Shown here in pieces: positions 1-64,000 of a stretch of DNA of 64,000 nt; the first letter of the stretch is position 1, and every line of letters starts with the position of its first letter. The notes beneath the pieces were generated by a model. That model searched no databases and was not told where the DNA came from. It was given only the letters and a program-made list of their open reading frames with translations. The stretch covers positions 2,108,001 through 2,172,000 of the forward strand of contig NW_027271213.1 in NCBI RefSeq assembly GCF_040938485.1, read 5' to 3'. The stretch is from Diadema antillarum (lineage: Eukaryota). The translations under genes and the position numbers were made by a program.

Positions 1-2111
1 TCTCGCACAAATTCAAAGCAGAGATTATGCATCGCTGCTGATCTGATGGAACCCTTGCAGCATGATTCTCAGATCAAGAAACCGATGCCAAGATTTTCAC
101 TTCATTCCATCCATGACAGTAAGGTGACAAGAAAAAAAATAATTGTAGTTCATTTATCAGCCCAGAAAGTTGATGCTCTCATCTGCACACTAGCTGAAGA
201 CAGCTGAAATATTCTGAGAGGAGTAAAAGAGTAGTGCTGTTTTTTAACTTCCATTCAGTGACCGGGGAAATGGTTTGAAGACAGGCTTATCTCGCAATAT
301 GCAGGTACAATTCCATGTTGTTCAACAGTCCATCTACTACTAAGTCTTCAAAGAAATAAGGGTTGCCTTGAATTAATATTCCCACATTTAAGAATGCTAG
401 CACTTCATACCAGCATGTGGAAATATTCATTTTTTTTTTTAAATCAAATCATGAAGTTGACAGTATTCTGAGAAACATTATTAGCAAAAGACAAGGGTAT
501 GTGTAAAGAAAATAAAGTAAGACATTTCTCTTAAAATACAGACCACATTGATATCTCATACACTGTGTGTCGTAGGCATTGGTACATGAAACTGGAACAG
601 TGTTTAAGGCAAGTCATACATTTGTATAATATACACAGTCAAGGCAAATACATTATAATGGTGAGTGTTTAACGCAACACAGCCAGTCTCCCACACAACT
701 GCGGAAGCAGAAAGGAATAAGAGTATTGTGCTAGTTGTCTGGTCCGAGCGTACGTACATACCAAATGAGCTCAAGCATCAATGCATGACTTTCAAAAAGA
801 CATAAAGGGGCCATACGGTAAAAAAATGGCAATAATAATCATAATAATTCTAATTCTAATAATAATAATAAAAATCAACAAAAAAGAAGAAGACTGATTT
901 TACACTACGGCCAAAAACAATGACAAAACTGTGAAAGTGGCTGTTTCTTAACAAGCTGGGGTTCAGGTTGTACACGCATCCTTTGTGAGGTTACAGAACG
1001 GAGAATGCACATATGACCACAATATGGTGTTACCACACATGTCATTACACGAAAGCCTTTGAAGGATTCATATACATGTGTTACCTTGCACACAGTCTGG
1101 AAAAGAGATGATAACAAAAGAGAGAAGAAAATGATGCCACGCCGAATGCCTTGGTTTTTGTTGCTCATGCTGTTCTGGAGTGTTTTGGATTGTCTTTTCT
1201 TTGGTTTCATTCACAATCTAAACCCTGAATCATACAGTGTACAAGAATCGAAAAATATACATCGCATGGCAAACAATAACAACTCTGATATTCATGAGTA
1301 GAGGTATAATAAGTGTGATATTTAAGAGTTTTAGTTCATGGGTTCGTATATATTTATTCGCAGTCTCAGACTCGTCATATCTTGGCACTTTTGCAAGTAC
1401 GAGACGAGGTTTGGGAATTCATCCTGAATTTTATCCTGGTGGTAATTTGTGCATGCTCCTCGATGGTAGTGGTATTCTGTTTACTGACATTTATAATAGA
1501 AATAGAAACATGATTATTTGAAATTGTCAAGCATGAGGACATGCAACTCCCAATCAAGTCTAACTGCATAAAAATTTGATGGAGTTATCATTAGTTTTCA
1601 TTAGTTATAGCATAATAGTGAAGGGGTGTTGGAAAGGGAGTTCCAGGTTCGAGTGGTCACAAACTGGGATGATGTCACAGTGGTCAAATTTCCAAAGAAC
1701 AAGCCATGTTATTTCCCCCTCTGAAAGTGATGTATTATAGTCAAACCTGTCTATAGCGGCCACCAAATGGAGACAAAAAGAGTGACCATTATAGACAGGT
1801 GGTTGCTGATGAAGGCAGGTTTGACTGTACTTGTACATGATAATCCAACACCAATCAAGGACTTCTTTGTTTTTTCAAGCTGAAATCCAGGTTCCTTACA
1901 TGACAGGTTACATGTACTTATGACACATGCACATCTCTCTAAAAAATTACTTTTATCCTGACAAACTGCTACTGTATGTTTTCTCCACAACAGTTTATAA
2001 CATTCATTTCATTCAAGGTGCACATTCAAGACAACCATTCAGCTTTGGCAAAACGACTTTTCAATGTGCCATCTGTGATTTGACAAGTCTAGGAAAAATC
2101 ATTTAAGAAAA

Positions 2112-2455
2112 CTAAAAGGGATGGTCTTATTTTGGCTGAGATGGGATTGTGTGTTTCCAACTTTTTCATGAAATAAGAAGAAACCTCTTATGAAACATAA
2201 AGAGCATACAATTAATTCAAAGTGTATTTGATGAAAGTTGGTTTTAAAATAGCCGAGATGTCCAAGAACAAAGAGGTTCTAATACAAGGTGGGACCCACC
2301 TTTTATTAGGACCACTGTGTTTTACCTTGTGTTTTGATACCTCAGTCATTTCAAAACCAATTTTCATCGAAACAACTGTTGATTCCTCTTAGAATTGTAT
2401 GCTCTTTCAGATTTCATACATGATTTCTAATTATTGCGCAAAAAAGTTAACCTCT
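2112..2455. mobile_element. Kolobok-type MITE family A, right end truncated
   Basis: aagggatggtcttattttggctgagatggg start; central ggtgggacccaccttttattagg; similar to the 9941 and 54261 copies. Confidence 0.75.
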
Positions 2456-3675
2456 CAATTCTATGTCGCAAGCAAAACTGTACTATCCTTTGACTTCAGT
2501 CTGCACTGCAATTCTCCACTACTTGCTCACAGTGCATGGACGTGGATATACACTCTTGAGCCATGTCTGTTCCTTACTTTTTTTTTGTCAAAGTTTAATA
2601 TTAATTGGGAAATTCAATTCATGGAACACAAGTACATACTTGACATCCTACATTAGCCATCTGGTGAAGTATACAAACAGAGAGAAACAATTCTTTCTCC
2701 CTGCTTTATGCAGAACAATCATCGCAGCCAGATCATTAACATCCACCACAGGGCTTCTATATAGTATTAACAAGGATGGTTGACTATACTTGCATCGCAA
2801 TAATCATTCAGTCGGTAAAATATGATCTATTTTCTATACATTCCTCTTAATAACTTTGGAATAATATGGGCTCACACGCAATATATTTCTCGGTGTACTT
2901 CGGCGACCAAAGAGAGATTTTTTTGTAGAGATATTTGTTGCAACTCGCGTAAAACATATTTCACTCCAATTTCACTTCAAGTAATTGCACCTCTCCTACG
3001 GTGATATTATTAATTGTGATAATTCTCTATCACTATATACTTCAACAGGAGAGAAGGAGGTAGAGGAGATTGTGTACTAGGAGGAGTGCACTGTACAATT
3101 TTAGATAAATTAATAACTATCCCCTGTCGTATGATGAGATATAATAATTGGTATATAGATTCTGGTGCATATGGAAATGTAATGCGGAGAGTAATTCATG
3201 ATCAATTTCATCCAATGTGTGATGGGTTCGAGGAAACACACTTTCTATGTCGCAATGAAACAGAGATGCCAAATTGACTTTCATAGCATTTTCAAACTTT
3301 CCAATACTCCAAACTGACTGTGATGTATCAAGCATTGTTTTTGGAAAAAGAAAAAGACCACCGCAGGCTTCTCATGCACACAGAAACTGTCATAAATTAG
3401 TTTCAAATGTACTGCAAACTTCAAATATTTTTGCGAGCTTAATTTTCCCCACTGAGGGCTCAAAAACATGAATTATTCCTACTTGCGGGTTCTTAAATTT
3501 GTGGTGCACCATTGCTTCCATACTGGTATGTCTTAATCCAATTCACAGAGAAGAATTTGATTCGACGTTTCCCTGCATGAAAATTGATGGGCTGCCAATC
3601 CATTTGAGTGTACGGCCTCTGCACAGAACATACTGCAAACACACATGCACTCGACGTACTACTAATAGTACTAGG

Positions 3676-3676
<1 letters not shown>

Positions 3677-3709
<33 letters not shown>
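3677..3709. repeat. (CA)n microsatellite
   Basis: Seen directly. Confidence 0.95.
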
Positions 3710-3711
<2 letters not shown>

Positions 3712-4516
3712 GTACCAGGGAGGCATTACTGAGGAGGTGCACGATTCATCCCGTTCAAAATGTGCAGAGAAAACCGTGAAGATATTTTTGTGGGTTACAG
3801 AATTGGCGCCAACCAAAATTAGCACGAAATTATACGCAAAAATTAATGTACTGCAAACATTTCCACATTTACATCGAGTCCATTCTTCTCGAAAATTCTT
3901 TTTGATGTTTATCAAATCATAATCAACTGAAATTGGGAAATGACTTTGTTTTAGCTATGCAAGAGAATGCAGAGATTTGTAACGGTTGTCTTTGGCCATT
4001 AAGCAGTGTCATAGGTAGAATAAGCTTCATTGGGGCTGTGGTAACAAATATATCTCACTTTGGCTAACAGTATCCAACCGCTGATGTACAAAATGTAACA
4101 CAACATTAAATTATGCTTATAGTGAATCCGACCATACACTGATATAGATAATCTTATTAGCACAGAGCAACTGTAATACGATTGTATGTTGTGACAATTT
4201 AGAAAAGATAACAGGGAAATGATAAGGATTATGTAAATCAAAATAATGACTCTTAGAATACTAAATGCATAGCTAATTTACCGTGAATATTTTGACACCC
4301 ACTCTTTTGGAACACAGTTCCATCACACAATAACGGTTTGGCAGAGTGAAACGAAACAAGGTTGATATGACAATAGGACTGCCAGCTCACAGGCAAAGCT
4401 TCTAGAATTTCTCTTGCAGATTCAGCCCCTCAGCTGTAGATCACCCTTCCACTTCTCACTTTGAGTCGACGGGACATGAGGTCATCTTTCTCCAGTTCAT
4501 CAAGCACGTAGCCACT

Positions 4517-4980
4517 TGTCACAAAGAGTCAATGCATACTATGGTGAGACAAGGAAAAGCTGCCCTGCTCTGTTCGTCAGGTGACAAGATGGTGGACCAG
4601 AGACTCATCACAGATAGTCGATGCATACTTTGGTGAGACAAAATGAAGCTGCCTTGCTCTGTTCATCAGGTAACAAGATGGCGGACAAGAGACCTGTCAC
4701 AGGGAGTCGACGTGTACTTTGCTAAGACAGGATGACGCTGCCTGGCTCTGTTCATCAGGTAACAAGATGGCGGACAAAAGACCTGTCACAGGGAGTAGAT
4801 CATGCATACTTTGGTGAGACGAATCGAAGCTGCCCTGCTCTGTTCGTCAGGTCACAAGATGGCGGACAAGAGACTTGTCACAGAGAGTTGATGCATACTT
4901 ATGGTGAGACAAGATAAAGCTGCCCTGCTCTGTTCCGTCAGGTAACAAGATGGTAGACAAGAGGCTTGTCCACAAGAGGA
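4517..4980. repeat. Tandem array, ~89-bp unit x5 (plus partial), downstream of the LRCH stop
   Basis: Units begin at 4532, 4621, 4710, 4802 and 4891 (atgcatact(t)tggtgagac...gctgccctgctctgttc(g/a)tcaggt.acaagatgg.ggac.agagac.tgtcacag). Confidence 0.95.
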
Positions 4981-5382
4981 CCACTATGCTTTGGGTTGGT
5001 GATGCTTTCAAAGTCACACCTTTGTCCTAAAAATTCTTTGCTTTTTCGAGACACACCTGGAAATCACATGCATCCAGTAGTCTCTTTCCTAGTTCTGACC
5101 TGTCAGACAGGAGCACCTGTAGAAAAGAGAGAGAGGCATGAAGGACAAGGTTTTTCACTGAGGAGAGCTTCTCATTCTACAGCTCTTGGCTAGACAAATC
5201 CTTGCAACACAGCTGTGCACCGAACGCTAAGTGGACTTTTCGAGGCTGAGGAGTCTGTGGCCCACACACACGCGGCAACGTGGCCACTCTCAGTGGACCA
5301 CTTGGAGCACACAAAGGCTTGGTGGAATCCCGACAGGAACTTGAACAAGGAGAAACAAAGGCACTCCATTTGGAGTTATTGC

Positions 5383-5476
5383 TCAGGTGGTCCAACACAG
5401 AGTCAGGTGGTCCAACACAAGAATCAGGTGGTCCAACACAAGTATCAGGTGGTCCAACACAGAATCAGGTGGTCCC
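5383..5476. repeat. Minisatellite, 20-21-bp unit x5 (tcaggtggtccaacacaRRn)
   Basis: tcaggtggtcc at 5383, 5403, 5424, 5445 and 5465. Confidence 0.95.
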
Positions 5477-5884
5477 ATTTGAAGTCATGTGGTTCCACCG
5501 GAGAGTAAAGACAGTTTTGATTTCCAGTGAGATGGAACGATCACGCCACTGGGTGGTCCAACGAGAAGCGAGATGAAACCACTGAGTCCATAGGGTTCAA
5601 GCAAGAGAGCTGTCCGCCCCCAAGGTACACATTATGAGAAACCACATGACAGAATGGCTGCCCTACCACAAGGTCTGGTGGTGGGTCAACATGGACGCTG
5701 GCAATGTCCACCATGGGAACTTTATAGAGGTGGTGCCCATTAATCAGTCAGGTGGTTTCATCAAGTGGTCACATGATCTCTACCAACTGTCAGGTGGTTC
5801 CTCCACAAGGCAGGCAGGCAGGCAGTCGCAGTGTTCCATCATCCCGGTCATCTCTGTCCGCTGATTGCACTAGGTGTCCTGGGT

Positions 5885-6001
5885 TCATACCGCCCACTGC
5901 TTGGTCTGGACGGCGGTATGCGAGAGAAGCGCCTTGACCGTGGCAGCCACCTTCGGAAGACCCTTTCCTTCTAGTACGTCCGATGGCGTACACATTTTCT
6001 C
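5885..6001 (-). CDS. LRCH: LRCH terminal coding exon N: EKMCTPSDVLEGKGLPKVAATVKALLSHTAVQTKQWAV*
   Basis: ctctttctgtaaccccaag acceptor, 117 nt ending in TGA. Resembles the EK.C.P...LE.KGL.KV..T..ALL end of the LRCH CH domain. Confidence 0.93.
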   Translation of the reverse strand, partial: EKMCTPSDVLEGKGLPKVAATVKALLSHTAVQTKQWAV

Positions 6002-6926
6002 CTTGGGGTTACAGAAAGAGATACAGATAAAAAGGTCAAAGGTAGGAGCCACCAATAGCAAACTCACCTATTCTTACCTTACAGAAAAAACGAAATCTTC
6101 ATCAATATGACATTTGATCCAAGACCAAATTGTTGTTTGCCTTTTAGGAGTGTTATTATTGTCTTTTTTTTTAATCTCAGAGGAATAACAGTAGGTATTA
6201 TGATGTCACAGAGCAGTTGCATGCCCACTTAGACAAGCAAATAGAGAGGTAGATGTGTAGATAAGTAGTTGATAATCAGAATATTTTGGTAGGGCGACAT
6301 ATTTCTTGTCAATCCTCTCTTTGACAGTGAGCTTCAATAAGGATTACCTCTTTCATTGCATCCTGCATTTTTGTTCTTTTACTTTGTGTCACTGCATGTG
6401 AAACAAGAAGGCTCTTTTAATTTCAACAAACACAAGTCCTTTTTTGTACTTTAGAGGGGAACAAGGTAGTTGCTTTGTTAGAATAGATTTGTTGAACAGG
6501 GGAGAGGGAATGGCTATACTGCAAGGTAGGAAGCAAACCAACCATCTCTTAAAGCACATTATATAATATCTTGTGGGGGATATGATACAATAAACAATTA
6601 TTATGTGCAATTAGCAGCAGCAACAAATTTAACAAGGTACCACACAGAACAGAACTGAACAAAGCCACCAAATACTTCATGCACCAATACACAGGTCAAA
6701 GGTCAAATGAAAGGGCAGGGTCATGCAGTGTGCAGAAAAAAAATGCTCAAAAAATATAAAAGATCATGCTGCTTTATCACAAACATCATCACTTCTGATT
6801 TCTTGCAATGAACTGTACACATGTAAAACATGCAAAGCATCAGCTCTTCTTCTTTGCAATTCCACAGCTCAGATGGACATGGTCTGTTTTGCAACATAGC
6901 CCTTTTGTCAGTCCTACAAAAGATTA

Positions 6927-7019
6927 TTAACCCATTGAGGACGAGTTCAGAGTATAATAGGGCAAGCATCTATGGGAAATGCGTGTTGTAGCAAAATCAA
7001 ACGGTCCTCAACGGGTTAA
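6927..7019. mobile_element. piggyBac-type MITE, copy 1
   Basis: TTAA-CCCATTGAGGAC ... GTCCTCAACGGG-TTAA. TTAA target with CCC/GGG termini is piggyBac-diagnostic. Three copies in the window. Confidence 0.88.
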
Positions 7020-8541
7020 GATCACAATGAGCTTAATACGCATGTGTGGTCAGTATACCGGGAGTAATTGATTTTATCAACTCCAATTAACTAACATCTT
7101 TATAGGCACATTGACAGAATATGTAGTAATTAACGTACAACAAAACAAAGAGTGTGAATGATCTCATATTGTACAGCTGAAATACTACTAGCTTGCAAGA
7201 GACCTGCTGTAGGTTTCTTCATAAAGTTCTCATCTACAGTGTACTACGGGGATTAAACTTAGAGAGAGGCGCAGGACCATTCTACGGCAGGTAACAAAAA
7301 GGAGCTGCAAACAAGACTACATATTGAGACACAGGAAACACAAAACAAAACCAACGACAACAAAAATCCCAGTACATTAGCAACACCGTGAGATTTATGA
7401 TACTACAGTCACCCCCGTGAACATTGAATACAGAACATGTTGAATCGATAAAGACGGAATTACTTTTTCACACACATTATAGACTACAAAAGAATCTCAG
7501 GATGCATTCGAGCACTCTCCTAAAACATGCCATACTGTACCATACCGAGTTAAAAATGGACCACTTCCCGATATCCTAAAAAAGCATACCAGAACTGTAA
7601 CACAAGTTGGCATGCGAAGAATGTGCATTATAACACACACTATGTCATAATTTCAACAGTTGATTCCTTTTGTTTGGAACACCTGTACGTAGTGTAAGCA
7701 CGTTGGGTGTTTGACCCTGTTGCTACAAAAGTGTGACCCCTCTGACTAGTGTCCCAAAATAACTCATAGGGCATTCTTTCTCAACAGAGTGCTTGAATGC
7801 TCCCAATCTGGCATGGTATGGAACAGTACGCATTAGTTTGGATCGGTTCAGTTCACTTTTGAGTGCTCGAATGCAGCCTCGAACTATGGTGTATGCCACT
7901 AAAGACCATTACACAGGTTCAGTGAATGCACACCATCTACACGAATGGAAAGTAACATTGATTCCAGGTTATTAATCTGTCATAAATGACAGCACAAATT
8001 TGATCACATCTAATAGAGGAGCTGTGTGTATGTGTGTGTACGTAGCAATTGTCACGGCTGCGACAAGTGAGGACAGAACTTACGAATACAACAACACGCC
8101 ATAGAGGGCACAGTGGTATTAAATCATGCATTGTACAAACATAAATAGGACAAAAGACTTTGAGACACAGAGTTAACAGATAGAGACAAAAGAGAGAGGG
8201 AGTGGGGCATATTTATAAGACACGTAAGACGAATCCAACCTGGCAGAAAATCCACCATTATTGCGGTATCCAAAGCATGAACACATGTGCAGAATGCAAA
8301 TGTATATTGCATCTGGCATGAACCAGTCGCAATATATATCATGCATTCACATTTGAGCGTGCGCCACAGGGGACTCTGCAGTAATTGTAAATTTGCCGCA
8401 AGGTCGGATTGCTCTATAGCAGAGAAACAACGAGAAGCAGCCGCTTAAAATCAAAGCTCTCTTGGATTATCCACAGCTAGGAGACACAAGTACAGTGTAT
8501 GTGGAAGGCCAAGGTTATCCTATAATGGGTTTGGTACTTAC

Positions 8542-8619
8542 AGCCGGCACGCCTGCGTTTACACACACTTTAAGGAAACTGTCCACATTTCTCCTGCTCT
8601 TGGCTGCACTAAGCTTTGG
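8542..8619 (-). CDS. LRCH: LRCH exon M, CH domain: PKLSAAKSRRNVDSFLKVCVNAGVPA
   Basis: ccccaacag acceptor, GCT|gtaagt donor, 78 nt; PKLS.AK.RRNV..FL..C...GV motif. Confidence 0.95.
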
Positions 8620-9299
8620 CTGTTGGGGTATGAAAGGGGACAGAGATTCTGTTAATCCATCATGATGATGTACTCTTCGCATTCAATTCCAAACCACATT
8701 CACATTGATTTTCATAAATTGCATACAATCAGACAAACAGGGTGGTAGAAATCTCGTTTTATACAGACATCAAATGGCAAAGTTGCAGAATTTTAAAATT
8801 TTTGTATGATTTCACCGAATATTAATAATTTAATTGTTTGCTACAACATTTGCATGTTACCTGATGTGATGATATCACGAACACACAACTTTACCATTGG
8901 TTTGCACACAAAAATATCAGCAAAACCACGCTTTCCAATCTCTTTATTTCATATACAGAAACCTTTCCCTAAAAGTGTAATTGTGACATGTTATTGCAAC
9001 ACAACAAACATTTGATGCAAAGGATGAACATTTGCCTTTTTGATTTCTTGATAAAAATGGAATTTTTTGCGTACATCAGTTGGAGATGTATGAGGATGTA
9101 ACATTCTAATTCATTTTATCACCTTATGTGGTTGATACTGATATCACTACTCTTAGAAAATTAGTAAAATTTGGAAATTCTGTAAGTTTCAAATTTGATA
9201 AAACTCTACCACCATTCTGTTATTTGATATCACATGCATGGAGACATTTTGTTCATCATTTTGTTTTAAACACTGAATGAAATAATAGCACTAAAAAAC

Positions 9300-9720
9300 A
9301 TCTTCATCACCATCATCATCATCATAATTGTCATCATTTTCATCATCATCATCTTCATCTTCATCATCTTCATCATCATAACTGTCATCATCATCATCAT
9401 CTTTATCTTCATCATCTTCATCATCATTATTGTCATCTTCACCATCATCATCATCACAATCATCATAATTGTCATCTTCATCAACATAATCATCTTCATC
9501 TTCATNNNNNNNNNNNNNNNNNNNNNNNNNNNNNNNNNNNNNNNNNNNNNNNNNNNNNNNNNNNNNNNNNNNNNNNNNNNNNNNNNNNNNNNNNNNNNNN
9601 NNNNNNNNNNNNNNNNNNNNNNNNNNNNNNNNNNNNNNNNNNNNATCATCTTTATTGTTTTTTAACATCATCATCATCTTTTCCATTTTTTTCTTTCATC
9701 ATCTTCATCATCATCATCAT
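9300..9720. repeat. (TCA/TCT)n trinucleotide low-complexity tract containing an assembly gap
   Basis: Degenerate atc/ttc repeats flanking the N run. Confidence 0.95.
9506..9644. other. Assembly gap (139 N)
   Basis: Run of n characters. Confidence 1.
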
Positions 9721-9725
9721 CTTAC

Positions 9726-9863
9726 CGCTGCTGCAGATGGGATATGGATGCTGGAGATAGCGTGGGGTTTTATGTTATTTGATAGGTGACATAGAACCAC
9801 TCCATCCATTAGTGCTTCTGCCAGATCTTCCGGTAATGAGACCTTCAGCCTTGACTCTATGCT
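9726..9863 (-). CDS. LRCH: LRCH exon L, CH domain: SIESRLKVSLPEDLAEALMDGVVLCHLSNNIKPHAISSIHIPSAAA
   Basis: cctgcag acceptor, GCG|gtaag donor, 138 nt. Near-canonical LRCH CH sequence (SIE.RLKVSL..DL..ALMDGVVLCHL). Missed by the ORF track. Confidence 0.97.
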
Positions 9864-9940
9864 CTGCAGGATAAGTGCGACAAAGAAGGCAGCAAATGCC
9901 AGTTTAAGTGTTAAGAGCTAGCTTTCACACAAACACACTA

Positions 9941-10366
9941 TTAAAGACATGGTATAGTTGTGGTTGAGATGGGAAATTTGGGTTTTTAACTTTTTGCGAG
10001 ATAATTAGAAACCACTTGTATGAAATATTAAAGAGCATACATTTCTAAGAGGAATTAAATGTTTGATAAAAATTGGTTTTGAAATGACGGAGATATAAAA
10101 GAACAAATGGAAAATCAAAAAAGTCAAAAGAAAACAAATCAAAGAGCAACTAATAAAATGTGGGACCCAACTTTTATTATGACCACTTTGTTTTACTTTG
10201 TTTTTTGATATCTCAGCCATTTCAAAACCAATTTACATCAAATAAACTTTTAATTCTTCTCAGAATTGTATGCTCTTTAATATTTCATACATGTGGTTTC
10301 TAATTATCTCGCAAAAAGTTAAAAAACCTGAATCCCCATCTCAACCATAACTTACCATCCCCTTAA
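9941..10366. mobile_element. Kolobok-type palindromic MITE, family A
   Basis: TTAA-flanked with RR..YY termini and long imperfect TIRs (atggtatagttgtggttgagatggg / cccatctcaaccataacttaccat). Homologous to copies at 54.3 kb and 2.1 kb. The superfamily is inferred from the TTAA/RR termini. Confidence 0.8.
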
Positions 10367-11984
10367 ATCTACACAGCTGGATATACCACGGTTCTGAGCA
10401 TTTGTTTCTTGGGTAGACAAAGTTGACTACTTCAGCATAACATATAACGTATCAAATAACGGCAAACAGTCAATGACACAGAAAACTCACTGAACAGAAA
10501 ACTGACAGTTGAACAAGCACATACTTTCATTACAATTTCATGTCGATTGTTCATTTCTAGAACTCTACATCAGCTGAAATGAACGGATAGGTATCAATCC
10601 TACATAACAGTGTCTAGCTGCGTATTGAACAAATATCTGCTCTCCATTTCTCTGCTTTTCCCTTGATTTGTTACAAAGAGTCTGCAGTACAACACAAATT
10701 GGCTTGAAAAAGACATGCTTTTAATACAACATTTTACTTTTCACTGTGGTGCTACACAAGTAGACTGTGACAGTCTTTGTTGTGATTTATGCCTATCCCT
10801 GACGCTCAAATCAAAGCTGAGTGAATATTTATTGGTTGATTGCACTTTAGAATTGTCCCTAAATTGTGAGTCTGAATGATGGAAGCTACTTTCAAAAGAA
10901 AGAAATTTACAACAAAGCTTACCGTGAATGGATCTGTAGGTGCATTTTAAGTGTGTCACTTTAGAATTGCCCGTACACTTTTATTCTGAACACACAAATT
11001 TCCTAGTTTGAGTTGTGTGTAGGTGTGCAAATGTTGTGGCAAGAGTGGATATAAAGAAAAATGTACATGTGTTTGCAATCAGTGCATAACTGTCAAACCT
11101 GTTTACTAGAGTACAAACCTGTAATTAAACCATGACCATACAAATACAGTGTAGCTCATATCCTATGACTTAACAGACATGGGGGAATCCATGTACCTGA
11201 ATGTACATCACATGGCTTTGAGCACTTCCTAACTATTGCTCACACTATACAGAAATACCATTGGCACAGGAAAAAAAAATGCTTAAGACTACACCTGTAT
11301 GTGGGACTAAAGATATTTAACCTTGATAGCCACTTATAGACATATAGAGCAGAACTAGCTCAGTTTAATTACAGAACGCAGAAACCATCATTGAAAGGAA
11401 GATGGTGAACCACTGGTCAGACACAGACAATTAATCCAACACATTTTGGACTCATTGGGGAAGTGGGAAGACCTCCATAATCAAATCCACTAGACCTATG
11501 CCTTTTCAACTCACAATCCCTCACCAGTGCATTTCCATCAACACCACAATTTGCACACAGTGCATGCAGGGTAGAGTCTCGAACAACTAAAAACTTGACA
11601 GTGAAACAAAACATCCCACAACCCAGGACTCTCAAACATCACAATGTTTGTTTAATATTGGCACATCTGATTTCAAACAAAGCGTCTAGGTACCCAGGGC
11701 TGCCAACATTCTTACATCAAAAAGGATTAGGATTAGGGCCAGGGGAAGGGTTCGGGGTAATTGCCCAGGGGGTAATTGCCCTAGATCCCTCCACAGAGCC
11801 ACCACTGAGAAGCTTGTGTGTTGCATATTGCATCTTTAGTAGGTGATCATGATTCCCAAGTCTAGGAAATTATTGACTAATTCAGTCAGGAAATGAAAAA
11901 AAAAAAATGTCAATTTTCAATTTCCAATTTTCAATTTTTCAGGGAACCTCTTGTCGAACCACGGAGACAAGGCAGCTCAAAGCA

Positions 11985-12560
11985 CCAGTGAACACCAAAG
12001 GAAATGAAACCCAAATTCTGATATATGTGGATTGAATGAATGCTGCAACATTAGTAGAACACATCTGCGAGGTTTGAGGAACACTGGACAATTTGATCAA
12101 ATGTTATGAATTTTTAAGTTTAGGTGCCACCATCATTGAATGAGAAGACTGCAGCATTTTGTGACATCACGTATGGAATACAATATGAACAAAATATAGA
12201 GAAGAATATTCAATATATTTCACTTTTCTACTACAATGAAAAAGCACTTGACTTTCCTCTTTCATTTAAAGAAGGGGAAATAATATTACCCTTAATAATA
12301 CATCAGTAACAAGTCAAGGGAATATGCACTTTTTATCAAGAATCAAATTTTGTGGAATTCTGTTTATATTTTCTTTATTTTGTCTTCCATGTGTGAAGTC
12401 ACAAACTGTAGCAGTCTTCTCATCCAGGGGTGCAGAGTTACTTTAAAAATTCATTACTTTTCAACGGATTGTCCCATTTTCATCAAATTTTCTGATGTAT
12501 TCTACTACTAGTAATTGCTACATTCATTTAATGCACATACATTTTGGGGTTTAATTTCCA
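11985..12560. mobile_element. Kolobok-type MITE family B, degenerate copy
   Basis: Shares gcaacattagtagaacacat...ttatgaatttt...gatgagaagact with the 62750 element and has mirrored arms. Boundaries approximate. Confidence 0.65.
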
Positions 12561-14761
12561 TTTAGGAAGACAATCAAGAATCTAGTCTCAAATACACACC
12601 ACACATCATGCAATTGCTTGGACTACTCTAACAGTTAGGCACACATACTTCAAAGGAACAACTAACAGTGTCCACAATGTTATTGACCATAGAAAATGAA
12701 GCATGCCTCGTTTGAAAATGTCAAAACTGTCACAAATTTCATTGTAAGAAAGAGAGATTGAGGACTGGGCTATCAGAACAGCCAGTCTGACATTTTGAAT
12801 CATATTTGGTATTACAAGAAAAGCAGGTCCTTACAGGCATCCGCATACACTCAGATTACCCAGCTACCCTTCACTAAGAGCTTGGTTTGTTTTTGTATCA
12901 TAATATATTTGCGTGTTTTAACTTTGAAAACAGTACAAAATACAGTAGAAAATAACAAATCACTGTGCATCCCATAGCCTTATCATTCATATCACATAAT
13001 CAGGCTTATTCCATTTGAAATTCACACCATATCCTACCATGTCCCCCCCCCCCCCATAAACTATGGGCCGCTTAACTGACATAATTTTAATGCAGAAAAG
13101 AACCAAGAATTGGTCTATGGGGGGGGGGGGGGGGGGGCTTGACCTTTGATCCCTGACCTCAGGTTCATCAAAATAGAGGTTTTCTCCTATAAATTGCTCT
13201 ATTAACACAATGTACAGGCACACCATGTTCCCTCAAATCCTCTCCATTCCTGTTTGGGTCATTTAGTTAAAACATGACTAAATATTCAAATTTCAAACTT
13301 CTGTTTTCCCTTCAGCCTTCAACAACAGACAAATAAACAAGCAATGGATTTTATACAATATTGGCATTGTAGAACATGTATCCACAGACTGATGTAGTTC
13401 TTTAGTGAGTAGTGTTTGCATTGAAGAGTGAACATATGTTGCATAGTACAATATATCATATCATACAAAAACAAAAAACTAAATTTATATTTTGAAGTGA
13501 TCACAAAGTAAAATCCTAGTTCAACCAGTCAAACAAGTAAAGCTGAGCTACATTCTTGAACTCAGTGACAAATTCCATGTACCTGGACTTTTATGTGCAT
13601 ACATAGAGAGAAATAAAATAATGTGGAAACTATAAGAGATTTTTAAAAAAAAATAATAAAAAAGAGAAAATTCATAACAGGCATTTTATTCTAAACTACA
13701 TGAAAAGTTGCATGGAGTCCTTACTTGCATTATACGCTCTACCCAGGTGTTGTAAATGAAGGATATTGTCATTTAATTGAATCATTCCAAAATAAAATAT
13801 ACAAGTAATGGCCCTCGCTAATATGCACTGGATGTATCTTGATCTGGCTTGAATATTGTTTGAATGGGAAAATATATGAGCTGATGTGATTATAATTCAA
13901 TATTTAAATCAGAGAAATCTAAAGTCTCCTCTGGTACATGCAGTAGCTACAAATGCATGGAATGATATAGATAAAGCATCCATAAAGTAGCCATTATAAA
14001 CCATAACGCTGCGAGAACAAAAGTTCTTCATACAACAGGGCAACATTTAGCCAAAGTTATTGTGTACTCTCAAGCCAAACTGGAATGTCAACATATAATA
14101 CCATTTTTTAGCAAAGTCTTTGGTCTGCAAATCATATTTGAAGATGAAGAAAATAACGTATATTGAAAGCAGCTCCTTATTGTTCCCTACACCTTCCAAC
14201 AATATTCAAATTCAATAAATAATCCTCCCTATCACATCTAACTGTAAAAACTGAAACTGTGGTGGCGCTTTTTAATTGCAATAACAACGCATCGACAACG
14301 CTGTGAGGGTGCACAGCCTTAGCTCTATTTGATTGTAAAGGAAAAACATGGACCATTTCTCTATCTCAAAATTACCATAGTTTTGAGGATTTTCTAAGCA
14401 CTTGTTATGTGTTGGGGAAAAGTAATATCAAGTTCAAAGCTCTGAAAATGCATTTCTATTGTGAAGTGACAATGTTTTTAGTCATGGTGAGAAGGGGAAA
14501 AATTAGACGAAATAACCACATATACCCTCTGCCTGTGCATGCTGCACAATAACTTCACATTCCAGAAGTGCACAAGTGAAGACAGAAAGTGTGATCCCGC
14601 TTGCCCTCTGCAGGTTTTGTGTGGGTGAGTAAGATCAACTGCCGAACTAAAACGACTGTTCGCAAATTTTCTGATGAAAAGTCAGTCCAAAACCGTGATG
14701 ATATACGATGAAACTGAAGATATTTTTCTGCGCGCAAAAAAAAAAAAGTGGTGTCGAGACA

Positions 14762-14797
14762 CAAAATGGCTACGAAGTCACTGACTGCGCATGCGCA
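14762..14797. promoter_or_regulatory. YY1-like (CAAAATGGCT) plus perfect NRF1 palindrome (TGCGCATGCGCA)
   Basis: Motif matches at 14762-14771 and 14786-14797; function untested. Confidence 0.4.
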
Positions 14798-16724
14798 AAC
14801 AGGCTCTCATATATTCTCGACCGAGAATTGCGTGATAAAATTATGTGGAACTATCACGGCAATACTGATGCATGATTCTCAAGAATTAACTTCACAACAC
14901 TGCATAAAATATGGTTTGCTCAAGTTTCTAGAAATGATTTTTTTTACATTTGCATATTAGCCTATCATGGTCAGCTTCAGCGTAGAATCATGACGTAGTG
15001 GCACTATCGTTGTCTTTATGCATCAGATTTTTTGAGAGACAGGTCTGACACTTCATAGGGTTGTTTTGAAGGGTTTTCAGTTTGAATAGATGCTATCTCT
15101 TTTGAAAATGCATCTTTTAACAGTTACAGCAATTATGACATTTGGTACTGTTGCTATCGTATGTATATTCTATTACAGTCTTTCCTTTTCTTGAGCACAT
15201 GGGGACATACACGTACGTGTATACTGTACATGTAAACTGTGTTACAACGTATGTCTAATGTGCTATGTAATTATTATCATTACAGGGCTGTAAAGATATC
15301 AATGGTTAACATATGGCTGATATGCATTACTAGAGGTTTACGATATAATTTAAGTTCAAAGTTCACGGTTACAACTTATCTAATCATTCACCCTTCATTC
15401 TAAGATTTAAAGTTTGTCTCAGTAACCTAACATGCTTTGCTCAAAGATTGGCAAGCACACTGGAGGGCTGAAAACAGACTGTCAACGGATAAAGATTACC
15501 TAATCCCCCTAATCCAGATTGTGTCGCCATGGCCTTCCTGTTGGACTGAGGCACAGTTCTTCACTATTAAAAGTGGGCTTGCTAACTTTACAACTGGATC
15601 AAACTTGGACGGACCACTGACTGCTGATGAAGAAGCTCTAAAATATAGACAAAGTGAATGGGCACACAGAAGGTTCACCCCTTGTTCTTACTGTGCATTC
15701 AGTTTCTGGTTAGTGTATAACAATTCCTGCAGCTGACTTGTCAAAGTGGTTGAACTCTTGCACAAGAACAAAGATACCAGTCTGAACCTCTCCCAATTAT
15801 CATCGTTTGGTGTTATTTGTTTTGTTTTACTTCTTCTTTTTTTCCAGGAGGCATAAATCACTTTCTTTTAAGTGGCCTGAAAAGTAGACTATTCAATGAC
15901 CTTTGACATATATCTCAACCATTTCAAATCTTATGTAAGACAATTTTTAAAGTGGACCTGTTGGAGCACAGGATGAACTCGACTAACACACGTTTTATTC
16001 TACGGATGCAGTGCTGCACTCTGAACAATGTGAAATTCATCACAGGTGACAATCAACAGAGAACAAACTCAAAATAAAAGTTGGCATGACCATGCAGACA
16101 CCTGCATTAAAACGAAACAAAAAAGCCAAACGTCACAGCTCAATCTAATTCCTACATGACTGAAAAAATACTCCAATTTGTTCCTTTCCAAACCAGAGAG
16201 GCAAAAAACTGTAGAAGTCAAGTATATTTCATAGTATCTACGTAACATGAAAAACATACTTTGTTTAATTTAGGCTCAGTTCTGGGAGAAAATACGAAAG
16301 AAATATTCCCAAAGTGAATTCCTCTTAAAGCATTGAGAACTCATTGCAGTCCTGCAAAATGATTTTTGTGCTTGGATAGCTAATATTCCAAATTTTGAAA
16401 ATATATGTCACAAAAGTAAACTATGAGGTAATATGAATACAAAATCAAACTGCAAATCAATGTTGCCAAAACATTCCACACATACAGGTGGTGACCAGCA
16501 GGTGAAGAACATTCAGAATACTAATGAAGGTCTCACAGCCACTCCAAAATAACATTTCAAAGCCCAAGGAAAGAATATTTTGTATAATCTCAATGACAAA
16601 TGTCATCATCTGATGCACATTGCATTGCTTTGAGTTTTATCAGTAACAACTGCATGGTACTATCATTGCAGTTGTGTATTGTATTATTTCTTTAGTTTTC
16701 AAAGCATCTTGAAACAAGCACATG

Positions 16725-16755
<31 letters not shown>

Positions 16756-18596
16756 GCCTCTCTGGCTTAGGGACAGGCATGGCATCGCAAGGTACAACAC
16801 AGGAAAAAAAAAAATCAGAAGACTGGTAACACATTTCACTCACCTTCTGCATATCCACCACATTATTGTATTCACTGAGAGTGTGAATGGAACTCATCCA
16901 CGGCTGTGCACACTGAGACAGTGCGGTGAAATATAAATGCCATTGACAATTAAGATACAACCATACGGTTTATCTCCCAAACAAAGAAACAAACACGACA
17001 AACAAAAACCAAAACACCAGTACTCAAGTGCTGAAACACAGTAAGGTGCCGGACACAGTATTAGCTTCTATTTGTTACAAACACTATCCCTTTTTTTTTT
17101 TCTTCTTAATTTTTGTGAGACAGTTGGGGAAGGTTATACACACTTATTCTGGAATACACCACAGAAAGAGCAATAATGGAGCTGTTTGTTTTGTTTTTTT
17201 TTCTCCTTCAACACACACACATTAATCGCAGGCTTTAATCAACGAACAAAACGATCACAACAAAACGCAACTCGAGAAACACGTCATGTCTTTCCCCTTC
17301 ACTTTAACAGGCAACCAAGTGATGTTACTTTGGCTGAAATGTGTCAAGCAATACGCTTTCTTTTCCGATTTTATAAGCAGTACGGAAGCGAGATTTGCAT
17401 TACATTATCGAATGCCATAATTGAAATAAGCTGAAAGAACTGAGTTCCTACAATTTGTATGACATGATTAGAATGTCATAAAGAAAAGAAAAAAAATATG
17501 TAAATGAAGCAAAACTTATAATGATAAATGAGTAGAACTTTCGCTATTTCATTGCAAGAAGTTTGTTCATCTGGGAAACAAAAGTATAGCGTAAAATTAA
17601 CTGCCATTTTGATTTTCTAGCAATGCCCAAATTCAACATGATGGCTGATAAGAGCAAGATTGTGAGCCAAGTGAATTATCATTATCTAAATTTTCCTGTT
17701 CATTTCCAGTCATTGAAGACTGTAGCAAACAGCAGTAAAATACTATCATAGTTTACCAGGGACTTAGTGGACTTCATATGATGTCCCCATTGATTAAATT
17801 TCAGTGCTTCTATTACTTCACACTCACAAAAGGACTACAAAAAAAAAAGCCTGGATAATCTAGCAAAAAAAAAAACTTTGTGCATGCTTTTGCGTATTAT
17901 AAAGTTTGTGCCACATTACTTTATTTCTAGATCCTTAACAATTGAGCAGATAGGTAAAAAATTTATCTACACGTACAGTATACTGTAAAATTTGAGAAAC
18001 ACAAGAATTTGTTGAAATTTTCCAAAATTTTGTTTAATATTTATCTATAGATTACTTGTAATGAATTTGTTTGAGAGAAGGACTGTTATATCCACATAGT
18101 TGGCATTTTCAAATTTTGCTCACCTTTCCTAGCGTACTTGTACGCACTTTAGATCTTCCAAACTAGATCCCATCAAAATTTGGCTATAAGATGTCAAATA
18201 CCAGAATATCACCATTAAAACAAAACTACTTTTGATATGCATAAAATCCCACATTTCCAACCTTCTCTTCCCATTCTTGGTTTCATTTCTACACCAGCAA
18301 AAACCTTCCTCCGAAATGAGCAGTGTTGAACACATGTCAAATGCTCAAATATTACACCAAAAATAACATACTGTTCAAATTTTCTGCACGACCAAACTTT
18401 CTCCCACTTTTCAAAGCTAGCTTTTCATTCACATTCACAGCACAATATCAGAAAATGAAAAGTGTCAAACTTTGGCTGAGTACATTATGTGGCCAAAAGT
18501 CAAAGTGAGCATTCACTCACACATGTGTACACACACACACACACACATTTGAAAAAAAATCTCAAATTGTTCTGCGCTTCCAATGCCCCCTCTCAC

Positions 18597-18712
18597 CTTC
18601 CGTAGTTGCTCGATTCTCTCCAGCTCTTCCGCCCACTTAGTTCTCTCTCTCTTGGCGGTGAAGTTTGTCTGTAGGCCCTCACCGACCCCTTTGCCCCCTC
18701 CTATATTGAAGG
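18597..18712 (-). CDS. LRCH: LRCH exon K: FNIGGGKGVGEGLQTNFTAKRERTKWAEELERIEQLRK
   Basis: ttttccag acceptor, AAG|gtgaga donor, 116 nt. Matches the FT.RR..E...EE...EQLR helix that precedes the LRCH CH domain. Confidence 0.93.
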
Positions 18713-19601
18713 CTGGAAAAAAAAAAAGCAAAAGACATTTCTGATACCATGGGGTTACACGTCCATCCGGATTCATCTTACTCGCCTCGCTTTAAAAAAA
18801 AAAATTGTCACTAACAATTTGACACAAAACACTTATGCTTAACAAGAGGGATGATGACTCACAATTTTCTGATCATACCAGACATGGACACGACCAAGAA
18901 AAAACAAAACAAAACAAAAGAAAACTTGACATGCTGTGTGAGTCTCTTGATATTTGACTTTACAATTTCATCTTTAAAAAAAAATAAATAAATAAAGGAA
19001 AAATCCAGGTAAAAATTTAGGGAGAGATTAAGAGATTTTCAAATACTCTGTTCTCATTCTGCAAAAGCACAGATGTTAACCGATTAGTGAAATTTGCATC
19101 GATTTGAACATTAGTCCAGATTTGTATCTTGTAATTAAAGAAACTGTCATCTATACTAACGACAATGTTAATACAGAAAATCCTTATTTGCATCTCCTTT
19201 TTTACTACTTTAAAAAGTTATTATTTTACAAAGTTCAGAGAAATTACCCAGTTAAATCAATTACAAACACAAAGTGTCTCAAAAACAGCAATCTGCAATA
19301 CCAAAGGAAAGTTGATGGGTATGCTACATGTAAGTTGTGAAGTTATTTATCTCAGCATGAACAATATGAATTATCATATCACTTTGTGAAACTCTCATAA
19401 ATGTTATGTAATTCAACCTGCTTGTATATTAACAAGCTCCCTTGAATGTAAAAGAATGCTCTTTTACTGCAACGTAACAAAATCGTTCAGGTGCTGCTCA
19501 TGACATTGCTCGTTATGACTATGTGTCTCATTATGTTGCTCTCCTCATTTGACCTTTATCTGCTCACACACAGAATGTAATTTCACTTTGGCTTGTCATC
19601 A

Positions 19602-19798
19602 TTAAAGGAGACCTTTGGATGATTTTCAGACTTTTACATTTGAACAAATATAAATTGGTTATGCTGGGTACAGAGTTTCAGAATCTATAGTGATTGGGAT
19701 GATGAATAAGGACCACAATAAATTCCACAAATCTGAACTTGTCAATTAATGTACTACATGATATGAAATTATGACAATCGTCTGGAATGCCCCTTTAA
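19602..19798. mobile_element. Short TTAA-flanked (Kolobok-type) MITE
   Basis: ttaaaggagacc.ttggatgatt ... aatcgtctggaatgcccctttaa. A similar right end (tctggaattcccctttaa) occurs at ~20471-20488. Confidence 0.65.
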
Positions 19799-19812
19799 TC
19801 ACTGATTCTTAC

Positions 19813-19915
19813 CTGATCTAGGTTTTATACTGCTAAAAGCTGACCCGGGTGAGTTTTTGGAATTGTTTGATGCGGTGTCTTCTTTCTTCCCCGTCGGTGA
19901 CATGGACGTCCGGGT
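19813..19915 (-). CDS. LRCH: LRCH exon J: TRTSMSPTGKKEDTASNNSKNSPGSAFSSIKPRS(A)
   Basis: ctttgcag acceptor, G|gtaaga donor, 103 nt, phase 0 to 1; KPRS motif. Confidence 0.9.
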
Positions 19916-20528
19916 CTGCAAAGGCATCGAAGAGGTAAATGTTGAAAATAGATGAAAAAAAAAATCACTTTGTTGATAGGGAGGGAAGAGATGCTTACAT
20001 CATATCACAAAAATTAAAGATAATCTATATTCATTATGTTCCCACAAAGCATAGTAAATCTGTATACAAGGTATTCACTTTGAAGCCTATCTCTTTTCAC
20101 TTGACATTTCACATTGCCCAATTAATTTCCATCATCTCTATTCTATCCTACTTTGATCAAATGTTCACTGTTGTGCTTGCAAAATTTTAGTCTTTCTTTT
20201 CAGACTACTCCATATGCAACATAATAGCGAGTCTATTTTCTTTGCCACTCATGAATCCCTGACAATTTTACAGAAGGATAAATTCTCAGTCATGGAGAAC
20301 AGCCATGACCAAAAGAAATGTACATGTATGTGTGCACGTGGCATTCATTTTGAGATCAGAGTTTAGTAAATTTGCACTTCGTTAAATTTGCGAATAGTAC
20401 CCGACTCACAAAATTTGTGAAAACGAAAACCTAGCAAAATATATGCCAAATAAAGTAATTTTTATAGTGGTCTGGAATTCCCCTTTAACTGAAAAGATGA
20501 TGATTTATGGTCAATGGGTCAGCAGTAC

Positions 20529-20718
20529 CTTGTAGAAGTTGAGTACTGCGTCCCTCTGGGCCTGCTTTGTCCGATTCTTCTCCTCCAGTTCCGTCCTCTT
20601 GGTCACCTGGGCCTTGTGCCTCTCGGGCGAGATCTGACCACCCCCGACCAGGCCAGCATCCGAGTCTGATGCTCTCTTGACCTTTCCGTTGGACATCGGC
20701 AGTGAGTGGTTGATGTTG
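20529..20718 (-). CDS. LRCH: LRCH exon I: NINHSLPMSNGK...KQAQRDAVLNFYK
   Basis: ctctatag acceptor, AAG|gtactg donor, 190 nt. Q.DAVLNF.K resembles the conserved LRCH pre-CH helix. Confidence 0.9.
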
Positions 20719-20964
20719 CTATAGAGAAGAGGAAAGAATGATAGGATAAAATTGAATCTCTAACAGATATTTATTGGAAAATAGAGACAATGAACGCTGG
20801 TACCAACAGCATAACTGCGAGGAAGGATTATCAATCTTTTTATATTTTCACAGCATAAATGTTACAAATCAAGTTCTCAAACACCTTAACCTCACACTGT
20901 ATTTACAGAATACAACACTATGCTTTAGTATATGTCATAACACCTAATTGTACCTAATATACCA

Positions 20965-21240
20965 AATATCACATTATATCATTTCATATTCTATTCTATT
21001 CTATTCTATTATATCATATTATATATTATATTTTATTATATTATATTTTATCTTATCTTATCTTATTATATCATATTATATATTATATCATATCATATCA
21101 TATCATATCATATCATATTATATTATATTATATCATATCATATCATATCATATCATATTGTATTATATCATATTATATTGAATTATATTATATTATATTA
21201 CATTATATTATATTATATTCCATTACATGTGATATCATAT
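20965..21240. repeat. (TATCA/TATTA)n pentanucleotide tract
   Basis: Seen directly. Confidence 0.95.
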
Positions 21241-22715
21241 TGTGCTAAATCAGGAAAAATTAATCATTATCCCACATTTCATTTTATCACATACTTAGAC
21301 ATATTGTAAAACCTACTTTCATGGACATTTTAATATTAAGCTTCTCAACAACAAGAATATTCTGCCAGGTGTTAATACAAAACATGTTGCTTTTTACAAA
21401 GTGCTATGATTTATGTTAATCAGAAGAGAGTGCAAAAGAGTAGCGCACAAACTTGGTCAATGTTAGTAATATAACACAAACAAATCCACAGCAAAACACA
21501 CGATGCTGTAGTTCAAACTCCCTCGGGGTTACCATGCCAACCAAAACAGTAACACCTACAAGTGCATTAGGATGCATGCCTGCTAGATATTGCCCCGAGT
21601 CTATGGCTTAATAGATTTGAGCAGAATTGCCAGTGGACATTCAAATCTAAGAAATTATCTGTATTCAATGACTTAAAATAATTGATTAAGTATTACACTT
21701 TTCATTACAACGCACAGGTTTAATAGGCATCAAGAGCAATGCAACTTTACACATTGGGTAATTTAATGTTGGTGCTAGAGCTAATGTTAGTACTACGTAT
21801 CTCAACAATAGCACTGGGGATAACACCGACCTTGAAATCAGTTCGTTTTAGTAGGTTGACCTCAAAATTCTGATGTATTTTTTGGGGTGTTGGGATCGAT
21901 AATTGTGATCAGTACCACTTGCATTTAATTTGACTGTCAGTGTTTATTAGAGCTTGATTCAAGGCAGTTGTTTGGGAGATAGCACTACCACCTGCACTAG
22001 CACTGAACTTGAAATCACCAAATGAAGGTATACATAGGTTTGATAATACAACAATGTTTGTGTTGTTATCTGTATTGTATGGGTATGATTCTTGCATTGT
22101 TACAACATCAATAATTCTCTGTGAAATTCATAACTTTGGTAGCTGGGCCTCTGGAAGCTTTGATATCTAAAACACATTACAACTTATCAAACAGAATGAA
22201 ATAGGGCTACATAAACCATTAAATCATTAATGCAATATGATATACACTGTACATGCCATAAATACAATGTAGTTATGATCTTGTTATGCATGTGCTATTA
22301 AACCAGTGATGTTGTTTATAAAATCATAGAACTGATGCTGTTACGCGTGAGCTGTTAAATCATTGCTTTTGTTATACTGCTGCTTTTGAATCAATGACAT
22401 TGCTATACAGCTGCTTCTGAATTATAAATGCTGTTAATATACAGGTGTCATAATATTACTGATGATGTTATACAGGTGTTGCGATATTACTGATGATATA
22501 CAAGTGCTGTTAGTCATTGATGTCGTTAAATAAAGGGCCATTATATCGTTGGTGTTATAGTACAAGTGCAATCAAGATATTGATGTTATTATTAAACGTG
22601 TTCCGTTGAGTCATGGACACTGTTACCCAGGTGTCATTAAGTGGATGATGTCGCTGTAGAAGGGTCATTAAACATCACAGACGTTGTTAGGGAGGAGTTG
22701 AATGGTCCATCTTAC

Positions 22716-22793
22716 CCATACTTATCTCCCGTCGACGCCCTCTTGCTGTCTGCCGAACCTCCGACCGTTGCCCGCCGCGGAACCTTCTTATCA
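22716..22793 (-). CDS. LRCH: LRCH exon H (phase 2-2): DKKVPRRATVGGSADSKRASTGDKY(G)
   Basis: ccttttag acceptor, GG|gtaaga donor, 78 nt GC-rich island with matching phases. Confidence 0.75.
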
Positions 22794-24795
22794 CTAAAAG
22801 GTGGAGAAACAAAGGCTGGATCATTTCCTAACCACACCCTATTATGTATTTCCCCACAGAACATCACCATATAAAATTGGATAACATCAATGATGATGTC
22901 TACGTAGTTCTAATAATGAGTCTTCCACCGGGGGAACTGATCAGTTACAAATTCTGCTCGTGAAGCTCTAAGTGTAGGTGTAAAGTGAGCACAAAGGTGT
23001 GAAAATGTTTCACCTTTATCTCACTATAATATACCAGTTGTTTGTGACATCATGGCAATAATGGATGTACATGGGGACCACTACTACTGCTAGATCTCTA
23101 CAAAAGATTCCTCTCAATAGCTACCACGAGGAAAATAGCAGGATGAAGTATAAAAGGAGGATGGGGGGGGGGGGGAAGGGGAAAGTGGGGAGGGACTTAA
23201 GCCAGAAATATGACAGCTATGCCACATAATGCATCAATCAATGTTGGTTTCATATGAATAACGCTAAGGCCACTGCACCAACTAAAGGATATCATCTATC
23301 ATGAAATGATGCCCGCTTTTGAAATATACACGTGTATATGATCTGTAATCAAAATGAGGAAATGGCCAGTAAATTATCAAGAGAAGAACCAAAGGCAATG
23401 TGTGTGTGCTAACCATGTAGTCCTGAGCCTGGACACTTTCAAAATTATCAAAGGAATAAAAGTGGACTAGAAGTAAAGCATGTAATATCTTAAGACTGAA
23501 CATTAAGGTTTGTGCTCTATCTATAACTGATAATCGAGAGGGGGGGGGGGGGATTACCGGGTTTCTGATGCTCTCACTCAACATGTGTTCAATTTTCTTT
23601 TGATGTCAAACCATGGACAGTACACTAACATGAGAGCATTCAGAGTTCTGAGTTCAGTGCTTCACACTGTACTTTTCCAGAAGGTGTGAGAGAAACAAAA
23701 CCAGCATTCTAATGCTGCCCAGTCACCGTAAACTGTCACCATTTGTGGAAAAAAATCACCCACTAATTTGCGGAACAACACAAAACGTTTCAAAAGAGAT
23801 GTAGTAGATAGAAATGAAAGAGTGGTAGTGTAACGCTGACCTCACTCCTACTGTTCACTGCAAATTTGCTAGAGAAAAAGAGAGAGTAGAAAAATTTTAC
23901 TGAAATCATGCTTAGAAAGCAATCCGGATCCCTCTCTATACAGACATTGTAGCTTTCATGTGTTTTGAGGTGAGTACACCATGTGACCCATTAGCATGAT
24001 TATTCGGTTAAGTCCCAAACGGTAAAGCAAAGAAAAAAAATTGCCACAAGAGATTTTTTGGGGAAAATATGAATTTTGATATTTGTTTGAAAAAACAACA
24101 ACAAAATAAATAAATCTCTGTGGGATTTCTTTGTCTTTTTTAAAGGTAAAAAAAATATGGACATCACTGAAAAAGTACAACTGCAAAAGTAAGAAAGTCA
24201 ATAATAGGGAGACCAAACGGGCTCTCAATGAGAGAGGTTACATATAAAATGCATCTCCACTTTTATGTAATTCACATAAAGCTACAAGAAGTAGTATTGC
24301 CCAGTATATCAACTGGCTGATAGTGGACTCTCATTTCAGGAATCTCCACGAGATATAGCTAACTGTGTTTCCTGTGACACAGACCTACATTTGTATTTTA
24401 TCCACAAACATTTCTGAATCCTATACAAAGCCTTCTGAGACATTTGCTCAGCTTACAACCAGAGACTTGTCCAAGGCTTGCCCAACAGAGCAACACCAAT
24501 TCCACAACAGAAAAGGAGATTTACCTAAGTAGTGATTTGTAAGCGGCAAGAACAGGTGACCACTAGCTTGGACGAGGTCTCCAGGGAAAAAAAGGATTTT
24601 AATACTTTATAGGTATAATACACACACGTGTCCCTTTTTATCACGATAGGTTGATAAATGTGACTACCCAGAGATGGGGACTGAGTTCCCCTATAACCCG
24701 CTGCTCACTTCAACACGACACACTTGTACACTTGATGTAACTGTTTGACACTTCCTCGCACGACGAGGATCCACAGTATTTCCGTGACTACTTAC

Positions 24796-24861
24796 ACATA
24801 CAGAGACTTGGGTCTCCCAATGCTCGTCGACGTCGAACTGGCCGATGACAAGGTTCTTCTA
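24796..24861 (-). CDS. LRCH: LRCH exon G (phase 2-2): RRTLSSASSTSTSIGRPKSLY(V)
   Basis: Strong GT|gtaagt donor; acceptor catgTAG; 66 nt in frame. The 5' boundary is uncertain (see findings on the alternative first exon and tandem AGs). Confidence 0.6.
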
Positions 24862-26554
24862 CTACATGAATACGATGTCGAGTAAGAGGATGATGGGGGG
24901 ATATAGAGTGTGGATGATGACGAAGACGACGTCCGTAAATAACCCGCATCAAAAGCATCCAAGCATCGAAGCATGCAGGTAAGAGTAATTCAGAGGCAAA
25001 CTAAATGCAAGCATAGTTCAACTTAAAACGCATAAATAAAGGGCAATCAAAAATAAAACAACGCCTCATCCAGTCACGACAAGCCCGCAACTGCCACCTA
25101 CAATCAAAACCGGACTGACTGAAAAGATGACTGAATTGATTTTTTGGCTCATAAATATATGTATATCTTTATTATCAAATGTGGCAAAAAAAGCCCCTAT
25201 TCTTTGGAAAATCAGTAGAAGATTGCAAGGACGTAAATACAGAGTGTATCCATAGAAGCCAAACAAACAACTGAAGGCGTTAGAATCATGAAATAGCAAT
25301 GATGAAGACATGCATCTATATCCTTTGTGCATTGCAAACTCAAAGATGAAATGTGATAGAGTATACCCTGTCACCATACAGATGGTGTCAATTTTGGTGA
25401 TCGAAAACTAGGCATATAGTAAATGTGCACAATTGCAATTTGTGTCCATATCTAATTGCTAAACATGAATTTATGAAGTTGTATGTTATACCTGACCGCT
25501 ATGGGATTTAGAAATACACTGTATTTATGAATGAACATTTACAGCCTAAACAACAGATGGAATTTATAAAATGTCATGAATATTCACCATCCACAAGATG
25601 GAGACACACACTACAAGTAACTGTTATTGTGGATGTCGGTAAGAGAGGGGCATGTGTGCTAATTCAGATGTTCATGTTTATAATCTATAGTAAATGATGG
25701 TCCTAAAGTTGCAGTCGATATTCTCAACTCTATTGATAAGGATTCAATACGAGTATGGCAAAATACACCTTCCAATTAACCTTTGGATTGAGATGATAAT
25801 TATGTTAATCACAGATATACTCAGCAAATGATGGCAATGACCTTTTAGTCTTTTACTCCAGTCAGCAACATATGAACAATGTCAATAGTATATCAGACAG
25901 TTGAAGCAAAACGTTTAAATAGCAATACTCACTAATACTAGTAGGTCCCTAAACATGATTTGGCAAATTATTACATAACGGGGAAAGTTTTGCTTTTATG
26001 CGATTACTGTTATGACTGTAGGGTATGCTCAAGGCCTTTCAACAACAGCTAAAATTCACTAAAATCCGCTTAACTTATTTCTTAAGCTTAAAATATAGGA
26101 TAACATTGCTGTGCATTTGATTCAATCGTATTGCTGCAGAACCAGCTGTATCATCTACAGGAAAAAATAAAAGTGTTATAGCACTGACTGGTAATATTTG
26201 TAGGTAAGGATTTAGAAAGAGAAATTGTTTCTTTTACTCACAATTTTGGGTATGATTTATGAGATCATGATCTACACTAGTGTACACATGAACAATGTAC
26301 ATGTCATTCCTACTTTACGGACCTGCTAATCACTTCCATTCTACTGCCAAGTTTGTAAACTGACGGTAACAATGGAGCAACTCAAGTCTGCAGGCAGATT
26401 GGCGAGCACAACTCAACAAGACCTGGATCTTCCAGAAGACATGGCTTGCCATTATGCACGGGTTAGTAGTAATTCATAAACTAAAGCATGCAGTTTCCTG
26501 CCCTGGATGAGGGATCGGTATCCCTCTGGACAGGCCGTTGCCATGCCAACTCAC

Positions 26555-26844
26555 CTGTTGCCATTTGTGGTTGCCCCCGACGACCCATTGGCCAGCTTGG
26601 GCCCACCTATCCGCCTCTCGTCGACGCCACCGCTGCCGCCGATGATGACGGTGGGTTTCTGTATCCGGCTCTCGCTGCTCAGCCTCCGCACCCCGCCGGT
26701 TTCCTTAGCGACGGGCGAGTGTACGTCGTTGCCGGGATGCACGGGATCCTCCTTTTTCTTCTGCTCCTCCACCTCCATCCTTAGTCGTTCCTCTCTCGCT
26801 TGCCTCTTCTTCTCCTCATACATCGCCTTCTGCCTCTCCAGCTC
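26555..26844 (-). CDS. LRCH: LRCH exon F (coiled coil + linker): ELERQKAMYEEKKRQAREERLR...ATTNGN(S)
   Basis: atatag acceptor, AG|gtgagt donor, 290 nt, GC-rich charged helix; phase 0 to phase 2. Confidence 0.88.
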
Positions 26845-28970
26845 CTATATAATATGCATGAATGTGAAGTGTCCAATGACATGCAAACAATCAGAGTGTA
26901 AGCCAGTAAGCCAGAATGACAAATAGTTACAAAAAAAAAAATGGAATTGTCACATCTTTGGACAGGTCAAAGATGTATAGATATTATAAAGAAGTCAGCA
27001 CATAATTGAAATTACGTTGAGCATAGACCGCATTGATTTGAACAGCCCTTCATAGGTTACTGTAGTTATCAATGGAAGTAATATCTAATCCCCAAATAAC
27101 TAGCTTCTAAAATTGAAAATGGGCCTTCAGCATCAAGATGCAATTTTTCATTGCAATGCTTAACGCTGGCACCAGTCCAAAGGTCCCAGACTAGTAAAAA
27201 TCACATTTGAACCAGTAAAAAAACAAAAACAAAACAAACAATAACATTGTCTGGGCCGGTTAAAAAAAGACCAGGACCAGTACATTCTTTATTGCAACTG
27301 ATTGACAAATTGCCCTACATTGACGTTAATAAGCACCAAGTTTATCAGTGTTCATCAACTCGACACAAGAATTTTATGATTTTGAAGGACTAGTAATTTT
27401 AGTTTCAAACCAGTACAAAATGGAAAACTGGATATCTACTGATCTGACAGGGATAGGCTGGACCAGTAGAAAACGGTTAGTGGGCAGCCCTTTCTATTTT
27501 GTGCTAGCAATCTATTACCTTTCTTATTTCTTTTGAAGACATACAATTTGTACTAATCATGTGTTTAAAAAAATCCATGTTAAATCTCAAATCTTTGTAG
27601 AGGCTTTAAACCCAATGTTTTGAATTCACAAAGATAGTTTGAATAAAATCCCCAGTTTCAATTTTAAATAAGCATACCTTGCACACATCCAAATAAGCCT
27701 GCAATCATTATTGGATGTGCACTGGCATATACAATGTACAATGTTTCATGCACATTTAGAACAATAAAATTTGCATAATCCGTGGACTAAGTTCAAACTA
27801 CCTGTGTGAATTCCAGCTAATAACTTCATTATCAACACTCTGTTAAGTTTAGAGGGCATAGAAACTTCTACCAGAAATACAGATATCATCCCACATTTCA
27901 TTGTATCAATCATTATCATAATTCCATACTGCCAAATCAAAGCAACATGTTAGTATGCATGCGGTTTGATGCTCTGCTCTGCAAATGTCAATATTATGCA
28001 ATATGTGCGAATATCAGCATTTACCTGCTCATGAGAGAAAGAAATGAAATGAAAATGTGTGATCTGTGTCAACAAGGTCTATCAGTATACAGCAAATACA
28101 GTATAGTGACTCCATGGGGGATCGCAAGTAAGTGCACACATTAAGCCGCAAATAGGAAGAAATATTTCTTTGTTTTCTTTTCTAATTATGTTTTTGATGT
28201 ACTGAAGGGCAAAGTAGGGAATTTCATCTGTTGTGACACCTTCATGATGACATTTATACCAGCAGCATATTAATGGCGCATTAACTAGTACTACTATTTA
28301 GTTTTTGTCTTCCTCTTTTTCTTTAACACTCCAAAGCAATCTACAGTTGTACTTGCATATTCTACTATCTTCACTATTCATGGTTCTACATATGACTTTC
28401 ATTTAATATTCCTCCACGGCTTTTACATAATTCTTCATTTGTTTATTTCTTTATTCACTTTCTTCAGATATTCACTAATAGTTCCAAACATATACTTTCA
28501 TATATTGTTATATTACATTTTCGTTGTTGTTGTTTTGTAATTGTATTGAAAAGAAATATGTGATCTTGGAAATTAATATGTGATTTTAAATGAAATTTCA
28601 ATTTGATTTATTCATTTAATCATTTATCTATTCATTCAATCATTTATAAATGTATGTATTTATTTCTTCATTCATTTATGTATTTATTGATTTATTTACT
28701 TATTATCATATTTGTTAATATTAATATTCATTCATTCATTAACTTATTCATTGCTGCTTTCTGTAATAACAAACCGAGGGAAAGACGTTGTTGTCACAAC
28801 AAAATCATCACAGTGCCCTCTTAGCAACAGCAGCCATACACCTAATTACAACCCCCCACACGGAAAAAGAGTTGATTATTCAGGGAAATCAAATAAAAGA
28901 ACAACAAGAGAAAAGAAAAACAGTAGTAAAGGAATGGGAAACAAGTAGTCACAAAACTAATGTCAAAACT

Positions 28971-29056
28971 TTAACCCGTTGAGGACGAGTCTCGAGTACA
29001 TACTCGGGCAGGGGTCTATGGGAAATGCATTTTGTAGCCCGTCCTCAACGGGTTAA
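28971..29056. mobile_element. piggyBac-type MITE, copy 2
   Basis: ttaacccgttgaggacg ... cgtcctcaacgggttaa, with perfect TIRs. Confidence 0.9.
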
Positions 29057-30779
29057 GAACCGAATAATATCATACAATGGGGGTTCTCATGTTGACTATA
29101 GGGCCTGAGAAGGCTTGTAGGAAATTAGCATGCTTCACCTAACCTTGTTTTCCTCTATACATCCACTGAAATATACAGACCCACACAAAAACAAAAGTTT
29201 TTCAATAGAACATCCTTACATCTAATTTCTTGTTGATTTGTCTTTAGGACTCCTAGACCATACATACAATTGTAGCCCTGTAACAAGCACCTAGCAACAT
29301 TTTGCAAGCACGATAAAAAAGCCCTGGGAAAACAAAACTGTACCTTCCCCTGGGCATACACGGTACATTAGCAACACTATCCACCATGTGACTACAGTGT
29401 GTAGCAACTTACAGGATTTTCTTTCACACCATAATTGATAACGTCACAGGGTCTGTAGTACTTTTCACTGCTTTCACTAATTTTCACTGGATGTTGTGGT
29501 TGGTGTTGATCAGTCATTGTGACGCACATACTATTCACATCTTTTCTTTTTGGAAAATTTTAGAAATATAGCGGTGGTACCCTTATTGCATCACACTTTT
29601 TTTGTACTTACCTTTCATACTGTCATTTTCTGTTTAAATTGTTCAATAGACATATAATCAGGAAGTAATCATTATGGAACTAAAACCCCCATGAAAAGTT
29701 TTTTAGGTGACTATGTGCAAAAGGTACAAAGTGTGTCCACATTAGATTTTAACTGTAAATGTCAATAGAACCAGGGGAGAAAATCCCAAATCCAACTGTA
29801 ATCATAAGAATTAAAAGTGTTCCTCCACACATTAAGGTTTTGTTGTCCCCCCCCCCCCCCCCCCATCACCTTATTGATAGCAACTGCATGTTATGCTTAT
29901 GACATTAATGTCACGCATTGCATTATCTTATGAAAAGTTTAATGGAATATAATAAAATGAAAAAAAAAATTGTTGATAGACAGTAGTGACACAATTATAC
30001 ACATCACCAGTAGAAAAGCAAAATAAGGACAACGCAATCATTTGATAATCAGATGAAAAATGTAACTCTCCATTTTTTGGTCAGTGCATAGCACTGTACC
30101 CAACGAAGATGTGCAGTAATGTCTTATCACAGCTGGCAAACTCAGAAAAATTATTTTACAAAAAATGTGCATATGCACTAAATAAAGACTTCATACCCCC
30201 CCCCCCCCCCCCCCCCCCACCCACCACCACACACACACGCAACTGTTCCAATAATGAGCATATCTTTGGTGGTCAGTCATGCACTTTTTATGTAAATAAA
30301 AGAAAATATTTCAACTATACTATCCAGTCACCCCCACAAATATTCAAGAAAGAGGATGTACACAACCAATTTTGGTGACATATGGGTGGCGGGCATACAG
30401 AATTGAATTTGCAATTTAGAGTCATTTTTTTTTAAATTGAATTCCATGTGATAATCATAGGAGAATTTTAGATGAAAACAAAATAAGAATCTTATTTTGT
30501 CCCCAAATGAATTGCAAATTTGTTCTCTCTTTCCTCATTTCTACCCTCCCATATCATTTTGCATGACGTCTTTCAACAGTCTTGGAGAGTCCATTGAATG
30601 TGGCAGGGTGCTTCCGCAGATAACAAAATCATGTCTGTTCAATCGAATTAGACGAGACGTTGCTGAGAAAATTTCTAATAGACGGAGAGAGAAAAAATGA
30701 CTTATTCTAGTCCAAATCCCTAAATGTCAGCCTCTGCTCTCTCCTCTTTGTACTGAGTGAAAAAACTGTAGATAGCCTG

Positions 30780-30969
30780 GGCCCCGTCTTATAAAACTTG
30801 CGGTGGAAATCAATTTCCATCCTCCTGAAAGTTGAAAGTAATCGTAAGTTATGATTAATTCAATCATAACTTCCTTATGAGGTGGATTTGCAATCAATCG
30901 TAAAGTTACAATTGATTTGGGGACTTATGGTTGATTTGAACCAGTCATAACTCTTGAAAAGATGGAGCC
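30780..30969. mobile_element. PIF/Harbinger-type MITE with CTG target duplication
   Basis: CTG-ggccccgtcttataa ... ttgaaaagatggagcc-CTG; related to the 37844 element. Confidence 0.7.
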
Positions 30970-30972
30970 CTG

Positions 30973-31118
30973 AAGGGCATTTCCTGAAGTGTTTTGTCCA
31001 ACAAATTTGTCGGACAAATTTGCTCTCAGCCAATCAGATGCAAGGATTTCAGTAGCTTAGAACAATTTGTCAGATAAAAATATCAGACAAAACAATAATC
31101 TATTCATGATCTGCCCCT
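30973..31118. mobile_element. Second Harbinger-type MITE abutting the first
   Basis: CTG-aagggcatttcctgaa ... ttcatgatctgcccct-CTG, imperfect TIRs. Confidence 0.6.
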
Positions 31119-32157
31119 CTGATCAGTCTGCTTAAACAGAGTCTGCAAAATATATTGGGTAACTAGCCATTATATCAAAGGCTGAATGCAGACAATAAAG
31201 ACTAATTTGCCTAATCATATGAATCTTTTTAAAGTTTGTTAATAGGTGTAATCTTTTTAATGTGAATACAGGATAAATACTGTACATATACATATATGTT
31301 AAGTCAAGGTGCATACATGCAAACTCATATTGAAATCATCTAGAGTAGTGCATCAGGCATTTTTTTTTAAAGAAAAAAAATAGAGGATATAACATAATTC
31401 ATCAAAATTAAGAAAATATCAAGTATAACAAAAGTCAAATTTGTTATATAATATATCATCATAAAGAGTCATTCCAACTTATAATACAGGTTATCCTGTT
31501 AGTTACTTTAGTGGTGCATTTACTTCATATATTACTTTGGATTGCATTATAATAAAGAATCTTTAATATGAAGATGTATACCTTGAAGAAGTTTGGATTT
31601 TGAATCTCGAAGAATATAAGTTCGTCATCCTATGACAGAATAATCACAATCAAGTCATTTCAAAATTTGCTTTTTTTTTCATGGTAAATACTGACAAATT
31701 CACAACAGTCCATGCTATGCCATCATTGGATTCCACATCCTTGTAATATCATGCTCACATTCACTTTCTTTATGAAAAAGACATTTAATAGTATAATGAT
31801 ATCACTTCTAGAGCAATTTGTTGTCCTGTTGAATATAAATGGCCTTCTGAATATGAATTATGAACTTTTATCATAAGGTTTCCATTGAAAATTGATTCAT
31901 TAAACATTACAGAAGTTCAACTTGGCCAAAAAGTAGTACATGTACTTTTAGAATAAATGGCATACACACACTATTTGTAAAGAAAAAACACTGTGTCATT
32001 TCTGGATGAAATTGTCAAATATGTAAATATTTGCTTTTTCAAAAACAGATGTTTTGTAAACATCAGGTAAGAACAAGGAGGTTAAATTCTACTAAGTGCT
32101 GTACACAAGACACTGTGCACACAAGACACTGTGCTTACACATTCATGCATTGTGGTG

Positions 32158-32250
32158 AGATTAACACATTCATTACCAATACACATACACCGTATAATTG
32201 ACTAGATTAACACATTCACTATCAATACACATACACTGTATAATTGACTA
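32158..32250. repeat. Direct repeat, ~46 bp x2 (with an 18-bp x2 repeat at ~32101-32137)
   Basis: agattaacacattca...caatacacataca.c.gtataattgacta twice. Confidence 0.8.
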
Positions 32251-33205
32251 TGTGTTGGGACGGATTTCTACACTGACATGCATTGTTGTTACACCTGGTG
32301 TAAAGTCAACATTTGTACACCAGATTCTAGGAGTCACCACAACTAACAAGCAACAGAGAAGATTTCTTCTTAAAGGTGTGCTGTATGAAATGTCGAAATG
32401 AATAGTAGTTTCCCTTCATGAAAAGTGAACACTGCATACTAGTATGTACCTGTAAAGGTACAACAGGTAACTACTATTCCGCTTGCTGCGATCCAAAATG
32501 ACTGCCTATTAACAGGCAACTAAAGTTGATGGTTGGGCAAGTACATTGTGAATCGTTTTGGTGGTGGTTGGGCAACTCTTATCTTAATCAATACACTCTG
32601 CATTTGCCTGGGGGGGAAAAATGAAGAAGGATCGCTCACACCGCAAAATGAAGCAAACGCACGTGTTCATCTTCAGAAAATGTAGAGGGAGAGGAATGAG
32701 ACAGAATGAGCAAGAAAAGGAGGGAAAGAAAGCAGCTAGAAAAACATATGGCAATCATCAAAGTCTATGTCATTCTTTGCTTCCGGTGTGGACGCAACTT
32801 TTCGATCTGGGTAACCAGTTCCATCATCCGCTTGCCCAAATAGCCATCTCGAGAAAAGGATCTTTATTGTGTAGCCCTACGCAGAGCATAAGAGAGCTGC
32901 ATGGAGCTGCAGTTGGTGGGAATTCCCGGGGCGGGAGAAGTTGAGCAAGAATGAGCCGATTGCAGACCTCCCAACCTTTCTGACTGAAAATATAGGGATT
33001 GATTTGGCTCAAAAACAGGAAAGAAAGAGCAGATCCCATAGAAGTGTGTAGTAAAACAATCAAGGAAAAATAGGAAACTCCTATCGAAACAAAGAGTTGG
33101 CAATGGTCAGAATTCAGATTCTTTCTTCCAAATTCAGAATGGTTGGGATGTCTGCGATTGCAATGTTTTATCGATGCTTGTTGTTATCAGCTGCACATGG
33201 CACAA

Positions 33206-33298
33206 TTAACCCGTTGAGGACGAGTCCCGAGTATACTCGGGCAAGTGTCTATGGGAAATGCGTGTTGTATCAAAATCAGTCCGTCCTCAATGGGTTAA
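33206..33298. mobile_element. piggyBac-type MITE, copy 3
   Basis: ttaacccgttgaggacg ... cgtcctcaatgggttaa; internal palindrome cccgagtatactcggg. Confidence 0.9.
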
Positions 33299-33574
33299 GA
33301 TCACTGGATGTACTGGATGTGTAATGTGGTGATGGATGAGAGTAAAGGGGGGGGGCAAAGAAGGGTGGGGAGGGCGGCAGAGAGGGGCAGGGCGGGGACA
33401 CTTTGAGGAGCAAAGCTGGCCTGGTTGCCTCTGACAAAATCTTCCCCTCATAGTGACTTTAATACTAACACGGCAACTGCCTATGCAAGCCACAGCAAGC
33501 TTCTGAATTTCTACCTGTTGCCATGGTATTCTGCAGCGTAATCATAAAGCTGAAAGTGTGTTCACACATGTATG

Positions 33575-33797
33575 CAGGGCTCGACATTAGCAGAGGCTCG
33601 ATGGCCCAGGGCCATAAAATAATTGATGGTGGGCCACCAGATTTCAAAAAAGGCCATCCTTTGATGGCCCAACCAGGCAACTAAATTTCCAAATTAATTC
33701 CTCTGTTTTCTTTTATTTCAGGCCACCACACCTTCATATTCATAGATTTCAGTAGCCCAAACGGGCCACAATAGAAAGCACTTAGTGTCGAGCCCTG
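33575..33797. mobile_element. hAT-like MITE
   Basis: TIRs cagggctcgacatta / tagtgtcgagccctg and internal ggcca repeats. No clear 8-bp target duplication. Confidence 0.65.
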
Positions 33798-34696
33798 GTT
33801 TATGAATATGTCTGAGTGAAGGATCTGAAATTAATGAGGGTGGGCGTGACGAAATGGCATGAGGCTCGGACAGGTGGCTCTGCTAGTAATGACTTAGCCA
33901 AATGATGTTGGGTGAGGGGAGGTACACACATCGGGTGAAGTTGGGAGACAAGGATTATCCCTTTCAAAACTATTAAGGGTACTTTGCATTGGGACAGGAG
34001 CGTGTACTCTTAAATTTGGGGTCACCAATCAAAAAGTAAAGATTTTTCTCTGTTAAGGAACTTCAGCTTGCCGATGGAAAATACTTTTCAGCATAATTCT
34101 GTTTTTTTATTCTATGTCTAGTGAGATAACTGAAATATTAGTGATGGCAAGTTGGCTGTTTTGAAGCAGGGGAGCAGTAACAGTACAGGTTCATATTAGC
34201 TTTCCTCTTTTCTCTTTTACGATTCGTATGACTGGCACAGTTTGAGTGGTTTGAGACACCCTGCAATTTACTGCTTATCACTCAAAGTGAATCTACAGAC
34301 AAAATGGGGTCAAATATCAAGTAAGATTTCAAGTGTATGGATCTTGCTATCTCACACCTGGGATATCAAATTATTGTGTGGGTGGGGCAACCCTTCCATT
34401 TCGGATTACTGTTGGTTGAGAATTTATTTGAATTTTGGCTCATATATTTGAAGTGTTGCTCAATGTTTACCACTACACAAAATGCATCCATCATAACAGA
34501 AAAAAAAAACATGATGCGCAGAAATCTGAAGATGCTTCAAGGAGTGCTTTATCAATGTGCTTTCTGTCATCCACCGCAATGCTCGCAGGATTATTATTTT
34601 TTTTGCCATTTCTCTCTGCAGCTGCACAAATTGCTCAGCATTCCATGCCAAAGAGAGAAGGAAAATTGGTTCACCGATACATACATGATCAGTCAC

Positions 34697-34930
34697 CTTA
34701 GTAAACGGGTCGACGTCGACCAGCGTCGGCGTCTGGATGGGGCTCTGCGTGGGCGTCACCCCGTCCTCCTCCTCTTCCTCCTCCTCGTCGCCGGCGTCGA
34801 TGAAGTCGATGTGGTTGTCGTTGGGCTTGAAGGTCCGCGCCGTGTCGTTGACGAACTTCTGCTGCCGCTTCTCCTTCTGTTGCGACGCCCTCTCAGCCAG
34901 ATACTTCGCCTCCTCGTCCTCCGTGCTCGG
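34697..34930 (-). CDS. LRCH: LRCH exon E: PSTEDEEAKY...NHIDFIDAGDEEEEEEED...VDPFTK
   Basis: ccccttgcag acceptor, AAG|gtgact donor, 234 nt, phase 0-0, GC-rich. Contains the HIDFID motif. Confidence 0.92.
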
Positions 34931-34940
34931 CTGCAAGGGG

Positions 34941-35250
34941 AGGAGAGTTATGGAGAGTTGCTATGGTAACAAGTGAATATCAGACTTTTTTCAGGGTCCT
35001 ATCTAAATGAATTCACTGAAAATCAATAGTACTGTTTCCCCCTCCATCGTGAAGAAGTTTCCAGCTTTATTACTCTGAGGACAGCCTACAGGTCTGCGAG
35101 GTGAGAAGAGTCATGGAGCGTTGCTATGGTACATTGTGTGTTGGAATTTTTTCAAGGTCTACTTCAGGTGAATTCACTGGAAATCAATATTTATGTTTCT
35201 CTCTCCATTGTAAAGATGTTTCCAGCTTTATCACTCTGAGGATAGGTCTC
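34941..35250. repeat. Diverged tandem duplication, ~162-bp unit x2
   Basis: gagagttatggagagttgctatggta...gaattcactgaaaatcaata...tttccagctttattactctgagga repeated as gagtcatggagcgttgctatggta...gaattcactggaaatcaata...tttccagctttatcactctgagga. Confidence 0.85.
34957..34970. promoter_or_regulatory. RFX X-box consensus GTTGCTATGGTAAC
   Basis: Match to the palindromic X-box consensus; function untested. Confidence 0.4.
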
Positions 35251-35748
35251 AACTACTTATACCTCTATACTATACCAGCTCAATATGAAAGGAATCTAAT
35301 TTTGGGGGTTGCAACCTATAATTATTATCTACAAAAGGTGTAAACTGTAAAAAGTAGTACTGGTAATTCAAATTTGAAGCAGACTGGACTAGAAAAAAAG
35401 AAAGAAAAAAAGAGTGACTTATACTATACATGTATAGCAGGAGTTCCTACACTTAGTAAGCATTCATGCCCTCAGTATATGTTCACACAACAGATAAAAC
35501 AAAATATGGTGTATCATCGCACAACCACATAAAAACAGTAACCTATGGGAAGTTACACATTAGCCTATGTGTTTCATCGAATATGCTCTTATATTGCACA
35601 TAAAAATAAAGCGGACAAAAATATGCATTTTAATGCGCCACTTTTAAATGCCTTATGTACATTGATAAAGATAATGCAATTTATCTTCCTTTCTTCTGTC
35701 AGTTTCTCCATGATCTTTTCCCCCCTCCCCTTTACATCGACACTCTAC

Positions 35749-35860
35749 CTCTGATGACGACCATCTTTTGTCCCCTTCCAGGTAGCCTGAGTCGGCCATT
35801 TTGATTCCGGTGCCCAGCTCCCGTATCTTGTGGTTGAACAGTGAGATTTCATCTGCCATG
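35749..35860 (-). CDS. LRCH: LRCH exon D: MADEISLFNHKIRELGTGIKMADSGYLEGDKRWSSSE
   Basis: tcttcaccag acceptor, GAG|gtagag donor, 112 nt. DSG...GDKRWS is a hallmark LRCH motif. Confidence 0.92.
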
Positions 35861-37549
35861 CTGGTGAAGAAAGAACCACATAAAATGCATACCTAATCAG
35901 ACGCAGTGACAAGAAACCTTAAATATCAATATTTTCCAAACTGACATTTGAGAACAAAAAATGAACTGTTATTCAGAAAGAAATCAATACATTTGGGGAA
36001 TAAAAGGGATGACTTCATTCAGGATAAGAATTTTAAAAAAAAAATGAAATAATTCTCTACAAAAGTAAGCATTTGATCTGGGTCTTGTTAAGTTTATGCC
36101 TTTAACTACTCGTATACAATAATAATAATGTGGGAGGTGTATGTGTAGCTCAAATTTACAGTAACAAAAGCATCAAATCATCAGCTAGTACAAAAGCCAG
36201 TACTGTTGAATTCAAATACCACTAATGCTAAAGAAACACAGAATATCAGGTCTAGGCTTTATCAAAGCAAGCAAAATATAGCAACGCCTATCACAAAACA
36301 GTCACTGATTTTATTGTTAACAAATTCACAGTATGTGCTTTAGGTGTACACAACAACACACTTGGATTTAGACCAATCATAAAACACCAACATGCCACAG
36401 TAAAATCTCTTTGAATTCCATTTCCAACATATTCCTGAAATAGAAATAACAATATCAGCTGCATGCACGATATAGAACCATTACCAATGCAAAGATTGAA
36501 CAAGGACCAAATAAACTTTTTGCTGGCTTTGGCAGAAAAAAAAAAGATAAACAAATAAACATTGTTAAGTTATTTCTTTTATACAATTTTAGAAAGTTAA
36601 GTAAAAAAATTAATGAACAAAATAAAATGAAAAAAAAACCTCACCAGAGGTTGACATAAAATCAAGTTTTTAACAATAAGGTCACATAGAAATCTTCTAT
36701 AGATATGATTAATTCAGTTATGATCATCAGTCAAATATACTAAATGATATTACAATGTATGTACAGTATATGTTTGTGGGCGATTTATTATGGGCATTCT
36801 ATGAAGGTGTTTGTGAATCTACTGTGTAGCTGTGTTTTCAAACTAGTTCAATGTAAGTGTACACTCTCAATAAGTCTATCAAAATATTCTCATAGCAGTT
36901 ATATGCCATTTGGTTTTACATAAGGTTTATTCTCTTCCCTGCCTAGTTTTATATACTTTGGCTCCATAATCTCTTCCCAAAAACAAGACAAATACCCAAA
37001 TCCAAATCAAAAGGTTGAAAGCTTTGTCCAAGCCCTTTAACCTCTACTCCAAGTCTCAATCTTGATCTTCAAGCGATAACTACCAGTTGGGTTATATCAT
37101 TCAGAAAACAAAACAAAACAAAAAACGGAGGAAAAATGTAAAGACCAAATGGCAAGTAACTTGCACTTAAAAAAAATAATATACGATATTGGATCTGTTG
37201 ATTTGTAATGAGGGTGAAGATATTATAATGTACAGGTGCAATGTATGAATCATAAATGTCAAAAAGATAAAGTATACAATGTACTTCAATTCATGTTACT
37301 ACATGATGTGGTCTAATGATGATCTAAAATCAACATCAAAGATTTTGGCACAGATGAATTTGATGATCTTCATTTTTTCATGTCAGTTATATGTGAATCG
37401 ATGTATGTTAGACTGTAAAAGGAGAAGGATTGTTGAAGACCAGTATCTCATGCATGGCACTGAGCAATGCTTGGAGATCGTGTTATCGAGATGACTCAAA
37501 TTCCAAAGATGGTACAGGTGGGAATACTAAATCCTGTGCAAGTTGAGTT

Positions 37550-37790
37550 TTAAGGGGAAAGTTCCCCAAAATATACATGAATGCAGCAATATTAACAGAA
37601 CACATTACTGAAGCATCTATAGAGGAAAATGGGACAATTTGTTCAAAAGTTATGAAATTTTAAAGTTTTGGTGCTGTCAATGCTGGATGAGAAGACTTCA
37701 ATAGTTTGTGATGTCACTGCATATTATCATAACAATATGAAAATGTAAAGGCAATTCCACATTTTTTTTTCTTTCTTTTTGTGGTACACA
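37550..37790. mobile_element. Kolobok-type MITE family B, left arm fragment
   Basis: ttaaggggaaagtt...gcagcaatattaacagaacacat...gctggatgagaagact, similar to the left arm of the 62750 element. Confidence 0.65.
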
Positions 37791-37843
37791 TTTCTTTGAC
37801 TTGTTTCTGACATATCATGTTAAGGGTAGTGTTATTAGTTCTG

Positions 37844-37960
37844 GGCCCCGTTTTATCAAAAGATAAAATCAATTTTAAATTTCCTTACCACACAGGCTGC
37901 CACAGACTTACAGTTGAAACCAATTATATAATCAATCTTAACTCTTCATAAAACAGGGCC
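37844..37960. mobile_element. PIF/Harbinger-type MITE with CTG target duplication
   Basis: CTG-ggccccgttttat ... ataaaacagggcc-CTG. Confidence 0.8.
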
Positions 37961-50912: not shown

Positions 50913-51204
50913 CTGCAGACACCGAGGTTATCAATAAAAAGACATACAACATTTAAGTCTCTTGTGAGCCAATATGTATATGAATACACCTGGACAAATC
51001 CATTTAAAGTAGTCATAGATAAATCCATAACTTTTTTTCCTGAGTCTGTCTGTCTGTGTCTGTCTGTCTGTGTATGTCAGTCCATTCTATGCAATCTACC
51101 TGTACTATGTTTTTGCATAGAAATATACAAAAACATAATACAGGTAGATAGATAGCATAGAATAGACAGACAGACAGACATATATATGAGAAGTACAAAA
51201 ATAG

Positions 51205-51304
51205 ATTTGAATTGATTTGATTTGATTTGATTTGATTTGATTTGATTTGATTTGATTTGATTTGATTTGATTTGATTTGATTTGATTTGATTTGATTTGA
51301 TTTA
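51205..51304. repeat. (ATTTG)n pentanucleotide microsatellite
   Basis: About 20 near-perfect units. Confidence 0.97.
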
Positions 51305-51514
51305 TTCTCTGTATGCCACTGTTTTTTAGAAGTACATCAATTTTCTGCAATTTCATTAACATTGTACAAAATAACAGTAATATGACTATTTTTAATGATA
51401 GCTGTCAAATATATACATCTGTAATATAATTACATGAGTTACATCTTAACTTGCATACAGTACGATTGCCAATAAGCACAGATGGTTAAGACTTTTGGTG
51501 GGTAGGTAGGCAGA

Positions 51515-51752
51515 TACTGTCTATGCCAAATAATATTTCGCGAGGTTTTCATTTTGAAAATTTCGCGAGTAGGGTGCTCATTTCACAACACACAAAAGTA
51601 ATAACTTTGATCCAAACATGACTGTATGTGAATGTGGACATTTCTCCATCCATTACTCTACTCCATGATCTCAAATTCAACCACTTTCAAATTGTCGGGA
51701 AGTCCCGATTCACAAAAAAACTGAACTAGCTAAATCCATGGCATATACAGTA
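51515..51752. mobile_element. TA-flanked MITE (ttcgcga-rich family)
   Basis: 14-bp TIR tactgtctatgcca / tggcatatacagta, 13 of 14 matching. Confidence 0.75.
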
Positions 51753-52528
51753 GACAAATGTATAGAGAGAATTTTAAACAAGTCTTGATGTAACTGTAAC
51801 TACCAAATATTTCATTCAGGCCAGAAATGTCAAAAGACCATGACAAATTCTGATGTGCAATTCATGCTGTGATATATGCAATTTAAATGCAATGCAACCT
51901 CAGATGGATGGACTTCCTTTAAAAACACTTTAATGAAAGATTCTTGTCCCTGCAAGGTCTTCTTATATCAACTGCCTCATTTTTCACTGGCAGCATAACC
52001 TTTGTTTCTTGGATCCTACTTTCAAGACATTGTCCCTGAATACAAAACTTTGCCGAAAGAGTAGCATGGATTCAAAACTTTGCTGAATTATGTTTCATCT
52101 TTCTTTTTCAATGTATTTGACCAAATCCCAAACTGGACCTGCATTTCTTGGAATGACACACAAAATTTATTTTTGAGCTCTTATCAGAGGTACATGCTAA
52201 CCACTTCCTGATGGTCACCTTAATAGCAAATTAGAATCTAGATAGAGGAATTACATCAGCTATCACAACTCAAATGGGACAGGTAACACTTCGGGATATG
52301 ACAAAAAGATATAAGAAAATGAAAGGAGACCATGCCTAATTTTTGTGTGTCATCATTGTGTCATACCATTATGAGTTTAATAGTCATATTTCAGTCAGGG
52401 AGTGAATAAACATGATCACATGGAAGTCATCATTTTGTTTTGTTCACCTGGGGGAAAATAAACATTAACATGTGACGGTAAAGATATTTTGCTCTACCAT
52501 GAAAGAACAAAGGGACAACAATATTTAA

Positions 52529-53087
52529 TACTGTATACGCTATAATTTTCACGTACATAAATTTTCGCGAATTGTCGCTGTCACACATTTTCGCGAGCAC
52601 TTGGTTAAATTCGCGATTGGGGGACCAGAGAAAATATGAAGTGGCAAAGTCAAAGAAAGTGTGAATTTTCAACTTACGTGTACTAGCAAATAAGAATGAT
52701 ACTAGTTATACACTGCATGAAAAAAACTTACCAAACTCTGCAAACTAGTAAGTTAGAATTCAACATTTTTGAAGTGGTTAAGTCCATTGCGTTAGACTTC
52801 TGACGAGTGGTCCCCTTGCGATAATGGATTGGCTCTCTAGTACAGTATTCGTAAGTAGACGTGGACGTGTGCGTGCTATATGTACGTAAACAAGCATAGC
52901 CAGTACACTGTATGGTCTGTTCGGTAAGCCATGACATGGTATACTAGTACTGAAATGTTCGTATAATCAAGGCAAGGGATTCATTTTGGAAGGTAATATT
53001 TTCGTGTGTTGTTAATTTCGCGAATAGCTCCCGACTCGCGAAATTCGCGAAAATAAAACCCCCGCGAAATATATAGCGTATACAGTA
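52529..53087. mobile_element. TA-flanked element with perfect 16-bp TIRs and ttcgcgaa subterminal repeats
   Basis: tactgtatacgctata (52529-52544) and tatagcgtatacagta (53072-53087). Confidence 0.7.
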
Positions 53088-53124
53088 ATAGACAGATACA
53101 TTGTAGACAGATAGAGTGTAATAC

Positions 53125-53159
<35 letters not shown>

Positions 53160-53380
53160 TACACAGAACGTTGAAAATGAGCCCCCCCCCCCCTACAAAC
53201 TCAACCAATCACTATCAAGTCCATCACTGTTTGAGCGGACCAGGGAGGTGAGCACCTCCCTGAGCGGACCCAAAGGGATAACCAAGACTGTAGGATGTCC
53301 CCCTCTTCTTCTTTCATCCCCCCTCACCCCCTCCCTCCCATGGGAGAAAGGATGAGAAGAGGCGAGAACATTCTACACAC

Positions 53381-53517
53381 CTGAGCTGGAGGATTTGACA
53401 GTGGATTGTGGTCGACCTCGAAGACATCTAGCGAGTCCATCGTCCGGTAGCAGGGCGGGATGTTCTGGATCTTGTTACATGAGATGTCCAGCTTCACCAG
53501 TTTTAACTTGCATATTT
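53381..53517 (-). CDS. LRCH: LRCH exon A, last leucine-rich repeats: (E)ICKLKLVKLDISCNKIQNIPPCYRTMDSLDVFEVDHNPLSNPPAQ
   Basis: Pyrimidine tract ctctcttccag acceptor, CAG|gtgtgt donor, 137 nt. Has the LxxLDxSxNxI consensus and the NPL..PPAQ LRR cap typical of LRCH. Confidence 0.95.
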
Positions 53518-54260
53518 CTGGAAGAGAGAAGGAAGAAGAGGAGAAAATGAACACTGAGAGTGTCAGGGGCAGAAGGACAAAAGAAGATGGCTCACAGCGT
53601 ATAAAAGTAATGTCGAATTCAAATATGGGTCATGATGAAGCAAAATTAATGTGAAAAATCACAAGGTGTCGTCCTGACAACAGGGCACTACAAACCAATT
53701 GCCCACTTGCCAATGGCAACTAAAACTCACTGTTTGGCAAGGAAAATGAATGGGCCATTTCCTGTATAGAAGGGTAGGACCCTTGCCCAAATACATAGTC
53801 AAGAGGGTCAAATTTCTTTAGCAATGTCCTGATGACAATGGAAGATGTCCTACATGTAACAGCCATGATTTGTACATCACTAGCTCGAATAGATTATGGC
53901 TTTCTTTTTTACACTGTGACATAGAATTTTCTTCCTAACATCATGTTACAATCTACACCTCATGGTTACAATTTTGTTTTTTAATTACATGACTCTCAAA
54001 ACCTTTTTGTGCAAGCACACAGCACAAGGGTTACAGGAATAGCTGTGCCAATTGGCATTTCACTTCCTTGCTTCATGTGGGAGCTTGATGAAATCTCTAC
54101 TATGTTCCCACCATAAGAAACTTGAACATTGAAAGTTTTGCTCTTGGATACTTAATTGCTCATGCACAAACAGGCAGTTCAACTGAATTTTTATTCTTTC
54201 CCCATGTGTGAACCTTGTTTGAAAAAGGAAAAAATAAAAGAAGTAGAAACTCTCCCTTTA

Positions 54261-54666
54261 TTAAAAGGATGGTATAGTTTTGGTTGAGGTGAGTATTCAG
54301 CTTTTGACTTTTTGCAAGAAACTAAGAAATCACTTTATGAAAAGCATACAATTGTAACAAGAATTCAAAGTTTATTTGATGAAGATTGGCTTTTTGAAAT
54401 GGCTAAGATATCCAAAAACAGAGTAAAATGAAACCGACCCTAATAAAAGGTGGGTCCCACCTTTTATTAGGCACAATTTGTTTTGGATATATATTTCATC
54501 AGCCATGTCAAAACCAATGTTTTTTATCAAATTAACTTTGGATTTCTCTTAGAATTATACGCTCTATATATTTCATAAGAGTTTTCTCATTATCTCAAAA
54601 ATCATCCAAGAAAAGATGTTGGAAACCTGGAGCGCCATCTCAACCAAAACTGCACCATCCCTTTAA
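54261..54666. mobile_element. Kolobok-type palindromic MITE, family A
   Basis: ttaaaaggatggtatagttttggttgag ... ctcaaccaaaactgcaccatccctttaa; central palindrome ggtgggtcccacc. Confidence 0.85.
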
Positions 54667-54734
54667 CAGAAGCATATCGACACTGTTAGGGTTCTAGGAT
54701 ATACCGGAAGAAGCTTCTCTGGAGAGAGGAAATG

Positions 54735-54954
54735 CCTGTAACACTTCTCTCCACACAAGTAATAAAAAAAACAAACAAACCCAGATATATTGGCAGCATA
54801 AAATTTTGGCAAATTGGAGCCGACAGCCTTTTATCACGGCAAGAAATATTTGTGAAATGCCACTGGCATTCAATGCATATAGTGTACACAAAAACTTCTG
54901 CATGTATTCAAATTTCAAAAATCTTAGCTCCTCAAAAAATCAGGCTTTACAGTA
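54735..54954. mobile_element. MITE family C
   Basis: ggcaaattggagccgacagcc...ccactggcattcaatgcat...tttacagta. Left boundary approximate. Confidence 0.75.
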
Positions 54955-57131
54955 CCCAACATCCCTCCCCTCCTGCCCAGAACCGTCTCCCCCCTCCTCC
55001 CCCCCCCCCTCATGCTCAGTCAGCAGCAATCAAGTCCAAGGCTATACATATCTAACTCAAAAGATAGACGAATCACATTTCAAAATGTGTTTTGAAAGGT
55101 GCATGTATACACATGTATGAGCCTGGTTTGAAACGGGTTTCCAGGGATGCCGCGTTATCTATCAAGAATCATTATAGTCGCAACTCAGGCGTCATTACTG
55201 CATATCTGCTTTGTGCCCTTTGACCTAGGAAGTAGTCAACAAAGGTGCGCAACAAACATTCATGTTTGGAAATGGTTGTGCATTTATTTACTTCTCAAAA
55301 AAGGGGTTTGTGGTCCAAACACATTTCAAATCGCCCTTTTATTACTATAGAATTTCAAATTGACATTTCTAACCACGAATGCACATACAATTGTGTTTGA
55401 ATATGCATTGCAGGAACATGCCTCACACACACTTGGAATGGCGATTATGCCTCAATTTTCTAGATAAGTGCACCCAAAGTCATACCCCAGGTAACATTAC
55501 TATGCACTGTCTGTTGTGCAGCTGGTATATCTCCCCACCAATGGTTCAGCTTCTACTTCAATGAATAACATAATTATAGTCGTGGCACGCAAAGATTGTT
55601 GACACATATTTACGCTGATGGCATTTTTCTTTTATGAAATGATTGCCTAATTTTACAGCTGGTACAATGTAGCACTTAGCACTGGCATATCAATACCTTG
55701 TCAACACAGATCTAGGTCAATGCTATTATATTTCTTCTATGACATAATGGTTTAATTTTGTTTGAACAAGTTCCAAATTGTCAACCTTTCATAATTTCAG
55801 TGGGAATGTATTCACTCATTTTGCTATGAGTTCTCATAGCCCAATAATCCACCTTAAAAAAAAAAATTGCTTCCTCCGTAATTCCCCTTTCTTTCCCCTA
55901 TCTCCACTACTATAATGAAACTTCATCAATTCCCTACATCTTTAAAAGTTTCTGAATTATCTCTCTCCAGTTATTACAAGTTAGACAGATCAATGACAAA
56001 CAACTTTCCCAGTGACAGCAAAAAAAGGTTACAAACATATAAAAAGAAACAGATGTATTGATTTGGTAAAATACATTTCACAGACCCTAAAAGAGCATTG
56101 AGATTATTACATTGTGATCCCGATGAAACAGAAACAGACAATGATAAGAATCTGTTCTTTTCATCCCGACATATGATTGATATCACTTACTGTGCCCTAC
56201 ATTCAAGAGAAGTTGCTGCAAGTGTATCCCGATAAACAGTAGCAATGTTCACATCTACACTTTTATAGCATTTTGCATTGTGAGACAGTACTGGAAGTTG
56301 GCTTACAGGTACAAAAAGAAAACAAAAACAAGCATCATAGAAGAAGCAAAAACAGAGAGACACACCAGCACATGAACTCGTGTGTCGTCTTTAAGGTCTG
56401 AGAAATGAAATATCGCTCCATGTAATAAAGGCACTACCCATGCTAAAGTATCTAATAGTGCATGTTTGTAGCACAATTTTCATATCTGCAGTAGAAAGAA
56501 AAGTCAATTGTCAGATGACTACTGTACCCTGTCCTGTGATTTATGGGTTGACAAAAGGAATGTGTGGTTACCCACATTTATTTTACAAATGGAAGCCCAG
56601 ACAAGCAAAATTCGACAAGATAATTATGACCGCCCTTTGGCAAAGTTCATGAAGTGAATGAAATTCATTTTGGTGGCTCTGAATCCTGGGCCAAGATCAT
56701 TCAACTTCAGGAGATTATTATTATCTTTTCTTTTTTTTTTCTTTTTTAAGGAGATGCAGACTTTATCAATGAAGGTTTAGATGGATTATCTACAAGGCAT
56801 TCCCAAACTACCTAGAGTGTACTTTTGTGATGACACTCTTGGCCTATTAAATCCTAGGAGAATTATGCTACAGAAAAGATCTACTTGTCATTATCAAATT
56901 GGCAACTCTGAATTATCAGCATCTCTTACATTGGGCAACTTCTATTAATTCTAGAACTGATTCATTTCCTTAAATCTTTACAGAATCAGAAAGACATATT
57001 TTACGGAAGTTTTGTAACTTTGAGAGAACAGAAAATGAGAACTTTAATTTGTAAGACGTGTTGTCAATTTCAGATTAAAAAATAGATGTACCACATTAAA
57101 AGCATTTGAAAATTCTACAACCACAAAAATC

Positions 57132-58467
57132 AACTAGAAATATCACTTAAGGTGATTAATACCCCCGCCCCGTGACGACAGTCTTACCCAAGGAATGATC
57201 TTTCCTTGATCTTCTGCCATTTAAATGCCGTTACCATGGCAACGCAGCTTCCGACACGTCCGAAAAATATGTCTTGCACATCTTCCCACCAAGACTATTG
57301 TGTGTGCCACATTTCATAAGCTTTTGTCAAAAACTGAGGAAGTAGTTCAATCCACAAGATCTTTCCTTGATCTTCCGCCATTAATATGCCGTTACCATGG
57401 CAACGCAGCTTCCGACACGTCCAAAAAATATGTCTTGCACATCTTCCCACCAAGACCAATGTGTGTGCCACATTTCATGAGCTGCAGTCGAATACAGAGG
57501 AAGTAGTTCAATCCGCAAGATCTTTCCTTGATCTTCTGCCATTTCTATGCCGTTACCATGGCAACGCAGCTTCCGACACGTCCGAAAAATATGTCTTCCA
57601 CATCTTCCCACCAAGATCAAGGTGTGTGCCACATTTCATAAGCTTTGGTCAAAAAACTGAGGAAGTAGTTAAATCCGCAAGATCTTTCCTTGATCTTCTG
57701 CCATTAATATGCCGTTACCATGGCAACGTACTTTCGGGTACTGTCAAAAAATGCGTCTTGCACATCTACAACCAAAGGCACACATCTGTACCAAGTTTCA
57801 TGGAAATTGGGCAAAAACTGAGGAAGTAGTTTGCAACACAAAATTTTCCATCATTTTGGCTCATAATATGTGAGCTGTTACCATGGCAACATACTTTTTG
57901 TCACTGTCAAGAAATGTGTCATGCTGACCTATATCCTAAGACAAACATTCAATATGAATTCCATGAGAATTGGAAGAACACTGATGAAGCAGTTTTGCCA
58001 TGAAGCATTTTGCCCTATATTTTACCAATAACATGCCGTTACCATGGCAACGCACTTTTTGCCACTGCGGAAATATGTGTCTTGCACATTAACATATTCA
58101 GATGAACATCTGTACCTAATTTCATAAAAATTGATCAAAAACTGTGGGAGGAGTTCGCGACGCAAGATTTGTACCCATTTTTGCCCATAATATGCCGTTA
58201 CCATGGCAACGTACTTTTGGGTACTGGCAAAAAATACGTCTTGCACATCTACAACCCAAGGCACACATCTGTGCCAAGTTTTATGGGAATCGGTTGAAAA
58301 CTGAAGAAGTAGTTCGCGACGCAAGATTTGCAACGGACCGACCGCCCGACCGCCCGACCGCCCGACCGACCGACCGACCGCCCGACCGACCGCCCGACCG
58401 CCCGACCGCCCGACCGTCCGCTGATTCCTATATACCCCCTTCAAACTTCGTTTGGCGGGGGTATAAT
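57132..58467 (+). mobile_element. Helentron-associated non-autonomous element (HINE; DINE-1/pearl-CvA-like architecture)
   Basis: 5' subterminal IR atacccccgcc (~57159) matches 3' ggcgggggtat (~58454). Also has seven ~161-bp tandem core repeats, a tetranucleotide microsatellite (ccga/ccgc)n at ~58335-58420, and a 3' hairpin tataccccc...gggggtata. Confidence 0.85.
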
Positions 58468-58578
58468 TATGATATTATGAGCAACAAAGGGCTCAAATGA
58501 GAAAATATTTTTACCATACCTTTTAAAACACTAACAATGTAGAACAATTGTGTCACAATACAAAGACCAAACCATAGA

Positions 58579-58789
58579 TACTGTAAAGCAAGAATGCATA
58601 CAGCATGACATTTTTGCAAATTGGAGCCGACAACCTTTTTTTCATCATGGAATTTTCACGAATTGTCACTGGCATTCGATGCATTATAGTGTAAACAAGA
58701 ATGTTCGCGTGCACTTTAATTTTGCAAATCTTGGCTCTCGCGAAATTTGTGAAATTAAAATGCACGCACACATTTCTCGTTTTACAGTA
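58579..58789. mobile_element. TA-flanked (Tc1/mariner-type) MITE family C
   Basis: tactgtaaa ... tttacagta termini; homologous to the 43956 and 54735 copies. Confidence 0.8.
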
Positions 58790-60227
58790 GGTGGTTTCTT
58801 AGACTGAATGGGTTAAGAAATGTCAATGCCAATAAAAGCTATGTGTTCAAAACATCATTCAAAATGATGATTTAAGACAGAAGGAAGCATTAGACTAGGT
58901 GGTTCTTTAAACATAACACATACAGTATAAACGAATTCCTGCTCGATACATCGTTAAAGTTAGAGGTCACGACCTTGTGACAGGAAGAGGAAGTTGTTGC
59001 CGTCAAATTGCCCACACTGCAGCAAATAATAATCAACAATTCCACAGTTGCCACGATAGAGACAACACGTTGTTTATAATAGTCTCTTGCGAGGACATGG
59101 CTTTAATGAGCCCCAATGTCAATAAACCTTATCATCTATCACCTATTAAATCACGTTATCAGCAGCTAGCAGCATTCCAACTGTGCATATATTACGTTCC
59201 TCCACTCCACATGCAGCTTTGCCTTTCTTCCTGGCTAAGGGAATATATAATTCATTTTTTAAACATGACAGGTAAAAGCAAACTTAGGAAGTTGCTGGAT
59301 AACACTCAATAACTGCCCAACCAGGTGCGTCATCATTTTTCATCTCGCCGAGTCCGACTAAAATTTGATGTCAGAAACAGAAGCATCTTTCCTGGCATTC
59401 AGACATTAATTAGAATCTGCTTCCAGTTTAACTCTTCACTACCAGTGGTTATGTGTTTGTACACACTATCTATGGTAATTTGAGGTGTCGGTTCTGTGTG
59501 GGTTAATTACCAAGCAAGAAAAAATAATAAATGAGCCAGCCTGATGACGAGGCTACGTGAAGCTCTGCCTGAGGACAGAGTACACCTTGAACGAGTTGGG
59601 TTTGCACAGACAGATTTTGACACAAGGGTGTGACTCAGTTGAGATTCAAAACAAAGCTCCATTATCTTACCTTATACTACACTAATGTACACTTCATATG
59701 CGTCTGACTTCAAAAATCAGCACACTTTATTACTGTTGTATGTGTGTGTGTGTATTTGCCTTGTAGTATGGTCCTTCGTTAACTGCTGACATATATACTG
59801 TATGCACTCGCACACCATATTATAATGTTAAATGGAAGCAACTGAGACAACACACACACATACACACTGTACTCAATCTATGCTGTAATTTGTACTGCAT
59901 AATTACTTCAAAACAGCAGTGAAAACACAGCTTGAACATTGGTACACATATTCTTATATTTCAGTATTCATTAGTTATAAAACAATAAATCTGACGAAAT
60001 TTCAGCATCGTCAAATATGTATTGTTCATGTATGAAGTACTAGTAGACTGCTTCTTTGTGTAGTTCAGAAGACAGTGGAAAAAAAAACAAGCACAGAAAT
60101 CCATCAATTTTATCATCATCATTATTCTTGTTATTATTACACTGGTAACCATTATCTTCATCATCATCATCGACATTACCATACCAGTATTATTATCATA
60201 ATATTATCATTAGTAGTCATATAGTGC

Positions 60228-60390
60228 TCAGTAGTAGTAGTGGTAGTAGTAGTGGCAGTAGTAGTGGCAGTAGTAGTGGTAGTAGCAGTTGTAGTAGTAG
60301 TAGTAGTAGTAGTAGAAGTAGTAGTAGTAGTAATAGAGGTAGTAGTAGTAGTAGTAGTAGAAGTAGTAATAGAAGAAATAGTACTAGAAG
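60228..60390. repeat. (AGT)n microsatellite
   Basis: Seen directly; it produces the poly-Ser and poly-Leu ORFs. Confidence 0.95.
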
Positions 60391-62749
60391 TATCACCATC
60401 ATAATCACTGTCGCTGTTGGAATAACGAAGGTGGGTAGAAAGCTATGGAATCCTACTGTATAAGATATAGCGTTGTCATCAGCACTCCTGATATCATGTG
60501 AAAGTGATATGGACAGTGACACACACACTACCTGTACTACAAGCAGGAGTGGTCATGGAATTCATCAGGCCCTAGACAAGTTTACAACCACATTTTTATG
60601 TATCAATGCCGACCAGTGTTGCGCTTTGACCCTGATGGATTAAGTATAATGGATGATACGAAGCCTTAAAGCGAGTACGTTCATCCATATCCATTGGTGG
60701 GTTTTGTGAGATAAAGAGCAATTGTGTCTTCATGTTGTGGTTATGGCATTATAGACAAAGATTGTTGACATAGGCCTACTCGTTTTAACAATGGGGTGTT
60801 TTATCATTTCATCCTTTTGTGTGTCATGTAACCTTCTTCCGATTGCAATGTAAATATATCTTACTGCAGAAATGCACAGATCAAGTAGCAGCACATTATT
60901 TCCAGGTTATCACCTGTGCACAAACCATCTATTTGAACTATCTGACAGTGCACCTTGAACTCAAATATCTATTAAAAGCCTTTAATCTCTCTAAATGAGA
61001 TACTTTGCCTAAATATTACGTATTAATACTTTAGCCTCTAAGAAACTGTACACACAAGTTTTAGAAACACCATGTGTGTGTGTGCAAAACAGTTTAAAAC
61101 ACAAACACAAAGGAAAGGCAAGATACATATTAAAAACAAAATGACCTGACAAATTTTATTTTTCCCCAATATAAATCCCTCGAAGCACATTATGCAATGT
61201 AAAATGCTTATGAGGAATTTTTGAAGAAAAAATAAATCCATGATTATTCCTATTTGCAAACAAGGTTAACTGTCAAGTATGAATATAAATAATACCACTT
61301 AATTTAACTGAGTTCATCTGTGGGGACTGTAATAAATAAAATACATAATAAGAATATATTTGCATCGTTCAAAAAACACCAAAGGGAAACATTCATCGTC
61401 ATCAATACAAACATACACATACACAAACAAGAATACCAAAATATTTGCCAGGTACAGTTGTGTACTTTTAATACTTCAAACCCAAACTAGGATTCTTCCT
61501 TTAAGACAACATCTGTACTTTGATCGAAATGGGTGGAGGTTTACAACCAAACGCTCTTGCCTCGCTCTCTCAAAAAGACAGCCTAAAATCAGATTAGTTT
61601 TCAATCTCCACACTCAGTGCTCCACTGCCAGGCAACCACAGAGTGGTGTGCCATATGCTCACAAATTTCGGTCTGCATTGATGGTAGCTTTAAAGAGAAA
61701 AAAACAAAAAACAAAGCAAAACAACTGAGAAAAAGTGTGATGTACCCTGCATAGTGTGTAGCATGCACTTCAAATTTGCAGTCATGCGTGTGAATGGGCA
61801 AATAGCAAGTGCATGATTCAGAGTGTGCTGTATGACGGCAAACACTGTTTCTACAGGATTTGTGATTGCTCGTATTGGTGCAGACTAACAGTTCCTTCTG
61901 ATCACTGTATGAAGATTTGTAGTTGGTCACACCATTATTCTTTGTTATTATAAAGCTATGATATCATTACACATGTAATATGGTACAAGCTCTGCCATGC
62001 TTTATTCAAAAATATTATCATATTTTTAAAAAAAAACCATATATTATATGCACTCCACATAGGTACCTACACATACATTGTACATAATGATTACATTTGG
62101 GGCAATTTCATCATATCAAAGGCAAAGGAAAAGTGAAGTATTAAACACTGTCCCTGGGCTAATTATGCATCCACTGTGCATATAACATAATCAAGTGAAA
62201 TCCAATAAGCCTCTAAGTTTTCAATGGCTGCACCATTCAATATCACTGATGTCCTTGCTCTGATTATATTTAGTACTCTACATGAGTTCTATATCTAATG
62301 GAAATCCAATTCAATCCAATCCGATGCAAAGTGCCTTCAACATCATGTACCCTGTTCCTGATGCATAATAGTATGTATGAGTGTAACATGGTGAGGTGTC
62401 ACTGACATTCGGTGATGGCATTAGTTTGTTGAAAATGTTCTGATGCTAGGATCATGTCAGTATTGGTGATGAGCCAAAGATGGTATGGGTGTAATCGATG
62501 ACCTGGATTACACCGGACTTAGGAGTGACGTGGCATAGGAAGGGATGACAAGTGCTCCTGAGGTACAATGTACATAACTATACGATGAAAGAAGAATGTG
62601 TGAATGAAAGACATCAAGGGAGCTGTTATTAACCCGTGAGGATCAAGATGACTGCACACAAATGTACACATTAAACCCTCTCCGCCCCATGATCTCAGTA
62701 TGAATTTAACATTTTGTACACAAACATGCTGCCAGTAATGAGATGGTTA

Positions 62750-63326
62750 TTAAAGGACAAGTTCACCTTCGTAAACATAAGGATTGAGAGAATGTAGCAA
62801 TATTAGTAGAACACATCATTGAAAGTTTGAGGAAAATCAGACAATCCGTTCAAAAGTTATGAATTTTTGAAGTTTTTGTGCAGTACCCGCTGGATGAGAA
62901 GACTACTGCAGTGTATGAATAACTTAGATGTCACATGCGTACAACAATATACGGAAAATATAAAGAGAATTTCACGAAATTCCATCTTTTGAAAAAAGTA
63001 CACATTCCCCTGACTCGTTACGGACAAATGTTATGGGTGATATTATTCCCCCTGCCTTTAGAAAGAGGCAAGTCAAGTGCTCTTTTATTATGCGAAAAAA
63101 GTGTAAATATGTTGAATTTTCTTTTACATTTTCTTTATACTGTTGTACGCATATGACTCACAAGCTGTAGTAGTCTCCTCATCCAGCGGTTCCAACACAA
63201 AAATTTTAAAATTTCATAACTTTTGCATCGATTGTCCAATTTTCCTCAAACTTTCACTAATGTGTTCTACTAATATTGTTGCATTTTCTCAATCCTTATG
63301 TTTATGAAGGTGAACTTGTCCTTTAA
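62750..63326. mobile_element. Kolobok-type MITE family B, intact copy
   Basis: Perfect terminal ttaaaggacaagttcaccttc / gaaggtgaacttgtcctttaa, with imperfect TIRs extending about 200 bp. Confidence 0.9.
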
Positions 63327-64000
63327 CAGACTTAACAAGGGAGCAGGGCATGTAAAAGAAAAAAAAAATTTTGATTGGCTACACCGTACTGTGCCTATAA
63401 GCTCAAAATTTTGTTATTATTAATTCAATTCTACAGAACGTACTAATAAAATTTTATGTACCTACATGTATGCTGCTAGTCATGATCGCATGAAAAGTAG
63501 AAACTAATTAATTCTACTTTGCATGATTCCCTCCACCCCACAAAAAAAAATAATAAAATATCATCGCTCATTGGGTTCTATCAATAGTTTTCACAAAAAA
63601 GGTCATTTACACTGATAGTGAAAGATTAGATGTCAGAAAGATAAAGTTGCTAGGCAACTGTGCTAAAAGCCACCTGAAACATTACCAGAAAAACTGGGTG
63701 TAAGAGGGAGATATGTTTTTTCCCACCTTTAAAGTCCAAAGAGAAAACCACTGCAGAAAATGTTCAATTTTTTTCTAATATGAACTCAATGAGGTCAGTT
63801 GGGGTCAAAGGTTGAATGAGTAGCTCTAGGGCTCATATTTATATGACTGTGACTGCCATAAGGACAGTATGTAATAGACAGCACATGATTCATCCCCCAC
63901 AAGGGCCGATCAAAGTTGCGAAACATTGATTTTGGGAATTTTGGAATTCCCCCTCTCCAAGGACACTTGATCTGTTTCACTTCATTCCAAAACGCCTTCC

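Follow-up and report, generated by a model that had tools for sequence, protein, structure and literature searches.

Why would a mobile element carry seven identical copies of a palindrome that reads like the binding site of a host transcription factor, and has it been kept for the good of the host or of the transposon? The question is raised by a stretch of 64,000 nucleotides from the sea urchin Diadema antillarum (the window, that is, the whole stretch of DNA that was analysed, with positions counted from its first letter), in which a preliminary description made from the letters alone had pointed to a Helentron-type element with one RFX X-box in each of its core repeats.

A non-autonomous Helentron with seven ordered core units

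We compared the copy in the window with 60 copies sampled from the assembly, which were picked for a perfect 5' terminus, whatever the state of their boxes. The comparison places the ends of the element at about 57133 and about 58465, so that the limits drawn in the preliminary description were correct within 1-2 nt. Its features, apart from the boxes themselves, are the following.

57133..58465, minus strand (canonical 5' to 3'): whole non-autonomous Helentron (HINE), subfamily A, with 7 core units, from the 60-copy comparison
58431..58465, minus strand: 5' terminal module, consisting of the subterminal repeat ATACCCCCGCC and an internal complementary repeat, from an inverted-repeat search
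58338..58420: tetranucleotide microsatellite, CCGA/CCGC (ACCG type), of the CCGACCGC type, TRF period 8/20 with 89-93% matches
57197..58329: core array of 7 ordered units, 161/159 bp by TRF
57197..57357: core unit U1
57358..57518: core unit U2
57519..57680: core unit U3
57681..57843: core unit U4
57844..58004: core unit U5
58005..58163: core unit U6
58164..58329: core unit U7
57159..57169, minus strand: 3' subterminal inverted repeat, ATACCCCCGCC on the + strand, shared by the sampled copies
57142..57156, minus strand: 3' hairpin ATCAC-TTAAG-GTGAT, 9 nt from the 3' end, read off the sequence

Similarity among the 60 copies ends at ACTAGAAAT on the left and at GGGGGTATA on the right. On the + strand nearly all copies are bordered by an A (52/54 on the left and 58/60 on the right), which places the insertion between two Ts; read along the canonical strand, a host T adjoins the 5' side in 58/60 copies and the 3' side in 52/54, and the flanks carry no target-site duplication. 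Read along the minus strand, the order is host T, TATACCCCCGCC, the hairpin module, the microsatellite, which lies between the 5' module and the core repeats, units U7 to U1, GGCGGGGGTAT, the 3' hairpin, ...ATTTCTAGT and host T. The two subterminal repeats (ATACCCCCGCC and GGCGGGGGTAT, 11 nt each) are 100% complementary, and the 5' one starts 1-2 nt from the end and forms a 16+16-nt hairpin with its internal partner (58431-58465). Given the T/T insertion, the subterminal repeats, the 3' hairpin, the microsatellite and the ordered core units, the stretch is a non-autonomous Helentron of the HINE/pearl/Tsp type, a class to which DINE-1 of insects also belongs, in agreement with the class first proposed for it. 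Open reading frames inside the element are read-through of the repeats; a Pfam search gave zero families above threshold and an Rfam search of 56500-59000 gave zero RNA families.

The sampled copies are 98-100% identical to the one in the window and have 4, 5, 6 or 7 units, some with extra U7 units. The order U1-U7 recurs in 21/60 of them and U4-U7 in 20/60. Subfamily A combines U1-U7 with the hairpin ATCACTTAAGGTGAT; subfamily B combines U4-U7 with GTCGCTACAGCGAC (GTCGC-TACA-GCGAC), which occupies the position of the subfamily A hairpin and has another sequence with equal self-complementarity, a compensatory variant. Because the diverged units stand in a fixed order in all copies, the array must transpose as a single piece, and the units are therefore old paralogues within a young element.

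The 35-nt 5' terminus has 2,715 matches in the assembly with up to 3 mismatches (reversed control 0) and the box has 22,640 exact matches (reversed control 3), with copy counts inflated up to twofold, as much of the genome is probably present in the 1.75-Gb assembly as two haplotypes. Duplicate loci that are identical or 99.7% identical over more than 26 kb were seen at L042/L044, at L091-L093/L094-L096 and at the RFX and bindin loci; the bindin family, PF02084, is found at two loci (E=3e-60), a match that identifies the genome as a sea urchin's and rules out the bivalve host which the pearl/BIV160-like architecture might have suggested. In the 60 copies, 0.62% of bases at non-CpG positions and 6.5% at CpG positions depart from the consensus.

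Contigs of X1 and X2, both DNA runs of this species, represent both a filled and an alternative allele of the insertion. Filled-junction contigs have zero differences from the window. In the alternative allele 57133 is joined to 58491 with TTAA between them, on a haplotype about 5% diverged; the joint retains the first bases of the right flank (A|TTA), followed by an indel of about 20 nt. Each allele takes up about half of the local depth. The window copy is a heterozygous presence/absence polymorphism, that is, an insertion not yet fixed, and it is a recent insertion of a young, high-copy HINE family.

Adjoining the element, window positions 58620-58790 hold a second very high-copy short repeat whose internal inverted symmetry suggests a MITE; contig depth at 58706-58786 reaches about 140,000 in run X1. 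Elsewhere in the window, 53324-53554 carries a weak, sub-threshold leucine-rich-repeat (LRR) signal on the minus strand.

We found no autonomous Helentron with these termini among the giant Helitron-like ORF copies examined and L061. Helitron_like_N has 146 matches in the assembly, many of them intact frames of 3,381-3,464 aa, and the four copies examined contain neither the termini of the element nor the box. More than 100 copies of this open frame are near-identical and apparently intact (e.g. C37:699254, C160:140169, C138:1575008 and C108:269161, among L091-L102), and its subfamilies have DNA in common that is hardly longer than the ORF, with no X-box and no HINE termini in the copies examined. 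The locus L061 (G000:C7:2219500-2229438) has an identical 35-nt 5' terminus at 9845-9879 and a different body, which includes a SAP-domain ORF about 200 bp inside the end (9309-9686, minus strand) and a YqaJ-like exonuclease ORF (6064-7038, minus strand). We rejected it as the autonomous partner, since it shares the 5' end yet has no Rep/helicase within 8 kb; it may be a case in which this Helentron family captured genes, or else a cargo element of another kind.

The box across units, families and organisms

The seven identical boxes of the preliminary description, one per unit of about 161 bp, were all recovered as exact matches in a motif scan of the window.

57230..57243: X-box-type palindrome GTTACCATGGCAAC in unit 1, exact match
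57391..57404: X-box-type palindrome in unit 2, exact match
57552..57565: X-box-type palindrome in unit 3, exact match
57714..57727: X-box-type palindrome in unit 4, exact match
57877..57890: X-box-type palindrome in unit 5, exact match, in the most diverged unit (51-58% identity to the others)
58038..58051: X-box-type palindrome in unit 6, exact match
58197..58210: X-box-type palindrome in unit 7, exact match

Gaps between consecutive boxes are 161, 161, 162, 163, 161 and 159 bp, and if up to two mismatches are allowed the window holds 21 matches, where shuffles predict 0.56. Seven unit consensuses, one per unit type, were built from 317 genomic monomers and aligned. Their pairwise identity is 51-93%, and 52/167 columns of the alignment are invariant; the longest invariant run, of 14 nt, is the box, the runner-up measures 4 nt, and a run of 14 was reached in 0/200,000 column shuffles. 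The survival of the box even in the most diverged units was borne out; no other invariant run shared by the seven exceeds 4 nt.

Judged by its sequence, the 14-mer is an RFX-type X-box, and the original identification as a canonical site stands to that extent. It consists of two inverted GTTRCY half-sites (GTTACC AT GGCAAC) and its sequence fits this half-site as well as two published RFX consensuses, GTNRCC N0-3 RGYAAC (bioRxiv 10.1101/2022.11.11.515474) and GYTRYYN(1-3)RRHRAC (PMC3414849). The proven C. elegans X-boxes of osm-5 (GTTACTATGGCAAC) and ZK328.7 (GTTACCATGGCAAT) are each one base from it (PMC3245922), as is the Drosophila palindrome GTTGCCATGGCAAC, which is also a frequent variant within the repeats. 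The RFX DNA-binding domain (PF02257) is found at several loci in the assembly, down to E=2.6e-22, and the residues through which RFX touches DNA are nearly invariant across animals and fungi (bioRxiv 10.1101/2022.11.11.515474).

The box also occurs beyond this one family. Among the first 100 exact boxes listed, all but a handful lie in periodic arrays of about 146-163 bp, and several of the listed arrays are families 67-79% similar to U1-U7, with similarity that peaks at the box. These families, with monomers of 146-161 bp, retain GTTRCCATGGCAAC, and the box positions that vary in them are 4 (A/G), 11 (C/T) and the two CpG ends. Three solitary boxes (L069-L071) were seen as well. That at C1:560718 (L069, G000:C1:560200-561300) is exact and stands in non-repetitive, CpG-rich sequence with a CpG observed/expected ratio of 0.83; it looks promoter-like and may be a genuine host X-box. 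Another (L070) has the look of a different repeat.

When metagenome contigs were screened for pairs of boxes separated by 135-162 nt, at least 120 matched. One of them (L106), from another organism, contains a relative that is 68-76% identical and has three exact boxes and a fourth one base off. Most of the matching metagenome contigs listed carry a 155-bp monomer family that is absent from the sea-urchin assembly. Outside the box, similarity of this family to the sea-urchin units was not demonstrable: global alignments score about 3-4.6 SD above shuffles, which destroy the box too. A second candidate block, CCAAATTTnnTGAAnATnGGT, was dropped as a shared feature; it is present in the metagenome contigs and, under the same rule, not in the urchin assembly. 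The setting of the 155-bp family is HINE-like, with arrays of 1-13 units that end in (GTCC)n-type microsatellites and with recurrent flank modules.

Monomers of the 155-bp family were detected with a box-masked profile, and those used to find the contigs were excluded, which left 188, a subset biased against intact boxes and hence conservative. In these monomers the box is the best-kept 14-mer (mean consensus frequency 0.89 vs 0.73 elsewhere and 0.83 for the next-best 14-mer window), with a pairwise identity of 0.80 inside it and 0.65 outside. Its variation is greatest at positions 4 (A/G) and 7. Single box changes fit GTNRCCNNRGYAAC in 47/93 cases vs 0.32 expected (p=1.6e-4), and across RFX consensuses 47-62/93 fit vs 0.32-0.45 expected (p 5e-6 to 2e-4), an enrichment that counts monomers and not independent events and in which the favoured changes are transitions. 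The preliminary description had seen the box stay invariant beside heavily diverged flanks; that it is far better kept than its flanks has now been shown between units, between families and in another organism.

Other tandem repeats with the box or a perfect palindrome were noticed at L177 (metagenome contig Ga0209629_10040966), L139, L183 and L201; one has a unit of about 74 bp with one exact box in each, and one is GC-rich with a short period. X-box-like palindromes in tandem repeats may thus be more widespread than one family. The oyster HINE and satellite sequences examined contain zero CCATGGCAAC or GTTGCCATGG 10-mers, so the box is not universal to the class.

What protein might read the box? 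One possibility is that it is a cis site for the machinery of the Helentron itself, for example for an accessory DNA-binding domain of the Rep/helicase, where repeated internal sites would make transposition more efficient, the effect that subterminal repeats have in other DNA transposons, and the likeness to an RFX site would be coincidental. Two things speak for this: conservation is found in the lineage that transposes rather than in the host, as described below, and a palindrome in the core repeats of the DTC84 element, TTGTCCGGACAA, has been ascribed to transposition-related mechanisms (PMC3879986). The DTC84 palindrome has a different sequence, however, and an element's own recognition sites, the subterminal repeats among them, vary from family to family, whereas this one 14-mer recurs in another organism and in families whose flanks are unrelated and whose termini differ, which favours a host factor. 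A host factor is also favoured by the changes tolerated in the 155-bp family, which follow the degeneracy of RFX. The giant Helitron-like ORF copies examined, moreover, are without the box, and tandem repeats are optional in HINEs (PMC4067079). We therefore consider it unlikely that the box is read by a protein of the element.

Fate of the box after insertion

The preliminary description had preferred to see in the array an RFX enhancer cassette recruited by the host, and had named decay of the box at the rate of its flanks among the outcomes that would refute this. Across copies, the box does decay at the rate of the flanks, an outcome that goes against the cassette. In the 317 monomers of the 60 copies it has 34 non-consensus bases in 4,438 positions (0.77%), and 12 of the 34 changes fall at its two end positions, 1 and 14, where most units have a CpG. 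The remaining 12 positions have 22 changes in 3,804 sites vs 23.7 expected from the non-CpG flanks. At the 5% level, these counts exclude that the box decays at less than about 0.6 of the neutral rate, for a sample that consists of young copies with perfect termini and with which constraint on a minority of copies would be compatible. CpG positions decay about tenfold faster than others, which matches germline-methylated, unprotected DNA, and changes in the box that arose after insertion are compatible with the RFX consensus at the chance rate (8/28). An apparent protection of the CpGs at the edges of the box (4.2% decay vs 6.0% at other CpGs, p=0.04) was discarded, as it is driven by shared subfamily variants elsewhere. 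Since the box decays like the non-CpG flanks and the window copy is heterozygous, there is no sign in the sampled copies of host purifying selection on the box.

Helitron-type elements have spread transcription-factor sites in other animals, and a perfect consensus site in 22,640 exact copies, in a genome where RFX genes are present, might suggest that the arrays are kept by the host as RFX-dependent enhancers which wire nearby genes into the ciliogenesis programme. Neutral decay after insertion and the rapid loss of CpGs argue against such co-option, as do the polymorphism of the window copy and a divergence within the family of about 0.6%, too low an age for widespread co-option, and we regard it as highly improbable. 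A structural or recombinational role, in which the palindrome promotes array formation, unequal exchange or slippage and box-bearing arrays expand (the 'conserved box' idea), would accord with the variable unit number (4-7, with extra U7 units) and with the motifs and palindromes that are common in satellite monomers and linked to junctions in one mollusc satellite (PMC5139131), but it too has very little chance of being correct: the array ends and the truncation point of subfamily B are not at the box, the palindrome, 6+6 around a 2-nt centre and with an A·C mismatch that is conserved, is ill suited to form a hairpin, its likewise conserved asymmetry (GTTACC vs GTTGCC) and a tolerance that resembles the consensus suggest a protein that reads sequence, and the junctions of BIV160/Cg170, whose monomers have two conserved motifs, are without significant link to those motifs (PMC5139131).

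The explanation we prefer is that the box serves the transposon lineage, probably via host RFX, which we hold to have about an even chance of being right; RFX is a candidate named from the sequence of the site. The box would be needed for, or be a strong help to, propagation of the element, and selection would act on the transposing lineage in that only elements with box-bearing repeats keep multiplying. Conservation in the lineage combined with neutral decay of individual copies fits this, the alternative offered in passing by the preliminary description (a palindrome needed by the element itself), better than it fits an enhancer cassette. The factor that reads the box in trans would most likely be host RFX: by sequence the box is a perfect site for an RFX dimer, and one 14-mer across unrelated flanks and termini would follow from the near-invariant specificity of RFX across animals. 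What RFX might contribute is a matter of speculation, for example open chromatin or accessibility of the donor in RFX-active germline cells such as spermatogenic cells, or alternatively a circular intermediate that is retained, tethered or imported. As a by-product the genome might gain potential RFX sites scattered by the tens of thousands, a few of which might be co-opted. The need for the box that this explanation assumes is weakened by the presence of tandem repeats in only some HINE copies, where they are not obligatory for transposition (Thomas and Pritham, PMC4067079).

A broader and more tentative proposal, for which we see a modest chance, is that this rolling-circle class has long depended on a host factor and that RFX-type sites are a propagation need of sequence-unrelated HINEs in different animals. 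If that is true, HINEs would be 'parasites' of RFX sites that also reshape the potential RFX cistrome.

Relation to known elements and X-boxes

Many invertebrates have HINE/pearl/DINE-1 elements among their most abundant repeats. The sea-urchin element has the features common to HINE/DINE-1-like elements, namely TT insertion without duplication, 11-nt subterminal inverted repeats, with 1-2 nt between the 5' one and the end, a palindrome that stops 9 nt short of the 3' end, a microsatellite, optional central tandem repeats and high copy number (PMC4067079). Its 3' subterminal repeat is about 26 nt from the end, in contrast to 38-60 nt in mite HINE families (PMC4067079), and, unlike the class as described in the literature examined, it has a conserved transcription-factor-like box in the core repeats.

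Promoter X-boxes are single, stand about 50-200 bp from the start site and are kept by the host (PMC3245922, PMC3414849, bioRxiv 10.1101/2022.11.11.515474), whereas the boxes of the element are seven in tandem, mobile, present in thousands of copies and not kept after insertion. Identity with bivalve satellites of the BIV160/Cg170 type was considered and rejected: the host is a sea urchin, the oyster monomers examined are without the box, and the resemblance is one of short motifs, judged by eye.

To our knowledge, 'conserved boxes' in satellite-like core repeats have been noted for twenty years with no binding factor named for them. A full-text literature search returned no paper that links such a core-repeat box to RFX or to any named factor. 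If RFX binds the box, the element would clearly exemplify a DNA transposon whose spread requires a host transcription factor, and it would supply tens of thousands of ready sites for a developmental regulator in an animal with ciliated embryos; if RFX does not bind, it is a well-characterised member of a known transposon class.

The nearest parallels in architecture come from bivalves. Pearl of Crassostrea virginica, DTC84 of Donax trunculus and Cg_HINE of Crassostrea gigas have the same module order as the urchin element, with a flank that carries an inverted repeat, a tetranucleotide microsatellite, up to about 7 core repeats of about 160 bp and a second flank (PMC3879986, PMC7492417). DTC84 also shares with it ordered, position-specific repeat variants (PMC3879986), and the core repeats of all three, like the urchin units, each have a short segment of reduced variability. 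That segment is TTGTCCGGACAA in DTC84 and a microsatellite-like motif in CvA, neither of which is an X-box, and the host phylum differs. The Tsp transposons of S. purpuratus (1985), going by how they are cited in PMC4067079 and PMC3879986, are modular elements of the pearl/DINE-1-like class, and on those citations they are the nearest relatives described from echinoderms, with animal group and class both shared. The HINE class and segments of low variability in its core repeats, such as the DTC84 palindrome and the BIV160/Cg170 motifs, were thus already known; to these the present locus adds the alternative (empty) allele, two subfamilies with compensatory hairpins, further urchin families, a family in a second organism whose box varies in an RFX-like way, the negative result in oysters and, for the conserved box, a candidate factor that is directly testable, the box being equal to the consensus site of a deeply conserved host factor.
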